A stretch of DNA of 64,000 nt from the NCBI RefSeq assembly GCF_009834535.1, contig NC_045705.1, forward strand, positions 32,054,001-32,118,000, given 5' to 3'. A program made the translations under genes and the position numbers. The notes beneath the pieces were generated by a model. The model did not search any database. It had not been told where the DNA came from and was given only the letters and a program-made list of their open reading frames with translations. The stretch comes from Camelus ferus. Lineage: Eukaryota. Below are positions 1 through 64,000 of this stretch, piece after piece (within the stretch, counting starts at the first letter, position 1; each line of letters starts with the position of its first letter).

Positions 1-808
1 ACCTTCCGTTCTCAGAGGTTTGCGTATCCGTAGGCCTCCATCTCTCTGTAACTACGCCTTTATAGGTAATCCTGGACTTGGGAGGCTATTTTGAATTGCA
101 TTCCTTATTTTTAGATTGTGTTATACTCATGTAAGCTTGCAGAAATGATCTTCTCGTTTTCAGGCAAGGATTTAAAAAGCTTGCTTTGAACCAAATCCTT
201 CCTTGTTAGGAAGATTAGAGTAACTGTTTAATTACTGAAACAGTTATTTTTTTGGGTGGGCGGTTAAAACAACCTGTTAGATATGTACAACTTCTGGGTT
301 TTGAGAATCATAGATAATTTAAAAACAACAGAGCACTTTGAGAATACCAAAGGTGAGGTGATCTTAGTGAGATCTCTAGACCAGTATAAGGATTAGTCAC
401 GGAAGATGGGACATGCAGAGAGCTGTTGTGGAGTTTTACTTCTGGCTGCGTTCTTCCTGAAAGGCCGCCCCTGCCTTTTATTTACGTTAAAGTTGACATC
501 TCTAGCGCCCCTTGTTATACCCTTTTAGTGGTACTGAGCAGCCCAGAGGCGCGGGGTCATCCATGTTATTCTGTTTGGGTGCTATGGGGAGGAAGCTCTT
601 CTGTCGTTGTTGTTCTGAAATCATGTTCTTGTGGGGTTTTTTAAATTAATTAATTTTCTGCCTTGAAGACACAAGAAAGAGACCAGGGTTTCTCAAACAA
701 TTTAGCCTTGAAAATATTTGAATACACTGGTTGGAGTCCCCTTTTGTTTTTCTTCTGTATTTCAGACACCTTCAGGCCCTTGATGGTTTGTAAGATCTTC
801 TATCTCCC

Positions 809-884
809 ATATATATATACACATACATCTATAATTACTATATATATATATGTGTGTATATATATATACACACACACACACACA
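809..884 (+). repeat. Compound (TA)n/(TG)n/(CA)n microsatellite
   Basis: Directly visible. Confidence 0.9.
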
Positions 885-1700
885 TCTCACCTCTAATTAC
901 TTCATATTGCAAGGGAGTATACAATTATTCATGGTTACCGGGAGCCACTGACTTAATTGCAGTGAGATGCTGTCAAGAACACAATGCTCCCTTCTGAACT
1001 ACAATGAAAATGGTTACTACGTCTTTCTGTCTCCGTAAACTACTGTAATGCAACCAAATTGAATGTCATGATTATAATAATAGAACTGAATGAGTTTCTT
1101 TCACAACGGCTACACCTGTTTACAACCACCACTGCTTCATTACTACACACTTGTCTTGTTGGCGGGGAGCCCTGCCACAAGGTTCCACTCCTGGCACTGA
1201 TCCCAGTTACATTCTTTCTGCAACTGGTACCCCCTGGTTCTCCACTCTTTCTAGTACTGCTAACTGCATAAAGTCAATTTCTAAGTGATTGATAGAAACA
1301 TGAACATTCAAATTCCTATCTTGGCTCAGACTATCTTTTCTGATTAAAAATCCTTTTGTTTTTCTTTCTTAACCCTGCAATTCTATGTTAACCTTATAGT
1401 TCAACCCAAAGTTCAAAATCCTATCATGATTTTGCCAATCAGGAAATACCCTGGACATTACTCAAGCATCTCAACATGTGAAGAGCACCCTCGATGTGCT
1501 CGCAATGCAGAAAGGCATAGGATTTGTAAAAGCAAATTCTTGCTTCTCCCAGGGTGTTATAATCGGGTTATAATAACCACATTGCTGCGACCCACGATTT
1601 GGAAGACGCCTAGGTGCCTACATCCCTACTCAGAGGGCATCAGCCTGTTGCTCTGGAAACAATGGTTGCACCCTGAATAATCAAGAAGTAAATTCTATTG

Positions 1701-1872
1701 CACGGGTTGACAAACTACAACCCATAAGCCAGGCCTATCGGTTCATGTATTGTCTGTGACTGCATCCGTGCCTCAGGATGAAGAATCAACATGTTGAAAT
1801 TAAGACTACATGGCCCACAAAACCTAAAATATACACTGTCTGGCTTTTTCCAGGAAAAGTTTGCTGTACCTG
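1701..1872 (+). mobile_element. hAT-Charlie MITE, MER58A-like, internally deleted
   Basis: Termini cacgggttgacaaact...aaagtttgctgtacctg, internal ggcccacaaaacctaaaata, and an 8-bp target duplication ttctattg/ttctatta. Confidence 0.8.
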
Positions 1873-2333
1873 TTCTATTAAATCAAGTCACTGTAATTGA
1901 GATGTTTATCTGTTAAAATATGGTAGTTCCTCAAAAAAATAAATGCATTCTCCTTCCCATAAACTTAGATTACAAATTTAAAAAACAGAGTGCCAGCTCT
2001 TTTTTCAATTTCAAAAATAAATCTAAGAATTGAATAGAACTGTGTTCATGTTTGGAGAGTAATACAAACCTTATTATCTCAAAATCAGTGGTTTTCATAG
2101 AAAATGAAGCTCACAACACAATGTTAAATTAAAGAAAGGATAATGAACACTATAACTATAATATGGCATGTATTGTATAAGTTTTATTTCCAGATACACA
2201 CTGATGAATACATATTCATGTAGCAAAGGAAAACCCGGAAGTCAACAATGAGTAAGAATCTTTGGATTGTCGCCCAATAGCTGATTTTTCTTTTGTACAT
2301 TTCTGTATTTTTCCAGTGTTTAAAGACAAAATA

Positions 2334-2423
2334 GGGGAGTGGATTTAGCTCAGTGGTAGAGTGCATGGTCAGCACGCTTGAGGTCTGAGGTGCAATCCCC
2401 AGCACCTTTATTAAAAAGAAAAA
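2334..2423 (+). mobile_element. tRNA-Ala-derived SINE (camelid Vic-1-like)
   Basis: GGGGAGTGGATTTAGCTCAGTGGTAGAG head, degenerate B box, A-rich tail, and a 12-bp target duplication TTAAAGACAAAA at 2320-2331 and 2424-2435. Confidence 0.9.
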
Positions 2424-2564
2424 TTAAAGACAAAAGATATCTTGTTCAACATTTTAAAAAGACAATTGATTAGAGTTTATGATGAAATTATTCCCCAATC
2501 TTCAGAAGAAATCAAATATGACCAAAACATCACACAGGGAATTGCTTCATCTAATTGCTCTATT

Positions 2565-2901
2565 TCTCATCCCCAAGGCGAGAGTCAACAATATTCTCCA
2601 GGGTTAAGCTCCCTAAGGTTTTGATGGCATATAAACGTAGCAGTCTGGTGTTAGGGGTCAGCTTTTTGTCTCCTTTTCTCTTTGTCATCTCTGAGTTTAT
2701 TTTTTAATAGATTAGAGGAAAAAGTCATTATTCCTGAAATATTCATTGCAGTATACTGTAGATTTCTGTTCCTATTTTTTTTTCAGGTTTATTACTATAC
2801 TAAAAATAGTAGAATTCTCAGCAGGAATTTTTCTGGAATCCATTAATATTAGCAAACAAACTCCATTAAATGAATAAGTCAAATTCTGCACTCCGGTGAG
2901 T
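2565..2901 (+). promoter_or_regulatory. Candidate promoter and first exon of the OR5D3-like gene
   Basis: Three O/E(EBF)-like sites (atccccaagg, ttctccaggg, ctccctaagg, about 2568-2618), CATTAA homeodomain-like cores near 2840 and 2864, and a donor at 2896. Confidence 0.55.
2870..2895 (+). CDS. OR5D3: Putative first coding mini-exon (MNKSNSAL + CG) of the OR5D3-like receptor
   Basis: ATG AAT AAG TCA AAT TCT GCA CTC CG is followed by a GTGAGT donor at 2896. This phase-2 end joins the G at 5489 to make CGG and continues in frame into [11 protein letters not shown]. Confidence 0.75.
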
Positions 2902-5488
2902 TGATTCAATCCCTATTTCATTTTAAAAGGAAAATAGCACATGTGTAAAACTAACGGCCAGGTGACCTATTTAGTGCAGCTCACTAGAAGTATTCAGTTC
3001 CTTATCTTTCACCACATTTATCTCTTACGATTCACCAGCCTACATCACTGAGAAATGTTTCAGTTTTTCTCAGTTGCAATGTTCTTATCCTTTACTTTAT
3101 CCACACAAACTTAAATAACAAATAAGAAATGTGTGTTTCAATGTGTCTTTTGTGCTTATATGCATTATTCCCTGGAATGTTTCTCGTAAGGAAAAAAACT
3201 GAGAATGAGGCTCGTGTTTTATAATTGTATAGTTTCTGAAAAGCCTGTTATAGTACTGAGTGCATAGTGGGTCTACGATGTGAAAATCGTTCCAGGAGAG
3301 ATAACACCGGAAGGGAGAGAAACAGTGGACAGGACATTCGTGTTCTCAGCTGAACACGATCGACACTTCCTGGGGCTAAATGCAAGATTGTGAACGTTGG
3401 CCACCAATAAACACAGAGTGCAGGAGGTGAAACGCAGAGCCGCAGGTGTGGGGAAGATGTGTGCATGAGGAGGAACTGAATACGCATGGCGAAATGTCTT
3501 TATCTTTGATGGCGGTGATTTCCTTCTCAGTCCTGGCTACTCAGACTTTGTTTACAAGCACCACAGGGGATGAACACAGATTTGGGAAAAAGTCTCTTCA
3601 GTTACAGAATCTGCATTCTGTGTTTGAGTATTTAACTTAAAACTCAGTCTTTTTAAAAAGAGTTTTACATTAAACTGAAATATACTTTCAGGAAATCATA
3701 AATGTGATGAGGGATTAAATCACAAGTGTCAAATCAAAGGACAGTAAAGGAACAATTGAAGAAGAAAAAGCAGGGCTATGTGAATGATGTCCTTCTGTAT
3801 GTACAGGAAAACCTCAAGTGTGCATAGAGAGGGTAAAGGTGTAATAACTGGAAAACAAAACAGTGTTTGATTTCAGCTCCTGATAAGACAGGATTTTTAC
3901 AGAATTCTGTGTGGAATGAACATCCCTTTATGCAAAGTGCCATTTTAGGTTTCAGAAAGATTTGGAAGTGGCTTTGAGAAGAATGAATTATAGCAAAAAA
4001 TTACTGTAAAAAGAAAAAAAAAAACAGTTGAAGCGTTTTGGAGGAACACAGGCCTTTTTAAAAAAAAGAATTCAGTGCGTCCTTTTATCTCCATACGTAT
4101 CTTTATTTTATGCTAATTCAGGAAGCTCAGGGCCCAGGAAGTTTGCACAGTGGCTGCTGTTTCCTAGGACTCCAGGTGTGTCTCAGTGCACTGTGAGTTC
4201 ACAGCATGCTGCTGCCTTAGTAGGCAAGTCTAACTTCTTTAATATTATTATAATATTATTACAATTAGAGTATTATGAGAGTTTTTACCCCAATATGCTT
4301 ATTATATACCTAGACTTTAGTCACTCACATACTCATATATTTATTTATTCAATACATATTATTGAGTGCCTACTTTCTTCCATCTTTGTTTGCATGAATT
4401 TGATTTTGCTGTGGAACAGACAATGATAAAATGGTAAATGACAGAAAATAAGTACAATGTCTACTAGGTTACAGATGTGGCTGAAGTTGTAATTTTTGAG
4501 GGCTGACAATAGTTGACGGAGTAGGACCATGGCCATCGGTCAAGTAGAGAGAAAATTATTGGATAAGATCATGAAGATAACAGTATAGGGCACTGAAAGA
4601 GTTACCTTTATGTCTGTGGAAACCTACTCAGAGCAAGAAAATCTTTAACTCAGTAGAAAACCACGGTCTAATCATACATCAGAAAGCAGTGCCCCATCTT
4701 TGGGAGTTTTGAGTTAGAGTAAGTTGACCATTTAATAATGATGTTGTAGGAAGTTCTCTGGCATAAGAAAAATAGTGTGAAGAGAATATAATTAAGTTTA
4801 TTTCTACCACGAGTCTCTTTAACTACTTGATAGAACAAGATGTAACAGTAACAGATTTTACAATTTTGATAATTAGATAAATGTAGCTGATGAAGTACAT
4901 TATTCTTCTGCAGGAAATTTCTAAAATATGAGGAGAGAAATGTGACTGAGTGTTAAGTAGTTAACTGGAAAGGTAAATTCAGTAATAGCTACACCAACCG
5001 TAGTTAAAAAAAAGCAAAATAAAGTAACTTGACCATTGTGCTGGGTCAATAATTCTCTTTTGAGTTCTAATTTCTCACAGTTAAATAAGTTAGGCAAGGA
5101 AGAAATTGTAAAAATGTATGATACACATTTCTTTCAAGAGCAGGACTTTAGCTGTCTCATATTCATGCAAAAAGCTACACTGATCTGTCTCATGAAACCA
5201 GCTGCCTCTGAGGGGACTGGATCTGATCATTTGAAATATAACAGGTCAACTCCATTGTTCCACTTTTCTCAACTTATTTTTCCATTTGCACAAATTTTAT
5301 ACTCACCCTATAATGGTGACATTAGTAAATTCTAGCTTTTAAAATAAGTTTAAGAATTGAAATCAAGTATTTTCCACAACACTACTTACAGATATTCACC
5401 AAGTCTCTTGACATTTCCTCATTTTAGCCATCCATGTCCAAATTTTGCTCCTCATGTCACTGAACCAACTTTCATATTTTGTCCACAG

Positions 5489-6431
5489 GAACCAAGAGAA
5501 TCAGAGTGCTGAGGTCACTTTCATTCTCTCGGGCTTCTCAGAGTACCCGGAACTCCAGCTGCCCCTCCTCCTGGTGTTCCTGACCGTCTACACGGTCACG
5601 GTGCTGGGCAACCTGGGCGTGGTCCTGACTATCAAGCTCAGTCCCAGACTCCACACCCCCATGTACTTCTTCCTCAGCCACTTGTCCTTTGCTGACTTCT
5701 GTTACTCTACAGTGGTTACACCCAAACTGCTGGAAAACTTGGTTGTAGAAGACAGAACTGTCTCCTTCACAGGATGCATCCTGCAGTTCTTCTTTGCCTG
5801 CATGTTTGTTGTGACAGAGACTTACACGTTGGCAGCGATGGCCTATGACCGATTTGTGGCCGTTTGTAGCCCTCTTCTCTACGCAGCTGTGATGTCTCAG
5901 AAGCGCTGTTCCTTGTTGGTGGCTGCGTCATACTCTTGGAGTGTGGCTTGTTCCCTAACGTGCACATACTTTTTGTTGACCTTATCCTTTTGTGGGTCTA
6001 ACATCATAAATAACTTTGTGTGTGAATACTCCGCCATTGTTGCTGTTTCCTGCTCTGACCCCTACATTAGCCAGAAGGTCCTTTTAGTCTCTGCCACATT
6101 CAATGAAGTAAGCAGCCTGATGATCATTCTCACTTCCTATGTTTTCATTTTTATCACTGTCATGAAGATGCCTTCCACTGGGGGGCGCCACAAAGCCTTC
6201 TCCACCTGTGCCTCCCACCTGACCGCCGTCACCATCTTCCACGGGACCATCCTCTTTCTCTACTGTGTCCCTAACTCCAAAAGTTCATGGCTCATGGTCA
6301 AGGTGGCCTCTGTCTTTTACACCGTGGTCATCCCCATGCTGAACCCTCTGATCTACAGCCTCAGGAACAAAGATGTGAAGGAGTCAGTGAAGAAATTAAT
6401 CAATATTAAATTGTTCTGTGAAAAAGTGTAA
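5489..6431 (+). CDS. OR5D3: Olfactory receptor OR5D3-like, main coding exon (322 aa when spliced to the 2870-2895 exon)
   Basis: Intact frame with [33 protein letters not shown] and [16 protein letters not shown]. Acceptor ttttgtccacAG ends at 5488. There is no ATG between 5489 and 5661. VSATFNE and [13 protein letters not shown] resemble human OR5D3P as I recall it; the symbol is from memory. Confidence 0.85.
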
Positions 6432-9400
6432 AGCTAGAAAATATTCATTATTTCTTTTTGAGAGTACTGTCAGGGTTTTTCAGTAGCAAATCAATACACA
6501 AATCTTGCTAACCTTGCAACTGAAAGTCCAAGATATGTTCACTCTTATGTGTAATGAAATCACTTTAAAATGACAATCGTAGGAATAAAAGACTTCTCAA
6601 AGTAAATTTTTGTTTCAGATTATGAACCATAAAGGTTTCTATGTTAATACACATGACCATGTGATTGTCCTGGACCAATTTTCATTCAATTAAGTCATGT
6701 GAAGTGTAGGATTTTTCAGATGATCTGAAGCGTTAGAGCTTATAATGAGGAAGCTTACTTCTCAATATGAATGTAGTAATTACGAGCAGTTTGACATAAA
6801 CACTAAATATCTTTTTTGTTATTCATTTATTTGTATTGATGTGTAGTAATATCTTTTAAGGAATGTGTATTTAATTCCACAAGAATAATTTTGGTAGTGG
6901 AAGATTCCCAGGCAAAAAAAATAAATAAATAAATCGGAAATATATCTCACATAAAACATCCAGATACGGTACAGTTAAATTATAACTGGCAACCATAACC
7001 ACAGTGCCACTATGTGCTAGTGCAAGAAAATGATGCGCATTTTGGAGCTATATGCCCATCAATCTGGTTTTTCCACTTAAGTCAATGTGGTTTTACTTTA
7101 TTTACTTCTTTATTGGAAATTTGATTGAGATACTTTTAGATTCACTTGAAGTTGTAAAAAAATAATATAGAGAGATCCCAATATCTTTTACCGTTTTCCC
7201 CATGATAGTATAATGTGGTAACCATGATATTGATCAAGATACATTACACAGATCTAACTGAGCACGTTACTTATTGATAGAAAGAAAACAATTGTGAGCT
7301 CCAGTAGGAGGCAGCAGTAGGAATCCTTCTGAATCCCTGGCTGCGCTGAGGTGGCTCCGCTGAGACTGGCTGAGCCCCTTGTGCATCGAGGCCGAGCTGA
7401 CTGCATCAGCCAGTCTTCACTCTGTACACCTGTGTGCACGTCATCTTCCTTGGGCCATTTGGCTAATGGCCTATGTTGAAAGCTGAGTCACATTAAATTA
7501 TCTCAGACAACAAAATAATATTTCAAGTTCCTGTTTGGAGTCTCACCTGTTGATGTTTTATGAGTCAAAGAAAACCATGTGGCTAAGCCCAAAATTAAGC
7601 TGCAACATAGTTATCTGCTTCTGGTAGAGCTGAAATGTTATGGGCCAGGAGTATAGGGCGACCTGAAGAATTCAGCTCAAAATCTGCGAAAGATTGATGA
7701 AAGCATTTACCTCATCAAAAACATCCTTCCTTGATAATGTCAGATAACTCAATGCAGATAACAGATAATCCATGACTATGATAGGTTTTACCAAAGTTTT
7801 AAAATAAATGATAGATCATTGGATTGCTTTAAGCAAATAATTGGTTGAAATTAAATATAATAACTTGCCTTTTCTAATTGTGTGTTACCAATCATGATAA
7901 AGATTTACAAGAAAAGAGTAAGAAGAGATGCATGTGTTGTGGTTCTATTAGTTTCTTGATCTAGGACACCTGTCTCCATCTTTCTATATTCTGTTAATTC
8001 GAACATCCCCAATTCTAGGGAAGTTAGCTCTTTCCTGCACTAATCATCACTGTGTCATATCAGGTTTCTTTCTTTTTTCTTTTTTAAATCAACTTTTCAA
8101 CACATGCTTAAATAATTTCCTTTCATAACCTCCTGGTGAGGTTTATATTTTCCCAAATAAGCCCAGATTAGTAGTGGTAATTTTTTGAAATAAACCTTCA
8201 AAGATGAGTATTTGGACATATCCTTGGCCTTGAAGGCAGTACTAAGCACCATGCAAATAAAAATGGAATTCCAGTAACCCATAGTCTGTAGTAACAGCAT
8301 GGTTTATTAAATTAGCCTTTTGAATGATTGTGATATAGTGGTCCCTGAATGAAGTATCTTGAAAAAATCACGTAGCTGATGCAGAATTCTTGTCATGGAA
8401 GACATGGTGGCCACAAGAAATGGGAAGGAGAGGGGTATGGATTCTGGCTTCTTCTGATTGCCCTAGAGAACTTACAGAAAAAAAAAAAAAATCCAAAATT
8501 CTGGGCATCAAAACTTTGGCAGAATTAACCATAAGAGAACGTGAAATATTTTTGATAGCCCCAAAGAATCTTCCTTTTTCTAAGCCACTGAGAAAATTTC
8601 CTAAATTTCATTGTGATAAAATTATGTGTCAGAAATTATATACTTCTCAACATGTGCTAATAATTTTATTGATGATGTGGTCTGCAGAGATCTGGGGTAC
8701 CCCTGGCATTCCAGTCTACTTTGCTATTTCCCTTTATTGTCTGTCAAAGTCTTTTGGTTATAGTCAATTTTTCTATCCCAGGCAAATGATAGATTTCTCC
8801 CTTTTGAAAACATTTTTTTTTTTAGCAATTTGACTGGGTTCATATACTTTTTCTAATATCTCTCTAGCTTTGAACCTCAACATGTCTCCTGAAAAGTAAT
8901 GTCCTACAGCTTAATTTTCCCCTCTTTTAATTTCTCCTTTGTTTTCTCTCTCTGCAGCCTATTGCTGCAGTAAGGAAAAAAAGACAAATTTTATAAATAA
9001 ATGCATTCTCTCATTTATCACTTGATCAAGAATATTTGGCACCCACTGGCTCAACAAATCTTTAACTTTTGAATTTTGCAGTACTTTATTGAAATATTTC
9101 TATATTTTTAACACACAAAGATAGCATATTACACATAATTAAGACATCCATTTTTTTTATTTATTTGGATAATGGAATCTCCAAACCCTCTCTTGGGACA
9201 GCCATAGTCTGGGTTTCTGAATCTAAAAACACCATCAGAACTTATGAAATTAAGGTCTTGAAGCTTTAACAAAACCACGCATTGGAGGATGAAAACAAGT
9301 TAGTACCACACACACACAGTTCTTTCTTTAACTAAAACCTGCATGCAATTCTGAACAAAATTTGGAGGGTAAAAATTTAGAATTATAGCATGACAATATA

Positions 9401-10329
9401 TAGAATCAATAGTATTAAAAGTAGGACTTGTTGCACTAATTTTTTTTTTCTGCCCACATGGACTTCAGCTATCTTACTCTTTCGGTTTTGCTCTCTAATG
9501 CAGATAGAGAAATTTGTAAAAGAAAAAAAAATCTGTAAATAGAAAAAAAAGTCTCTGTTTCAAGTGATCTTTTTAAAAATAATCCTTTGGTTGGATTTAA
9601 AAGCACTTTTGATGATTTAATCCCTGACAAGCTTTTAGTTGAAAGATCAACTGCTTTCACGTAGGCCAACCAAGAGATGCTCAAGCAGGTAAGCAGATAC
9701 TGTCTTTTTTCTTAGCCACTCCATATTAAAAATAGCTTACACTTGCAAATGTGAACCTCAATTAGGTGCTGAGTTGTGGACTACCACTTTGGTTTAACCT
9801 TTCAGTATTAGCTGCAGAAGAATTATCAACCCCTTTAAACAATACGTGTAACCTTTGTTTTCCGACGCCCCTACATATGCACGTATCTCAGGACTTCCTA
9901 ATCAGGAAAGTGTGTGGTGTAATTGCATTGGGTCAATATTTAGCCTCTGTGGCTGTCCTGAAGGGAAACAGCTGGACCCACGACCATGACCAGGATGCCT
10001 AAAATACCCCCACCCTCCCAACCCCCAACTCTATCAACCCCCAGCTGAAAGCATGCGCATTCCGGATGGAACAAAAAACATTGCGAATCTATATAAATAC
10101 ACGTCCAGACATAAGACTAAATAAACACATCCTATCAGCCACAATTATGTTAAGGTCATTAGAAAATATATTGTAAATTTTTTTATGATTTTAAGAAGTA
10201 TCATCTCTATATAGTGATCAATATTTTTAAGGCATAGGCAACATGTCAATGAGTCAGTTACACTCTAAGTTGAAGAAGAGGAAGTTTGCGTTAATTATTT
10301 TCTTTGTACCTCATGACAGTAAACTCTGT

Positions 10330-10660
10330 CAGAATTCTCCAAGGTCTATGTCCCCAAGGTTAGGCAGTTAGATATAAAACAAATAACACAATCATAGAGT
10401 ATAATTTCTAGGTCTGTCTATTCCTCAAGGGTATCTCCCTGCTCCTTTCACAATTTCCTGATAGTTGGAAAAACGACATTTTTTGGTATCTTTACTAATT
10501 ACATTTTGTAAGAATCATCAACTTTCTGATTAAAAGACTGGAAATATTTAAACAAAATTTTCAATTTTGAGACAGAGTATGTATGCAGCTTATTCATCCC
10601 AGCAAGGAAGCCATCAATAAACATACATCAGGAAAAGATGGCATTTGGTGAGTTGATTCA
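10330..10660 (+). promoter_or_regulatory. Candidate promoter and first exon of OR gene 2
   Basis: O/E-like ttctccaagg (10335), tccccaagg (10351) and ttcctcaaggg (10421). The donor context GGTGAGTTGATTCA at 10647 is identical to 2895-2908. Confidence 0.5.
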
Positions 10661-11210
10661 GCTTGGGATCATCTTTCATTCTGATCTCAGGGATTTTGGA
10701 ATCCAGCAAATTCTTGGCAGGGGAAATGTGTGTGAGCCGAGTCACAGCAATATTTACTTAGTTCATGGCTTATGTTCAGTAGGCTAATTTCTACTTTTAT
10801 TATCTGAGGACCATTGTCCTAAAACTGAAAATATGTCTCTGATCGCTATGTTAAGCCCATTAGGGGCTAATAGAAGAAACGGTAAGTGTAAGTCTTATCC
10901 TAAAAAAGTGATATTATTCAGAGAAAAAGCTAATGCACATTCAAATGTGCATGCATACACACAGAAACACATACACACATAATAAATAGCAAAATATGCT
11001 AAGCATTGTGTAAACATAATGATGTTATATGTGAAAAGAAAGTGCAGTAAGAGAAACATTTAAACAGCAAAGTTTTCTTGGAAGAGTTAGGTAGTAATTT
11101 GTGAAATGGTGACACAATGGGGGGAAAAGTGGGATCTCAGTGGGATAAATGGTTGAAGATTGGAAGATGTGAATGACTTGGTTTTGTACAATAAAGGTTT
11201 AAAATAGGGT

Positions 11211-11340
11211 GGGGAGGGTATACTCAGTAGTGGAGCGCATGCTTAGCATGCAGGAGGTCCCAGGTTCAATCCCCAGTACCTCCATTAAAAAAAAAGTATT
11301 AAGTAAATAACTAAACCTAATTACCCAACCCCCCAAAATA
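11211..11340 (+). mobile_element. tRNA-Ala-derived SINE (Vic-1-like)
   Basis: GGGGAGGGTATA...GCATGCTTAGCATGC...GGTTCAATCCCCAGTACCTCC followed by an A tract and a CCTAATTACC/C-rich tail. Confidence 0.9.
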
Positions 11341-12764
11341 ATACTTCTATGAGGTAAGTAGTTTTGTATTGACAACAGGATGTGGTTAGGTAGTTCCTAG
11401 AAGTATTACAGAAATCTAAGCTGAAACATTTTAATTTGATTCATTTAGCCTAAAATGCCTTCAAAAGTACTTATACTATTACATACCAGGTTAAGAAAGT
11501 CATTAAAGTTAATCTTATAGGTTGGACTGTGGTTGATAGGATAGTTGGAAACCTTATGTCTGGATGATTAGATAGCTAATAACAATGTAAATAAAGAAGG
11601 AGATACACGTTGAAAATTTCTCCTTTTGAATTTTTCTCTGATTGCCTTTCCCACAGTCAAAGATATGAAATGACAAAAAAAGTCAGACAGAACAAGATGG
11701 AGTTTGGAAAACCAGGGGAAAATGAAGACTACATGTAGGTAAATTAGAAATGCAGACAACCGTGACTCTCAGATTGAGGGAAAATCTAAATTTAAAAGGA
11801 ATCCAGGATATAAAACCCTTCTTAAAATCACATGGCAAATGTGCATGGAAAGACATTTTAAACACTTGGAACTGATGGCATTTTCTTGGAAAAAACAACA
11901 TTAGAAAATTCAGGTGGAAGGGAGCTTTAACTAAGTGTAGGACATGTTCTCAAATAATTTAAAGGCACACCTGATTTGAGACTTCTGCACTAAGCATTAA
12001 ATGACCAAGGATAGTCCTGTTGTTAGCATTTCATAGATGATAAAATTGAGGTTCATAAAATTAACAGTTTGCTAAAGCTACATATGTAATAAGGGACCAA
12101 GGCTGAATGAGCATTAATTAAATTAATTTAATTTAGGAATATGCTTCCTAATTTTGAGCCTTATAAATGACCATTTGGTGGGAGAGAGAACTTAGTTACT
12201 AGTGGAGTTTTTGAGGAGACCACTTGTAGATCCTGTTAAGTAGATGTTCTATGAGTCCTTAATAATGGGATATACTTAGAACAGCTAAACATTCAATCTA
12301 CCAATACAGACTTGTGAATGGAGAATACTTCTTTCTCCAAAGAAATTTACTAAACATGTTCTTCCTTATGTATTAAAAGTGTTGACTCTTCCTAAGGTCA
12401 CTTCTGCCATGATCATGGAGCTCAATTTTTTTTTTTTCTTGATTTCACTGTGTCTCCTTTGTTTTATCATGGGGCTATTCAATGCTCTAAGTATCACCTA
12501 CATTTAGAAATCATTTATATAAAATAATGCTATTCATAATTACTATTTTCTTCTTCTTTTCCAGATGAGGAAACGAAAGTTCTGAGGGATAAAGTGAATT
12601 GCCCATAATCAAATTCAGTTAAGTTGTCATGTAAGACTTTAAATGGAAGCTTTCAGAACCCTTGTGGGTTCACGATGACCATGTTGCCTTCATTAGTTTA
12701 GGTTGAGCTGTCCTGAGTTCCTCTTCCTCCACCTTCTCATGTTCTGCTGCTCAATATCAATCCC

Positions 12765-12797
12765 TTTCATTCATTTATTCATTTATTCATCTATTCA

Positions 12798-12844
<47 letters not shown>
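12765..12844 (+). repeat. (ATTC/ATTT)n grading into (ACTT)11 microsatellite
   Basis: Perfect ACTT x11 at 12801-12844, ending 15 nt before the ATG of OR gene 2. Confidence 0.97.
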
Positions 12845-12845
<1 letters not shown>

Positions 12846-12859
12846 AAAAATCCAGAGCC

Positions 12860-13819
12860 ATGGTGCTGAATGAGGGAAATCAGAGCTCTGTGACCACCTT
12901 CATCCTCTTGGGCTTCTCAGAATACCCACCCCTCCAGGTGCCCCTCTTCCTAGCATTCTTGACCATCTACACGGTCACTCTGCTGGGGAACCTGGGCATA
13001 ATTGTGGTCATAAGGATCAATCCCAACCTCCACACACCCATGTACTTTTTCCTCAGCCATTTGTCCATTTTGGATATTTGTTATTCCAGTGTATTCACAC
13101 CCAAACTCCTAGAGATCTTGGTTGTGGACGACAGAGCTATCTCTTTCAAAGCATGCATGGCACAGTTTTTCTTTGTTTGTGCATTTGTGATTACAGAAAT
13201 GTTCATGTTAGCGGTGATGGCCTATGACCGACTTGTGGCTGTTTGTAACCCCCTGCTCTACACAGTCACTATGTCTCATAAGCTCTGTGCCCTCCTGGTA
13301 GCTGCATCCTACACGTGGGGTGGGATGTGTTCCTTGACAATCACATATTCTCTTCTGGGACTGTCCTTCTGTGGTTCCAACACCATAAATCACTTTGGTT
13401 GTGAGTATTCTGCCATCCTCTCTCTAGCCTGTTCTGACCCCTACTTCAGTCAGATGATGTGTTTCATCATTTCTACATTCAATGAGGCATGTAGTCTCCT
13501 GATTATCCTCTCCTCCTATGTTTTCATAGTTGTCACAATCATCAAGATGCCTTCCACTGGTGGATGCCGAAAAGCCTTCTCCACCTGTGCCTCCCACCTG
13601 ACTGCCATCACCATTTTCCACGGGACCATCCTTCTTCTCTACTGTGTGCCCAACTCCACAAGCTCATGGCTCCTGGTCAGAGTGGCCACTGTGTTTTTTA
13701 CTGTCTTGATCCCCATGCTGAACCCACTTATCTATAGTCTTAGGAACAAAGATGTGAAAGACACAGTCAGGAGCTTCAGAAATATCAAACTGCTCTCTCA
13801 CTCAATAGAATTCAAATAA
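12860..13819 (+). CDS. Olfactory receptor, family 5 subfamily D (319 aa), intact
   Basis: ATG in good context (gccATGg), N-terminal NQS sequon, all canonical OR motifs, no stops or frameshifts. Confidence 0.95.
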
Positions 13820-16800
13820 ATATATTTGCTTACATTCAGATTATGTCCAAAAATTTATCATATGTATTTGTGACACTAGTTCACCTTTATTTTAGGTAAA
13901 TATATTATTATGTTTTAAATAAATTAAAGATTGCACTTCCCGTGTTTTTCAGTGGTCAGGATGCCTTATAATTATCTGTGGGTGGGATGATGAAAGTGTT
14001 AGCTAGTTTCTACATGCATCTCATTGTTTGAGTATCAGTGTAATATAGTTCAGTAATAGGTGTTGACAATAATACTGAATACGAAGAAGAAGTTAAATTT
14101 ATTTCTAAGGAGACACATCAATTACTCAGTGATACAAAGACCAAGATTAATATAAAATGTAATTTTTAATCATCCATTCTCAGTAAACTTTTTCAACTTA
14201 CCGGTTTTCTCCATGTCAGTCAATGCCATTCACATCTACTAAGCTGCACATACATACTCATTAGAATGAATTTATACCTAGAAATATTATACATTTATTT
14301 AGTTCTCAATTTGTCAAAGTGATTGTATCAATGTAGGCTCCCTAAGTGCAATGTTTGAAAATTCTAAAGTTATGACCCATTTCTTCAGCAGTTTTCAGTA
14401 TTATCAGACTATATGATTTTTGCTCATTTACTTGATATAGAATGTTTAATTTGTACTTTTAATTGTAATAAGTGTGACCATTGAGGTTGGACACATTTTA
14501 ATACACCTGTGGAATTTTTTTCGTCTTTAAAAAGACTTTGTATGACATTTTAGCAATATTCTTTAAAATTATTTGTCTTTATTTTTATTTATTTAAAAAT
14601 TTTGTTTATATTATGAACATAATCTCTTTATCAATTTTGTACCTTGGAAATATTTTTTTGCAATTTGGATTTGCTTTTCACCCACTTAATGTCCTTTTAT
14701 AAAGAGCAAGTTTGAATTTTAATTTAGTCAAATGTGTAATTTATCTAATGTTTAAGATTATATTTATCTACCTTTAAGGTCTGCAGTACATTTGTCTATG
14801 TTATATTCAAGACTGTTTGTTGCTTTTTATATTGTGTCTATGGGTCACCCTAAAGTTCACTATTGTAGAGGGTGTGGTTTGGGTCTACAGTAAGTTGTTT
14901 TATTTGTTCAACATTATTTGGTCTCTCTTCATATCTGCCGTGCTTCTCTGTAGGCAGAGAGAGAATAATTCTCATACGAATTTCTTGGGACAATGAAAAA
15001 TGAGTGAATGTGCTGTAAGTTACATCCTAGAAGGCGCTCTCAGTGCCCTTCAAGATTTGAATCTTTTCTCCTTGAGTTTATGCAACTCCTAGAAAGGCAC
15101 ACCACAAATAGTGTGTGTTCCTTCAGCCTGAGAAATGAGAGCACGTGGGAACCTGAGCTCCATACCTCACCAGGATAGCACATCTGAGCTGCAGTCACCA
15201 ACGCCCACGTTGCTGCTTCATTCTTACCCGTTTGAGTATATCACCGTCACATGCTGTTTACTGGAAACAGTGCATTCTCTCCATGTTACTCTGCAATGTC
15301 AGTCTTGTCATAGAGGGTCCACATGTGAGTTTATCAGTATAAAGTGAGCTACTGCACAGTGGCTCTTGAAAAAAAATCCAACAATCAATGGCTTAAGAGT
15401 ATAATTAGTTTTTATTTTCAAAGATCTGGAGGTCACCTGAGGTGGCTGTGTTTCTATGACACTAAAAATGTTTGGCTTCACACCAGAGTGCTCCAAGTGT
15501 CTGTCATCATCGTTAGACTAGTTGGCTCTCTATCTTATGGAAATGCCAGAAAAACAATAGACCAAGAGAAAACATTCAAGTTCACTTAAAGCCAAAGCTA
15601 AGAAATGCTGCATCTTTCTTTTCTGCTGACAAACCATTGAACACGTCAGGGTTGGACTCGCAATCCAGAGGTGAAGAAATGCGCTGCATCAGTAATGAAA
15701 TATGAAAAACCTTATGAATGCAAGGACACGGTAAATGACTGGACTCAATCATTGATCACCCTCACTGAGTTCCTTAAGTCTTTATTATACATTCCCTTTG
15801 AAGTATTTGCCATTCCCATATATTCTTACTTATTACAGCTTTGAAATAAACCATGATATCCATCATAGCAACTTCTGTCGTCTTTTTCTTCCCTGTGAGT
15901 GGATCCTGGTTATTCTTGGCCCTTTTCATTTTCATACCAACTTTGGGATTTATTTTGTTCATTTACCGCATGCCTCTGAGTCCTGACACTTTCAAGTGCC
16001 CTCAGATTCATGTCACTTCTTTAGATCTGGGCTTTAGAGCATTCTTGGCTGAAGCTATGCCTTCTCTGCTTCATTTGTCTACACTCCTCATACTCTTTAC
16101 ACGTTTCTGAAATTATGGTAACTTCATGTTGGCTGGTTTTTAGTTTACCACTGCTTTATCCATGTGACTTTGTTATTTGATTTATTTCTCATTATCACCA
16201 CTGTTATTGATTGCGTTTCTGAAGGAAGGAGAGGCAACAAAGGGATATTACGTATTGATTTTGACATAGTTAAAATACCCACTCTTTCTCTCTCTTTAAT
16301 GATATCAGGGAGATCTTAGTTAAGGTATTCAGGGATTGTGACTCAGCTGCCAAGTTTGTAGACAATACTTACACTTGCATGAACAAAGCTAGCAAATGTC
16401 ACTTTTAAAAAATTACTTATGGTTCCTGCACAGTAAACTACACACGTTTCAAATGTACAGTTAAAGGTGTTTAAAAAGGAAAGAATCAGGCTGGATGACT
16501 TACTACACAGATGATGCGTTCATGCAAAGTGAAGGCTGAATGAATCATGGCGCCAGTATAAATGAAGCTTACGGTAGTTCAAGTAGAGGAAAGGGGAGAG
16601 ACAGTTGGGTCATTACAGGGCTCTTGGTATCACAGGCTGGACTCAAAAGCAGCTCGGCGAAGCAGTGCCCTTATTCAGATTATTGGCAGATGTATTTGTG
16701 TGTGTTGTGGGCATTTGTGTGACATACTAGCCTGCAGATATTCTCCGTGAAGAACTTTTGTTAGGAGATTTTGAAAAAAATAATTATCAGTGTTATATTT

Positions 16801-17099
16801 TGGAGAAAACCATTTTTAAATGAGTTAGACCAATTAAAATAATCAACTGATGGTTTCAAATGAGAAACCTGATGAGAGGAAAAATTATAGTAATGATAAT
16901 GATTGTGAATCAAAGGACTGTCCATCACGCTCAAAATCAAATATTTAGGTCAACAACTGCAACATAAAATGCATAAAAGCATCTTATTATGCTTTTATAA
17001 TTACATGTTTAAATTGTAACTAAATCCAACATTGGTTACTTAGTTTCAGCAAAATGTTACCACTTTTAAACTAATGTTTTTATTTGAATTTATCTGGTG

Positions 17100-18430
17100 A
17101 TCTTGTTTTTATTTAATTTGTTACATTTGGTTTCTTCTTATAGTTTGTTTTAATTGTGGTTAAAAAAAACACATAACATAAAATTTATCATCTTAACGCA
17201 AAAAAAAGTTACTCATAGCTTCATTATTAGACTATGATGATATAACTGATATTCGTGTATACACTCATTCATGCAACATTACTATATTTAGTTATTATTT
17301 CACATGGTATTTTTGTTGGAGATTCCCTAGAATTTTCTATATGCAGAATCATGCTGTAGACAAATAGTTTTACTTTTTGCTTTTCGATAATTTGACTTTT
17401 CTTTCTTTATTCGACTAAGATCTAAAATATAATATTGTATAAAAGTGATAAGAGCAGAATTCTTTCTTCTTCTTTTCTTTTTGTTTTGTTTCATTTTGTT
17501 TTGTTTTGATGGTTGTAATTCTCAGATTTAGGTGAAAATAATCCAAAATTATTTTATTTTATTTAGCATTTTTGTGGGCTTTTTAACATTATGTTAGCTA
17601 AGTTATTTTGTGGATGACCCTTATCAAGTTCAAGGAACTTTCTTCTATTTCTTGTTTGCTTATATGAAGATTATCTTTTTTCTCCCCCTGAGTCATGATA
17701 CATTTTACTATCTATATATTGTAGTATTTTATTTTCTAGTATTTCACTAATATTGCTGTGACTAAGTACATTAGACATCTTGATCTATATTTTTTCTTAT
17801 AACATCTTTTTCCAGTTGTAGAATTTGATATTATAATAAGCTCAGGAAAAAGATGCTGTGGATATTCCTTATTGCTCTGTTTATTCAAATGTTTTTGTAA
17901 CTCTTTGTGTTATTTATTACTTAAATGTTTGACAGAATTTACCATTTAAACCATATGGTCCAGGGGTTCTCTCTGTGGGAAAATTTTTAATTAAAAATTC
18001 AAATTCATAAGAAGTTAGGGGCTATTTGTATTTTATATGTCAGCTTCTGTAAGGTCCATATTTGTATAGTTCAAGGAATTTTTCTATTTCATTTAACTTG
18101 TCAAATTTATTGGAATAATATTGTTTATAATACTAATTATCTTTTTATATTGAGAGCATCTGTAATGAAGTTTCCTATTTTCACTTGATAGAAGCAATTG
18201 TGTTTTGATCCCTTATTTTAATCAGGTTATCTAGGTGGTAATCAATTTCATGTATCATTTTAAAGATCTAACATTTGGATTTACTCAGTTCATTATGTCT
18301 ATTTCACTGTCCATTTTCTATTATTTTGATTATCACTCTTATCTTCCTCCAAGTTAGAGGTGAAACTGTGTTTGCTTTTTTAGCTTCTTAAGATAGTATC
18401 TTAGATCATCAAGTTTCTTCTCTGAAATAT
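17100..18430 (-). mobile_element. Old L1M remnant
   Basis: gacagaatttaccatttaaaccatatggtccagggg and cttatcaagttcaaggaactttcttctatttc are typical L1M ORF2 antisense blocks. Confidence 0.6.
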
Positions 18431-18439
18431 AACATTTTT

Positions 18440-19111
18440 GTGAGTAGGTGCTCTTTCAAGGAGGCTGAGGTATAAATACAGAGAGGACAAAAATGTTGAT
18501 CTTACAAGTGATGAGTACAACCCTCAGCCAGCTCTCAAGAGCCCTCACCATCTGGTGCACAGATATCTTCAGCTAGCCTTTCAATTAAATATATACCTGG
18601 GTGCTTGGGTGAAGGAATTTTGCAAATATAATTAGGTTTTAAATCAGTTGACCTTAAGAAAGGAAAATTATCTTCATTGGTGGGTCTGGCATAATCAGGT
18701 GACTTGTTGAAAAGTGCTGGGTCCTTCTTGGAAGAGACATGTGAAGTTTAAGAGAAACTTGAAGGAGGGATTTGAAGTGTGAGAGGGATCTGAGAGGAGA
18801 AAACATAGCTGAGACCTAAGAGTGGCGTCTAGGGAAGAATAATCCCAAGATAGATATCAGGAAGCAAGATTCTACTCCTACAACTTCAAGAAACTGAATT
18901 CTGCCAGCAACATGAAAGAACTGGGAAGAGAACCAAACTCGAGATGAAAACGCTGATGACACCTTGGTTTCAGCCTTTTGATAACTCACACAGATGGACC
19001 GGCTGTGCTGGGCCTGACTTCAGACACACAGATGTGTGAACTAACACGTGGATGTTGTCTAAGTCATTGAATCTGGAGCAGTTTCTTATGATGAAACAGA
19101 ACGTTAATGCA
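18440..19111 (+). mobile_element. ERVL-MaLR solo LTR (MLT1E/F/G-like)
   Basis: cagttgaccttaagaaagg...ctacaacttcaagaaactgaattctgccagcaac...gacaccttggtttcagcc are typical MLT1 blocks. Confidence 0.7.
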
Positions 19112-19599
19112 CCACAGTATTCAGGAAACCTATCAATTGCCCCCTTGAAAAACACATATTCTATTCAACATGAATTTTAGTAAAAAAGGGAAACATTTGG
19201 GATGCAAATGTTAACTTCAAAGGCCATCATATCAGATCTATATTCAAAGTGATACTGAAATGTGTTATTTACAAAAAAAAAAAAAAAAAAAAGGTCAAAT
19301 TAAAAAAAACACTCAGAGGAAAGCCTGACATGAAACGTGAAACACCAGCTGTAGCACGTCTGATTTACAGGACAGAGATTGTGCTTTTCTCACTGTGCAC
19401 TTTGGAAGGCATGTTTTCCATAACGAATACATAATAACTCAAATGATCGGCTGATTGTTACTGTTATGTTTCTAAGGTCAGAAGACAAACGTGTCCAACC
19501 TTCCCATATGATTTAATGATTTAAAATAAATTCTATTCTAAGCTAGGAATACAGGTGTTTTTAAATTGTCTTGCGTTTGGCTCATGGCAAATATCCCAA

Positions 19600-19932
19600 T
19601 CAAAACTCTCTGGGGCATGATTCCCAAGGTCTCTCGGGTGGATGTAAACACACAACACCATCCCTCAATTCAGCTTATTAGTCTGGCTCACCCTTGAGAG
19701 GTTGTCTGTGTTGTCCCTGATTCTTTTTTTTTTTTTTTTAATGAGAAAAATCTAATTTTCTTGATGCCTTTCCTGGAATATATTTTGGAAGATGTTCCCA
19801 TATCCTAATTACAGGCTACAACAATTTTTATGAAAAGTTTTATTTTTTGTGAAATAATTTTCAAGAATCTTATTAAATCAAAGAAGACCTCAGGAAATCA
19901 GTCTATACAGAGTATCTGACTTCTGGTGAGTT
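19600..19932 (+). promoter_or_regulatory. Candidate promoter and first exon of OR gene 3
   Basis: O/E-like ctctctgggg, ttcccaagg and cccttgagag (19606-19702). Donor ctg|GTGAGTT at 19926. Confidence 0.5.
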
Positions 19933-21130
19933 CTTAAACTAAATGACGTATTTTAGTTCTGCCGTGGGAAACTCTGAAATCAGAAGTATGTTTGCCAGAG
20001 AAACATCTATGCAATCGTAGTTGCAGTTCAGTGGGATCCATCTAATTCCACTGAGAATAATAGAGTTTACTAACTCTATTTCTTACATCTTTAAGATATT
20101 TGGTGTGCATTTGTCTTTGATTCTTGCTTATGTAGTTTAATAATGTTCTAGTCAAGTTGGTAGACCTTCAAGTAATGTTATTTTTTCTCAATTTGAAACA
20201 TATTTTAGGTAAATATTAAAAGAAATGTATAAAACTGTAGATAAATATGCCAGATTTTGCATAAAATTTTTGAGTTTAAAACCACGTAGATGGAAGCAAG
20301 TCAGAGCTGTAAAGAAACTTTGGGGTCTGGATGAATCACCAAAGTTATCTGGAAGAGCATAGCCTGGCATTGGATATTAAAATGTGGTCGTGCTTAAAAT
20401 CTGATGGTGGCAGAGGGCATGTTAGTTGGAAGAGTTAATGTGATAAAGATACTATGTTACACAAGAATGTATTTTGTGCACAAAAGATAGAAATTGCTGG
20501 TGTGATTGATATGAAAGGAATAGAAATTAAACAGTCTGGAAAGTGTAGTGACATTAGAGATGACAGAAACTCAGACAGGTAAATTTGAAAGTAAAATTCA
20601 AGATTTCAGGTAATTTGTAAGAAGGTGATTTTGAAAATGTATAAGCATTGGAGCACGATTTTAAAATGAAATTTGATGAAAGTTAGTCCTGAAGGGTGGG
20701 TGTAGGCAGCCTAAATAAAGATCATTGTTCCCCAGCTGAGCAGATGGATGGTAGTGTAGGAATAATGATGGAAGCATGTTTGGAAGAATAGTTTCATTCT
20801 GCCCTAAGTGAGTGGAAATGTATACCTAAGACAGGAGGAAACATTACAGAGAAATCAGGAAAGAAAGCTATTTCTGCTCTGTGTCTGCAGCCTTTTTCGA
20901 CTTCCCATTCCCTATTTGCACCACTTCCTACTTCCTAAAATTGTAGCTGATGCTACATTCTAGGATATTTTGCACTCATGTCTTTCAGATTCAAAGTAAA
21001 TTCATTAAAAACAGCATTAGAAATATGAGGAATCTCCATACTGTTTTCCACAGTGGCTGCACTGAACTGCATTCCCACCAGCAGTGAAGGAGGGTTCCCT
21101 TTTCTCCACAGCCTCTCCAGCATTTGTCAC

Positions 21131-21286
21131 NNNNNNNNNNNNNNNNNNNNNNNNNNNNNNNNNNNNNNNNNNNNNNNNNNNNNNNNNNNNNNNNNNNNNN
21201 NNNNNNNNNNNNNNNNNNNNNNNNNNNNNNNNNNNNNNNNNNNNNNNNNNNNNNNNNNNNNNNNNNNNNNNNNNNNNNNNNNNNNN
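21131..21286. other. N gap, 156 nt
   Basis: Run of N inside an L1. Confidence 1.
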
Positions 21287-21366
21287 CTTCTGCCCATTTT
21301 TGGATTGGGTTGTTTGTTTTTTTCTTATTGAGTCATATGAGCTTCTTATATATTCTGGAGATCAAG

Positions 21367-21500
21367 NNNNNNNNNNNNNNNNNNNNNNNNNNNNNNNNNN
21401 NNNNNNNNNNNNNNNNNNNNNNNNNNNNNNNNNNNNNNNNNNNNNNNNNNNNNNNNNNNNNNNNNNNNNNNNNNNNNNNNNNNNNNNNNNNNNNNNNNNN
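21367..21500. other. N gap, 134 nt
   Basis: Run of N inside an L1. Confidence 1.
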
Positions 21501-21942
21501 TTCTAGGAGAACATTTTTGAGATGTATGTCAGATAATGTCTTGGAAGTAAATGGTGGTGGAGAGGGGACTTTTACTACATGTGGAATTATCTTCAATGTT
21601 TTAAAAGAACTAAGCCAAACTCTAATCTTAACCCTATACCCAAGTTATGTCTTATAAACAACTATAAACAGGGCCATTCTCTGAGCCATCTATGGCACTC
21701 AGTTCATCCCAGTCCATCCATCAGGACCCATACTTGTTACCCCACACCTGAAGACGCTCAGTGAACCCTCCCATCTCCAACTGTACCCTGCTGGCCTTCC
21801 TAGGAAACCCCAGACCCCACCCCCCTGGATGAGTCTCCCTTCCAGCCCAGAATCCAGCCTGGAAAAGAAACAAACTCCCACTCTTTCTGTCACACTTGAT
21901 TGCTGAGGATGAATTCTCTGATTTTCTCCGGCAGGAACCATA

Positions 21943-22890
21943 ATGACGGATGAGGGGAATCAGAGCGCTGGCATCACCTTCGTCCACTTGGGCTTCTCGG
22001 AACACCCACCCCTGCAGGCGCCCCTCTTCTTGGTCTTCTCGGCCATCTATACAGTCACTGTGCTGGGGAACCTGGGCATGATAGTGATCATCAGAGTCAG
22101 TCCCACACTCCACACACCCATGTACTTTTTTCTCAGCAATCTCTCCTTTCTTGATTTCTGTTACTCTTCGGCACTTACACCCAAACTCTTAGAGATCTTG
22201 GTTGTGGACACAAAGACTATCTCTTATATGGGTTGCATGATGCAATTTTTCTTTGGTTGCTCACTTGTGATTACAGAAATGTTCATGTTAGCGGTGATGG
22301 CCTATGACCGACTTGTGGCTGTTTGTAACCCCCTGCTCTACACAGTGGCTATGTCTCGTAAGCTCTGTGCCCTCCTGGTAGCTGCATCCTACACGTGGGG
22401 TGGGATGTGTTCCTTAACAATCACATATTCTCTTCTGGGACTGTTCTTCTGTGGTTCCAACACCATAAATCACTTTGGTTGTGGGTATTCTGCCATCCTC
22501 TCTCTAGCCTGTTCTGACCCCTACTTCAGTCAGATGATGTGTTTCATCATTTCTACATTCAATGAGGCATGTAGTCTCCTGATTATCCTCTCCTCCTATG
22601 TTTTCATAGTTGTCACAATTGTCAAGATGCCTTCCACTGGTGAACGCCAAAAAGCTTTCTCTACCTGTGCCTCCCACCTGACTGCCATCACTATTTTCCA
22701 CGGGACCATCCTTCTTCTCTACTGTCTGCCCACCTCCATAAGCTCATGGCTCCTCATCAAAGTAGCCACTGTGTTTTACACAATTGTCATCCCCATGCTG
22801 AACCCCCTTATCTACAGCCTTAGAAATAATGATGTGAAGGAGGCAGCCAGAAGGTTAATTAACACCAAACTGTTTTCTCATGCAATGTAA
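21943..22890 (+). CDS. Olfactory receptor, family 5 subfamily D (315 aa), intact ORF
   Basis: NQS sequon, [42 protein letters not shown]. Acceptor ccggcAG ends at 21934. Confidence 0.93.
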
Positions 22891-22898
22891 TTTTGATT

Positions 22899-22911
22899 TT
22901 ATATATATATA

Positions 22912-22951
<40 letters not shown>

Positions 22952-22955
22952 TATG
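22899..22955 (+). repeat. Compound (TA)n/(TG)n microsatellite in the 3' flank of OR gene 3
   Basis: Directly visible; starts about 10 nt after the stop codon. Confidence 0.9.
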
Positions 22956-23177
22956 TAGCCTTATATGAATAGAGAAAGTTATTTTTTAAATGTGCTTTAT
23001 ACATTGGATTATTAAATTTTCTTCGATAATGGGATAAAATGTATTCAGAAATTTAGATCATGTGTATACATCTGTGTTTATTTAATCATACTGTTCTGTA
23101 AAAAATCACCTGCAGGCTAAAGTTTAAAAAAAAAAAAAGGCAAGAAAGAAAATTCTGTTCATGCCTCACCCTCAGAG

Positions 23178-23520
23178 TGTAACTGGCTAACCAGTGGTCC
23201 TCTAAAGATGTCCACATCCTAATCCCCAGAACCTGGAAATTGCTACCCTTCCATGGTTGCTTCCCCTCCTTTCTGTTCTCTTCCCTTCTCTTCCTCTCTC
23301 TCAAATCATGAATATGACAAGCAGGTAGACAAGTCATTCTGAATAATAATCCTGTACGTTAGTCTCTCTGAGAAATTGCAGGCACAGCACTGTCAGCCCT
23401 TTGCAGCATCTCCATGAGCACTTTCCTGGTCCCTGCTCCTCTCTGATCCCATGAGGACCCAACGCCCTTGTGGAGTTTGTGTTACTCATAAACTTTCATT
23501 TTCAGCTACAACTCATGAGA
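23178..23520 (+). mobile_element. MLT1 LTR 5' fragment followed by another degenerate LTR-like segment
   Basis: aaagatgtccacatcctaatccccagaacctg resembles the MLT1D 5' end. The adjacent segment is LTR-like but unassigned. Confidence 0.5.
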
Positions 23521-23756
23521 ACAGGTTACAAAATGAGAAAAGTTAACTTTGTTTCTTCTTGAAATGCACATAAATAAAAAATTGGAATATATCTTCCCTA
23601 ATGTCTGGCTTCTTTGGTTCAGCATTTTATTTTAAAAGAATATTTACATGACTAGCTGTAACAGTAGTTCATTTTTTACTGTGAAGAGTAGTTCATAAAA
23701 TAAATATACCTTAATTTGTTAATTTATACTATTGCTAATGGGCTTTGGTTATTTCC

Positions 23757-24120
23757 TCTTCTTTATTGAAGTATAGTTGATTTACACTATTATAATATTT
23801 TTAGGTAATTTTTACAGATTATAGTTCACTAAAAGTTACTAAAAGGTAATGGCTATCATTTCCTGGACTATTCAATACATCCTTGTTGCTTATCTATTTC
23901 ATACATTGCATTTTGTATCTCTTAATCTGATACCCCTCAATTGCCCCTCCCTCTTCTCTTTGCAAAATCTGCAAATAACAAATGTTGGAGAGGATGTGAA
24001 GAAAGGGGGACACTTATGCACTGTGGTGGGAATGTAAATTGTGCAGCCGATTACATACTGTATGGAGGTTCCCCCCAAAACTAAAAATAGAACCTCATAT
24101 GATCCTGCAATCCCACTCCT
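23757..24120. mobile_element. L1 with inverted 5' part (minus-strand 3' UTR joined to a plus-strand ORF2 piece)
   Basis: tttattgaagtatagttgattt... (minus-strand 3' end) is followed by caaataacaaatgttggagagg...tatgatcctgcaatcccactcct (plus). Confidence 0.7.
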
Positions 24121-26110
24121 TTTGTCTTTAATGGAAACGCTACTGTGAACATTCCTGCCCTAGTATCTGCTGCATGGCCCGCTCGTCCTCGTTCTGTGAA
24201 ATTTTCTCTGTGCATGCCTGTTCTGGATCACACAGAGCTGGTTTCTTTTCTTTTCCTAGATACTAATCAAACAATTTTCCAAAGTAGATATCCTAATTTA
24301 CATTCCCCCTGGATTGTATGTGTTTTCTAATTATTTCCCTTTAATTATTGCCAACATTTAATATTGTCCCACTAGACATTTTAATATTTTCACTTTGATG
24401 GGTGAGTAGCACTTGCTGATTCTGGTTATAATTCAAATTCCTTTTATTATTAATCTGATGTAATTTCTTTTGATTCAGTTATCGGTCTTTTGACTTTTCC
24501 TTCTTCTTTGCAAAATGCCTTTTCAGGTTTTTTCCTCCATTTTTTTTCCCTAAAATAATGAATAAATTCTCGTATCTTATGTGCTAAATTGTCACCATAT
24601 TCATACAGTATTATGTGTTTTATATTCTATTTCTTCTTATTTTATATATGGGATTGCATTTTTTCTTTTTGATTGATTTTTAAATTTATTTCTCTGATCA
24701 GACTGGAAGTAAATTTTGGCATGACATGAGAATACATTGATTTTATATTTTAACTTATGCGTGGATATTTGTCCCAGCAATATTTATTGAAAATTCACTC
24801 CATTATACACTGCTCTACAGTGCCAGATTTTTCATAAAGTAGATGTCCATATATGTATGGGTCTGTTTACAGACTATCTACATGCTTCTGTTTATTTATA
24901 GTCAGATCTATTACAATAGAAGAAGTCCTGAAAATTTTTTTTTTCTTAAAAATTGATTGATTTAGTCTTTGATCTTTACCTTTCAAAGCAAATTTTTGAA
25001 TCATTCTTGTTTGGATTTAGGGTAGAATTATAGTAGAACCAGAGATCCATTTGGAAAGAAATTACAAGTTTGCAGCCTCAAGTCTTCCAAATCATGAGTG
25101 TACTATTTTTCTGCTTATTTGGATATACTTTAATTTTTGAAATGAAACTATATCACAATTTTTCTGTAAAGTTCTGGTGTATATTTTGTTAAATTAATCT
25201 CAATGTGTGATATTTTTCATGCTATTTTAAATGTCATTTGGAAAATGTGTGCTGTTTTTAGATCACAATGCAGTGCATTCTGGCAACTCTACCAAAATCT
25301 CTCAATAGTTTTATAATTTATTTGTAGATCAGTTGGGATTTCAACTTATATCCTATAATCTCTGTTTAAATATGTTCTCAACTTGTTGTTTCCAATATTG
25401 CTCCTTATAATTTTTTTCCTTGCTTTGGTAAACAAGCTAGAGATGTCAGTATAATTTGGGGTAAAAGTGAGCATCCCTGACTTGCTAATCTCACTAGGAA
25501 AGTATTTAGTCTTTCACATTTTAAGTGTTTTTTGCAGTAGGATTTTTGTCGATTATTTGTTTCCAGATTAGCAAAGTTCCCTCATGTATTTTCTTTTTTT
25601 TGTGTGTTTTTATTTTGTTCTGCTTTTTGGTCACTGGATGTTGAAATTCATCAAGCTATGGTTTCTTCATTTTAGGTCCTTTAATATTTTAATATGACAA
25701 CTTACATTTAAAAATTTTCTAATATTAAGCAAAGTGGGTTTTTCCTGAGAAAACTACCATCAATGTTATATAATAGAGTATCCTTTCTATTAATTTATTA
25801 GTTTAATATGCCACATTTTATTTATAACCTAAAATTCTGTTAATAAGAAAAATCGTTCTGCAATAATTTATTGTACTGCCCTTGTTAATTTTTGTCATTG
25901 AAATTATACTTGACTTTTAAAACAAAATGGTAAGAGTGTCCTACTATTCAATTCAGGGAAAATTTTTGCTTAGTATTCAAATTCACTGAAAAATAAGAAA
26001 ATTTTCAGTTGCACATGAAATTTTTCAATTGAAAATTTATTTTCTGTACAAGAAAAGTTTTTGAGAGTGGCTTTTCTTTTTCTTTTTTTTCCTCACAAAT
26101 TAAGTCAGAG
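24120..26110 (-). mobile_element. Old, degraded L1M (L1ME-like) block
   Basis: T-rich sequence with recognisable L1M blocks (agatgtccatatatgtatgggtctgttt; tctcactaggaaagtatttagtctttcac). Confidence 0.6.
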
Positions 26111-26554
26111 GCTAAAAATTATGATCTCAAATTCTTCCTGAGTCTTTGAAGCCTGACTTTTCTACATAACAATTTTCTGGCCTAGGGAATTAGATTTTTG
26201 TGTCTTGTTTACTTCTTTGTGAAACCTGTGTATTATTAGGAAACAGTATGTAAGTGTGAGTTCGCTAGATGAGTTCTTACCTAGTTAGTAATGAGTTAAA
26301 AAATGTGGGTTACCACTCCCAACCACCCCCTCAACCCCAGTCCCAGCACACTCCCAGCCAGAGACACTGAAAAGAAAAGCCTGGCAGGTGGAGCAGCAGA
26401 ATGATTCAAAGCGGGGTCAGACGTGGCTGTTGAGAGGCTACTTACTCCATTTGCACTATTTCAGTCCAGAGACCACGGTGCGCCGGCATGAGCAGAGCTG
26501 GCTGTGGGGTGGAGACACAACAAAATGGGACTGTTCATGTGAATGATGGCATTT

Positions 26555-27915
26555 AAACATAATTGTAACATTTGTAATAATTTTATCTTAGAAAATAAGT
26601 TGCAAAGATGTTTCAGAGAGTTTCCATCACACCTCACTCAATTATCCACATTAACATCTCACACAATTACCATCATTCATTCATCAAAAGCATCGACACA
26701 GCTGAGGAAACAATAACAGGATGAAAAGACAACAAAATGGGAGAAAATATTTGCACACCATATATTCAATAAAGAATTAATCTCCAATACATAAATAAAG
26801 AACTCATGTAACTCAATAGTAAAAACAAGATTAAAAGCCCAATTAAATGTTTAGCTAAGGAGCTGATTTAGACATTTTGTCTAAGAAGATATACAAATAG
26901 CCAATCGGTATATGTCAAAAAAATGTTCAATGTCACTAATCATCAGGGAAATGCAAATCCAAACTATACTGAGATCTCATGTCACATCTATCAGGGTAGC
27001 TATTACCAAAAAATACAAAAAGCAAGTGTTGGCAAGAATATGGCTATGGAGAAAGTGGAATTCTTGTATCCTGTTGGTAGGAATGCAGAATGGTTCAGCT
27101 GCCGTGGAAAACAGTATGGAGATTCTCGGCAAAATTAAAAATTGAATTATATGCGACCAGTAATCCTGCTTCTGGATCATTATCCACAAGAATTGAAATG
27201 AAGATTTCAAGGAAATGTTGGCATACTCACGTTCCCTGCAGAACTGTTCACAATAGATGTGGAAACAACCTAAATGTCTATGGAGAGATACGTGGATGAA
27301 GAAAATGTAGCACATATAAACAATGGAGTACAATTTAGTCTCAAAAAATGTGGAAATTCTGCAATGTGTGGCCACATGGATGAGACTTGAAGACATTATG
27401 CTTAGTGAAATAGGCCAGTCAGAGAAGGACAAATACTGTGCACTTAAAACATATCTTGAGAGTAAATCTCATGTTAAGTGTTCTTACCACAGTCAAATAA
27501 AATTAAAAATAATGATCCATTATGATCACTAAAATGTACATTTCATTTGGATTCCATCATTTTTTTTCCCACTAGTGTCGTCTTTCTCCTCTGGGATCCA
27601 AGCCAGGGTACCATATCATGTCTCCCCAATATCCTCAGGTCTGTAACACTTGTTTACTCTCTTCTTGTTTTTCTTGACATTGACAATTTGAAGGAGCACT
27701 GGTGAGGTGTCCTGCAGAGTGCTTCCAAGTATGGGTTTGCCTAGTGATTTTTTGATATTAACCCAGGATTATGGGTTTTGGGGTAGTAATACCACAGAGG
27801 TGAATTTTCCTCATCAGATCATATCAAGGTAAATGATATCCACATTGCAGCACTGGTGATGGTCACCTTTATCTTTTGCTTAAGGCAGTGTTGTCCAAGT
27901 TTCTCTACTCTATAA
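26555..27915. mobile_element. L1MC-like 3' remnant (minus) interrupted by a plus-strand L1MA/MB ORF2 3' fragment at about 26690-27490
   Basis: Plus ORFs encode [16 protein letters not shown]...LVGMQNGSAAVENSM. The flanks resemble an L1MC 3' UTR. Confidence 0.7.
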
Positions 27916-28419
27916 ACTGGAGTGTGGGATTTGTAATACAGTTGAGTAATTAACAATTATTTTTAGATGGATCTTTTTTCCTTATTTCAAATTCTATAGT
28001 TCACGTTTACATCAATGAATATGTATTATTTCAATAATTCAAGATCTTAAGGTAATCAATGGAGTAGATGTGATGGTGTAGTTATCTCTAATGATTTAGA
28101 AGAAAATGCGTCTACCAAATGACACAAGAGACAGTGTTTCAACTAATTATATGGTTTGCGGTCCACTGAGTAATATTCCAATTACAATTCTCTGTAGTTT
28201 ATGTCTTTATAGTCATGGAGACAAATATAAAGCTCAAAGTTTGGCAGTTTAGACTGTGAAGTCAATTTCAGTATTTTCTTTGTATTCCTTGACATTCATG
28301 TCCTGGAAATAGAATGCCAGTTTACCGGCATACTCACTGAAATTTACTGCTATTTTTATTACAAGCCCCAAACCTGTGGCTATCTTAAAGAATATGTGAC
28401 TACGGAGAAGAAAAGTACC

Positions 28420-28487
28420 TGAGGTTTATTAATCATAAAAAGAAATCCTCGGTAAAGTAACCAAGAACTCTTGGTTCCAGGTCAGTT
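28420..28487 (+). promoter_or_regulatory. Candidate first-exon end of the OR5D13-like gene
   Basis: ttattaatcataaaaagaaatcctc...ccag|GTCAGTT (donor 28481) aligns loosely with the exon ends at 2840-2902 and 19870-19932. Confidence 0.35.
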
Positions 28488-29877
28488 CACATTTCTTTTG
28501 GTATCTTTCAATTTAGAAGGAAACGATGGAGCTCCAGCTCATACAGATTATCTGAAAAATTACAGATGGCCCCTTTCTTATGCTCAGAGACATTTTAATT
28601 TTCACTAAATGGGCATCAACTGTCTTTGATAATTAAATTTTGTATTATAGAAACTGGCAGCCGTGAGCAACAGAGAAGTTGCAAAAGATTTATAGGATAT
28701 CTGTTGATTTTGAATCCCATAGGCCAAGTTGAGTACAAGTCAAATCCTAATTCACTGATTGTCACCAAAAGCATTTGACCTTGCTAGGGTTGAATTCCAC
28801 GTCGTTATCTGAGTATCTTTTGTTATTGTAAAAATTGTGCCAGTAAACCAGAAGAGTAGTACCAATCTCCCTGATATACCGAGGTTTTGATAATATTTTC
28901 AAATGTTGGAGGGGACTCCTTTATTAAAGCAGCCTGAGCGGTGATGGAGATTTGCAGTGTATCTGCCCAGGCCCACCTACTACTGGAAAGACTAGGCTGA
29001 TGACACAGGCTTTAGGTCGGGGGTTGTTTGCGCTGCGTGTTAAGAGGGCGTTCATGGAGCTGAGTCTGGAGTCTGACACGTGATCCAGACGAAGCTCAGA
29101 AGACGAAGCAGTGCATCCATCTACCTTTGCTGCAGCTCTGTGTGTGTGCCTTGGGGTCACTCATTTCATGGGCTTACTGTTCTCACTTCCCCTCTGCCTC
29201 ATAACAACAGAAGGTTAACTTCTTATTGGTCAGGAAAATGTGTAATTCTCATTGTATCTTAGAACATACATGAAATTATTGTTGGTGAATATAATATGCA
29301 TCTGTTCTGTTTCTCAACATATGTATGTATCTATAATTTATATGATATATTTATATATTTATAATTTAAAAATACATGTCAGAATGGATGACCAGAAACC
29401 ACATGAATAATTAATGTACTTTAATTAATTACATGTAAGTAATAAAATGATAGATGTTAAACAAAATGTGAATAAAAGACCTACAAAATTATCCCAGGAG
29501 GCAGGGTACCATAAAAGAAGGTTTTGATGGAAGCTACATTATTATTTCATGGATAAGATTCTGTAATGAATTCTCAGGCATTAGATGGAAGGCATAGACT
29601 AGATACAATTTAAGATGTATTCCAACTTACACAGTCTATGGATGTTTCTTTATTCCTACAAAACATCAAAAACATAAAAACAATTAGTACCAAGACTTGT
29701 GTGGCACCATTTGCAAAGCCAAGCAATCTCCCTGACCCTTAGTACAATTATTCGAACCGTAACAAGGTGCTCTCTGCTTCTGTTTTACCTTTCTTACTTT
29801 GTGTTTTACAGTTTCTTTTGTGCTCTAAATTTATATTTCAGCTCTATTTAAAAATATAACAAGGACTGAATTTTAAA

Positions 29878-30060
29878 TAGTGGTTCTCATAGTTAGCATG
29901 CATCAAAGTCACCTGGGGGCTGGTAAATCACAAATTGTGGACTCCGTTCCAGAGTTTCTGATTCCAGAGGTCAGTGATGGGGCTAGAGAGTTTGCATTCC
30001 TCACAAACGTTCAGATGCTTCTGCTGCGGCTGGTTGAGGACCGTGCGTGCAGAATCACTG
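29878..30060 (+). mobile_element. hAT-Charlie MITE, MER5A-like
   Basis: tagtggttctc...gcatcaaagtcacctgg...agagtttctgattc...tttgcatt...agaatcactg follows the MER5A consensus as recalled. Confidence 0.8.
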
Positions 30061-30171
30061 TTCTCCACCAACTTCACAACAACATAGGAAGCTTCTTTCT
30101 TCTCTGTTTCTCCTGTCTGTTTAGTTCTAGTTTTTAAGGAATACTTTTTGGTTCTTTATTGAACAGGAATC

Positions 30172-31122
30172 ATGATGTTATCAGAAGGAAATCAGAGTAT
30201 CATACCCACGTTTATTCTCCTGGGTTTTTCAGAATATCCGGAACTCCGGGTTCCGCTCTTCCTGGTTTTCTTGTCTGTCTACACAGTCACCGTGGTGGGG
30301 AACCTGGGCATGATTCTAATCATCAAGATCAGCTCCAATCTCCACACGATCATGTACTTTTTCCTCAGTCACTTGTCCTTTGAAGATTTCTGTTACTCCA
30401 CCGTAGTAACACCTAAATTGTTGGAGAACTTGATTGTGGAAGACAGAACCATCTCTGTCTCTGCCTGCATTATGCAATTTTGTTTTGCTTGCATATTTGG
30501 AGTAACAGAAACTTTCATGTTAGCAGCGATGGCCTATGACCGTTTTGTGGCAGTCTGTAGCCCGTTGCTCTACACCACGGCTATGTCTCGGAGTCTTTGT
30601 GCTCTGCTGGTGGCTGGGTCTTACTCATGGGGCATAGTGTGTTCCCTGACATTTATGTATTTTCTTCTTGCATTATCCTATTGTGAGTCTAGTATCATAA
30701 ATAACTTTATCTGTGACCACTCTGTGATTGCTTCTGTCTCCTGCTCAGACCCCTATATCAGTCAGATGCTATGTTTTATTATTGCCGTATTCAATGAGGC
30801 AAGCAGTCTGATGATTATTCTGACGTCCTATATACTCATTTTTATCACTGTTATGAGGATGCCTTCTGCAAGTGGACGCCAGAAAGCCTTCTCCACCTGT
30901 GCCTCCCACCTGACAGCCATCGCCATCTTCCATGGGACCATCCTTTTTCTTTACTGTATCCCTAATCCTAAATCTTCTTGGCTCACAGTTAAAGTGGCTT
31001 CTGTGTTTTACACAGTGGTGATCCCCATGCTGAACCCCTTGATCTACAGCCTTAGGAACAAAGACGTAAAAAACACTTTTAGAAAATTAGTTTTCACAAA
31101 ATTGCTTTGTCACTCAAGATAA
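30172..31122 (+). CDS. OR5D13: Olfactory receptor OR5D13-like (316 aa)
   Basis: [50 protein letters not shown] and YCIPNPK match human OR5D13 as recalled. Acceptor gaacAG ends at 30166. Confidence 0.88.
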
Positions 31123-31689
31123 TATTGTTAGATTCATTATTTTACTTCTGAAAAAAGTGATTTACTATGCTACAGATTGTTCAACTCTCATAGTGGGACA
31201 GATAATTCAAATCTTTTAATCAAGAGGCTTTTAGTTTATCTATGACAGCACAACATTTTATCAATTATTGATTATTGATTGTAGCATACATCAATTTTCA
31301 GTGGAATAGTTGTAAAGCACATGTCAAACAAACTGGAAACAAAATTATTTGACTGTCTTTTGAAATATTTGTAAATTATTTTAAAATGCTTTACCATATA
31401 TAGTGTAATTGTATGTGGGTGTTTCCAAAGCAAAACTGATTCCCAGCTCATCAGATATATGCTGGACTGAGATGATCCCCCAGAATTGTGATCAGGAAAC
31501 TCATACTCCAGAGATGGTTTTGACAAATGTTTCATCTTCCTGTGGCTTGTAATGAATCATTTGTTACTCATTGTATAATAGATGGTAGAAGATCATGTTT
31601 ATTCATTAAACTTATAGCCTGCTGAGTAGCAAACAAAATTAAATATTGTTTTACCTTACTTAAATTCATATATTCATTTTATTCTAAAT

Positions 31690-32560
31690 TTTTTTGAGTA
31701 ATCAAGGCAGTGAAATATTACAATAATAGGGTCCCAGAATGGAATCAAGCATATCTGGTCATTTAATTTCCAAAAAACATGCCATGATAGTTCAATAGAG
31801 AAATTATCATTTTCAACAACCAATGCTGAGATTACTGGATATCCACATGGATAAATGAGCCTTTACCTTTACTTCATAATGATCTATCCTTTTTATGTTT
31901 TACTTCACTACGCTGGACACCAGAAATTAACATGACATTGTAAACCGACTATACTTCAATTAAAGAAAAAGGATGGATCATTAAAAAATGAAAAAAGAAA
32001 CTTTATTACCATTAAAAACTTGTGATGAAAGTTTCTTAAGAATAAATGACACCATTAATAAAATGAAAATCTAAACCACAGACTGTGTACGTGTTTATAA
32101 TATATATGTTTGATAAAGGATTTGTATGTAGAACATAAGGAATTCTATATGCAAAACAAGAAGAAAAATGATCTAGTTAATGAGTTGGTGAGATATTAGA
32201 GCAGACATTTGACAAAACAAAATATCTAAGTCATCTATAATCACATGAAAAGATTCTAAGCATCCTTAGTCATCAGTGAAACTCTTATTAAAACTAGAAC
32301 TAAAACCAGAGTGAGATACTTCTGCAGTCGATCAGAAGGGCTCAAATGAGTAAGAGTTTCAAATATCAGCGGTGGACCTATTGGGCAAGCAGAATGCTCG
32401 TGCATTTCAGCTGCAAGTAAAAGGGTTGAAAGACTTTGAAAACAGTTTAGCAGTGTCTTATAAGGTTGCAAATACTTCCCAAACCACTCAACAACTTCTT
32501 CCCATACAACTCAGCAATGTGCCGCCTACTATGCTACAGAAACTCTGATATAAGAATGTG
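31690..32560 (+). mobile_element. Old L1M ORF2 remnant containing a short L1 3'-end insert at about 31890-31970
   Basis: ttcaacaaccaatgctgagattactggatatccacatgg; aaaccacagactg; aaaagattctaagcatccttagtcatcagtgaaa. Confidence 0.65.
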
Positions 32561-32566
32561 TATTCA

Positions 32567-32875
32567 AGCAGAAATGGACTCACAGACTTAGAAAACAAAC
32601 TTATGGTTACTGGTGGTGAAAGGTGGGGGGTGGAGCGAGAAAGCGGGAGTTCAGGATTTGCAGACACTGCTATACCTACAATAGATGAACAACAAAATCC
32701 TACTGTACAGCACAGGGAACTCTATTTAATATCTTGTAATAGCATTTAATGGAAAAGAATGTATATATGTATGTGTATAACATACTGTATATATAACTGA
32801 ATCACTATGCTGTACATCAGAAATTATCACAACATTGTAAAGAATTACACTTCAATTAAAAAAAAAAAAAAAAGA
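32567..32875 (+). mobile_element. Short 5'-truncated L1 3' end with polyA
   Basis: agactcacagac...aaacttatggttac...gtacagcacagggaact...cttcaatt(A)n, with aagcag on both flanks. Confidence 0.85.
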
Positions 32876-33094
32876 AAGCAGCCAAGAGGAGAAGCACACT
32901 TCTCAGGGAGTCGGGTGAGAGGAAAAGCCCCAGTGGAGAGAACTGAGACCTGGCACTGAACATACAAGAACCCAGAGCAACAGATCCTTGGGTTTCTCCA
33001 GCTCTTCACCTAGGGCCTGGCACACAGTATGTGTTCAGAAATGTTTTGTTACATAAATAAAGCTGGACCGAACCGAAAAAAAAAAAAGTGTATT

Positions 33095-33450
33095 AATTTA
33101 AGCCTGTAAGCTGGTGGTAATTTGTTACGCAGCACAGAAAGCTAACATAATAGAAGCTAGCTTTGAGTGCAGAAGTGGGCTCTGGGGCTGGTCCAGGATG
33201 CAGAGGTGCTGGGGATGGGGGAAGACGCACTGTGGAACTCAAGCCTATTCCAGCAAAAGGGTAACCAGGCAGCCCTGTGGGATTCAGGACCAAGGCTGTG
33301 CTGTGTTCAATACATAACTCTACGCCTGGTGATAAACAGCCTCCATTGTGTTAGGGCTTCCTGGTAGAGTCAGGCAAGAGGCCTGGGGAAAGTATAGATG
33401 GTGGCATTTGGGGGTAGTGGAAATAGTGGATTGGTTGACACCTAGTGGTT
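33095..33450 (+). mobile_element. MLT1 LTR 3' end plus probable MaLR internal remnant
   Basis: tggtaatttgttacgcagcacagaaagctaaca is an MLT1 3' terminus. Confidence 0.55.
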
Positions 33451-33864
33451 TTAGTGAGTTAAATATGTTTCCAAAATGCATTTGCTATTTTTAAGACATT
33501 ATATTATTTAATTGTGCTAACATAAGCTTGAAAGTGTGGATTGCCCATATTTAGAAGACACCATTTAGTTTCAATAAAGTAGATCACTGTTTCCAAAGAC
33601 AACAGTAATTATTTATGTTAAGCAAAAAAGCCAGAACCCAAGTTGTGTTGTTTACACATCTCAAAACACATGCCCATTATGCTCAGAAAAGTACGGAGAA
33701 ATCACGTAGCAGATGTAATAATAATCATCTCTGAACGGTTGCTGGTGTTAGCTGACTTAACTTTCCTCTTGGGTTTTGCTGTAGTCACCATGTTTTCTAA
33801 TTCAATGTGTGTATTTTTCTATAATTCATTTTCTTAAAGGAATTCATGAGCTAAGCTAGATGAG

Positions 33865-34250
33865 GCACTATCTCCAGGGACTTAGAAGAAACTACATCCT
33901 TGTTAATTTCTACATGGAAGAGTGTTCCATCTTATTTCTGAGTTTGTGATGTGAAGAGCAATCGTTCAGGAAATATTCTCTGGGGTCTAAATCCCCAAGC
34001 TCGCGGAGTCACATATAAGCCCTGCACTGTATTCACAGGAGTCAGATTCAGCTTCCAATTCTTTGTCTCTCTCTTTCTCCTTTTCTCTGAGTTTTTCCTG
34101 GATATCAAGAAAGAAATATATTCCAGTCACATTAATTTTCATTATTTGTGGATTTCTGCTGTGTTGACCAACTTCTTAATGCTTTACATGATGTTTGAAT
34201 TCTGAGTGGTCACTTCCCTGGAGACTGTTAACAGAATTTTCAGGTGAGCT
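33865..34250 (+). promoter_or_regulatory. Candidate promoter and first exon of OR gene 5
   Basis: O/E-like tctccaggga (33871) and ttccctggaga (34214). Donor cag|GTGAGC at 34244. Confidence 0.5.
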
Positions 34251-35399
34251 GGTTCCAGGCTGGGTGACCTATCTCACATTAGCCTTACTCATATGGGAAG
34301 CATTAAGATCCTCCAGCCGCTAAGGCAAGGATCACTCTTGGTCAGCCTTAGTGATGTCTCCTGGGTCCCTCTTCCTGAAGCTCACGTGGCTGGCTGAGCT
34401 TCAGTCTCTTCTCCCTCCCCTGGGGTGTCGTCCTGACTTTTGCGTTGAGAATATCCACCATGTGCCTAGCATAGTACAGCCAAAATGAATTTTTTTAAAT
34501 GATATTATAATGTCTGAGAATGTCCTCAACATCTCCAAATTGTGTAGAAATAAAAATAACATGCATAAAGTAATAGTGGACACTATGTATCATATACTTT
34601 CAATTTTTCTGATGGTGATATCTGCAGGTATACCAAGAGTGTGGAAAATGCTGCTGGAGTGAAAGGGACAGTTCCTGTTAGTGATGGTAGTTTTCACGGA
34701 ATGCCTTATATATTGCAACTGCTGCATCAATACTCAAGAAAAAGAGGCCATTCCAGGGGAAAGAGAAGAAAAATCAAATCAGCCGAAGAATAAGTGGGCA
34801 TGCATTATACATTATAAGCTGAGAACATTGGCATAATTTTTAAAAGTTTGAAAATTGGGAAATATAGCTAGGGTGAGGGTTTAGATAAAACTGAGCAGAG
34901 AACTTTAGATTTGATAAATTAGTTAATGGGGAGAAGTCAAAGTTTTCAGAGTCAAACGACTGTCACAGTAGCCACAGTGCCATCAAGGAAAGGAGAGATT
35001 GGCACGCTCACAGTGCTGGCTAGAGGCCCTGCAGGGAAGTTGTCTGAGCCTTGGGTACCGTGAGGTTACACAGAAAAGAGCACCAGGAGTCAGGTGATAA
35101 GGAGAGAGCAAAGGGGAAACAGACAACGTATCGAAAGACAGTCCCTGGTGAGTTAACACCAACAGGGCCAAAAGGAAGGGCAGGGAAAATGGCTGAGCTG
35201 CCCTTTTGTGTCCTGAATTGTACCCGCATGTGTGTTGCTGTCCATTTTGAACCATGATCTCTTCCTTAGATTTTTAAAAATAATCTAAGGGTTTAAAAAT
35301 AGTACCAATTAGTCACAGCACCAAGAATTGGAAGAAATGAGAGCGGGAAAGCCTACACTTTCTGGACTCCACAGTTGTCAGACTCTGCAGTAAGTATAT

Positions 35400-35560
35400 T
35401 AACATCGTTTCCGAATTTCCTCCTTACACACCTATGAAATATGTATTATCGTGTCATTACTATGGATAAAGAAATTGAGGCTCAGGAAATTCCAGTAATT
35501 CACCAGCAATCACACAGTAAATGACAAAGCCTGGAACTGAATCAAATCCATGTTTCCAAG
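35400..35560. mobile_element. MIR SINE remnant
   Basis: gataaagaaattgaggctcagg...atcacacag...cctggaactgaatc is the MIR core. Confidence 0.6.
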
Positions 35561-36699
35561 CCCACATTTCTTTCATCATGTGGTCTGTCATTAGTTCTTT
35601 GCACTTTCCTGCCCATTGCCTTAGAAAATACATTTTTTGAGTGTCAAAAATGCCATAAGGCTATGAAGGAGAAAATAGTTCCTATCTCAACCAGGTCAGA
35701 CCAAACTGAAATGGCACCGAATGGTTTACGCGAGTCGTACTGATAGTCTGTTATTGACCTGAACATTTAAGACATGTGCTTGTTATCTGCTAACTTGTTT
35801 TTTAAATTATTGTTAAATGATTAAATACATTTCTGGGATTATGAACTACTTGTGAAGACAAGATGATTTTGCTTTCTCAAAATAGTGTAAGCAAATGTAA
35901 CAAAGATTGCATGACTCAAAACAAGATCACATGTAGCTTTAATCAGAATCAATGGTCCTGTCACCAGAAATTTTGAGGGTGACAATGTACAGTTGGTTGG
36001 TGTTTACTACCATGTTCTCTAGTTCCATAGAGAAATCTTACAGAATGTGGAAGACTTGAGCAAAACATGATTTAAGTTACTCTCCAATTCAGATATTCTG
36101 TGTGTATTTAATGCTATAACATTCCTAGTAAATTTATCAGATTAAAAATAGTAAGTTAAAAGATAATGATCAAGGAATTTCGAAGGCTATGTTCAGAGCA
36201 CTAGTGAAACTGAGAAAATCGACAAACACAAAGGAAAGAAAACACTGGGGTAAAGTGTTTTCATAAATACAGCTTCATTATTTTACCAGTTTGCTGCAGT
36301 GTTTTTAGAACGTGAAGGCAATTATTTCAGCATCAAACTGGAATCAGTAAAAAGCTTGAGGATATACAGAACTATATTTCCTTCAGCATCCATATGTCAG
36401 TTCAAAACTTGAAAATTCTTGCGGTGACTCAGAAACTCTGCCTTTCCTATGATCTCCAGTTTGAACAACTTGACAATCGAAATATTCCTGCCTTTACAAC
36501 ATCCTGGTTCTTTTAAAATAGACTTTAGTTCTCAATTTACATGCATTTTTGTATTAATCCTATTAAGAATCACAGCTCTTCAGAATGACAGAACTGTGAA
36601 AAACACATTTCCTACAACACTGTGGAAAAGTTTTCTATTTAACCCCAAACTTAATTCAAGATCTGTCACTCCTGATCAACTTCAAAAGCTAACTCATCA

Positions 36700-36850
36700 C
36701 TAGTAAGCAGTGTCCCCTCAGGCAAGTGCCTTAACTTATATATGCCTCAGGTTCTTTTTTTCAGAACACGAGGCTACTTGCTTTGCAATTCGGAGTGTTA
36801 TTTAGAGACCAAAATGCACGTATCTTAGAGTTTGAGCACAATGTGTGCAA
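36700..36850. mobile_element. MIR SINE remnant just upstream of OR gene 5
   Basis: caggcaagtgccttaactta...tgcctcaggttc is the MIR core in the opposite orientation to 35400. Confidence 0.55.
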
Positions 36851-36938
36851 CGCAGTGAATGTGATATAGGTGCACTATTGTCATCGTCATGGTTACTATT
36901 TTTATTATCACTATAGCAGATTTTCTCCAACAGCAGTC

Positions 36939-37877
36939 ATGCTAGCTGGAAATCAGAGTGCCACAGCCACGTTCACCCTCTTGGGCTTCTCGGAATATCC
37001 TGACCTCCAGGTCCCCTTGTTCCTGGTGTTCCTCGTCATCTACACGGTCACTGTGCTGGGGAACCTGGGCATGGTCACCATCATCAGGGTCAGTCCCAAA
37101 CTCCACACCCCCATGTACTTCTTTCTTAGTCAGTTGTCCTTTGCTGATTTCTGTTATTCCACCACAGTCACACCCAAGCTCTTGGAGAACTTGGTTGTGG
37201 AAGACAGAACCATCTCTTTCCTAGGATGCATCCTGCAATTCTTCTTTGCTTGTATATTTGCAGCGGCTGAAATCTTCATGTTGGCAGTGATGGCCTATGA
37301 CCGATTTGTGGCCATTTGTAAGCCTCTACTGTACACAGTAGTCATGTCCCCAAAGCTCTGCGCATTACTAGTGGCCGGACCCTATACATGGAGGGTAGTC
37401 TCTTCCCTGACACTCACCTATTTTCTCCTGGCATTATCCTTCTGTGGGTCTAACATCATCAATAATTTTGTCTGTGAGCACTTGGCCATTGTCTCTGTCT
37501 CCTGCTCTGACCCCCACATCAGCCAGATGCTTTGTTTTGTCATCGTCATATTCAATGAGGTGAGCAGCCTGGCAATTATCCTCACTACTTATATTTCCAT
37601 TTTTGTCACTATCATAAAGATGCCTTCTGCTGGTGGGCGCCAAAAAGCCTTCTCCACTTGTGCCTCTCATCTGACCGCCATCACCATTTTCCATGGGATG
37701 GTCCTGTTCCTTTATTGCGTGCCCAGCTCCAGAAACTCATGGTTCATAGTCAAAGTAGGTTCTGCCTTTTATACGGTGGTGATTCCCATGCTGAACCCTC
37801 TGATCTACAGCCTCAGGAACAAAGATGTGAAAGAGAGTGTCAGGAAATTAATGAATCACTTGATACCATTTTGTTGA
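36939..37877 (+). CDS. Olfactory receptor, family 5 subfamily D (312 aa; real start MLAGNQS)
   Basis: The first ATG of the frame is at 36939, after ttttctccaacAGcAG. The ORF-track GTG start at 36870 is intronic. All OR motifs are present. Confidence 0.92.
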
Positions 37878-38079
37878 AGACTTGTATTTCCACAAGAAAT
37901 TTGATCTATCAGATAAAGCCATGTTCAGTGCTTCTAGTAGAGGTGATGATTCAAATTTTGTAGTCAATTCACTAGATTTTAAAATCTAGTCATAAACCAG
38001 TTATTTGATCATTTGATTTCTATGCACTTCAATGTTTAATGAAATAGAGGCAAACCATACGTGAAATAACGTTAAGTAC

Positions 38080-38523
38080 TGTGGATGAGTCGCGTCTCCC
38101 CAAATATCTATGTTCACCCGGAAGCTCAGAATGTGAACTTATTGGTCAACAGGATCTTTGCAGATGTAATTAAGGTAAAAATCATGATGAGATTAAAGTA
38201 AGCCCTAAGTTCAAAGAATGCGTTTTTATACAGGACCGAAAAAAAAAAAAAAAAGGACATACAGAGACACACAGGGAAGCAGGGTGTGTAAATGCGGAGA
38301 CAGAGAGTGCCATTTTGCTGCTGCCCACCAGGGGGCGACATGAGCTCCCAGAATCGAGGACGTGAGGAAGGATTCTTCCCTAACGTCTTCTGAGGGCGCC
38401 TGGCTCTGCCTGCACTTTGATTTCAGGCTTCCGGTTTTGAGAATTGTGAGGAAATAAATTTCCGTTGTTTTAAACCAAGTCCGTGGTAATTTACTGTGGT
38501 AACACTAGGAGTTTTATTTAACA
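38080..38523 (+). mobile_element. ERVL-MaLR solo LTR (MLT1A-D-like)
   Basis: TG...CA ends, ctcagaatgtga, tctttgcagatgtaattaaggt, ttgatttcaggcttcc, aataaatttccgttgttttaaacc. Confidence 0.85.
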
Positions 38524-39723
38524 GTTAAAAACCAGACCATAGAATATTGACTGATACCTCGATTGGCACGGGAAATTATCTAAATTATCTTTTAAATCAT
38601 CATCCCATTCCATTGAAGCAACTGGAATATCGGGGGTTATAGAGGAATTCTGAAAAGCTGGAGCTGACTAGAAGTGTGAATATGGAAGAATTGGCCATGA
38701 AAGGCTGGAGGCATTATCTCTAAAATCAGGCCACTTTCTTTGCTCTGAATGAAAAACCCTTTGCCTGCCTTATCAGCAAACAAAGGATGTTGCAGCCTTC
38801 AAGCCACTACAGCCGCCTGGAGGGTGAGCCCCGAGGGATCTCAGGATGGAGACGGGCAGGCTGCCCACTGCCAAGCCCTTGCCTCCACAGCCACGCCCCA
38901 GGGTGCACACTGAGACGACTCAGGAGGGAAAGCTCAGGACACTGGCACTCGATGGCTGAGGTGCACAGCGAAGACCTTCCCATGCAGAGGAAAGCACTAC
39001 ATCCCTTAACTTGAAACGTCTGGTTTTCTTTAATGAAGAGTCATCTTTTGATGTTCTGGCTGAGGCTGCCTCCAGGCTCTGAAGTCCTCAGAATGTCTTC
39101 CAAACAAAACAGAATTCTTAACTTTTAGGTTGTGCTTTTTTTTTTCCCCGTCGACAGCTCCTTTCTCCCTAAGGGCCTCCTGTAATTTTATTATAATATA
39201 GGAAGTGATATTAAACATGATGACTCTGACTATCAAGTAAAAATGTTGACCTTATACCTGGAAGGATCAACAAGGGGACCAAACCAACAGTGACAAAAAT
39301 AAAAACTGTTACTAACCTCACTTATCTCACAGTCTGACGTGTCCACTTTGATATTCTAAATTCTACTTACTAATGCAGTGGTTAGCACAATGCATTTCAC
39401 ATGTGCTAATTTCACGTGTCTTAATTTCAAATTTCAAAATACATTTCAAATGTGTTCATTACACATCTGCTCTGTGTGGCATAGATTCATCTACCAGACA
39501 AATAGGGCATTGCTGCGAGTGCGTCAACTGAAATGTGTCCTAAAGTTGTTTCCCCAAAAGAAAAAAGGAAAAGACCTCGGTCCTTGTCTTACCTGAGAGG
39601 CAGGTTTGCAGCTGGGAGACAGTGTGTTGTGTAGGGAACGATTTTAAAGGATTATTTAGGGAAAGAAAAGTACACCTCTAAAAATGGGAGGCAGGCTGAT
39701 CCAAGGGGGAACTGCAGTGGTCC

Positions 39724-40349
39724 TGATGCAGGAAAAACGGATGCGGGGCATGGGGAGGGCCGTGTCCCAGGCTTCGGTCGAGCCCCTGGGATGAGCCCCG
39801 CCAAGTGTGGGTCCTCGGCTTCACGGAGGAAAGTATTCAAGAGCGAGCCACAGTTGAGTAAAGGCAAATTTATTCAGAGAGATACATTGAAAGGCAAGAG
39901 AAAGGCCATGAGGTGTGGGAGTTGGGTGCTCAGATTTAATGTAGGTACACACTCCATAGACAGAGTGCATGCCTTCTCTGAAGGTGGGGGGGCATGGCCA
40001 TGAGGCACCATGTTGCCAGTTTTTATGCGCTTAGTGGCTTCATATGCAAATAAGTGGAAGGACCAGTCTAACTAGCCTGGGGAAGGGGCTAGGATTCCCA
40101 GGAAGTTGGCCATTTGCCACTCTGTGACCTTTTCTGGCTAGCCTTGGGACTGTCATGGCGCCTGTGGGCATGTTACTCACCATGCTAATACGTTACAGTG
40201 AGCGTAAAATGAAGCTCAAGATCTGCTGGAAGTCAGACCTCCCAGCATTTTCAGCCTCAAGGCCTGCTGGGGGTTGAATCTTCCGCCATTTTTATGTTAA
40301 TTGCTGTAGCAGTCCTTGAATGGCTGTGCCCTGCCCCCTTCCTGTCTCA
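39724..40349 (-). mobile_element. ERV1-type solo LTR (MER4-group-like) nested in the older LTR
   Basis: TG...CA ends (minus strand starts TGAGACAGGAAG), 4-bp flanks GTCC/GTCT, and a gaggaaagtattcaagagcgagcc...aaatttatt block. Confidence 0.75.
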
Positions 40350-40370
40350 GTCTTTGTCTGCCCTTTCCCT

Positions 40371-41508
40371 ATTTTTTGTTTTTCAACTGAGTTAGAGTCA
40401 GTTTACAACGTTGTGTCAGTTTCTGGTGCACAGCACAATTTTTCAGTCATACATGAATATACATATATTCATTTTCATATTCTTTTTTACCGTGAGCTAC
40501 TACAAGATCTTGTATATATTTCTCTGGGCTAAAAAGTATAAACTTGTTTATCTATTCTATATATACCTGTCAGTGTCTACAAATCTTGAACTCCCAGTTT
40601 GTCCCTTCCCACCCCACTCCCCCTGGCAGTCACAAGTCTGTATTCTATGTCTGTGAGTCTGTTTCTGTTTTATATATAAGTTCATTTGGCTTTTTTTTTT
40701 AGTTTCCACAGATAAGTGATATCATATAGTATTTTTCTTTCTCTTTCTGGGTTGCTTTACTTAGAATGACATTCTCCAGGGACATCCATGTTGCTGCAAA
40801 TGGCATTATGTTGTCATTTTTATGGCTGAATAGTATTCCATTGTATAAATACACCATGACTTATTTATCCAGTCGTCTGTTGATGGACATTTAGGTTGTT
40901 TCCATGTCTTGGCTATTATAAATAGAGTAAATATTGTAAGTAGTGCTGCTATGAACATTGGGGTGCAAATGTCTTTTTGAAGTAGGTTTCCTTCTGAATA
41001 TATGCCTAGGAGTGGGATTGCTGGATCATATGGTAAGTCTATTTTTAGCCTTTTGAGGAATCTCCATATTTTTTTCCACAGGACTGCACTGAACCAAATT
41101 GCATTCCCACCAACAGGGTAGGAGGGTTCCCTTTTCTCCACACTCTCTCCAGCATTTATCATTTGTAGACTTTTGACTGAGGGCCATTCTGACCGGTGTG
41201 AGGTGACACCTCATTGTAGTTTTGATTTGCATTTCTCTGATAATTAGTGATACTGAGCATTTTTTCATGTGCCTATTGGTCATTCGTATGTCTTCATCAG
41301 AGGATTGCTTATTTAGGTCTTCTGCCCACTTTTAGATTGGGTTGTTTGTTTTTTTCCTATTAAGCTGTATGAGCTGTTTATATATTCTGGAGATCAAGCC
41401 TTTGTCAGTTTCATCTTTTGCACAACATTTTCTCGCATTCCTTAGGTTGTCATTTTGTTTTACTTATGGTTTCCTTTGCTGTGCAAAAGCTGGTAAGTTT
41501 AATTAGGT
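40371..41508 (-). mobile_element. 5'-truncated L1 (ORF2 C-terminus + 3' UTR)
   Basis: The minus-strand ORF encodes [11 protein letters not shown]...AKTWKQPKCPSTDDW...TMEYYSAIK. T-rich tail at the left; imperfect duplication tctgccctttccct/tctgcctttcct. Confidence 0.92.
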
Positions 41509-42699
41509 TCTGCCTTTCCTCTTCCACCCTCACTTAGAGGTGGTCTTTTGATTGATTGGCGGCTTTTGCCCCTGGAGTGCTTAGTTATGTTTGGCCCTTT
41601 TGCGCATGTCCTTACCCACGTTGTACACAGAAAGACCCTTTGGGGTTGCCAAAACTGCAATGTTAATTATAATACAATGAGCACTGGGCCTTGTCTGGAT
41701 AAGTCCTTCTCACTACCGAGCAGTTGGGACTTCCAGATTCTAGCTGGCTTCTTGCTGACACTCATTTAGAAGAAGTAAAGTCCCTTTACGCTGGAGGCGG
41801 GCATAATGCCATCTTCCAGACCATCCTCCCTCTCCCCCACCTATCTGCCAGGTGCCCTCACTTATCTAACTACCTAACAGAGTGATTATTCATTTCTTGG
41901 TCTTTACCCAGTGAGTGACTGAGTTAGAAAAAATTCAAAATGTTATCTCTGTTTATCTCTTGTCAATCATGGTTTGTATCACTCAAGATTCCCCAGGATG
42001 GGTGCTGTGAAGATGTGCAGTATTGTCACCCCACATCCCCTTAGTGGTTAAATAACAATCACATCTCTAGAGTAAGTGTGTTGGTCTCAAGTATAACATT
42101 TAACTTTACCTTATACTGTAAGACATGCCACCAATACTTGTCACGTGTGTGAGTAGGGAAGCAAGTATAAACATAAAATAAACAGATATTCTACTTTTAA
42201 TTTTTCTTAGTTATAAAGCAGGGGTCCCACATGACAACCATAATATTATGACCAGTTACTAATACACTGTATTGTGCATTTTCCAAATAATGCTTCTCAA
42301 GGACTGTTTTTTACTCTGGGCATTAAAATGAAAAATTTCAGTTTTAGTTCCACCAGAGAGGATTGTATATTTCATGTGTGTGTGCGTGTGCTGGGGGGTA
42401 TTGTGTTATTGGGATGCAAAATATATATACACTCCACCTTCCAACACACTTATGACAAAGTGAATATTATCAGTCATTACCCTTCAGAATGAATTACGTT
42501 ATTAATTATTTTGTGGTACATTGATTTATATTTGGAGAAACAATGAATCCTCTCTGGACTTGAATATGTGAATAAAAGAGGAAAGAAGGCAATACATGAC
42601 AACATAGGAAAAGGCAGAAAAAAAAATGCCTGAGTATGTTCATTTATTTTTATTTTGCCAATTCACCAAAATTTCCATCAGACCATAAATAATTAAAGC

Positions 42700-42861
42700 C
42701 AGTGATTTTCAAATTTTATTATTCATGCAAATCATCTGGGGGTGCTGTAAAATGCAGATATTGGCAAAGTGCCTGGGATGGGGCCCAAGATTCTGCATTT
42801 CTGACAGTCTTGCAAGGGGTGCTGGTGTTACTGGCCATTGGAAGAGACTCTGGGTAGCAAG
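42700..42861 (+). mobile_element. MER5-family hAT MITE remnant
   Basis: cagtgattttcaaa...aaaatgcagat...ggggcccaagattctgcatttct. Confidence 0.65.
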
Positions 42862-43199
42862 AATCTAAACAAACTTTTGTTTTTTTGGATAAAATTCAGC
42901 AGGTGTAGACTCATGCCTAATTTTGTGTGAAGTCATCAGAGGCCCCTGAAAGTAAATCCCTCATTTCTCTTCTCTTTCATTGGCAACAACATGAATAAGT
43001 ATTAAACTAGTTTTAATTATGATTATAATAACATCATTTTAATTATGAAATTTTGGTAATTTCACAAACTTTATAACAAATGTGTTTCTTTACTATGAAA
43101 CGTTTACATCAGGGAATAAAACGTTCATAATCCTCATGGTCCGAGTATACTCCCTTTTTAATTTCTCAGAAATGTTTAAGTCTTTGCAGAGGACATTTC

Positions 43200-44135
43200 T
43201 GTGTGAGTGAGCCAGTGCAGGGCTGAGGGTCAGGATGTCAGAAAAGCAAGAAATGTGGTCAAGCAGGGCTTTGTGGTGTATTTGAAGAACGTTGGCTTTT
43301 ACTTTGAGTAAAATGAGGAGACACTGCAGGGTTTAGAAGAGTGATATGACCTGACCTAAATTTTAAAAGAAACACTATGCTTGATGTTGAGAATAAATTG
43401 TAGGAGAAGAAAAAAGGTAAAAATTGGAAGCTTGTTTAGAGGTTTATGTAATTAGAAAAGATGATGAATTTTGCTTCTCTTTCTTTCCACCTAAACTAAA
43501 CACAATTCCTAAAAAAACAGTGTTAGCAGTGCTGGTCATTCCTTCCTAGCTGTTCTTTCTGCCACTGTCCTAAAGACACTTTCTACCTGTGAGCATCACA
43601 GAGTCCTCCCCACCTGTGCCTTCTACAACACCACCACCCTCTCTCTACAGTGAGCCCAACTCCGAAAGCTCACAGGTAAGTGCTCAAATAGGGTCTTATC
43701 TTACACTGTGCTAATTCCCATGCTAAACTCACTAACGTAGCTTGAAATACAAAAATGTGAAAGATCTTGTGAAGATGTTAAGAGGCTCCAAAGTACTTTA
43801 GTGCTCAGTCTAGTATTAAGTAATACATTCCTATGAAATTATTTATGTGCCTATTCAAATGTCACCTTCCCAGAAAATTCTTCCCTGAAGACCTAATGTA
43901 ATGGGATAGTCACTCCGTATCCCCTTAACCCTATTTACAATTTTTTTCATGGAAATAGATGAAAGTTTAATACATGCAGTAGTTTATTTGGCTCTTCCTT
44001 TTTTCTCCCAGTAGAATATAAACTGCGAGAGGGCAGACATTTCTTGTGTTATTACTGTATCTTCTATCTCTAATGCCCAGAAAAGTGTTTAGAAAACACA
44101 TGTGGTCTTTGATGAAGACTTATGGGGTGAATAAA
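43200..44135. mobile_element. L2 remnants (about 43200-43450 and 43850-44135)
   Basis: ttcaaatgtcaccttccc...agaatataaactgcgagagggcagac is an L2 3' block; ggcttttactttgagtaaaatgagg is another L2 block. Confidence 0.6.
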
Positions 44136-44494
44136 GAAAGGAAATATAAATTTTAGATGAATTGATAATATTTAGCATTATGTTCTGTTTACCTAGGTAA
44201 GTGTTTAGGTGATGTCTCCTCAATGAATACAGCTGCCACTTGAGATTCAAAAAGCTGAAAGAACAGAAATAATACCATCAAAGACAATCATGCTTATTTA
44301 TATCAATGCTTCTGCCAATTGTTTTACTGTGGAAGTTATTTCTTTATATGATTTTAACTATTTAGTTGTAGCTGAATATTTATAACCACTTAACTATCTT
44401 GCAGTTGTCAGAACCAAAAAATGATGCATCCGTCATCATCAGAGTCTCTCATAATGAGACTTGAGAGTGGTTTTAAGAAATGGGTCATGTTCAA

Positions 44495-44610
44495 GGAGGG
44501 AGGTATAGCTCAATGGTAGAGCTCATGTTTAGCATGCACAGAGTCCTGGATTCGATACCCCATACCCCCATCAAAACAAACAAAAAAGTGAACAAACAAA
44601 CAAACAAAAT
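44495..44610 (+). mobile_element. tRNA-Ala-derived SINE (Vic-1-like)
   Basis: tRNA-like head, (AAAC)n tail, and an 11-bp target duplication GTCATGTTCAA at 44484-44494 and 44615-44625. Confidence 0.9.
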
Positions 44611-46419
44611 ACTTGTCATGTTCAATTTAGAGATCCTTTCCTTTCAGAGCTTAAAACAAATTTCAGAAAAAATTGAGAAGTTTATTCATTAACATAGTTA
44701 ACATTGCAAGCAATATTGGTCCATCTGAATTACTTACAAATTGAAACCTGTAGGGTTGTAGATATAATTCATAAATGATATCCTTGGATTAAACTGACCC
44801 TGGTTCGCAATGATGGGAGAAAGTTGTTTATAGCTTAGGTTACAGGCCTGCATACTTCTGGATCATTCCATATATTTCTGGTGAAATTGCTTTTGGGCTT
44901 GGACAAGTGATAATTTGGCTTATTGGAAAGACTGAAATAGTGTGTCAATACCAGTATTCCTGAGGTGTAAAACCTAAAAAATATTTAAGTTTCATAAATA
45001 ATTATGCATGATTCACAAGAAAAAGTGTCAGAAATATGGAAGTACCCTTCTAAATATCTATGGAAACCTCTCCATAAGCGATGTATACTAACTTGAGATG
45101 TAAATGTTTTCATTAAGAATTCTTATAAAAATTGGCCTCTCCTAAGACAATCAAGAGAATTTCTTTATGATTTCAGAGTAGGTAAACATTCAAAAAGCAA
45201 AATAAATGTTACTACATTAAGATTAAAGTGTATTCAGTTGAAACACATGGAAACATGCAGAGAAACTGCAGAATGAAAGTAAAATTTTGAAACATATTTA
45301 ACAGACTAAAGAGTAACGTCTACAGCATAGAAATATTTATGACAAAGTAATCAGAAGACAGTAAATAAAGGGGTGTTAAAACTAGGAACATATACGCAAT
45401 AAATAATCTTTAGTATTTCCTGTGTAGCCTCCAAGTATTATTTTCTGTATATATCATGGCATGAAAAATTGTGGCAAATCACTGCTCTGGAGAAACTCAA
45501 ACACACATGCACAAAAAGAGATGTACAAAAATGTACAGTTGCATGTACCTTGTGTTAACAAAAATGAAAACAGCTTAAATAGACATTAAACATGCTTTTG
45601 GTCATACTATTGAACACTGCACAAATTAAAATTATTGTATTAGAAAAAATACACCAGTAAGTATAAATATTATTCAGTATCATCTAAATAGTTAAAAACT
45701 GCAATGAGTACTATATATACATGTATGTAGATGGTGTATGAATATTCACATAGGTACAAGATAAATAATATCATGGGAATGAAAAGCACCAAATTATAAA
45801 GTTTATTGCTGAGAAGAAAGGGGAGAATTAAACGGCAGAAGGTTGTAAAAGGGTCTTTGATCTGTAAGGGTCTTTGTAGAGTTCTAAAAAAGTAAGAAAA
45901 TATTAATTTTTTCCAGTCAGCTTCAGTGCTTTAAATGGGAAAGAGAAGCCATAATTGAATATTTCAGTGTTCTTTATTTCTGTCCCAAAGGAGATCATTA
46001 AAAGTATCAAAATATATTTTTCTAGGAAGCAATTATCTTTTGATGCTCGGGGAGCTCAGAGTAGATAAAACAATCTGTCTTCATACTTGGTTTCCTTGTT
46101 TACAAGCAGTGTGACATAGATCTCTGGTGTAAATCCAGAACCATTTAGACTTCCACAGACAAGAAATTTCACATGTAGAAGGTTTAGAAGTGTTGCAAAT
46201 AGTTCATATTTAATGATATGTTGATAGAGAATAAAGGAAACTCTAGAAACTTACAATATAAAAAAGCTCTTTAAATGACCTTACTTCTCAGTATTCTGAA
46301 AATTTTAACTCATCAAAAAAAATTATAAAGTCCCAGCTAAAAGAAGAGAGTCATCTTTTTTTTTTTTGAGAGTCATCTTGATTCACAACATAATTATAAA
46401 AGTTCTTTTTTTTCCCCAA

Positions 46420-46935
46420 AAAGTAGTTTATTTCCAAAGAGGACATACACGTGGCCAATACATACATGAAAACATGCTGAACATCACCAATTATTAGGGA
46501 AATGTAAATCAAACCCAAAATGAGATGTCACCTCATACCTGTTAGAATGCCTATTATCCAAAAACAAAAACAAGACAAAAACAAACAAAAAAAGAGAGAA
46601 CAAATGTCAGCAAGAATTTGTTACTAGCAAGGAGAAAACAGAATTCTGCTGCACTGTTGGTGAGAATGTAAATTTGCATAAATTTGTATAACCACTGTGG
46701 ACAGCACTATGGAAAACAGAATGGAAATTCTTTAAAAATGTAAATAAAAATGAAAACAGAAGTACTGTATGATTCCCTTCTGAGTATTTGTCCAAAGGGA
46801 ATGAAATCACTTTCTCTTGAAGAGATGTCCTCACCTCCTTATTTATTACAAAATTACTCACAAGAGCCTGGACATGGAAACTGTATCAGTGTCCAGTGAT
46901 GAGTGAGGGGATAAAGAATTGTATAAAACTGGAAA
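46420..46935 (+). mobile_element. L1MA/MB ORF2 3' fragment
   Basis: tccaaagaggacatacacgtggccaata...aaatgagatgtcacctcatacctgttagaatg. Confidence 0.75.
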
Positions 46936-47225
46936 AAAGAAAGAAGTAGCTTGTCTCTTCGCTCTGTTAAATGGAATAGATGATAGAGAAGACAAAAAGT
47001 TCAAATAAGAGTAGGAATAGCAGAGGACTAGAAACAAGGAAGACCTGTGGGGGAAAATTTTTCCTCTGACTAAGTATCATTGTCCAGAACTTTGTGGTGC
47101 TTAATGGAAGAAGTTAAACAAATAAATATGTGACTATATGAACATATACATGCATGAATCTATCCATCCATCCATCCATCCACAGATACATAAAAAGTCT
47201 CCACTGGACAGAAGTAGAGGATTAC

Positions 47226-47698
47226 TGTGATAAAGTAAACAAAAGCCCCCCAGAGATACACAGGCCCTAAACCCTGGAATCTTGAATGAATGTCAGTGTT
47301 ACCTTCTACCCAAAAGGGACTTCACAGTTGTGATTAAGGATTTTGAGATGGGACGATTGGCCTGGATTGTCTGAGTGCTAAACATAATTAACGTGTCTTT
47401 ATAAGAGGGAGGGAGGGGGAGATTTGTTACAGAAGAGACAGCGATGTGACAATGGAAGCAGAGACTGGAGTGGTTCTGTCACAGCCAAGGACTGTGAGCG
47501 CCCTCCAGAGGCGGGAGGAAGCAAAGGACGGATGTCCCCTGGAGCCTTCAGAAGGAACCAGCTCTGCCTTGATTTAAGCCCTATCCCTCATTTTGGACTT
47601 CTGCCCCGCAGAACTACAGTAACAAATATGTATTGTTTCAAACCACTAAGTTTTTTTTTTAATGTAATTTATGGCAGTAGCAGTAGGAAACTGATACA
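47226..47698 (+). mobile_element. ERVL-MaLR solo LTR (MLT1D-like)
   Basis: gggacttcacagttgtgattaagg, gatgtgacaatggaagcagagactgg, cccctggagccttcagaaggaaccagctctgcc, gtaggaaactgataca. Confidence 0.85.
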
Positions 47699-48522
47699 AT
47701 AATCTTTCCAAATATTAAAACTTTTAAAGGTGCAGAATCAGAGACTAAATAAATATGACTGCAACTTAATAAATTGACTAATCTCTTATCCAAAGAGAGG
47801 GGACAAGACTATCACAAGAAAATCAGAAAATTTGCATAAAGCAACAAGAGAAGTGTCTTCTCCTGTTCAGGCCGTGGCATAAGGACTTTCAAAGCAGCTC
47901 TCCCTTACTTAGTCTGACCTCTGTAGGAAAATCATGGGGAAATGGAAAGTGGTTATCGTGTGGATGCCTCTGGAGCTCTACCTTCATCGTAGGACAGGAA
48001 AGAGGTTATCGTTTACTAGAGGAGAGTCTTTACGCTGTTTTAGAAAACCAACAGAGGTAAGTCTAAATTTTTCTCTCCAGTTTCAATCATTTCTCACCAT
48101 TCCGTGGGCTGACTGCGTGAGCCTTCTGCCAGTCTCCCTTGGGCTCATCTTGTGACCGCAATCCATTGGGAGCTCTGGTGGGGCTGAAACTTCTGAAACG
48201 ATGTCACCCCTCTGTTAGGAGATCTGGTCCTGACTGTTGGGTGGAGTGTCTCAGCGTTTTCCTGTGGAATCTCTCACCCACTGGGAGGCTACAGTGGATT
48301 CCTTACCTGGGGACCTCAGAGCAGTGTTTGAAGAGACTGAAAGTAGAAACTGTAAGACACCTTGGTGCCCCTACTCCCTAACCAATTAACATCATCCCAC
48401 CATGTTTTCCTGATCAGACGAGTCACAGTCCCGTCTTAATGGGCTCATCCCCGTGTTCTCCAGTGGAAGCATCGTTCTTCTAACTCCTTGGCCTCACGGT
48501 TTCACTTATGGGAAGTTAGAGA

Positions 48523-49703
48523 AGTCAATTTGCTAGTATTTTGTTGAGGATTTTTGTATTGTATTCATAAGAGATATTGGCTGTAATTTTCTTTTTTGTG
48601 ATATTTTTGTCAGGTTTTGGTATCAGAGTGATGGTGGCCTCATAAAATGAGTTTGCAAGTATTACTTCCTCTTTAATATTTTTGGAATAGTTTCAGAAAG
48701 ATAGATGTTAACTCTTCTCAAAATGTTTGGTAGAATTCACCTGTGAAGCCAATTCTGCAAAGAAGACATCCAGATGGACAACGGGAATGTGAGAAGATAC
48801 TCAATATTGCTAATTATTATTAGCAATACAAGTCAAAAATACAATGAGGTATCACCTCATACCAGTCAGAATGGCCATCATTAAAAAGTCTACAAATAAA
48901 TGCTGGAGAGGGTGTAGAGAAAAAGGATCCATCCTACACTATTGGTGGGAATTGAAATTGGTGCAGCCACTATGGAGGACAGTACAGATGTTATTTAATA
49001 AAACTAAAAATAGACTTCCATATGATCCAGCAATCCCACTCCTGGACATATATCTGGAGAAAACTATAATTCAAAAAAGACACATGCACCCCAGTGTTTC
49101 AGTAGNNNNNNNNNNNNNNNNNNNNNNNNNNNNNNNNNNNNNNNNNNNNNNNNNNNNNNNNNNNNNNNNNNNNNNNNNNNNNNNNNNNNNNNNNNNNNNN
49201 NNNNNNNNNNNNNNNNNNNNNNNNNNNNNNNNNNNNNNNNNNNNNNNNNNNNNNNNNNNNNNNNNNNNNNNNNNNNNNNNNNNNNNNNNNNNNNNNNNNN
49301 NNNNNNNNNNNNNNNNNNNNTGTTGCTTATAAGTGGAATCTAAAAAAAAGGAAAGAAAAGATACAAATTCAAATTATTTTTACAAACCAGAAATAGACTC
49401 ACAGACATAGAAAACAAACTGTGGTTACTGAAGGGAAAGAAGAGGAGGGACAGAGTAGGAGTTTGGGATGAATAGATACACATTACCATATACAGAATAG
49501 ATAAACCACAAGGACCTACTGTATAGCACAGGGAACTATATTCAATTTCTTGTAATGAGCTGTAATGGAAAAGAATTTGAAATATATATATACACATGTG
49601 TATATATATATAGCTGAATCGCTTTGTTGTACACCTGAAACTAACATTGCAACTCAACTGCACTTCAGTAAAAAATGAGAATTAAAAAAATAAAATAAAA
49701 AAG
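48523..49703. mobile_element. 5'-inverted L1: minus-strand RT-region piece (48523-48751) joined to plus-strand ORF2 end, 3' UTR and A tail
   Basis: The minus piece translates to GFTGEFYQTF...NSFYEATITLIPKPDK...KILNKILAN. The plus piece encodes MRYHLIPVRMAIIKK...YDPAIPLL. Confidence 0.85.
49106..49320. other. N gap, 215 nt
   Basis: Run of N inside an L1. Confidence 1.
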
Positions 49704-50369
49704 GAAGGCAAAAATTGCTCCAGGGCAGAGAAAAGCATTTTGGGCCTTTCGAATAAATTTCAAAACACTCTTGAGTTAAAAAATGTTGTTAATAAAATAA
49801 CCTCAGTTAAAAAGCCAAGTAAAAGAAAGTTTTAAAATATGCCTATTGTTTAAAAATATACTATTAACTCAGCAATGCTTTTTGTGAGTACTTCACTTTA
49901 AATTTTGGGTTCTTCAGTCAATTTTAGGTAAGATTCTCTCTTACCTCTCAGAGTGCTGGTTTCCTAACACAAAGACAAAACTTCCTCTATGATTCCAGAG
50001 ATAGGGACTACTTTTATTTATAACAGTGGGCTAAGAAAGTACACAGGTAGCGTATTTTAGGAAACTGCATTAGCAGAATATCCTTTCTTTGCATATTTCC
50101 ATAATTAGCAAATAATATTCTTTCACTTAGGTAAAATTGTAATAGACTTTGAAATGCATCCCTCCCCCCTCAAAAAAACCCAAAAAACAGAGACTAAGTG
50201 TTCCGGTTAGCATACTTTTCTGGGTTATCTTTGCCTTTTATTATCAGTAAACTATTTTACAAAAAAACAAAAAACAAACAAACAAAGCCCTCTAAAATTT
50301 TCTGTAAATGAGACAGGATTTTAAAATGCTGCCTCCCTTAGTTTTATTTTAGTTTCATTAATTTGAGAG

Positions 50370-50651
50370 GGCTTTTTAATTATGTGCAAGTAAATCCTGT
50401 TAGTCAGTTACAAGCCCCAATTTTTCTGTGTAATTTCAAGAAAATTCCAGTCATTAAAAATGCTACAAGAGACTTGCCATTTGCCTTAATTGCCTGTTTT
50501 GTTGTTTGTGAGGAGTGAGATGCTAGTGATTCCCCAGAGTTCGAGTCCCCAGGGTTACCAAGAGAGATGTAAGAACCTTGGCGTCCCAGTAACACTCAAC
50601 TTGCAGAGAAGCAAGGTGGGGTGGTGACCTGTTTCTCTGTAGCAGGTAAGA
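50370..50651 (+). promoter_or_regulatory. Candidate promoter and first exon of the OR5D14-like gene
   Basis: TCATTAAAAA at 50451 (reverse complement TTTTTAATGA), two O/E-like sites (ttccccagag 50530, tccccaggg 50546), and a strong donor CAG|GTAAG at 50646. Confidence 0.6.
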
Positions 50652-51659
50652 CTTTCAGGGTGTTTATGAAATGGTAAAAATATTGTTTTCTTGAAATGGT
50701 AACTGGGGTATTCATTTACTTTTCTTTTTATGATAACTCACTGTAAATGCTATCCAAGTCTGAGTTTAATTATATTAAAGAAAGAAGTTAACAATCATGC
50801 AAAGAGTTGGCTTCAAGACCATTGACAACTATCTTACAAAGAGTGGAGTAAATTTACTACCTGGAAATGGATATTTACACATATTTCTTTATATGCACCT
50901 TAAATTGGTATATAAACTATCACAAGAGTGAGAACTAGTTAATTCCGAGGGAACTCTTACCTGATAAATCCTGAGACCCTTACGAGGTAGCAATACAATG
51001 CCTAAGACTGCATTAAAAGCTAACCCGCAGGCTAAAAATCCTGATAAAGTGTACACTCCATTCAGAACTCAAAGCGAGCCATTGTCTTCCTCGGCAGCTA
51101 AACAAGTCCATGAGGGAAGCAGCCTTTACTGAACAAAAGGTGTTAAAATGGGGTTGCTATGATCTGTTCTCAGATTTCTGTAGTGATTTACTTTATTCTT
51201 GAAAGAGACATATATTCTCGTAAAGACTTTACTTGACTTCTGTTCACAGACAAAAAATACAGTAGCAATATATGTTGTTCTTTGCAGCAAACGTTTTCCA
51301 TACTTTTTAGACTCTTTCAGTAGTTTATGCACTTACGTGCAAGCATTTTCTAACAGTTCTGTGCGTATTACACCACTCGCTAATGAGTGGATGTACACAC
51401 TACAAGTGTCTCGTTTGGAAATGCGAATGGCGATGGAAATGCAAAGACGTTTCAGAGACTCAGCTTGGTGGGGCACATCCACGTCTGTCCTCTGTATGAG
51501 GCATGTTCTCTGTGGAAGAAGTCAGGACCAATAACTCTTCTGATTTTCTTTTGTCCACCATAGAAGGTCATGCGGTGCCTGTCACTCATTGTCCAAAATC
51601 TTCTTTTTGTAAAGAACAAGTCCCTTCTCCCAGCCCCTCTCTTCGAAGGCACTGTGGTG

Positions 51660-52598
51660 ATGGCTGCAAGAAATCTGAGTGTGAAGACGACCTTTGCCCT
51701 CTTGGGTTTCACAGATTACCCAGAGCTTCAAGTTCCTCTCTTCCTTGTGTTTCTGATCATGTACGTGATCACGGTGGTAGGGAACCTCGGGATGATATTA
51801 ATCATCAAAATTCACCCCAGATTTCACACCCCCATGTACTTTTTCCTTAGTCACCTTTCGTTGGTGGATTTTTGCTACTCCTCCATTGTGACTCCCAAGC
51901 TGCTTGAGAACTTGGTCGTGGCCGATAAGAGCATCTCCTACTCCAGCTGCATGTTGCAGTACTTCCTGTCCTGCTCGGCCGTGGTGACTGAGTCCTTCCT
52001 GCTGGCGGTGATGGCCTATGACCGCTTTGTGGCTATCTGTAACCCTCTGCTCTACACAGTGGCCATGTCACCGAGGCTCTGTGCCCTGCTGGTAGCGGGG
52101 TCATATCTCTGGGGTATGTTTGGCCCCCTGGTACTCCTTTGCTATGCTCTCCAACTAAACTTTTCTGGACATAATGTAATCAACCACTTTTTCTGTGAAT
52201 ACACGGCTCTCATCGCTGTCTCGAGTTCCGATATCCACATCCCCCACCTGCTGCTCTTTGGCTTCGCCACCTTCAATGAGGTGAGCACACTCCTGATCAT
52301 CCTCACTTCCTACATCTTTATTTTTGTCACGGTGCTGAACATCCATTCTGCCAGTGGGCGTCACAAAGCCTTCTCCACCTGTGCCTCCCACCTGACCGCC
52401 ATCACCATCTTCCACGGGACCATCCTTTCCCTCTACTGCGTCCCCAACTCCAAAAATTCTCAGCAGACTGTCAAGGTGGCCTCTGTCTTTTACACAGTGG
52501 TCAACCCCATGCTGAACCCTCTGATCTACAGCCTCAGGAACAAAGATGTGAAGGATGCCTTCTGGAAATTAATAGACACAAAAGTCTCACTTCACTGA
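51660..52598 (+). CDS. OR5D14: Olfactory receptor OR5D14-like (312 aa; start MAARNLS)
   Basis: [50 protein letters not shown] and DAFWKLI match human OR5D14 as recalled. The first ATG of the frame is at 51660. Confidence 0.92.
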
Positions 52599-53449
52599 AC
52601 CAATGTCAAAAGATGTCTCCAATCTCAATGAACAATGGGATCAGAGACTTCTAAAACGGTAACGAACATTTTCATGAGGTTTTTACAGATAACGGTGATG
52701 TTAATCTGTTGTGAATTGGTAAGCTCAAATCCTTTGAAGATGAAAAAAAAGTTCATTCTGGGATGAATTCCACGGGACTTTATCCACAAATCATCTATTT
52801 CTTCAAATGCTCTAAAAACAAACACATGAAATACTACAGAGCACAACAGAAGTTTCCAATGTGGGGAATGTATTTGTTGAGAGAATGATGGTAACTCAGC
52901 AGGGAGAAAGCCTTTCTGGTTTGTTGCCGCAGATGGCAGTGTGTGACTTGCCTTTAAAGTTACTCATGCTGTATGTCACTGAAGCATTGTGTCATTGCTG
53001 GGAAATACAGATGGCTATCAAAAATGAGGGGTGATTTTTTTCTGACACCTTCATCCCTTGGGTTCTGTGAATTCTATAAATGAACAGTCATCTACTTTAA
53101 ACAATCAAATTATGTGGAGATGTACGAAAAACAAGGACATTTATACCAATTGTGTAGATGATGTGGAGATTAAAGAAACTAGTCTAGAAATGACTGAAAT
53201 GAGGCAAAAACTCAATCCTGTTGACTCTAAGCCTAGTGCCTTTTCATGATAGTACCTCTAGGTCACAGAAATTTGTTTTGTCCTTCAGAAAGGACACTCA
53301 CTGTGGTCATTTCAATATGCCTAGACATGTTTGGGTATTATCACTCAAAAGGCTGCATTCCCAGTATTACCAGGTCTGGAAATCTCTACAGGCATTATCT
53401 AATCTAGTTCCTATGTATTAGAACTAGTATGAATATAATACACATTTTA

Positions 53450-55800
53450 TTTGCAAATGTTGAGGAATCATATTTCAAATTTTCTGTTCTAATGTTTGTG
53501 TGAATGACTAAACAAGAACAAATATCCAGTAACAAACATCCTAAAAATTAAAGCAAATTGTAGTAGGAAGACTAGCCCTATATAATTTAAAGTAAATTTA
53601 AAGACCTTATTATTAAAAGCACTGTCATATTTGGACAAATAGGTCACCATATTAGAAAATGAAAAACTTTGATCTCACTTTATTTCCCACACCAAAAGAG
53701 AGTTCTAAATACCAGTTTAAAACTAACATTGGATGATTCTATAAAACTTCTTGGCAAAATAACAGAAAATGAAATAATATTTCCAATAAAAAGCTCAGAA
53801 CAAAGTTACCACGTTTATCACATATAGAAGAGGAGAAAATGACAATCCTCTAGAAAAAGCTGACATAATTAACAGCCCTTATAAAAGAAAAACAAACAGC
53901 CCTTAAACGTTTGAAGAATTGTTCAACCTGACTTATAATAATAGAAATACAAATGGAAACTGCCTTGAGCTCTCATTCCTCACCTACCAGAACAGTAAAA
54001 TCCCTGCAAGTGAAGATGCAGGGAAACAGACATTTTGATACATTGGAGGCAGGAAGGTAACATGTTACCTGTGATTTGAATTACTAGCAACAATTCATGT
54101 GCCCTTATCCTTTTTAAACATTCATAGACCTGTCAAGTATGCAGTCGTAAAAACAGAAAGGGGAAGCTTTCTCTATATTGCTATGGAGAGAGTTCTAGAA
54201 CATAATCTTACAGGAAGAAAGACAAGATATAGAAGAGATTTTATAATGTAATAAACTGTGTGAAATAAGAGAAGATAAAACAAAAACTCATAAAAAAAGA
54301 GAGGAAAGAAAACTTTTAGAAATGAACTTTGTAATACAGCATTGCTTTGGGGGAAATGTAATATTTTACACAGTTTAAATGACCTAACTTTATATCAGAA
54401 AGTGTATCAAAGATACCCACAAAATTAAAAACACATAAAAAGAAATGAATCCATTCATAATGTTGGAAACATGGTCGAAAAGAGTGAAACATTTTCTATA
54501 AAGGACTTGAAACACAGCATTTTGAGTGTACCACATATTGCAATGCTACTTTAGTATAAAATAAATAATTATTGAAATTTTATTGAAACTAAAGTTAACA
54601 ACATGGAGAAGAATTGCAGCTCTAACAGGAGCAAATAAAAATGTTCAATTTTAATTCAAAATTCAATTTGAAACATTTTTCCTTTTAAATCAAATACCAC
54701 TAATGAAGGTAACTCAGTTGCAGTAAACACTGCTAGTCCCAAAACTTCCTCTGAAGGAAATCTCTACCCTATAGACAGAACCAGAACTTTTTGAATAAAT
54801 AGGGGGTTTGAAGTCTGAGGTAGAAAATCTAATGAGCCTTGAGTGGCTTAATTTTCCAGAAGGCAAGACCAGTGTTAGCAGTTTGATCATTTCTAAGAGA
54901 CGTAGAAGGCAACTTGAAATGGCTACCCACTAGCTTATGATGAACATAAAAATGAGTATTGACTGAAATTAATTTAAAGTCATCAAATATGTTTAAGTCA
55001 AATATGTCTAAATACTAAAAAAAAATAAATAAATAAATCATTGGTTACTATTAAATGTTGCTGGGGATATCAAATCATTATGTGGAATATTGGTAAATAA
55101 ATGAGATAAATAGTTATTCTGTCTTTCCTCAGTGAATTGTATTTCAGGGTTACCCAACAGTTCAGGAGAAATTCAGAAGTAAAATCAGAAGGTATTAAAA
55201 ACATTAAGTGAAAGTTGGTGGGAAATGCTAAAATGAAGTAATCCCGCTGACAGTGCCTGAATCCACAGATCAGACTGAGCATCACAGAAAGCCGGACACC
55301 AGGGAGCACACACCCTACACCTGGTGCGGCTGGCGGTCATGAGGACCACGTAGGAAGACTCCTTGCCTAGAGGAAACTAAGGGAGTGAATCCGAACTATA
55401 AACTTCTTGATGTGAGCATCAGTTTAAAGAACTGATGTAGGAACAAGTCAAATGACACCAAATAAAGCAAAAAGCCAAATGCAGACTATGAACCATTCTA
55501 CAAATGATCCAATTTCTCCAAAAAATTACCTAAACACACATATATGTACACACACACAAACACACAAAAGGAACTATTACACAATATATGGACCATGTTA
55601 TATAACACTGGAACTGTTACATACTAAAGGAAACCTAATTACAACCACCAAATTTGTTTGAATCTTGATTCAAATTAACTGTAAAAATATATCTTGAAGA
55701 CACTTGTGGAAGTTTAAAGAGATTTGGTCTGAATTTATATTAAGACTACAGTATTATTTTTGTTAGGCACAATTTTGGTACAGGTGTTTAATTAAATGTC
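53450..55800 (+). mobile_element. Old L1M (L1MC/MD/ME-like) 3' remnants
   Basis: aaatacaaatggaaactgccttgag...ctcacctaccagaac; gaatcttgattcaaattaactgtaaaaa. Confidence 0.5.
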
Positions 55801-56559
55801 TACTTTGCTGATGGTTATTCTTTTTACAAATCACTATTAATGACTTAGTTGTCTTAGAAGTGGGTTAATAGAGAAATATAATATCCTACAAATATGATAC
55901 TGTTTTAAATGACTCCAGTTTATAGAAGCGGAAGCCAGGGGCTCACTCTTCTGGGAATGCCCTGACTCTTCAGGACAAAGAACGATCTACATAGTCTCAT
56001 ATTTCAAGCTTCACACAGGAATGTTTGGCCAAAAAATACATTTGGGACAGGAAAAAAGTCAGCGTAACAAGCAGTTCTTACAGTAACATGTTTTGAGGCT
56101 TATAGTGTTGGTTTAAGTACTTTTTATTTCTTTGAAAATCTTCAGAAGGCTTAAAATTTTTAAATTACATTGACCATTTTTTTTTGTTTTATCATCCAAA
56201 TTATTTCCACAGAGCTGAAATTATTTAACAAAAATTTATTAATGAAACTGTACTGGGAAAGTACTTGTGTTGTCACTTATTGTGTTATTGGTCTAAGGAA
56301 AACCAACCTACTGGCATAAATACATCTTTAAAGGACACCTGTAGATACACTCAGATAAGTTTTATTCTGTTTTTCCTTGTCATAAATAATGTCACTATGA
56401 AAAATTCATTTTATACATTTTTTCCATAGGGGATTTAGAAAGCCTAGAACAATATCATAAACCGCAGAACTGTTGAGATGCATTTAAAAAGCTGACTGTC
56501 TAAAAATAAGTTGTATTTGCTCAAAAGTTCCCTTTGCTCACATGTTCTTTTCCCCATAT

Positions 56560-56830
56560 ACTTGCTCCCTCACTTCATAAATGCTCAAAAAGCACCTCGT
56601 AGTAGACTGGTCTGACCTCCCTATTTTAAATGACACCTTTAATTATATTTATTTCAGCATTTATAAGCACTGGAAAATGACAACATATACATTTGTGTTT
56701 TATATTCCCCATTCAATATAAATTGTTGACACAGGGACATTCTTTTTCCCACAGTACCCAAGCTATTAACTAGCTCAGGATAAGCCTATAATAAATAAAT
56801 AAAAGAAAAAAAAATGAATGAGTAATTATA
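56560..56830 (+). mobile_element. L2 3' remnant
   Basis: ttgctccctcacttc...ctgacctccctattttaaa...aatataaattgttgacacagggac...tgaatgagt. Confidence 0.55.
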
Positions 56831-57571
56831 TATCCTCATTCTGTACTCAGTTTCTGTATTGCTTATCATATAGCAATTAAGCTGTATGAATATTCATAAT
56901 TCTTCTTAATAATTCTTAATAATTCTTCCGCTTAGAGGAACCTCGATTAAAACAATGAAATTTAAGAGTTAAAAAAATTTAACATATTGTTAATTTCATT
57001 ACCTTTCCAAAACAGTATTATTCTAAAATGGTATTATTTTATGTGGTGTAAACACAGTATGTAAAAAACTTACAACTTCATATTGACAGTATTCAATTTA
57101 TAGATAAAGACCACAACATCAATTTCAATACAATTTTTATATTTAAATCAATTATAAAAACCCCTGCCATGTCTTTAAGCCTAAGGTAAACAGATAAACA
57201 CAGCAGCTTTCCTGTGAGGGTGTCTCCCAGATGATAGAAAGGGTCACTGTCAATGATGACCTTTATAGACGTTTCCTTAGTTTTTCTGTCATGAGTTTCC
57301 CTCCTTCAGAGGGATGCATTTTATGACAGCAGGTTCAAGGTGTACTAAAAACAACAGCAATGAGAACAAAACAGATGCTAAACAAACATCATCTTCACTC
57401 TACTAACATCTGATTTCAAAACATCACTATATCGACTAAAACATGTCTAATGCCATCATTTTTCCCTGAAAAATATATGCCAGAAAGAAATAAGAAGTCA
57501 TACCACAGGTTTGAAAAGTCTTGATAAAAGCAACGTTTAGACTTCATGGAAAGCAAAATTTCATAGTGTTC

Positions 57572-57704
57572 TTTTTTTTCAATTTTTTTATTGAAGTCTA
57601 GTTGACTAGCATATGGTATCACTTACATGTAGAATCTAAGAACTGATCCAAATGAACTTATTTACAAAACATAAGCAGACTTACAGAGCAAACACACTCA
57701 TGGT
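57572..57704. mobile_element. Tiny 5'-inverted L1 3' end
   Basis: polyT-attgaagtctagttgact (minus) is joined to atatggtatcacttacatgtagaatcta...aaatgaacttatttacaaaac (plus). Confidence 0.7.
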
Positions 57705-58199
57705 GGACAGTGTATTTATGCCTTAGGTTTTGGAGGTTTGCTTTTGCTGTTCTCGTTGGGGTAATTCCCAGAGTAATTTTTGAATGAATAAGTGGAATCC
57801 TTGCTTTTGAAGAATGAAAGAAAGGGAACAGTGAGAGTGCTGGGTGGAAAAGCGATGCTGAAACACTCCTCAAAGTCAGGCAATTATCAGATGGATCAAT
57901 TTTAGGGAAATAAGTATAGGTTATTGAGAATCTGGAAACTCAATACCTGTAACTAATTACATTCAAGGAATTCTTGAAATATTTGGTGTATCCAGGAGCA
58001 CAAACCACAGGCCATCTTTTGAATGGTGTTGGTTTAGGGAGATGCTGTACTCTCAGAAGAGAAGCAGACCTGGGAGGAGTCCCTCAGGCGTATTAGTGTA
58101 CTTCACAAGGGCAGCGTGACCTCTGGTTCACAAAACCATGTTCGGATGAGGGTACAGTGCTCTGCAGTGCGTCATGAGCTCTGTGAGGAATCCTGTTGG

Positions 58200-58640
58200 A
58201 TTATAACGTGTCCCAAGTTGGGACAGTTTTCCCCCTGTTTATATTTCAGATAAGTCATTAATTATTTGAGTCCCAAGGTGATGCTGCTGTCTTCATATCT
58301 TGTCGATGTCCACAGAGATCAGTGACTAACTGTGGAAACCTAAGGAATGTGGGCCCCAGGGATGCACACAACATTAAAAACATAAAGCCCATCACATTTC
58401 CCTTCATAGTATCTTCAGAAACAGACGAAGCAAGGTTTATCCCACAAGTTGGTTGGAAAGACTACACTCTGACTTTTCAGGAAGTGGAAGGTTAGTAGTA
58501 TTGATGTGTTTTTAAGAATCTATATTTACCATTCACTTAATTAGAGTGTTTTAAGAAAGGACATGCTTTGGGCATTCCTATATAAAAGTATTTTCCCTTT
58601 TTGAGGAACAGTCTCAAGGGGAAATTGTCACAATTTAATC
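58200..58640 (+). promoter_or_regulatory. Candidate promoter region of the OR5L gene
   Basis: gtcattaatta (58254), tcccaagg (58271), gccccaggga (58353), acattaaaaa (58371) and tctcaagggga (about 58612), about 1.8 kb upstream of the ATG. Confidence 0.45.
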
Positions 58641-59403
58641 TGCAGGGCCAAATACCTTGTAACAACTATTTGCGTTGAGGGGAAGAGTGTAAACAAATCG
58701 GGAAGAAAGCTTGACTTCTCTCTCCTTCACTTCTCCTCTCTCTCACCTGGACTCCACCTGTGGAATGTGGTCAAGACAGGATGGAGTTTCTCCTGACAGT
58801 CATGCTGACGCTGAGTTCTATTGAGGGGTCCTCAGGACTGCTCACGGAGGGACACAGACATGTGACCCACCTCTGAAGCAGGAAGGGGAGGAACTGCATT
58901 GGCCCTGCCCCAAAGGGACTTTGCGACGTCTCTCCATAGCAGGTTTCTCATCATGGTTCCAGTGACATTTTGGGTTTTAGTCTAGATTCCTTTTACTCCA
59001 GGAAAAACCAACTAGTGCCTCTAAAGCACGTATAAGTACCAGGGTTCCGGAGAGAGAGGAAATGGGCCTGCTCTTACGCTCTGTTGGCATTTTCTATTTG
59101 GGAGGGACCTTGAATGTATCTGCCCTTTATTTAAAAAAAACAATCCCACCTTTCTTTGCAACACAGCCATAACACTTACATTTTGTGAGAAATCAAGGAA
59201 GTGTCTACATCAATTTTTTAAGTAGTTGAAATAAAATATTTATGTTCCACTGGTGTTGTGAGGATTAAATACCCTATGTAACTTATGTACAGATATATAA
59301 TATTTTATCTGGGCTCTCTGGCTTTCTGTTTTCTCACTTGCCATTTTTCATAGTCATTTCCAGGTCATTAAAAGTTCTTGGAAAGCTGCATAGTTTTCCA
59401 TAA

Positions 59404-59405
<2 letters not shown>

Positions 59406-59435
<30 letters not shown>
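59406..59435 (+). repeat. (TG)15 microsatellite
   Basis: Directly visible. Confidence 0.95.
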
Positions 59436-59437
<2 letters not shown>

Positions 59438-60272
59438 ATAACTTTGACCATTTCCCTGATGTTTTACATTTTATTTCTAAGTTTTGCTGTTATAAATAAA
59501 GGTGCAATGCATAGCACCAAGCATTTCTGTTAATTTTATCTTCACATCTTTGTTTAGTTCTTTCAACAGATTTAAAGTAGTGAATTTATTTGTCAGATAG
59601 GTTTTTCTAAGGGTTGAGAATCACAGTTACAGGAAGTTTGGATCTGACTGCGAAAGCCCTGAATAATGACTGAATTGTATAGCGTCGTTAACAAAATCAC
59701 TATGCTGATTTTATAGAAGAAATGCTAATATAGATCATAAAACCTACTTTGTCCATCTGGACCATATTTATAAGAAATAAATACCCACAAGGGTTAACAA
59801 TCTTAAAGAAGCATACTTCTCACCATTTCAGTGGGAATAAGCAAGGTTATTATGTGGTAATTAAAAAAAAATTATTTCTCAGGATCCCAATATATTTGAC
59901 ACTAAGTAAAAAATTTTCCCTAAAAAGAGATTTGAATTTCATAAAACAGTATGGCTAATTCAATGATGTCTTTCAATGATTCAGTTTCCAAGCTGTAAAT
60001 TGTGTACGACTAGTTTAGGGAATCATATAGGCTCTTACAGAAGCAAATGCTTTTGTGTGATTTATAAATTAAACTGTGAGCTCTATGCATTTGTGTGCTG
60101 CAGTGTCTGAGCCTTTCCTAAGTTTCACAAAAACAGTATCCAATTTCTTTGCTGAAACAAATTAACTATCCCTCTTATTCTCATGTCTTCTTTAGGAGAG
60201 AGTCACAACTGGATTTGGGATGATATAATGGAGAATAACATGTATTTTTTCCAGCCCCAATAAAGTGCAGAC

Positions 60273-61208
60273 ATGGGGAAGGAAAACTGCACCACCGTGA
60301 CCAAGTTCATTCTCCTCGGGTTCTCAGATGCCCCTGACTTGAGAGTCTTCCTCTTCCTGGTGTTTCTCGTCATCTACGGAGTCACGGTTTGGGGCAACCT
60401 GGGCATGATCGCACTGATTCAGGTCAGCCCTCGGCTCCACACCCCCATGTACTTTTTCCTCAGCCACTTGTCCTTTGTGGATTTCTGTTACTCCACTGTC
60501 ATTGTGCCAAAGATGCTAGACAGTATCTTCAGGGACGACAAAACCATTTCCTTCCTGGGATGTGCTGTGCAATTCTACTTGTTTTGCACGTGTGGGGTAA
60601 CCGAGGTCATCCTGCTGGCTGTGATGGCCTATGACCGCTTTGTGGCCATCTGTGACCCTCTGCTGTACATGGTGACCATGTCCCGAAGCCTCTGTGTGGA
60701 GCTGGTGTCTTGCTGCTACCTCTGTGGGACTGTGTGTTCTCTGATTCACTTGGGTTTAGCTCTTAAGATCCCATCCTACAGATCAAATGTGATTAACCAC
60801 TTCTTCTGTGATCTTCCCCCGCTTTTATCTCTTGCCTGCTCTGACGTCACTGTGAATCGATTGCTGCTATACGTTGTGGCCACTTTCAATGAGATCATCA
60901 CCAGTGTGATCATCCTCACCTCCTACTTGTTTATTCTCATCACCATCCTGAGGATGCCCTCTGCAGAGGGCAGGTCTAAAGCCTTTTCCACCTGTGCCTC
61001 CCACCTCGCAGCCATCATTGTCTTGCAGGGAACAATCCTTTTCATTTATTGCTGCCCTGGTTCTGGCAGCAGTAGGGATGCTGACAAAGTGGCCACGGTG
61101 TTCTACACTGTGGTGATTCCCATGCTGAACCCCCTGATCTATAGTCTGAGGAACAAGGACGTGAAGGAAGCCCTCAGAAAAGTGGTGAACTCCACAATAC
61201 TTTCCTAG
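60273..61208 (+). CDS. OR5L1: Olfactory receptor OR5L1/OR5L2-like (311 aa)
   Basis: [24 protein letters not shown] and [19 protein letters not shown] match the OR5L subfamily as recalled. It follows OR5D14, as OR5L1 does in human. L1 versus L2 cannot be resolved by eye. Confidence 0.85.
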
Positions 61209-62149
61209 AGAACAGTCTTCTAGCAGGACTCAGAGCCCCAAAGTGGAGGCTGGTGGAAGGTTGAACTGATGGGCTGCACTGCTGGAGTTAAGGGAACAAT
61301 CAAGGAGTGTGTAGTTATGAGTCAGTCCTTTGATTCACTTATCTTGTGTCTTATCAATTTACTAGTTCATGATTAAGCATATTTCAGAATCTGCCACCTA
61401 TTGCTTTTCTTTTATTCAATTTAAAATGTTTTAAATGGGACTAGTCAGTGGATGTTAAAGCACATCCATTTAATTTGCTGTAAAACCTTCATGAGCTTAA
61501 TGATGAACTCACAAGTATCAACATAAATATACATGTATAAATATTGACATTTACAGAGACTGAAATTTGTTCAGAAAGCAGAGAAGGGTAAGTCTAGTGG
61601 AGAAAGCCTTGGAGGATATCTTTAGAAAGTGGGTAATGTCCCTATGTGTCAGTGAGTCACTCAGATTTACCATCTGTAGAACCACTAGCTCATTATAGCT
61701 TTCACTTATTCATTTTACTTTAGTTTACACTTATTTAATGTATTTATTTTTGTAATGTTTGGTATATTCCCATGGTCCATCCCCAGCCCCCGCCATGTGG
61801 GAAACACCTGATACATGCTCCCCGACATATTTTATGTGTATTAAAACAAATACCTAAATGTAAGTTAATTTACTTTGTGAAGAGTTATTTTTGTGACAGT
61901 ATAGCTGACAAATATGAGAGGAAGAGTCTATAGGTTTAAAGGCCAATTTGGAGGTTATAGAACAGTATGAGTATAAAACAATAAACATATGATCTAAAGA
62001 AATGTCAGAGGTAATAGAAAAAACAAAAATCAATAATTTTGCATAAATGTGGTATTTTAAGTTGCTGAAGAGATGACCAGTCTATAATAAATTGGAAGTA
62101 AAGATGAGATTATGCTGTGAACATACACAATATAATTATTTATCAGGTA

Positions 62150-62387
62150 TCCAGGATGTTTGCAACAACTTTAGAAACTAAAATACTGATTCTAGCCAGA
62201 TATAGCTTCTCCTGGGGACACTGAGAAACCAAATTCCTCTTTGCGGTCCTATCGTTGATATATATAATGAGATGCTCTGTCCTAAATACCCCTGGTGGGA
62301 CTGTTGTTCACAAGATGTATGGTTTTCTGCCATTTGTCCCATGACCCCCCTTCTCTGCTCATATCTAGCTACCTGCCTACTCTAACA
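62150..62387 (-). mobile_element. ERV1-type LTR fragment (MER34/MER39-like)
   Basis: The minus strand starts TGTTAGAGTAGGCAGGTAGCTAGATATGAGCAG. Confidence 0.7.
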
Positions 62388-62392
62388 ACTAG

Positions 62393-62640
62393 AATTAACA
62401 ATACTGTATTGTATACTTGAAACTTGCTAAGAGTGTCAGACTCAAGTGCTCTCATAAAAAAAAAAGAAAATGGTAACATGTAAAGTCATGAGTATGTTAA
62501 TTAGCTTGATTGTGGTGATTTTTTACACAATGTGTATGTAGATCATACCATCAAATTTTACATCTTGAATACATACAGGGTTTGTTGATCAATTATATCT
62601 CAATAAGTTAAAAAAAGAATAAAACAATATACTAAAAAAG
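62393..62640 (+). mobile_element. L1MA/MB 3' end
   Basis: aacaatactgtattgtatacttgaaacttgctaagag...atcaattatatctcaataa(A)n. Confidence 0.8.
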
Positions 62641-62888
62641 AGGAATGTCTGCTGAGTAATAAAGATAACTTCTGTTACGACTTGTTTGGAGAATGATCAT
62701 GGGGCATGGAGAGAAGACATTTCAAGTTTTGATTAACTTTCGTATAAAATGTTTCTAAAGCTTCTGCTTGTTTTTATTCAAGTTTCCCAAGAAAATTGAA
62801 TTACATCAGAAAACAATAATTAATTTTAATTGCTTGTTTTGAGGCCTCTGAAGAATAAGGAAAGCAATTTTCTCTAGGGTCCTAATTG

Positions 62889-63510
62889 TGTTAGAGAAGG
62901 AAGATAGGTAGACATGAGCAGAGAAAGGGGGACGTAGACCAAATGGCAGGAATTGGGGAAAAAAAGAGGAGAACAGGACCAAATGCAGGAAACCATGCAT
63001 CACACAAACAGCAAGGGTCCCTGGGCCAACAAGGAGAAACAGGAACCCGGGGAGTGATAAGAAACCACACACTTTGGGGTGACAAGTGTCCTGGAGGTGG
63101 ACAAAGGAAGATGGAATAAAGCAGGAATCTCTGGCATCTGATGTAACCTTTTGCTCATTATGGTCTCATTGCAATAAAACTAGCCTTGCAGATTAGAAGC
63201 ACCCACCACGCACCAATGCTATGACACTTCCTATCCAGACTAAATAAGCACAAACATCTATCCTCTCCTCAGGAAGCTGCAGCTGGGATGGAAATCAGGG
63301 AACTCAAACCCTTCCCTCCCCAAAGGGTATTCTGCCCGTTGATTTTTATGCACATGTAACCAACTTGCCAAAGAAACTCAGGGCAGCTGCTCACCTGAGC
63401 CTGCCCGCCCTCCCCTCGAGAGTGCACTACCCTTAATGAATCTTCACTTCTTTCTTGACCTCTGTGTCTCATCTTTGAAATCTTTCTATGATGAGACAAG
63501 AACCTAATCA
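62889..63510 (+). mobile_element. ERV1-type solo LTR (MER34/MER39-like)
   Basis: Starts TGTTAGAGAAGGAAGATAGGTAGACATGAGCAG and ends ...gagacaagaacctaatCA. Confidence 0.75.
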
Positions 63511-63809
63511 CTGGCACCCATGGCAGAAGGCGTGAAAGTACGTATAAGAGTCTTAGCCTCTCCCCCAAACCAGCAAGCTCTCCAGAGGCTGGAGGGGGGC
63601 TGCCTTTTCCACTAGTAAGTTCATTTGCAGTTCTGAGAAAATATGTACACTCTTTACCACGTACAGTATCTAATAGATACCTTAGGTTCAGTCATTTCTT
63701 CATGAAAAAGATCAGTTTGGGGAAATTTTGAGCCACTGCAAACATTAAGTATCTGGACCACAAAGTACATACTTTTCAGAGAGCTTTGAAAAGAGGTCCT
63801 GACTTAGCT

Positions 63810-64000
63810 GAGTGCTGGCAGGGATGTGGAAAAATTGGATCCTTTGGAGACTGCTGGTAGAGATGCAAAATGGTGCAGCTGCTGTGGAAAATAGGAGGGA
63901 AGTTTTTCACAATAAGATAATTAAATAAATATATGATCTGGTAATCCTGCCTCTGGGTATTTATCCAAAAGAATTGAAATCATGATTTCAAAGAAATATT
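63810..64000 (+). mobile_element. L1 ORF2 3' fragment running off the window
   Basis: gagtgctggcagggatgtggaaaaattgga...ggtgcagctgctgtggaaaa...ctgggtatttatccaaaagaattgaaa. Confidence 0.8.

Follow-up and report, generated by a model that had tools for sequence, protein, structure and literature searches.

A camelid olfactory receptor gene whose start codon is probably supplied by an upstream mini-exon

Introduction

The olfactory receptor (OR) genes with a split coding sequence (CDS) that were curated by Barnes et al. (2020, BMC Genomics 21:196; PMC7055050, Supplementary File 3) include human OR5D3P. This gene (ENST00000641440) encodes 323 aa and is interrupted at aa 9 by an intron of 2161 bp, while mouse Olfr1177-ps, Olfr1174-ps and Olfr1175-ps are curated split ORs of 319-320 aa that likewise carry their intron at aa 9, the curated mouse intron being 1540 bp (PMC7055050). 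In that study, OR5D3P expression was seen in human olfactory samples, the human and mouse counterparts were expressed at the levels of coding genes, and some genes were found to have both split and single-exon isoforms (PMC7055050).

We analyzed a window of 64,000 nucleotides of Camelus ferus DNA (NC_045705.1, positions 32,054,001 to 32,118,000) that contains an OR gene, gene 1, proposed in an earlier sequence-only reading to be split in the same manner. That reading named OR5D3P among the split ORs, and the curated list, with its intron at aa 9, bears this out. Like OR5D3P and Olfr1174-1175-1177, gene 1 would take its start codon and ~9 residues from an exon that precedes an intron at aa 9; its main exon is without a conserved initiator Met, and the OR5D cluster family is common to both. 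Its predicted ORF of 322 aa compares with 319-323 aa in the human and mouse set, and its intron of 2593 nt with introns of 1.5-3.5 kb. The camel gene differs in that its mini-exon is one codon shorter (26 vs 29 nt), in that it is not annotated as split, and in that its junction is predicted from sequence.

Results

The translation of the main exon contains the OR signature motifs LHTPMY, MAYDRF/Y, KAFSTCxSH and PMLNPxIYSLRN, and Pfam domains 7tm_4 (PF13853) and 7tm_1 (PF00001) are on record for the window protein P0002 and for all protein matches. Gene 1 is an olfactory receptor of class II, family 5, subfamily D. An Rfam scan of positions 1-12000 gave no match. The first ATG of the main exon lies at 5661, after TM1, and the GNLGM motif reads GNLGV in gene 1, a Met-to-Val change that the sequence-only reading had reported correctly. 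A full-length intact ORF, one of the features by which Barnes et al. (2020) define a split CDS, is obtained only on joining two exons (Table 1). The letters of 2870-2895 are ATGAATAAGTCAAATTCTGCACTCCG, that is, ATG plus 23 nt up to the donor, followed by GTGAGT, and the acceptor at 5488/5489 reads ...tttgtccacag/GAACCAAGAGAATCAGAGT (here and below, a slash within a sequence marks an exon boundary). The joined exons encode 322 aa without a stop, beginning MNKSNSALR/NQENQS..., with sequons NKS and NQS. The mini-exon, its ATG, donor and phase, the length of the product and the extra NKS sequon are all as had been proposed. A 322-aa protein beginning MNKSNSALR was not found among the 100%-identity protein matches, and therefore no existing record has the spliced model.

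Table 1. Positions within the window of gene 1, of competing start sites and of paralogous 5' exons.
Feature	Position	Strand	Remarks
8-nt coding piece ATGTTCTT behind annotated camelid 316-aa models (MFL/NQENQS...)	623..630	+	Donor GTGGGG, 5/9
Conserved non-coding stretch 5' of the ATG	2787..2869	+	From alignment; boundary and role putative
Predicted coding end of the upstream mini-exon	2870..2895	+	ATG, 7 more complete codons, 2 bases of codon 9 (MNKSNSAL + CG of Arg)
Splice donor GTGAGT	2896..2901	+	8/9 consensus positions; GTRAGT invariant in all aligned species
Predicted intron, 2593 nt	2896..5488	+	Phase 2, within codon 9
Exon of 331-aa Camelus ferus model (MKPAASEGTGSDHLKYN-R; MKPAAS...)	5192..5244	+	AT in place of the donor GT in alpaca
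In-frame ATG in the intronic pyrimidine tract	5454..5456	+	Camelus only; start of contiguous 325-aa database model P0002
Main coding exon	5489..6431	+	Last base of codon 9, 313 codons, TAA stop; intact 7-TM OR
Homologous 5' non-coding exon of g2, end TTG/GTGAGT	10554..10647	+	nhmmer E 0.0037; no ATG at aligned place
Probable homologous 5' non-coding exon of g3, end CTG/GTGAGT	19877..19925	+	nhmmer E 0.09 (weak), donor aligns; no ATG at aligned place
Homologous 5' non-coding exon of g4, end CAG/GTCAGT	28373..28480	+	nhmmer E 1.7e-9; no ATG at aligned place

A scan of the spliced 5' region found no ATG besides that at 2870 before 5661. The stretch 2787..2869 is free of ATG, and an in-frame TAA lies immediately 5' of the start codon, which has a weak but conserved context (T at -3, A at +4). 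This stretch may be promoter sequence, or else the 5'UTR part of the mini-exon, for which a conserved ...tttttcag/ at 2786 is a possible acceptor. With splice sites scored as consensus-match counts out of 9 positions, the donor at 2896 is the best in-phase donor within 1..5488. Thirteen GT sites in this interval reach at least 7/9 of the donor consensus, and 4 of the 13 have an in-phase open ATG, so that the pairing of an ATG with a donor is by itself weak evidence. We judge the mini-exon to be real because other mammals have an orthologous exon 1.

The mini-exon aligns to exon 1 in nine other mammals, and its ATG and donor are invariant across the resulting 10 species of 7 orders. Its coding part measures 26 nt in the three camelids (bactrian, dromedary and alpaca), against 29 nt in every non-camelid, and always ends in phase 2; the camelid frame was kept because the deletion comprises one whole codon. 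A camelid A-to-C change at exon position -2 is synonymous (AGG to CGG, Arg kept). BLAST identity of the mini-exon to annotated exon 1 is 69-78% (Eulemur, Glossophaga, Castor, Moschus, Trichechus). Hyena and zebra also possess an intact in-phase mini-exon, though their annotated starts lie elsewhere. At the other end of the intron, which measures 1755-3026 nt in orthologues, the acceptor cag/GAAYC is invariant among aligned sequences. Three further features by which Barnes et al. (2020) recognize a split CDS are present, namely an initiator Met conserved in orthologues, a splice junction (donor, acceptor and phase) that is likewise conserved, and the lack of a conserved downstream Met that could open a full-length single-exon ORF. 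Conservation alone does not prove that the 26 nt are coding, since the non-coding part of the exon is conserved to about the same degree. Conservation of ATG, phase and donor was one check put forward for the split; another, dN/dS of the main exon, also favors a coding gene. The main exon is intact and of equal length in bactrian, dromedary and alpaca, and the 313-codon frame is also intact in seven other species. Pairwise dN/dS ranges from 0.13 to 0.29. Between bactrian and alpaca, where 13 non-synonymous and 18 synonymous changes were counted, it is 0.21 (binomial p = 2.5e-5), close to the ~0.2 that characterizes the exon. The main exon is under purifying selection.

In the protein tree, gene 1 falls in a clade with 98/99 support, apart from window genes g2-g7. 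Members of this clade start MNKSNSSAFR, MSKSNSSTLR, MNKANSSVLR or MNHSSASVFR, and thus have an N-terminus of 9-10 aa in common. The N-termini of Eulemur XP_069326691 (MNKSNSSAFR), Glossophaga OR5D3 (MSKSNSSTLR), Castor (MNKANSSVLR) and Peromyscus XP_076424794 (MHTSNSSALW) resemble that of the camel protein, and MNHSSASVFR marks a sister class in primates, manatee, elephant, musk deer, pig and hippo. All these are predicted orthologues of gene 1, with a homologous exon 1, donor and acceptor and a main exon that is 76-86% identical, but with 29-nt coding pieces unlike that of the camel. Comparison of these predicted N-termini indicates two old mini-exon classes (MNK/MSK... vs MNH/MTH...) and places the camel gene in the first. 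Gene 1 groups with OR5D3-named proteins and has its predicted intron in codon 9, as expected of the OR5D3 / Olfr1177 orthologue group; orthology to human OR5D3P and mouse Olfr1177 is drawn from gene names, the position of the intron, the length of the ORF and the tree. Of the proteins so named, the Glossophaga 'OR5D3' is in the gene 1 clade and the macaque 'OR5D3' in the gelada cluster. Taken together, these comparisons identify gene 1 as the putative camelid member of a mammal-wide OR5D3 / Olfr1174-1175-1177 split-CDS clade.

Plain blastn of 2600-3200 against the window returned no paralogous 5' exons, but an nhmmer profile search did detect them (Table 1). The aligned 5' exons of g3 and g4 had been said to be without an ATG, and they are; their homology to the mini-exon is significant for g4 and suggestive for g3. 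At the acceptor, g3 reads cag/GAACCATAATG... and g4 reads cag/GAATCATGATG..., in agreement with the sequences given earlier. Genes g2, g3 and g4 are ordinary ORs in which one coding exon follows a non-coding 5' exon. They have in common with gene 1 the two-exon layout, the homologous 5' exon, the position of the donor and the acceptor. In contrast to gene 1, however, they carry an ATG 3-8 nt past the acceptor in the main exon and none at the aligned place of the 5' exon. The pattern is complementary throughout, in that all members of the gene 1 clade are without a main-exon ATG and with an upstream ATG, while g2-g4 are the opposite. Since the paralogues keep a homologous 5' exon and donor without the ATG, the start codon appears to have moved into a pre-existing 5'UTR exon.

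Two RNA-labelled runs (X1 and X2) contain 0.97 of the main exon together with its 3' flank. They also contain 1.00 and 0.68 of 2600-3200, an interval made up mostly of flank and intron. As these runs carry flank and intron in the manner of DNA, they say nothing on expression or splicing, and for the same reason we dropped the idea of ectopic expression in the reproductive tract.

Discussion

We consider it very likely that gene 1 is a split-CDS OR with its start at 2870 and a splice joining 2895 to 5489. Transcription would begin at or upstream of ~2787, and the exon ending at 2895 would give the initiator ATG, residues 1-8 and two bases of Arg9. Splicing of the GTGAGT donor to the conserved acceptor would then allow translation of the 322-aa receptor, with two N-glycosylation sequons in an N-terminal tail that is expected to be extracellular, as in other ORs. 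We infer that camel olfactory neurons would splice at this junction and that a working protein would be made. The earlier description of the gene as probably functional agrees with the dN/dS values, with the conserved ATG, phase, donor and acceptor, and with its clade; the split gene is probably both real and functional.

As to its origin, the split likely arose by migration of the start codon. The 5'UTR exon, donor and acceptor would have pre-existed; ~13 nt with the main-exon ATG would have been lost and an in-phase ATG gained in the UTR exon, with no insertion of an intron and with the frame kept since.

A receptor made in Camelus from a contiguous single-exon ORF (325 aa) beginning at ATG 5454, instead of or alongside the split form, is improbable. 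This codon, which the sequence-only reading overlooked when it gave 5661 as the first ATG (correctly for the main exon, but not for the sequence before it), is in frame, and the nearest stop upstream of it is the TGA at 5409. The resulting model is already in databases as P0002, Moschus, Equus, Vulpes and Myotis have comparable annotated read-through models, and genes with split as well as single-exon isoforms were described by Barnes et al. (PMC7055050). However, ATG 5454 is located within the pyrimidine tract, 35 nt 5' of the invariant acceptor, and its use would need intron retention, an alternative acceptor upstream or an intronic promoter. The AG at 5427, a possible upstream acceptor, is not conserved, and its use would bring an out-of-frame ATG at 5433 into the transcript. 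Moreover, alpaca has no ATG at the equivalent of 5454 and carries in addition a 2-nt indel that breaks the frame, and the ATG is likewise absent from the equivalent position in Eulemur, Glossophaga, Castor, Moschus (at this locus) and Trichechus.

We regard it as very unlikely that the annotated camelid models are correct, with a start at 623-630 (MFL, 316 aa) or, in C. ferus, at 5192-5244 (331 aa). Published predictions for bactrian, dromedary, alpaca and C. ferus use these starts, and a start at the equivalent of 623 is consistent with the gene spans in dromedary and alpaca, but the donor at 631 matches only 5/9 of the consensus and reads GTGTTT in alpaca, and Equus is without an ATG at the site aligned to 623. 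The 'MIL' exon of hyena is located within the intron and has no homology to 623-630, which suggests that start codons were rescued ad hoc. The exon at 5192 fares no better, as its donor reads AT in alpaca, while in Eulemur and Glossophaga the GT is missing from the aligned site and stops interrupt the frame. Every annotated model begins exactly at its ATG without a UTR, which suggests that the models are not transcript-based.

Least probable of all is a start-less pseudogene with a conserved 5'UTR exon and an incidental ATG: the main exon indeed has no ATG before 5661, in-phase ATG-donor pairs occur by chance (4/13 good donors in 5.5 kb) and the UTR part is conserved as much as the coding part, but such a reading is opposed by the 313-codon frame, which is uninterrupted in three camelids and in seven further species, with dN/dS between 0.13 and 0.29 and a significant synonymous excess within camelids, by retention of the ATG, phase and donor in 10/10 species with a whole codon as the sole indel, by the lack of the upstream ATG in paralogues having their own main-exon ATG, and by expression of the human and mouse counterparts at coding-gene levels.

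Returning to the split CDS with its start at 2870, the camel gene is an ordinary member of its class, and the curation of 2020 already covered both class and clade in human and mouse; it is nothing new in kind. Its interest lies partly in the window itself, a clean within-locus illustration of a split by relocation of the start codon. If this route is general, many 'split' ORs would be captures of UTR exons, and start-less OR 'pseudogenes' in any mammal would merit re-examination together with their 5' exons. For the camelids, the gene model of one OR is corrected: the suspicion that pipelines would mis-start this gene proved justified, as three different non-conserved starts are now on record (MFL..., MKPAAS... 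and the ATG 5454 ORF). Across the clade, at least 8 different solutions for the N-terminus are present among the protein matches, including a truncated macaque 'OR5D3' of 270 aa. Automatic pipelines scatter the N-termini of this clade, and counts of functional ORs obtained by single-exon or ad hoc start-rescue methods therefore misclassify such genes.

Structure of the predicted split gene

Seven class II olfactory receptor (OR) ORFs, all intact, form a tandem array on the + strand of the window; the first, g1, is a Camelus gene called OR5D13-like or OR1155-like by database matches. The sequence-only reading had proposed that a 26-nt upstream coding piece (mini-exon) supplies the start codon of g1. 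Joining this piece, with its GTGAGT donor, to the main exon acceptor indeed yields an open reading frame of 322 aa, interrupted in codon 9 by a 2593-nt intron. The Met of the GNLGM motif is replaced by Val (GNLGV), as had been noted. The claim that the first ATG lies at 5661 held within the main exon, while an in-frame ATG upstream of the acceptor had been overlooked; a contiguous 325-aa ORF, recorded as database model P0002, runs from it.

Features of g1 and of the 5' regions of its paralogues g2-g4 (window coordinates)
Feature	Position	Strand	Remarks
g1 mini-exon	2870-2895	+	reads ATGAATAAGTCAAATTCTGCACTCCG, then GTGAGT
g1 main exon start	5488/5489	+	preceded by ...tttgtccacag
g1 stop codon	6429-6431		TAA
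In-frame ATG of P0002	5454		35 nt 5' of acceptor
Closest upstream stop	5409		5' of in-frame ATG 5454
Acceptor-like site	2786		...tttttcag; pyrimidine run, cag/GTTT; window 2770-2790
MFL piece	623-630		rival start
g4 5' non-coding exon	28373-28480		E 1.7e-9; ~1.7 kb 5' of g4 ATG; intron ~1.7 kb
g2 5' non-coding exon	10554-10647		E 0.004; intron ~2.2 kb
g3 5' non-coding exon	19877-19925		E 0.09, weak; intron ~2.0 kb
(TTAC)n microsatellite	12790-12850		directly 5' of g2 acceptor and ATG
Runs of N	21131-21286, 21367-21500, 49106-49320		first two within presumed g3 5' intron

By chance alone, in-phase ATG-donor pairs are not uncommon: of the GT sites in 1..5488, 13 agree with the donor consensus at 7/9 or more positions, and 4 of the 13 have an open in-phase ATG. 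The donor at 2896 is the best of these four (8/9 positions). The context of the start ATG at 2870 is weak (T at -3), yet conserved, and the spliced 5' region before 5661 contains no other ATG.

Conservation of the mini-exon among orthologues

Conservation of ATG, phase and donor had been named as a check on the split model, together with main-exon dN/dS. Protein records of many orthologues from other orders begin with 10 residues clearly homologous to MNKSNSALR, including MNKSNSSAFR (Eulemur), MSKSNSSTLR (Glossophaga, 'OR5D3', and Artibeus), MSKSNFSALR (Pteronotus), MNKANSSVLR (Castor) and MHTSNSSALW (Peromyscus). A sister N-terminal class, MNHSSASVFR, is found in Old World monkeys, lemur, manatee, elephant, musk deer, pig and hippo. 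At the DNA level, nine orthologous loci were compared; window 2700-3050 is 69-78% identical to the exon 1 region of non-camelid orthologues. In both alignments of the mini-exon region (A1 and A3), the ATG and a GTRAGT donor are invariant and the frame is kept, the coding piece measuring 29 nt in every non-camelid and 26 nt in 3/3 camelids, owing to the loss of an entire codon. A camelid A-to-C change at the penultimate exon base (AGG to CGG) retains Arg. The acceptor, cag/GAAYC, is likewise invariant among orthologues, and hyena and zebra also possess an intact in-phase mini-exon despite annotated starts elsewhere.

The acceptor-like site at 2786 is kept in most aligned orthologues, the exceptions being Castor, Hyaena and Equus. 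Since its pyrimidine run and cag/GTTT are conserved, the mini-exon may form the 3' part of an internal exon of 109 nt (2787-2895), fed by another exon further upstream. Alternatively, 2787-2869, which includes a conserved CATTAAT motif, would be promoter sequence.

Rival starts and annotation of the clade

Camelid records conflict over the N-terminus of g1: bactrian, dromedary and alpaca records give MFL/NQENQS (316 aa), a C. ferus record gives MKPAASEGTGSDHLKYNR/ (331 aa), and P0002 gives the contiguous 325-aa ORF. The ATG at 5454 is missing in alpaca, which also carries a frame-breaking 2-nt indel, and in the other orders compared. The donor of the C. ferus 331-aa exon is AT in alpaca, and stops lie in frame in Eulemur and Glossophaga. 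The MFL piece has a donor matching only 5/9 consensus positions (GTGTTT in alpaca), and zebra is without an ATG at the aligned site. The hyena 'MIL' piece sits within the intron and is non-homologous to the MFL piece. All of these models take the ATG as their first base, with no UTR; their starts look like ad hoc start rescues.

Automatic annotations of the OR clade across mammals (including database proteins P0121-P0138) carry many incompatible N-termini, for example MGR/, MNR/, MIL/ and MFL/; some models read through into long extensions, and one macaque 'OR5D3' is truncated to 270 aa. Judged from these records, the start-codon problem is systematic for the whole OR5D3 clade.

Selection on the main exon and RNA-labelled runs

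Bactrian, dromedary and alpaca all keep the 313-codon main exon intact. Its Nei-Gojobori dN/dS was 0.13-0.29 across all pairs, in the purifying direction; bactrian and alpaca differ by 13 non-synonymous and 18 synonymous changes (dN/dS 0.21; binomial p = 2.5e-5 against neutrality).

Runs X1, X2, X4 and X25 (study P1) and others, labelled transcriptomic RNA-Seq, 'reproductive system metagenome', contain exon and non-exon parts of the locus at high share. In X1 and X2 the main exon is present at 0.97, and 2600-3200, most of which is non-exonic, at 1.00 and 0.68; therefore, these runs carry the locus like DNA. They appear to contain host genomic DNA and are not to be taken as OR expression.

Relation to known split ORs

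In a maximum-likelihood tree, g1 groups with dromedary and alpaca, then with other artiodactyls, within a larger clade including bats, carnivores and horse (support 98/93). All of these lie within a 98/99-supported clade that takes in every split-N-terminus protein and stands apart from g2-g7, the other window OR genes. A macaque protein named OR5D3 shares a 90% cluster with the MNHSNASVFR protein of gelada.

Barnes et al. 2020 (PMC7055050) catalogue four curated split ORs of the g1 clade, in each of which amino acid 9 marks the intron position: human OR5D3P (ORF 323 aa, intron 2161 bp), its mouse orthologue Olfr1177-ps (319 aa, 1540 bp), and mouse Olfr1174-ps (320 aa, 3114 bp) and Olfr1175-ps (320 aa, 3470 bp). 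The sequence-only reading had tentatively named OR5D3P as split, and correctly so; OR5D3P counts are high in that study's human olfactory samples. Camel g1, as predicted, compares closely (322 aa vs 319-323 aa; intron in codon 9 vs aa 9; 2593 nt vs 1540-3470 bp) and matches the split ORs of PMC7055050 in every sequence criterion used there. Taken together, the original observation is real and its interpretation as a predicted split-CDS gene is right, with g1 the putative camel representative of a split-OR clade that is mammal-wide and already curated. The worth of the case lies in annotation correction, and it also illustrates neatly how a start codon may move to a 5'UTR exon.

The mini-exons fall into two old classes, MNH/MTH...VFR and MNK/MSK...ALR (in the tree, Artibeus P0031/P0056, Moschus P0069/P0045, hippo P0053/P0066). 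Within one bat species, main exons of both classes cluster together, a pattern that points to gene conversion among tandem copies or to a recent duplication in which exon 1 was exchanged.

Paralogue 5' exons and origin of the split

A search with a profile of the g1 mini-exon region recovered homologous 5' non-coding exons of g4, g2 and g3, whose donors lie at the same aligned position as that of g1. Opposite AAATGAAT in g1, the three paralogues read AAAGTAAC, CAATAAAC and AAATCAGT, so 0/3 have an ATG there; this agrees with what had been read for g3, where the homology is weak, and g4. The acceptors of g2-g4 are homologous to that of g1, with the paralogue ATG 3-8 nt downstream, in the main exon. 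Because 5' exons, donors and acceptors are homologous in the paralogues, the intron and 5' exon are older than the split. The OR5D3 clade would have lost the main-exon ATG and acquired one, in phase, within the UTR exon. In the tree, g2 and g3 are sisters (82% identity).
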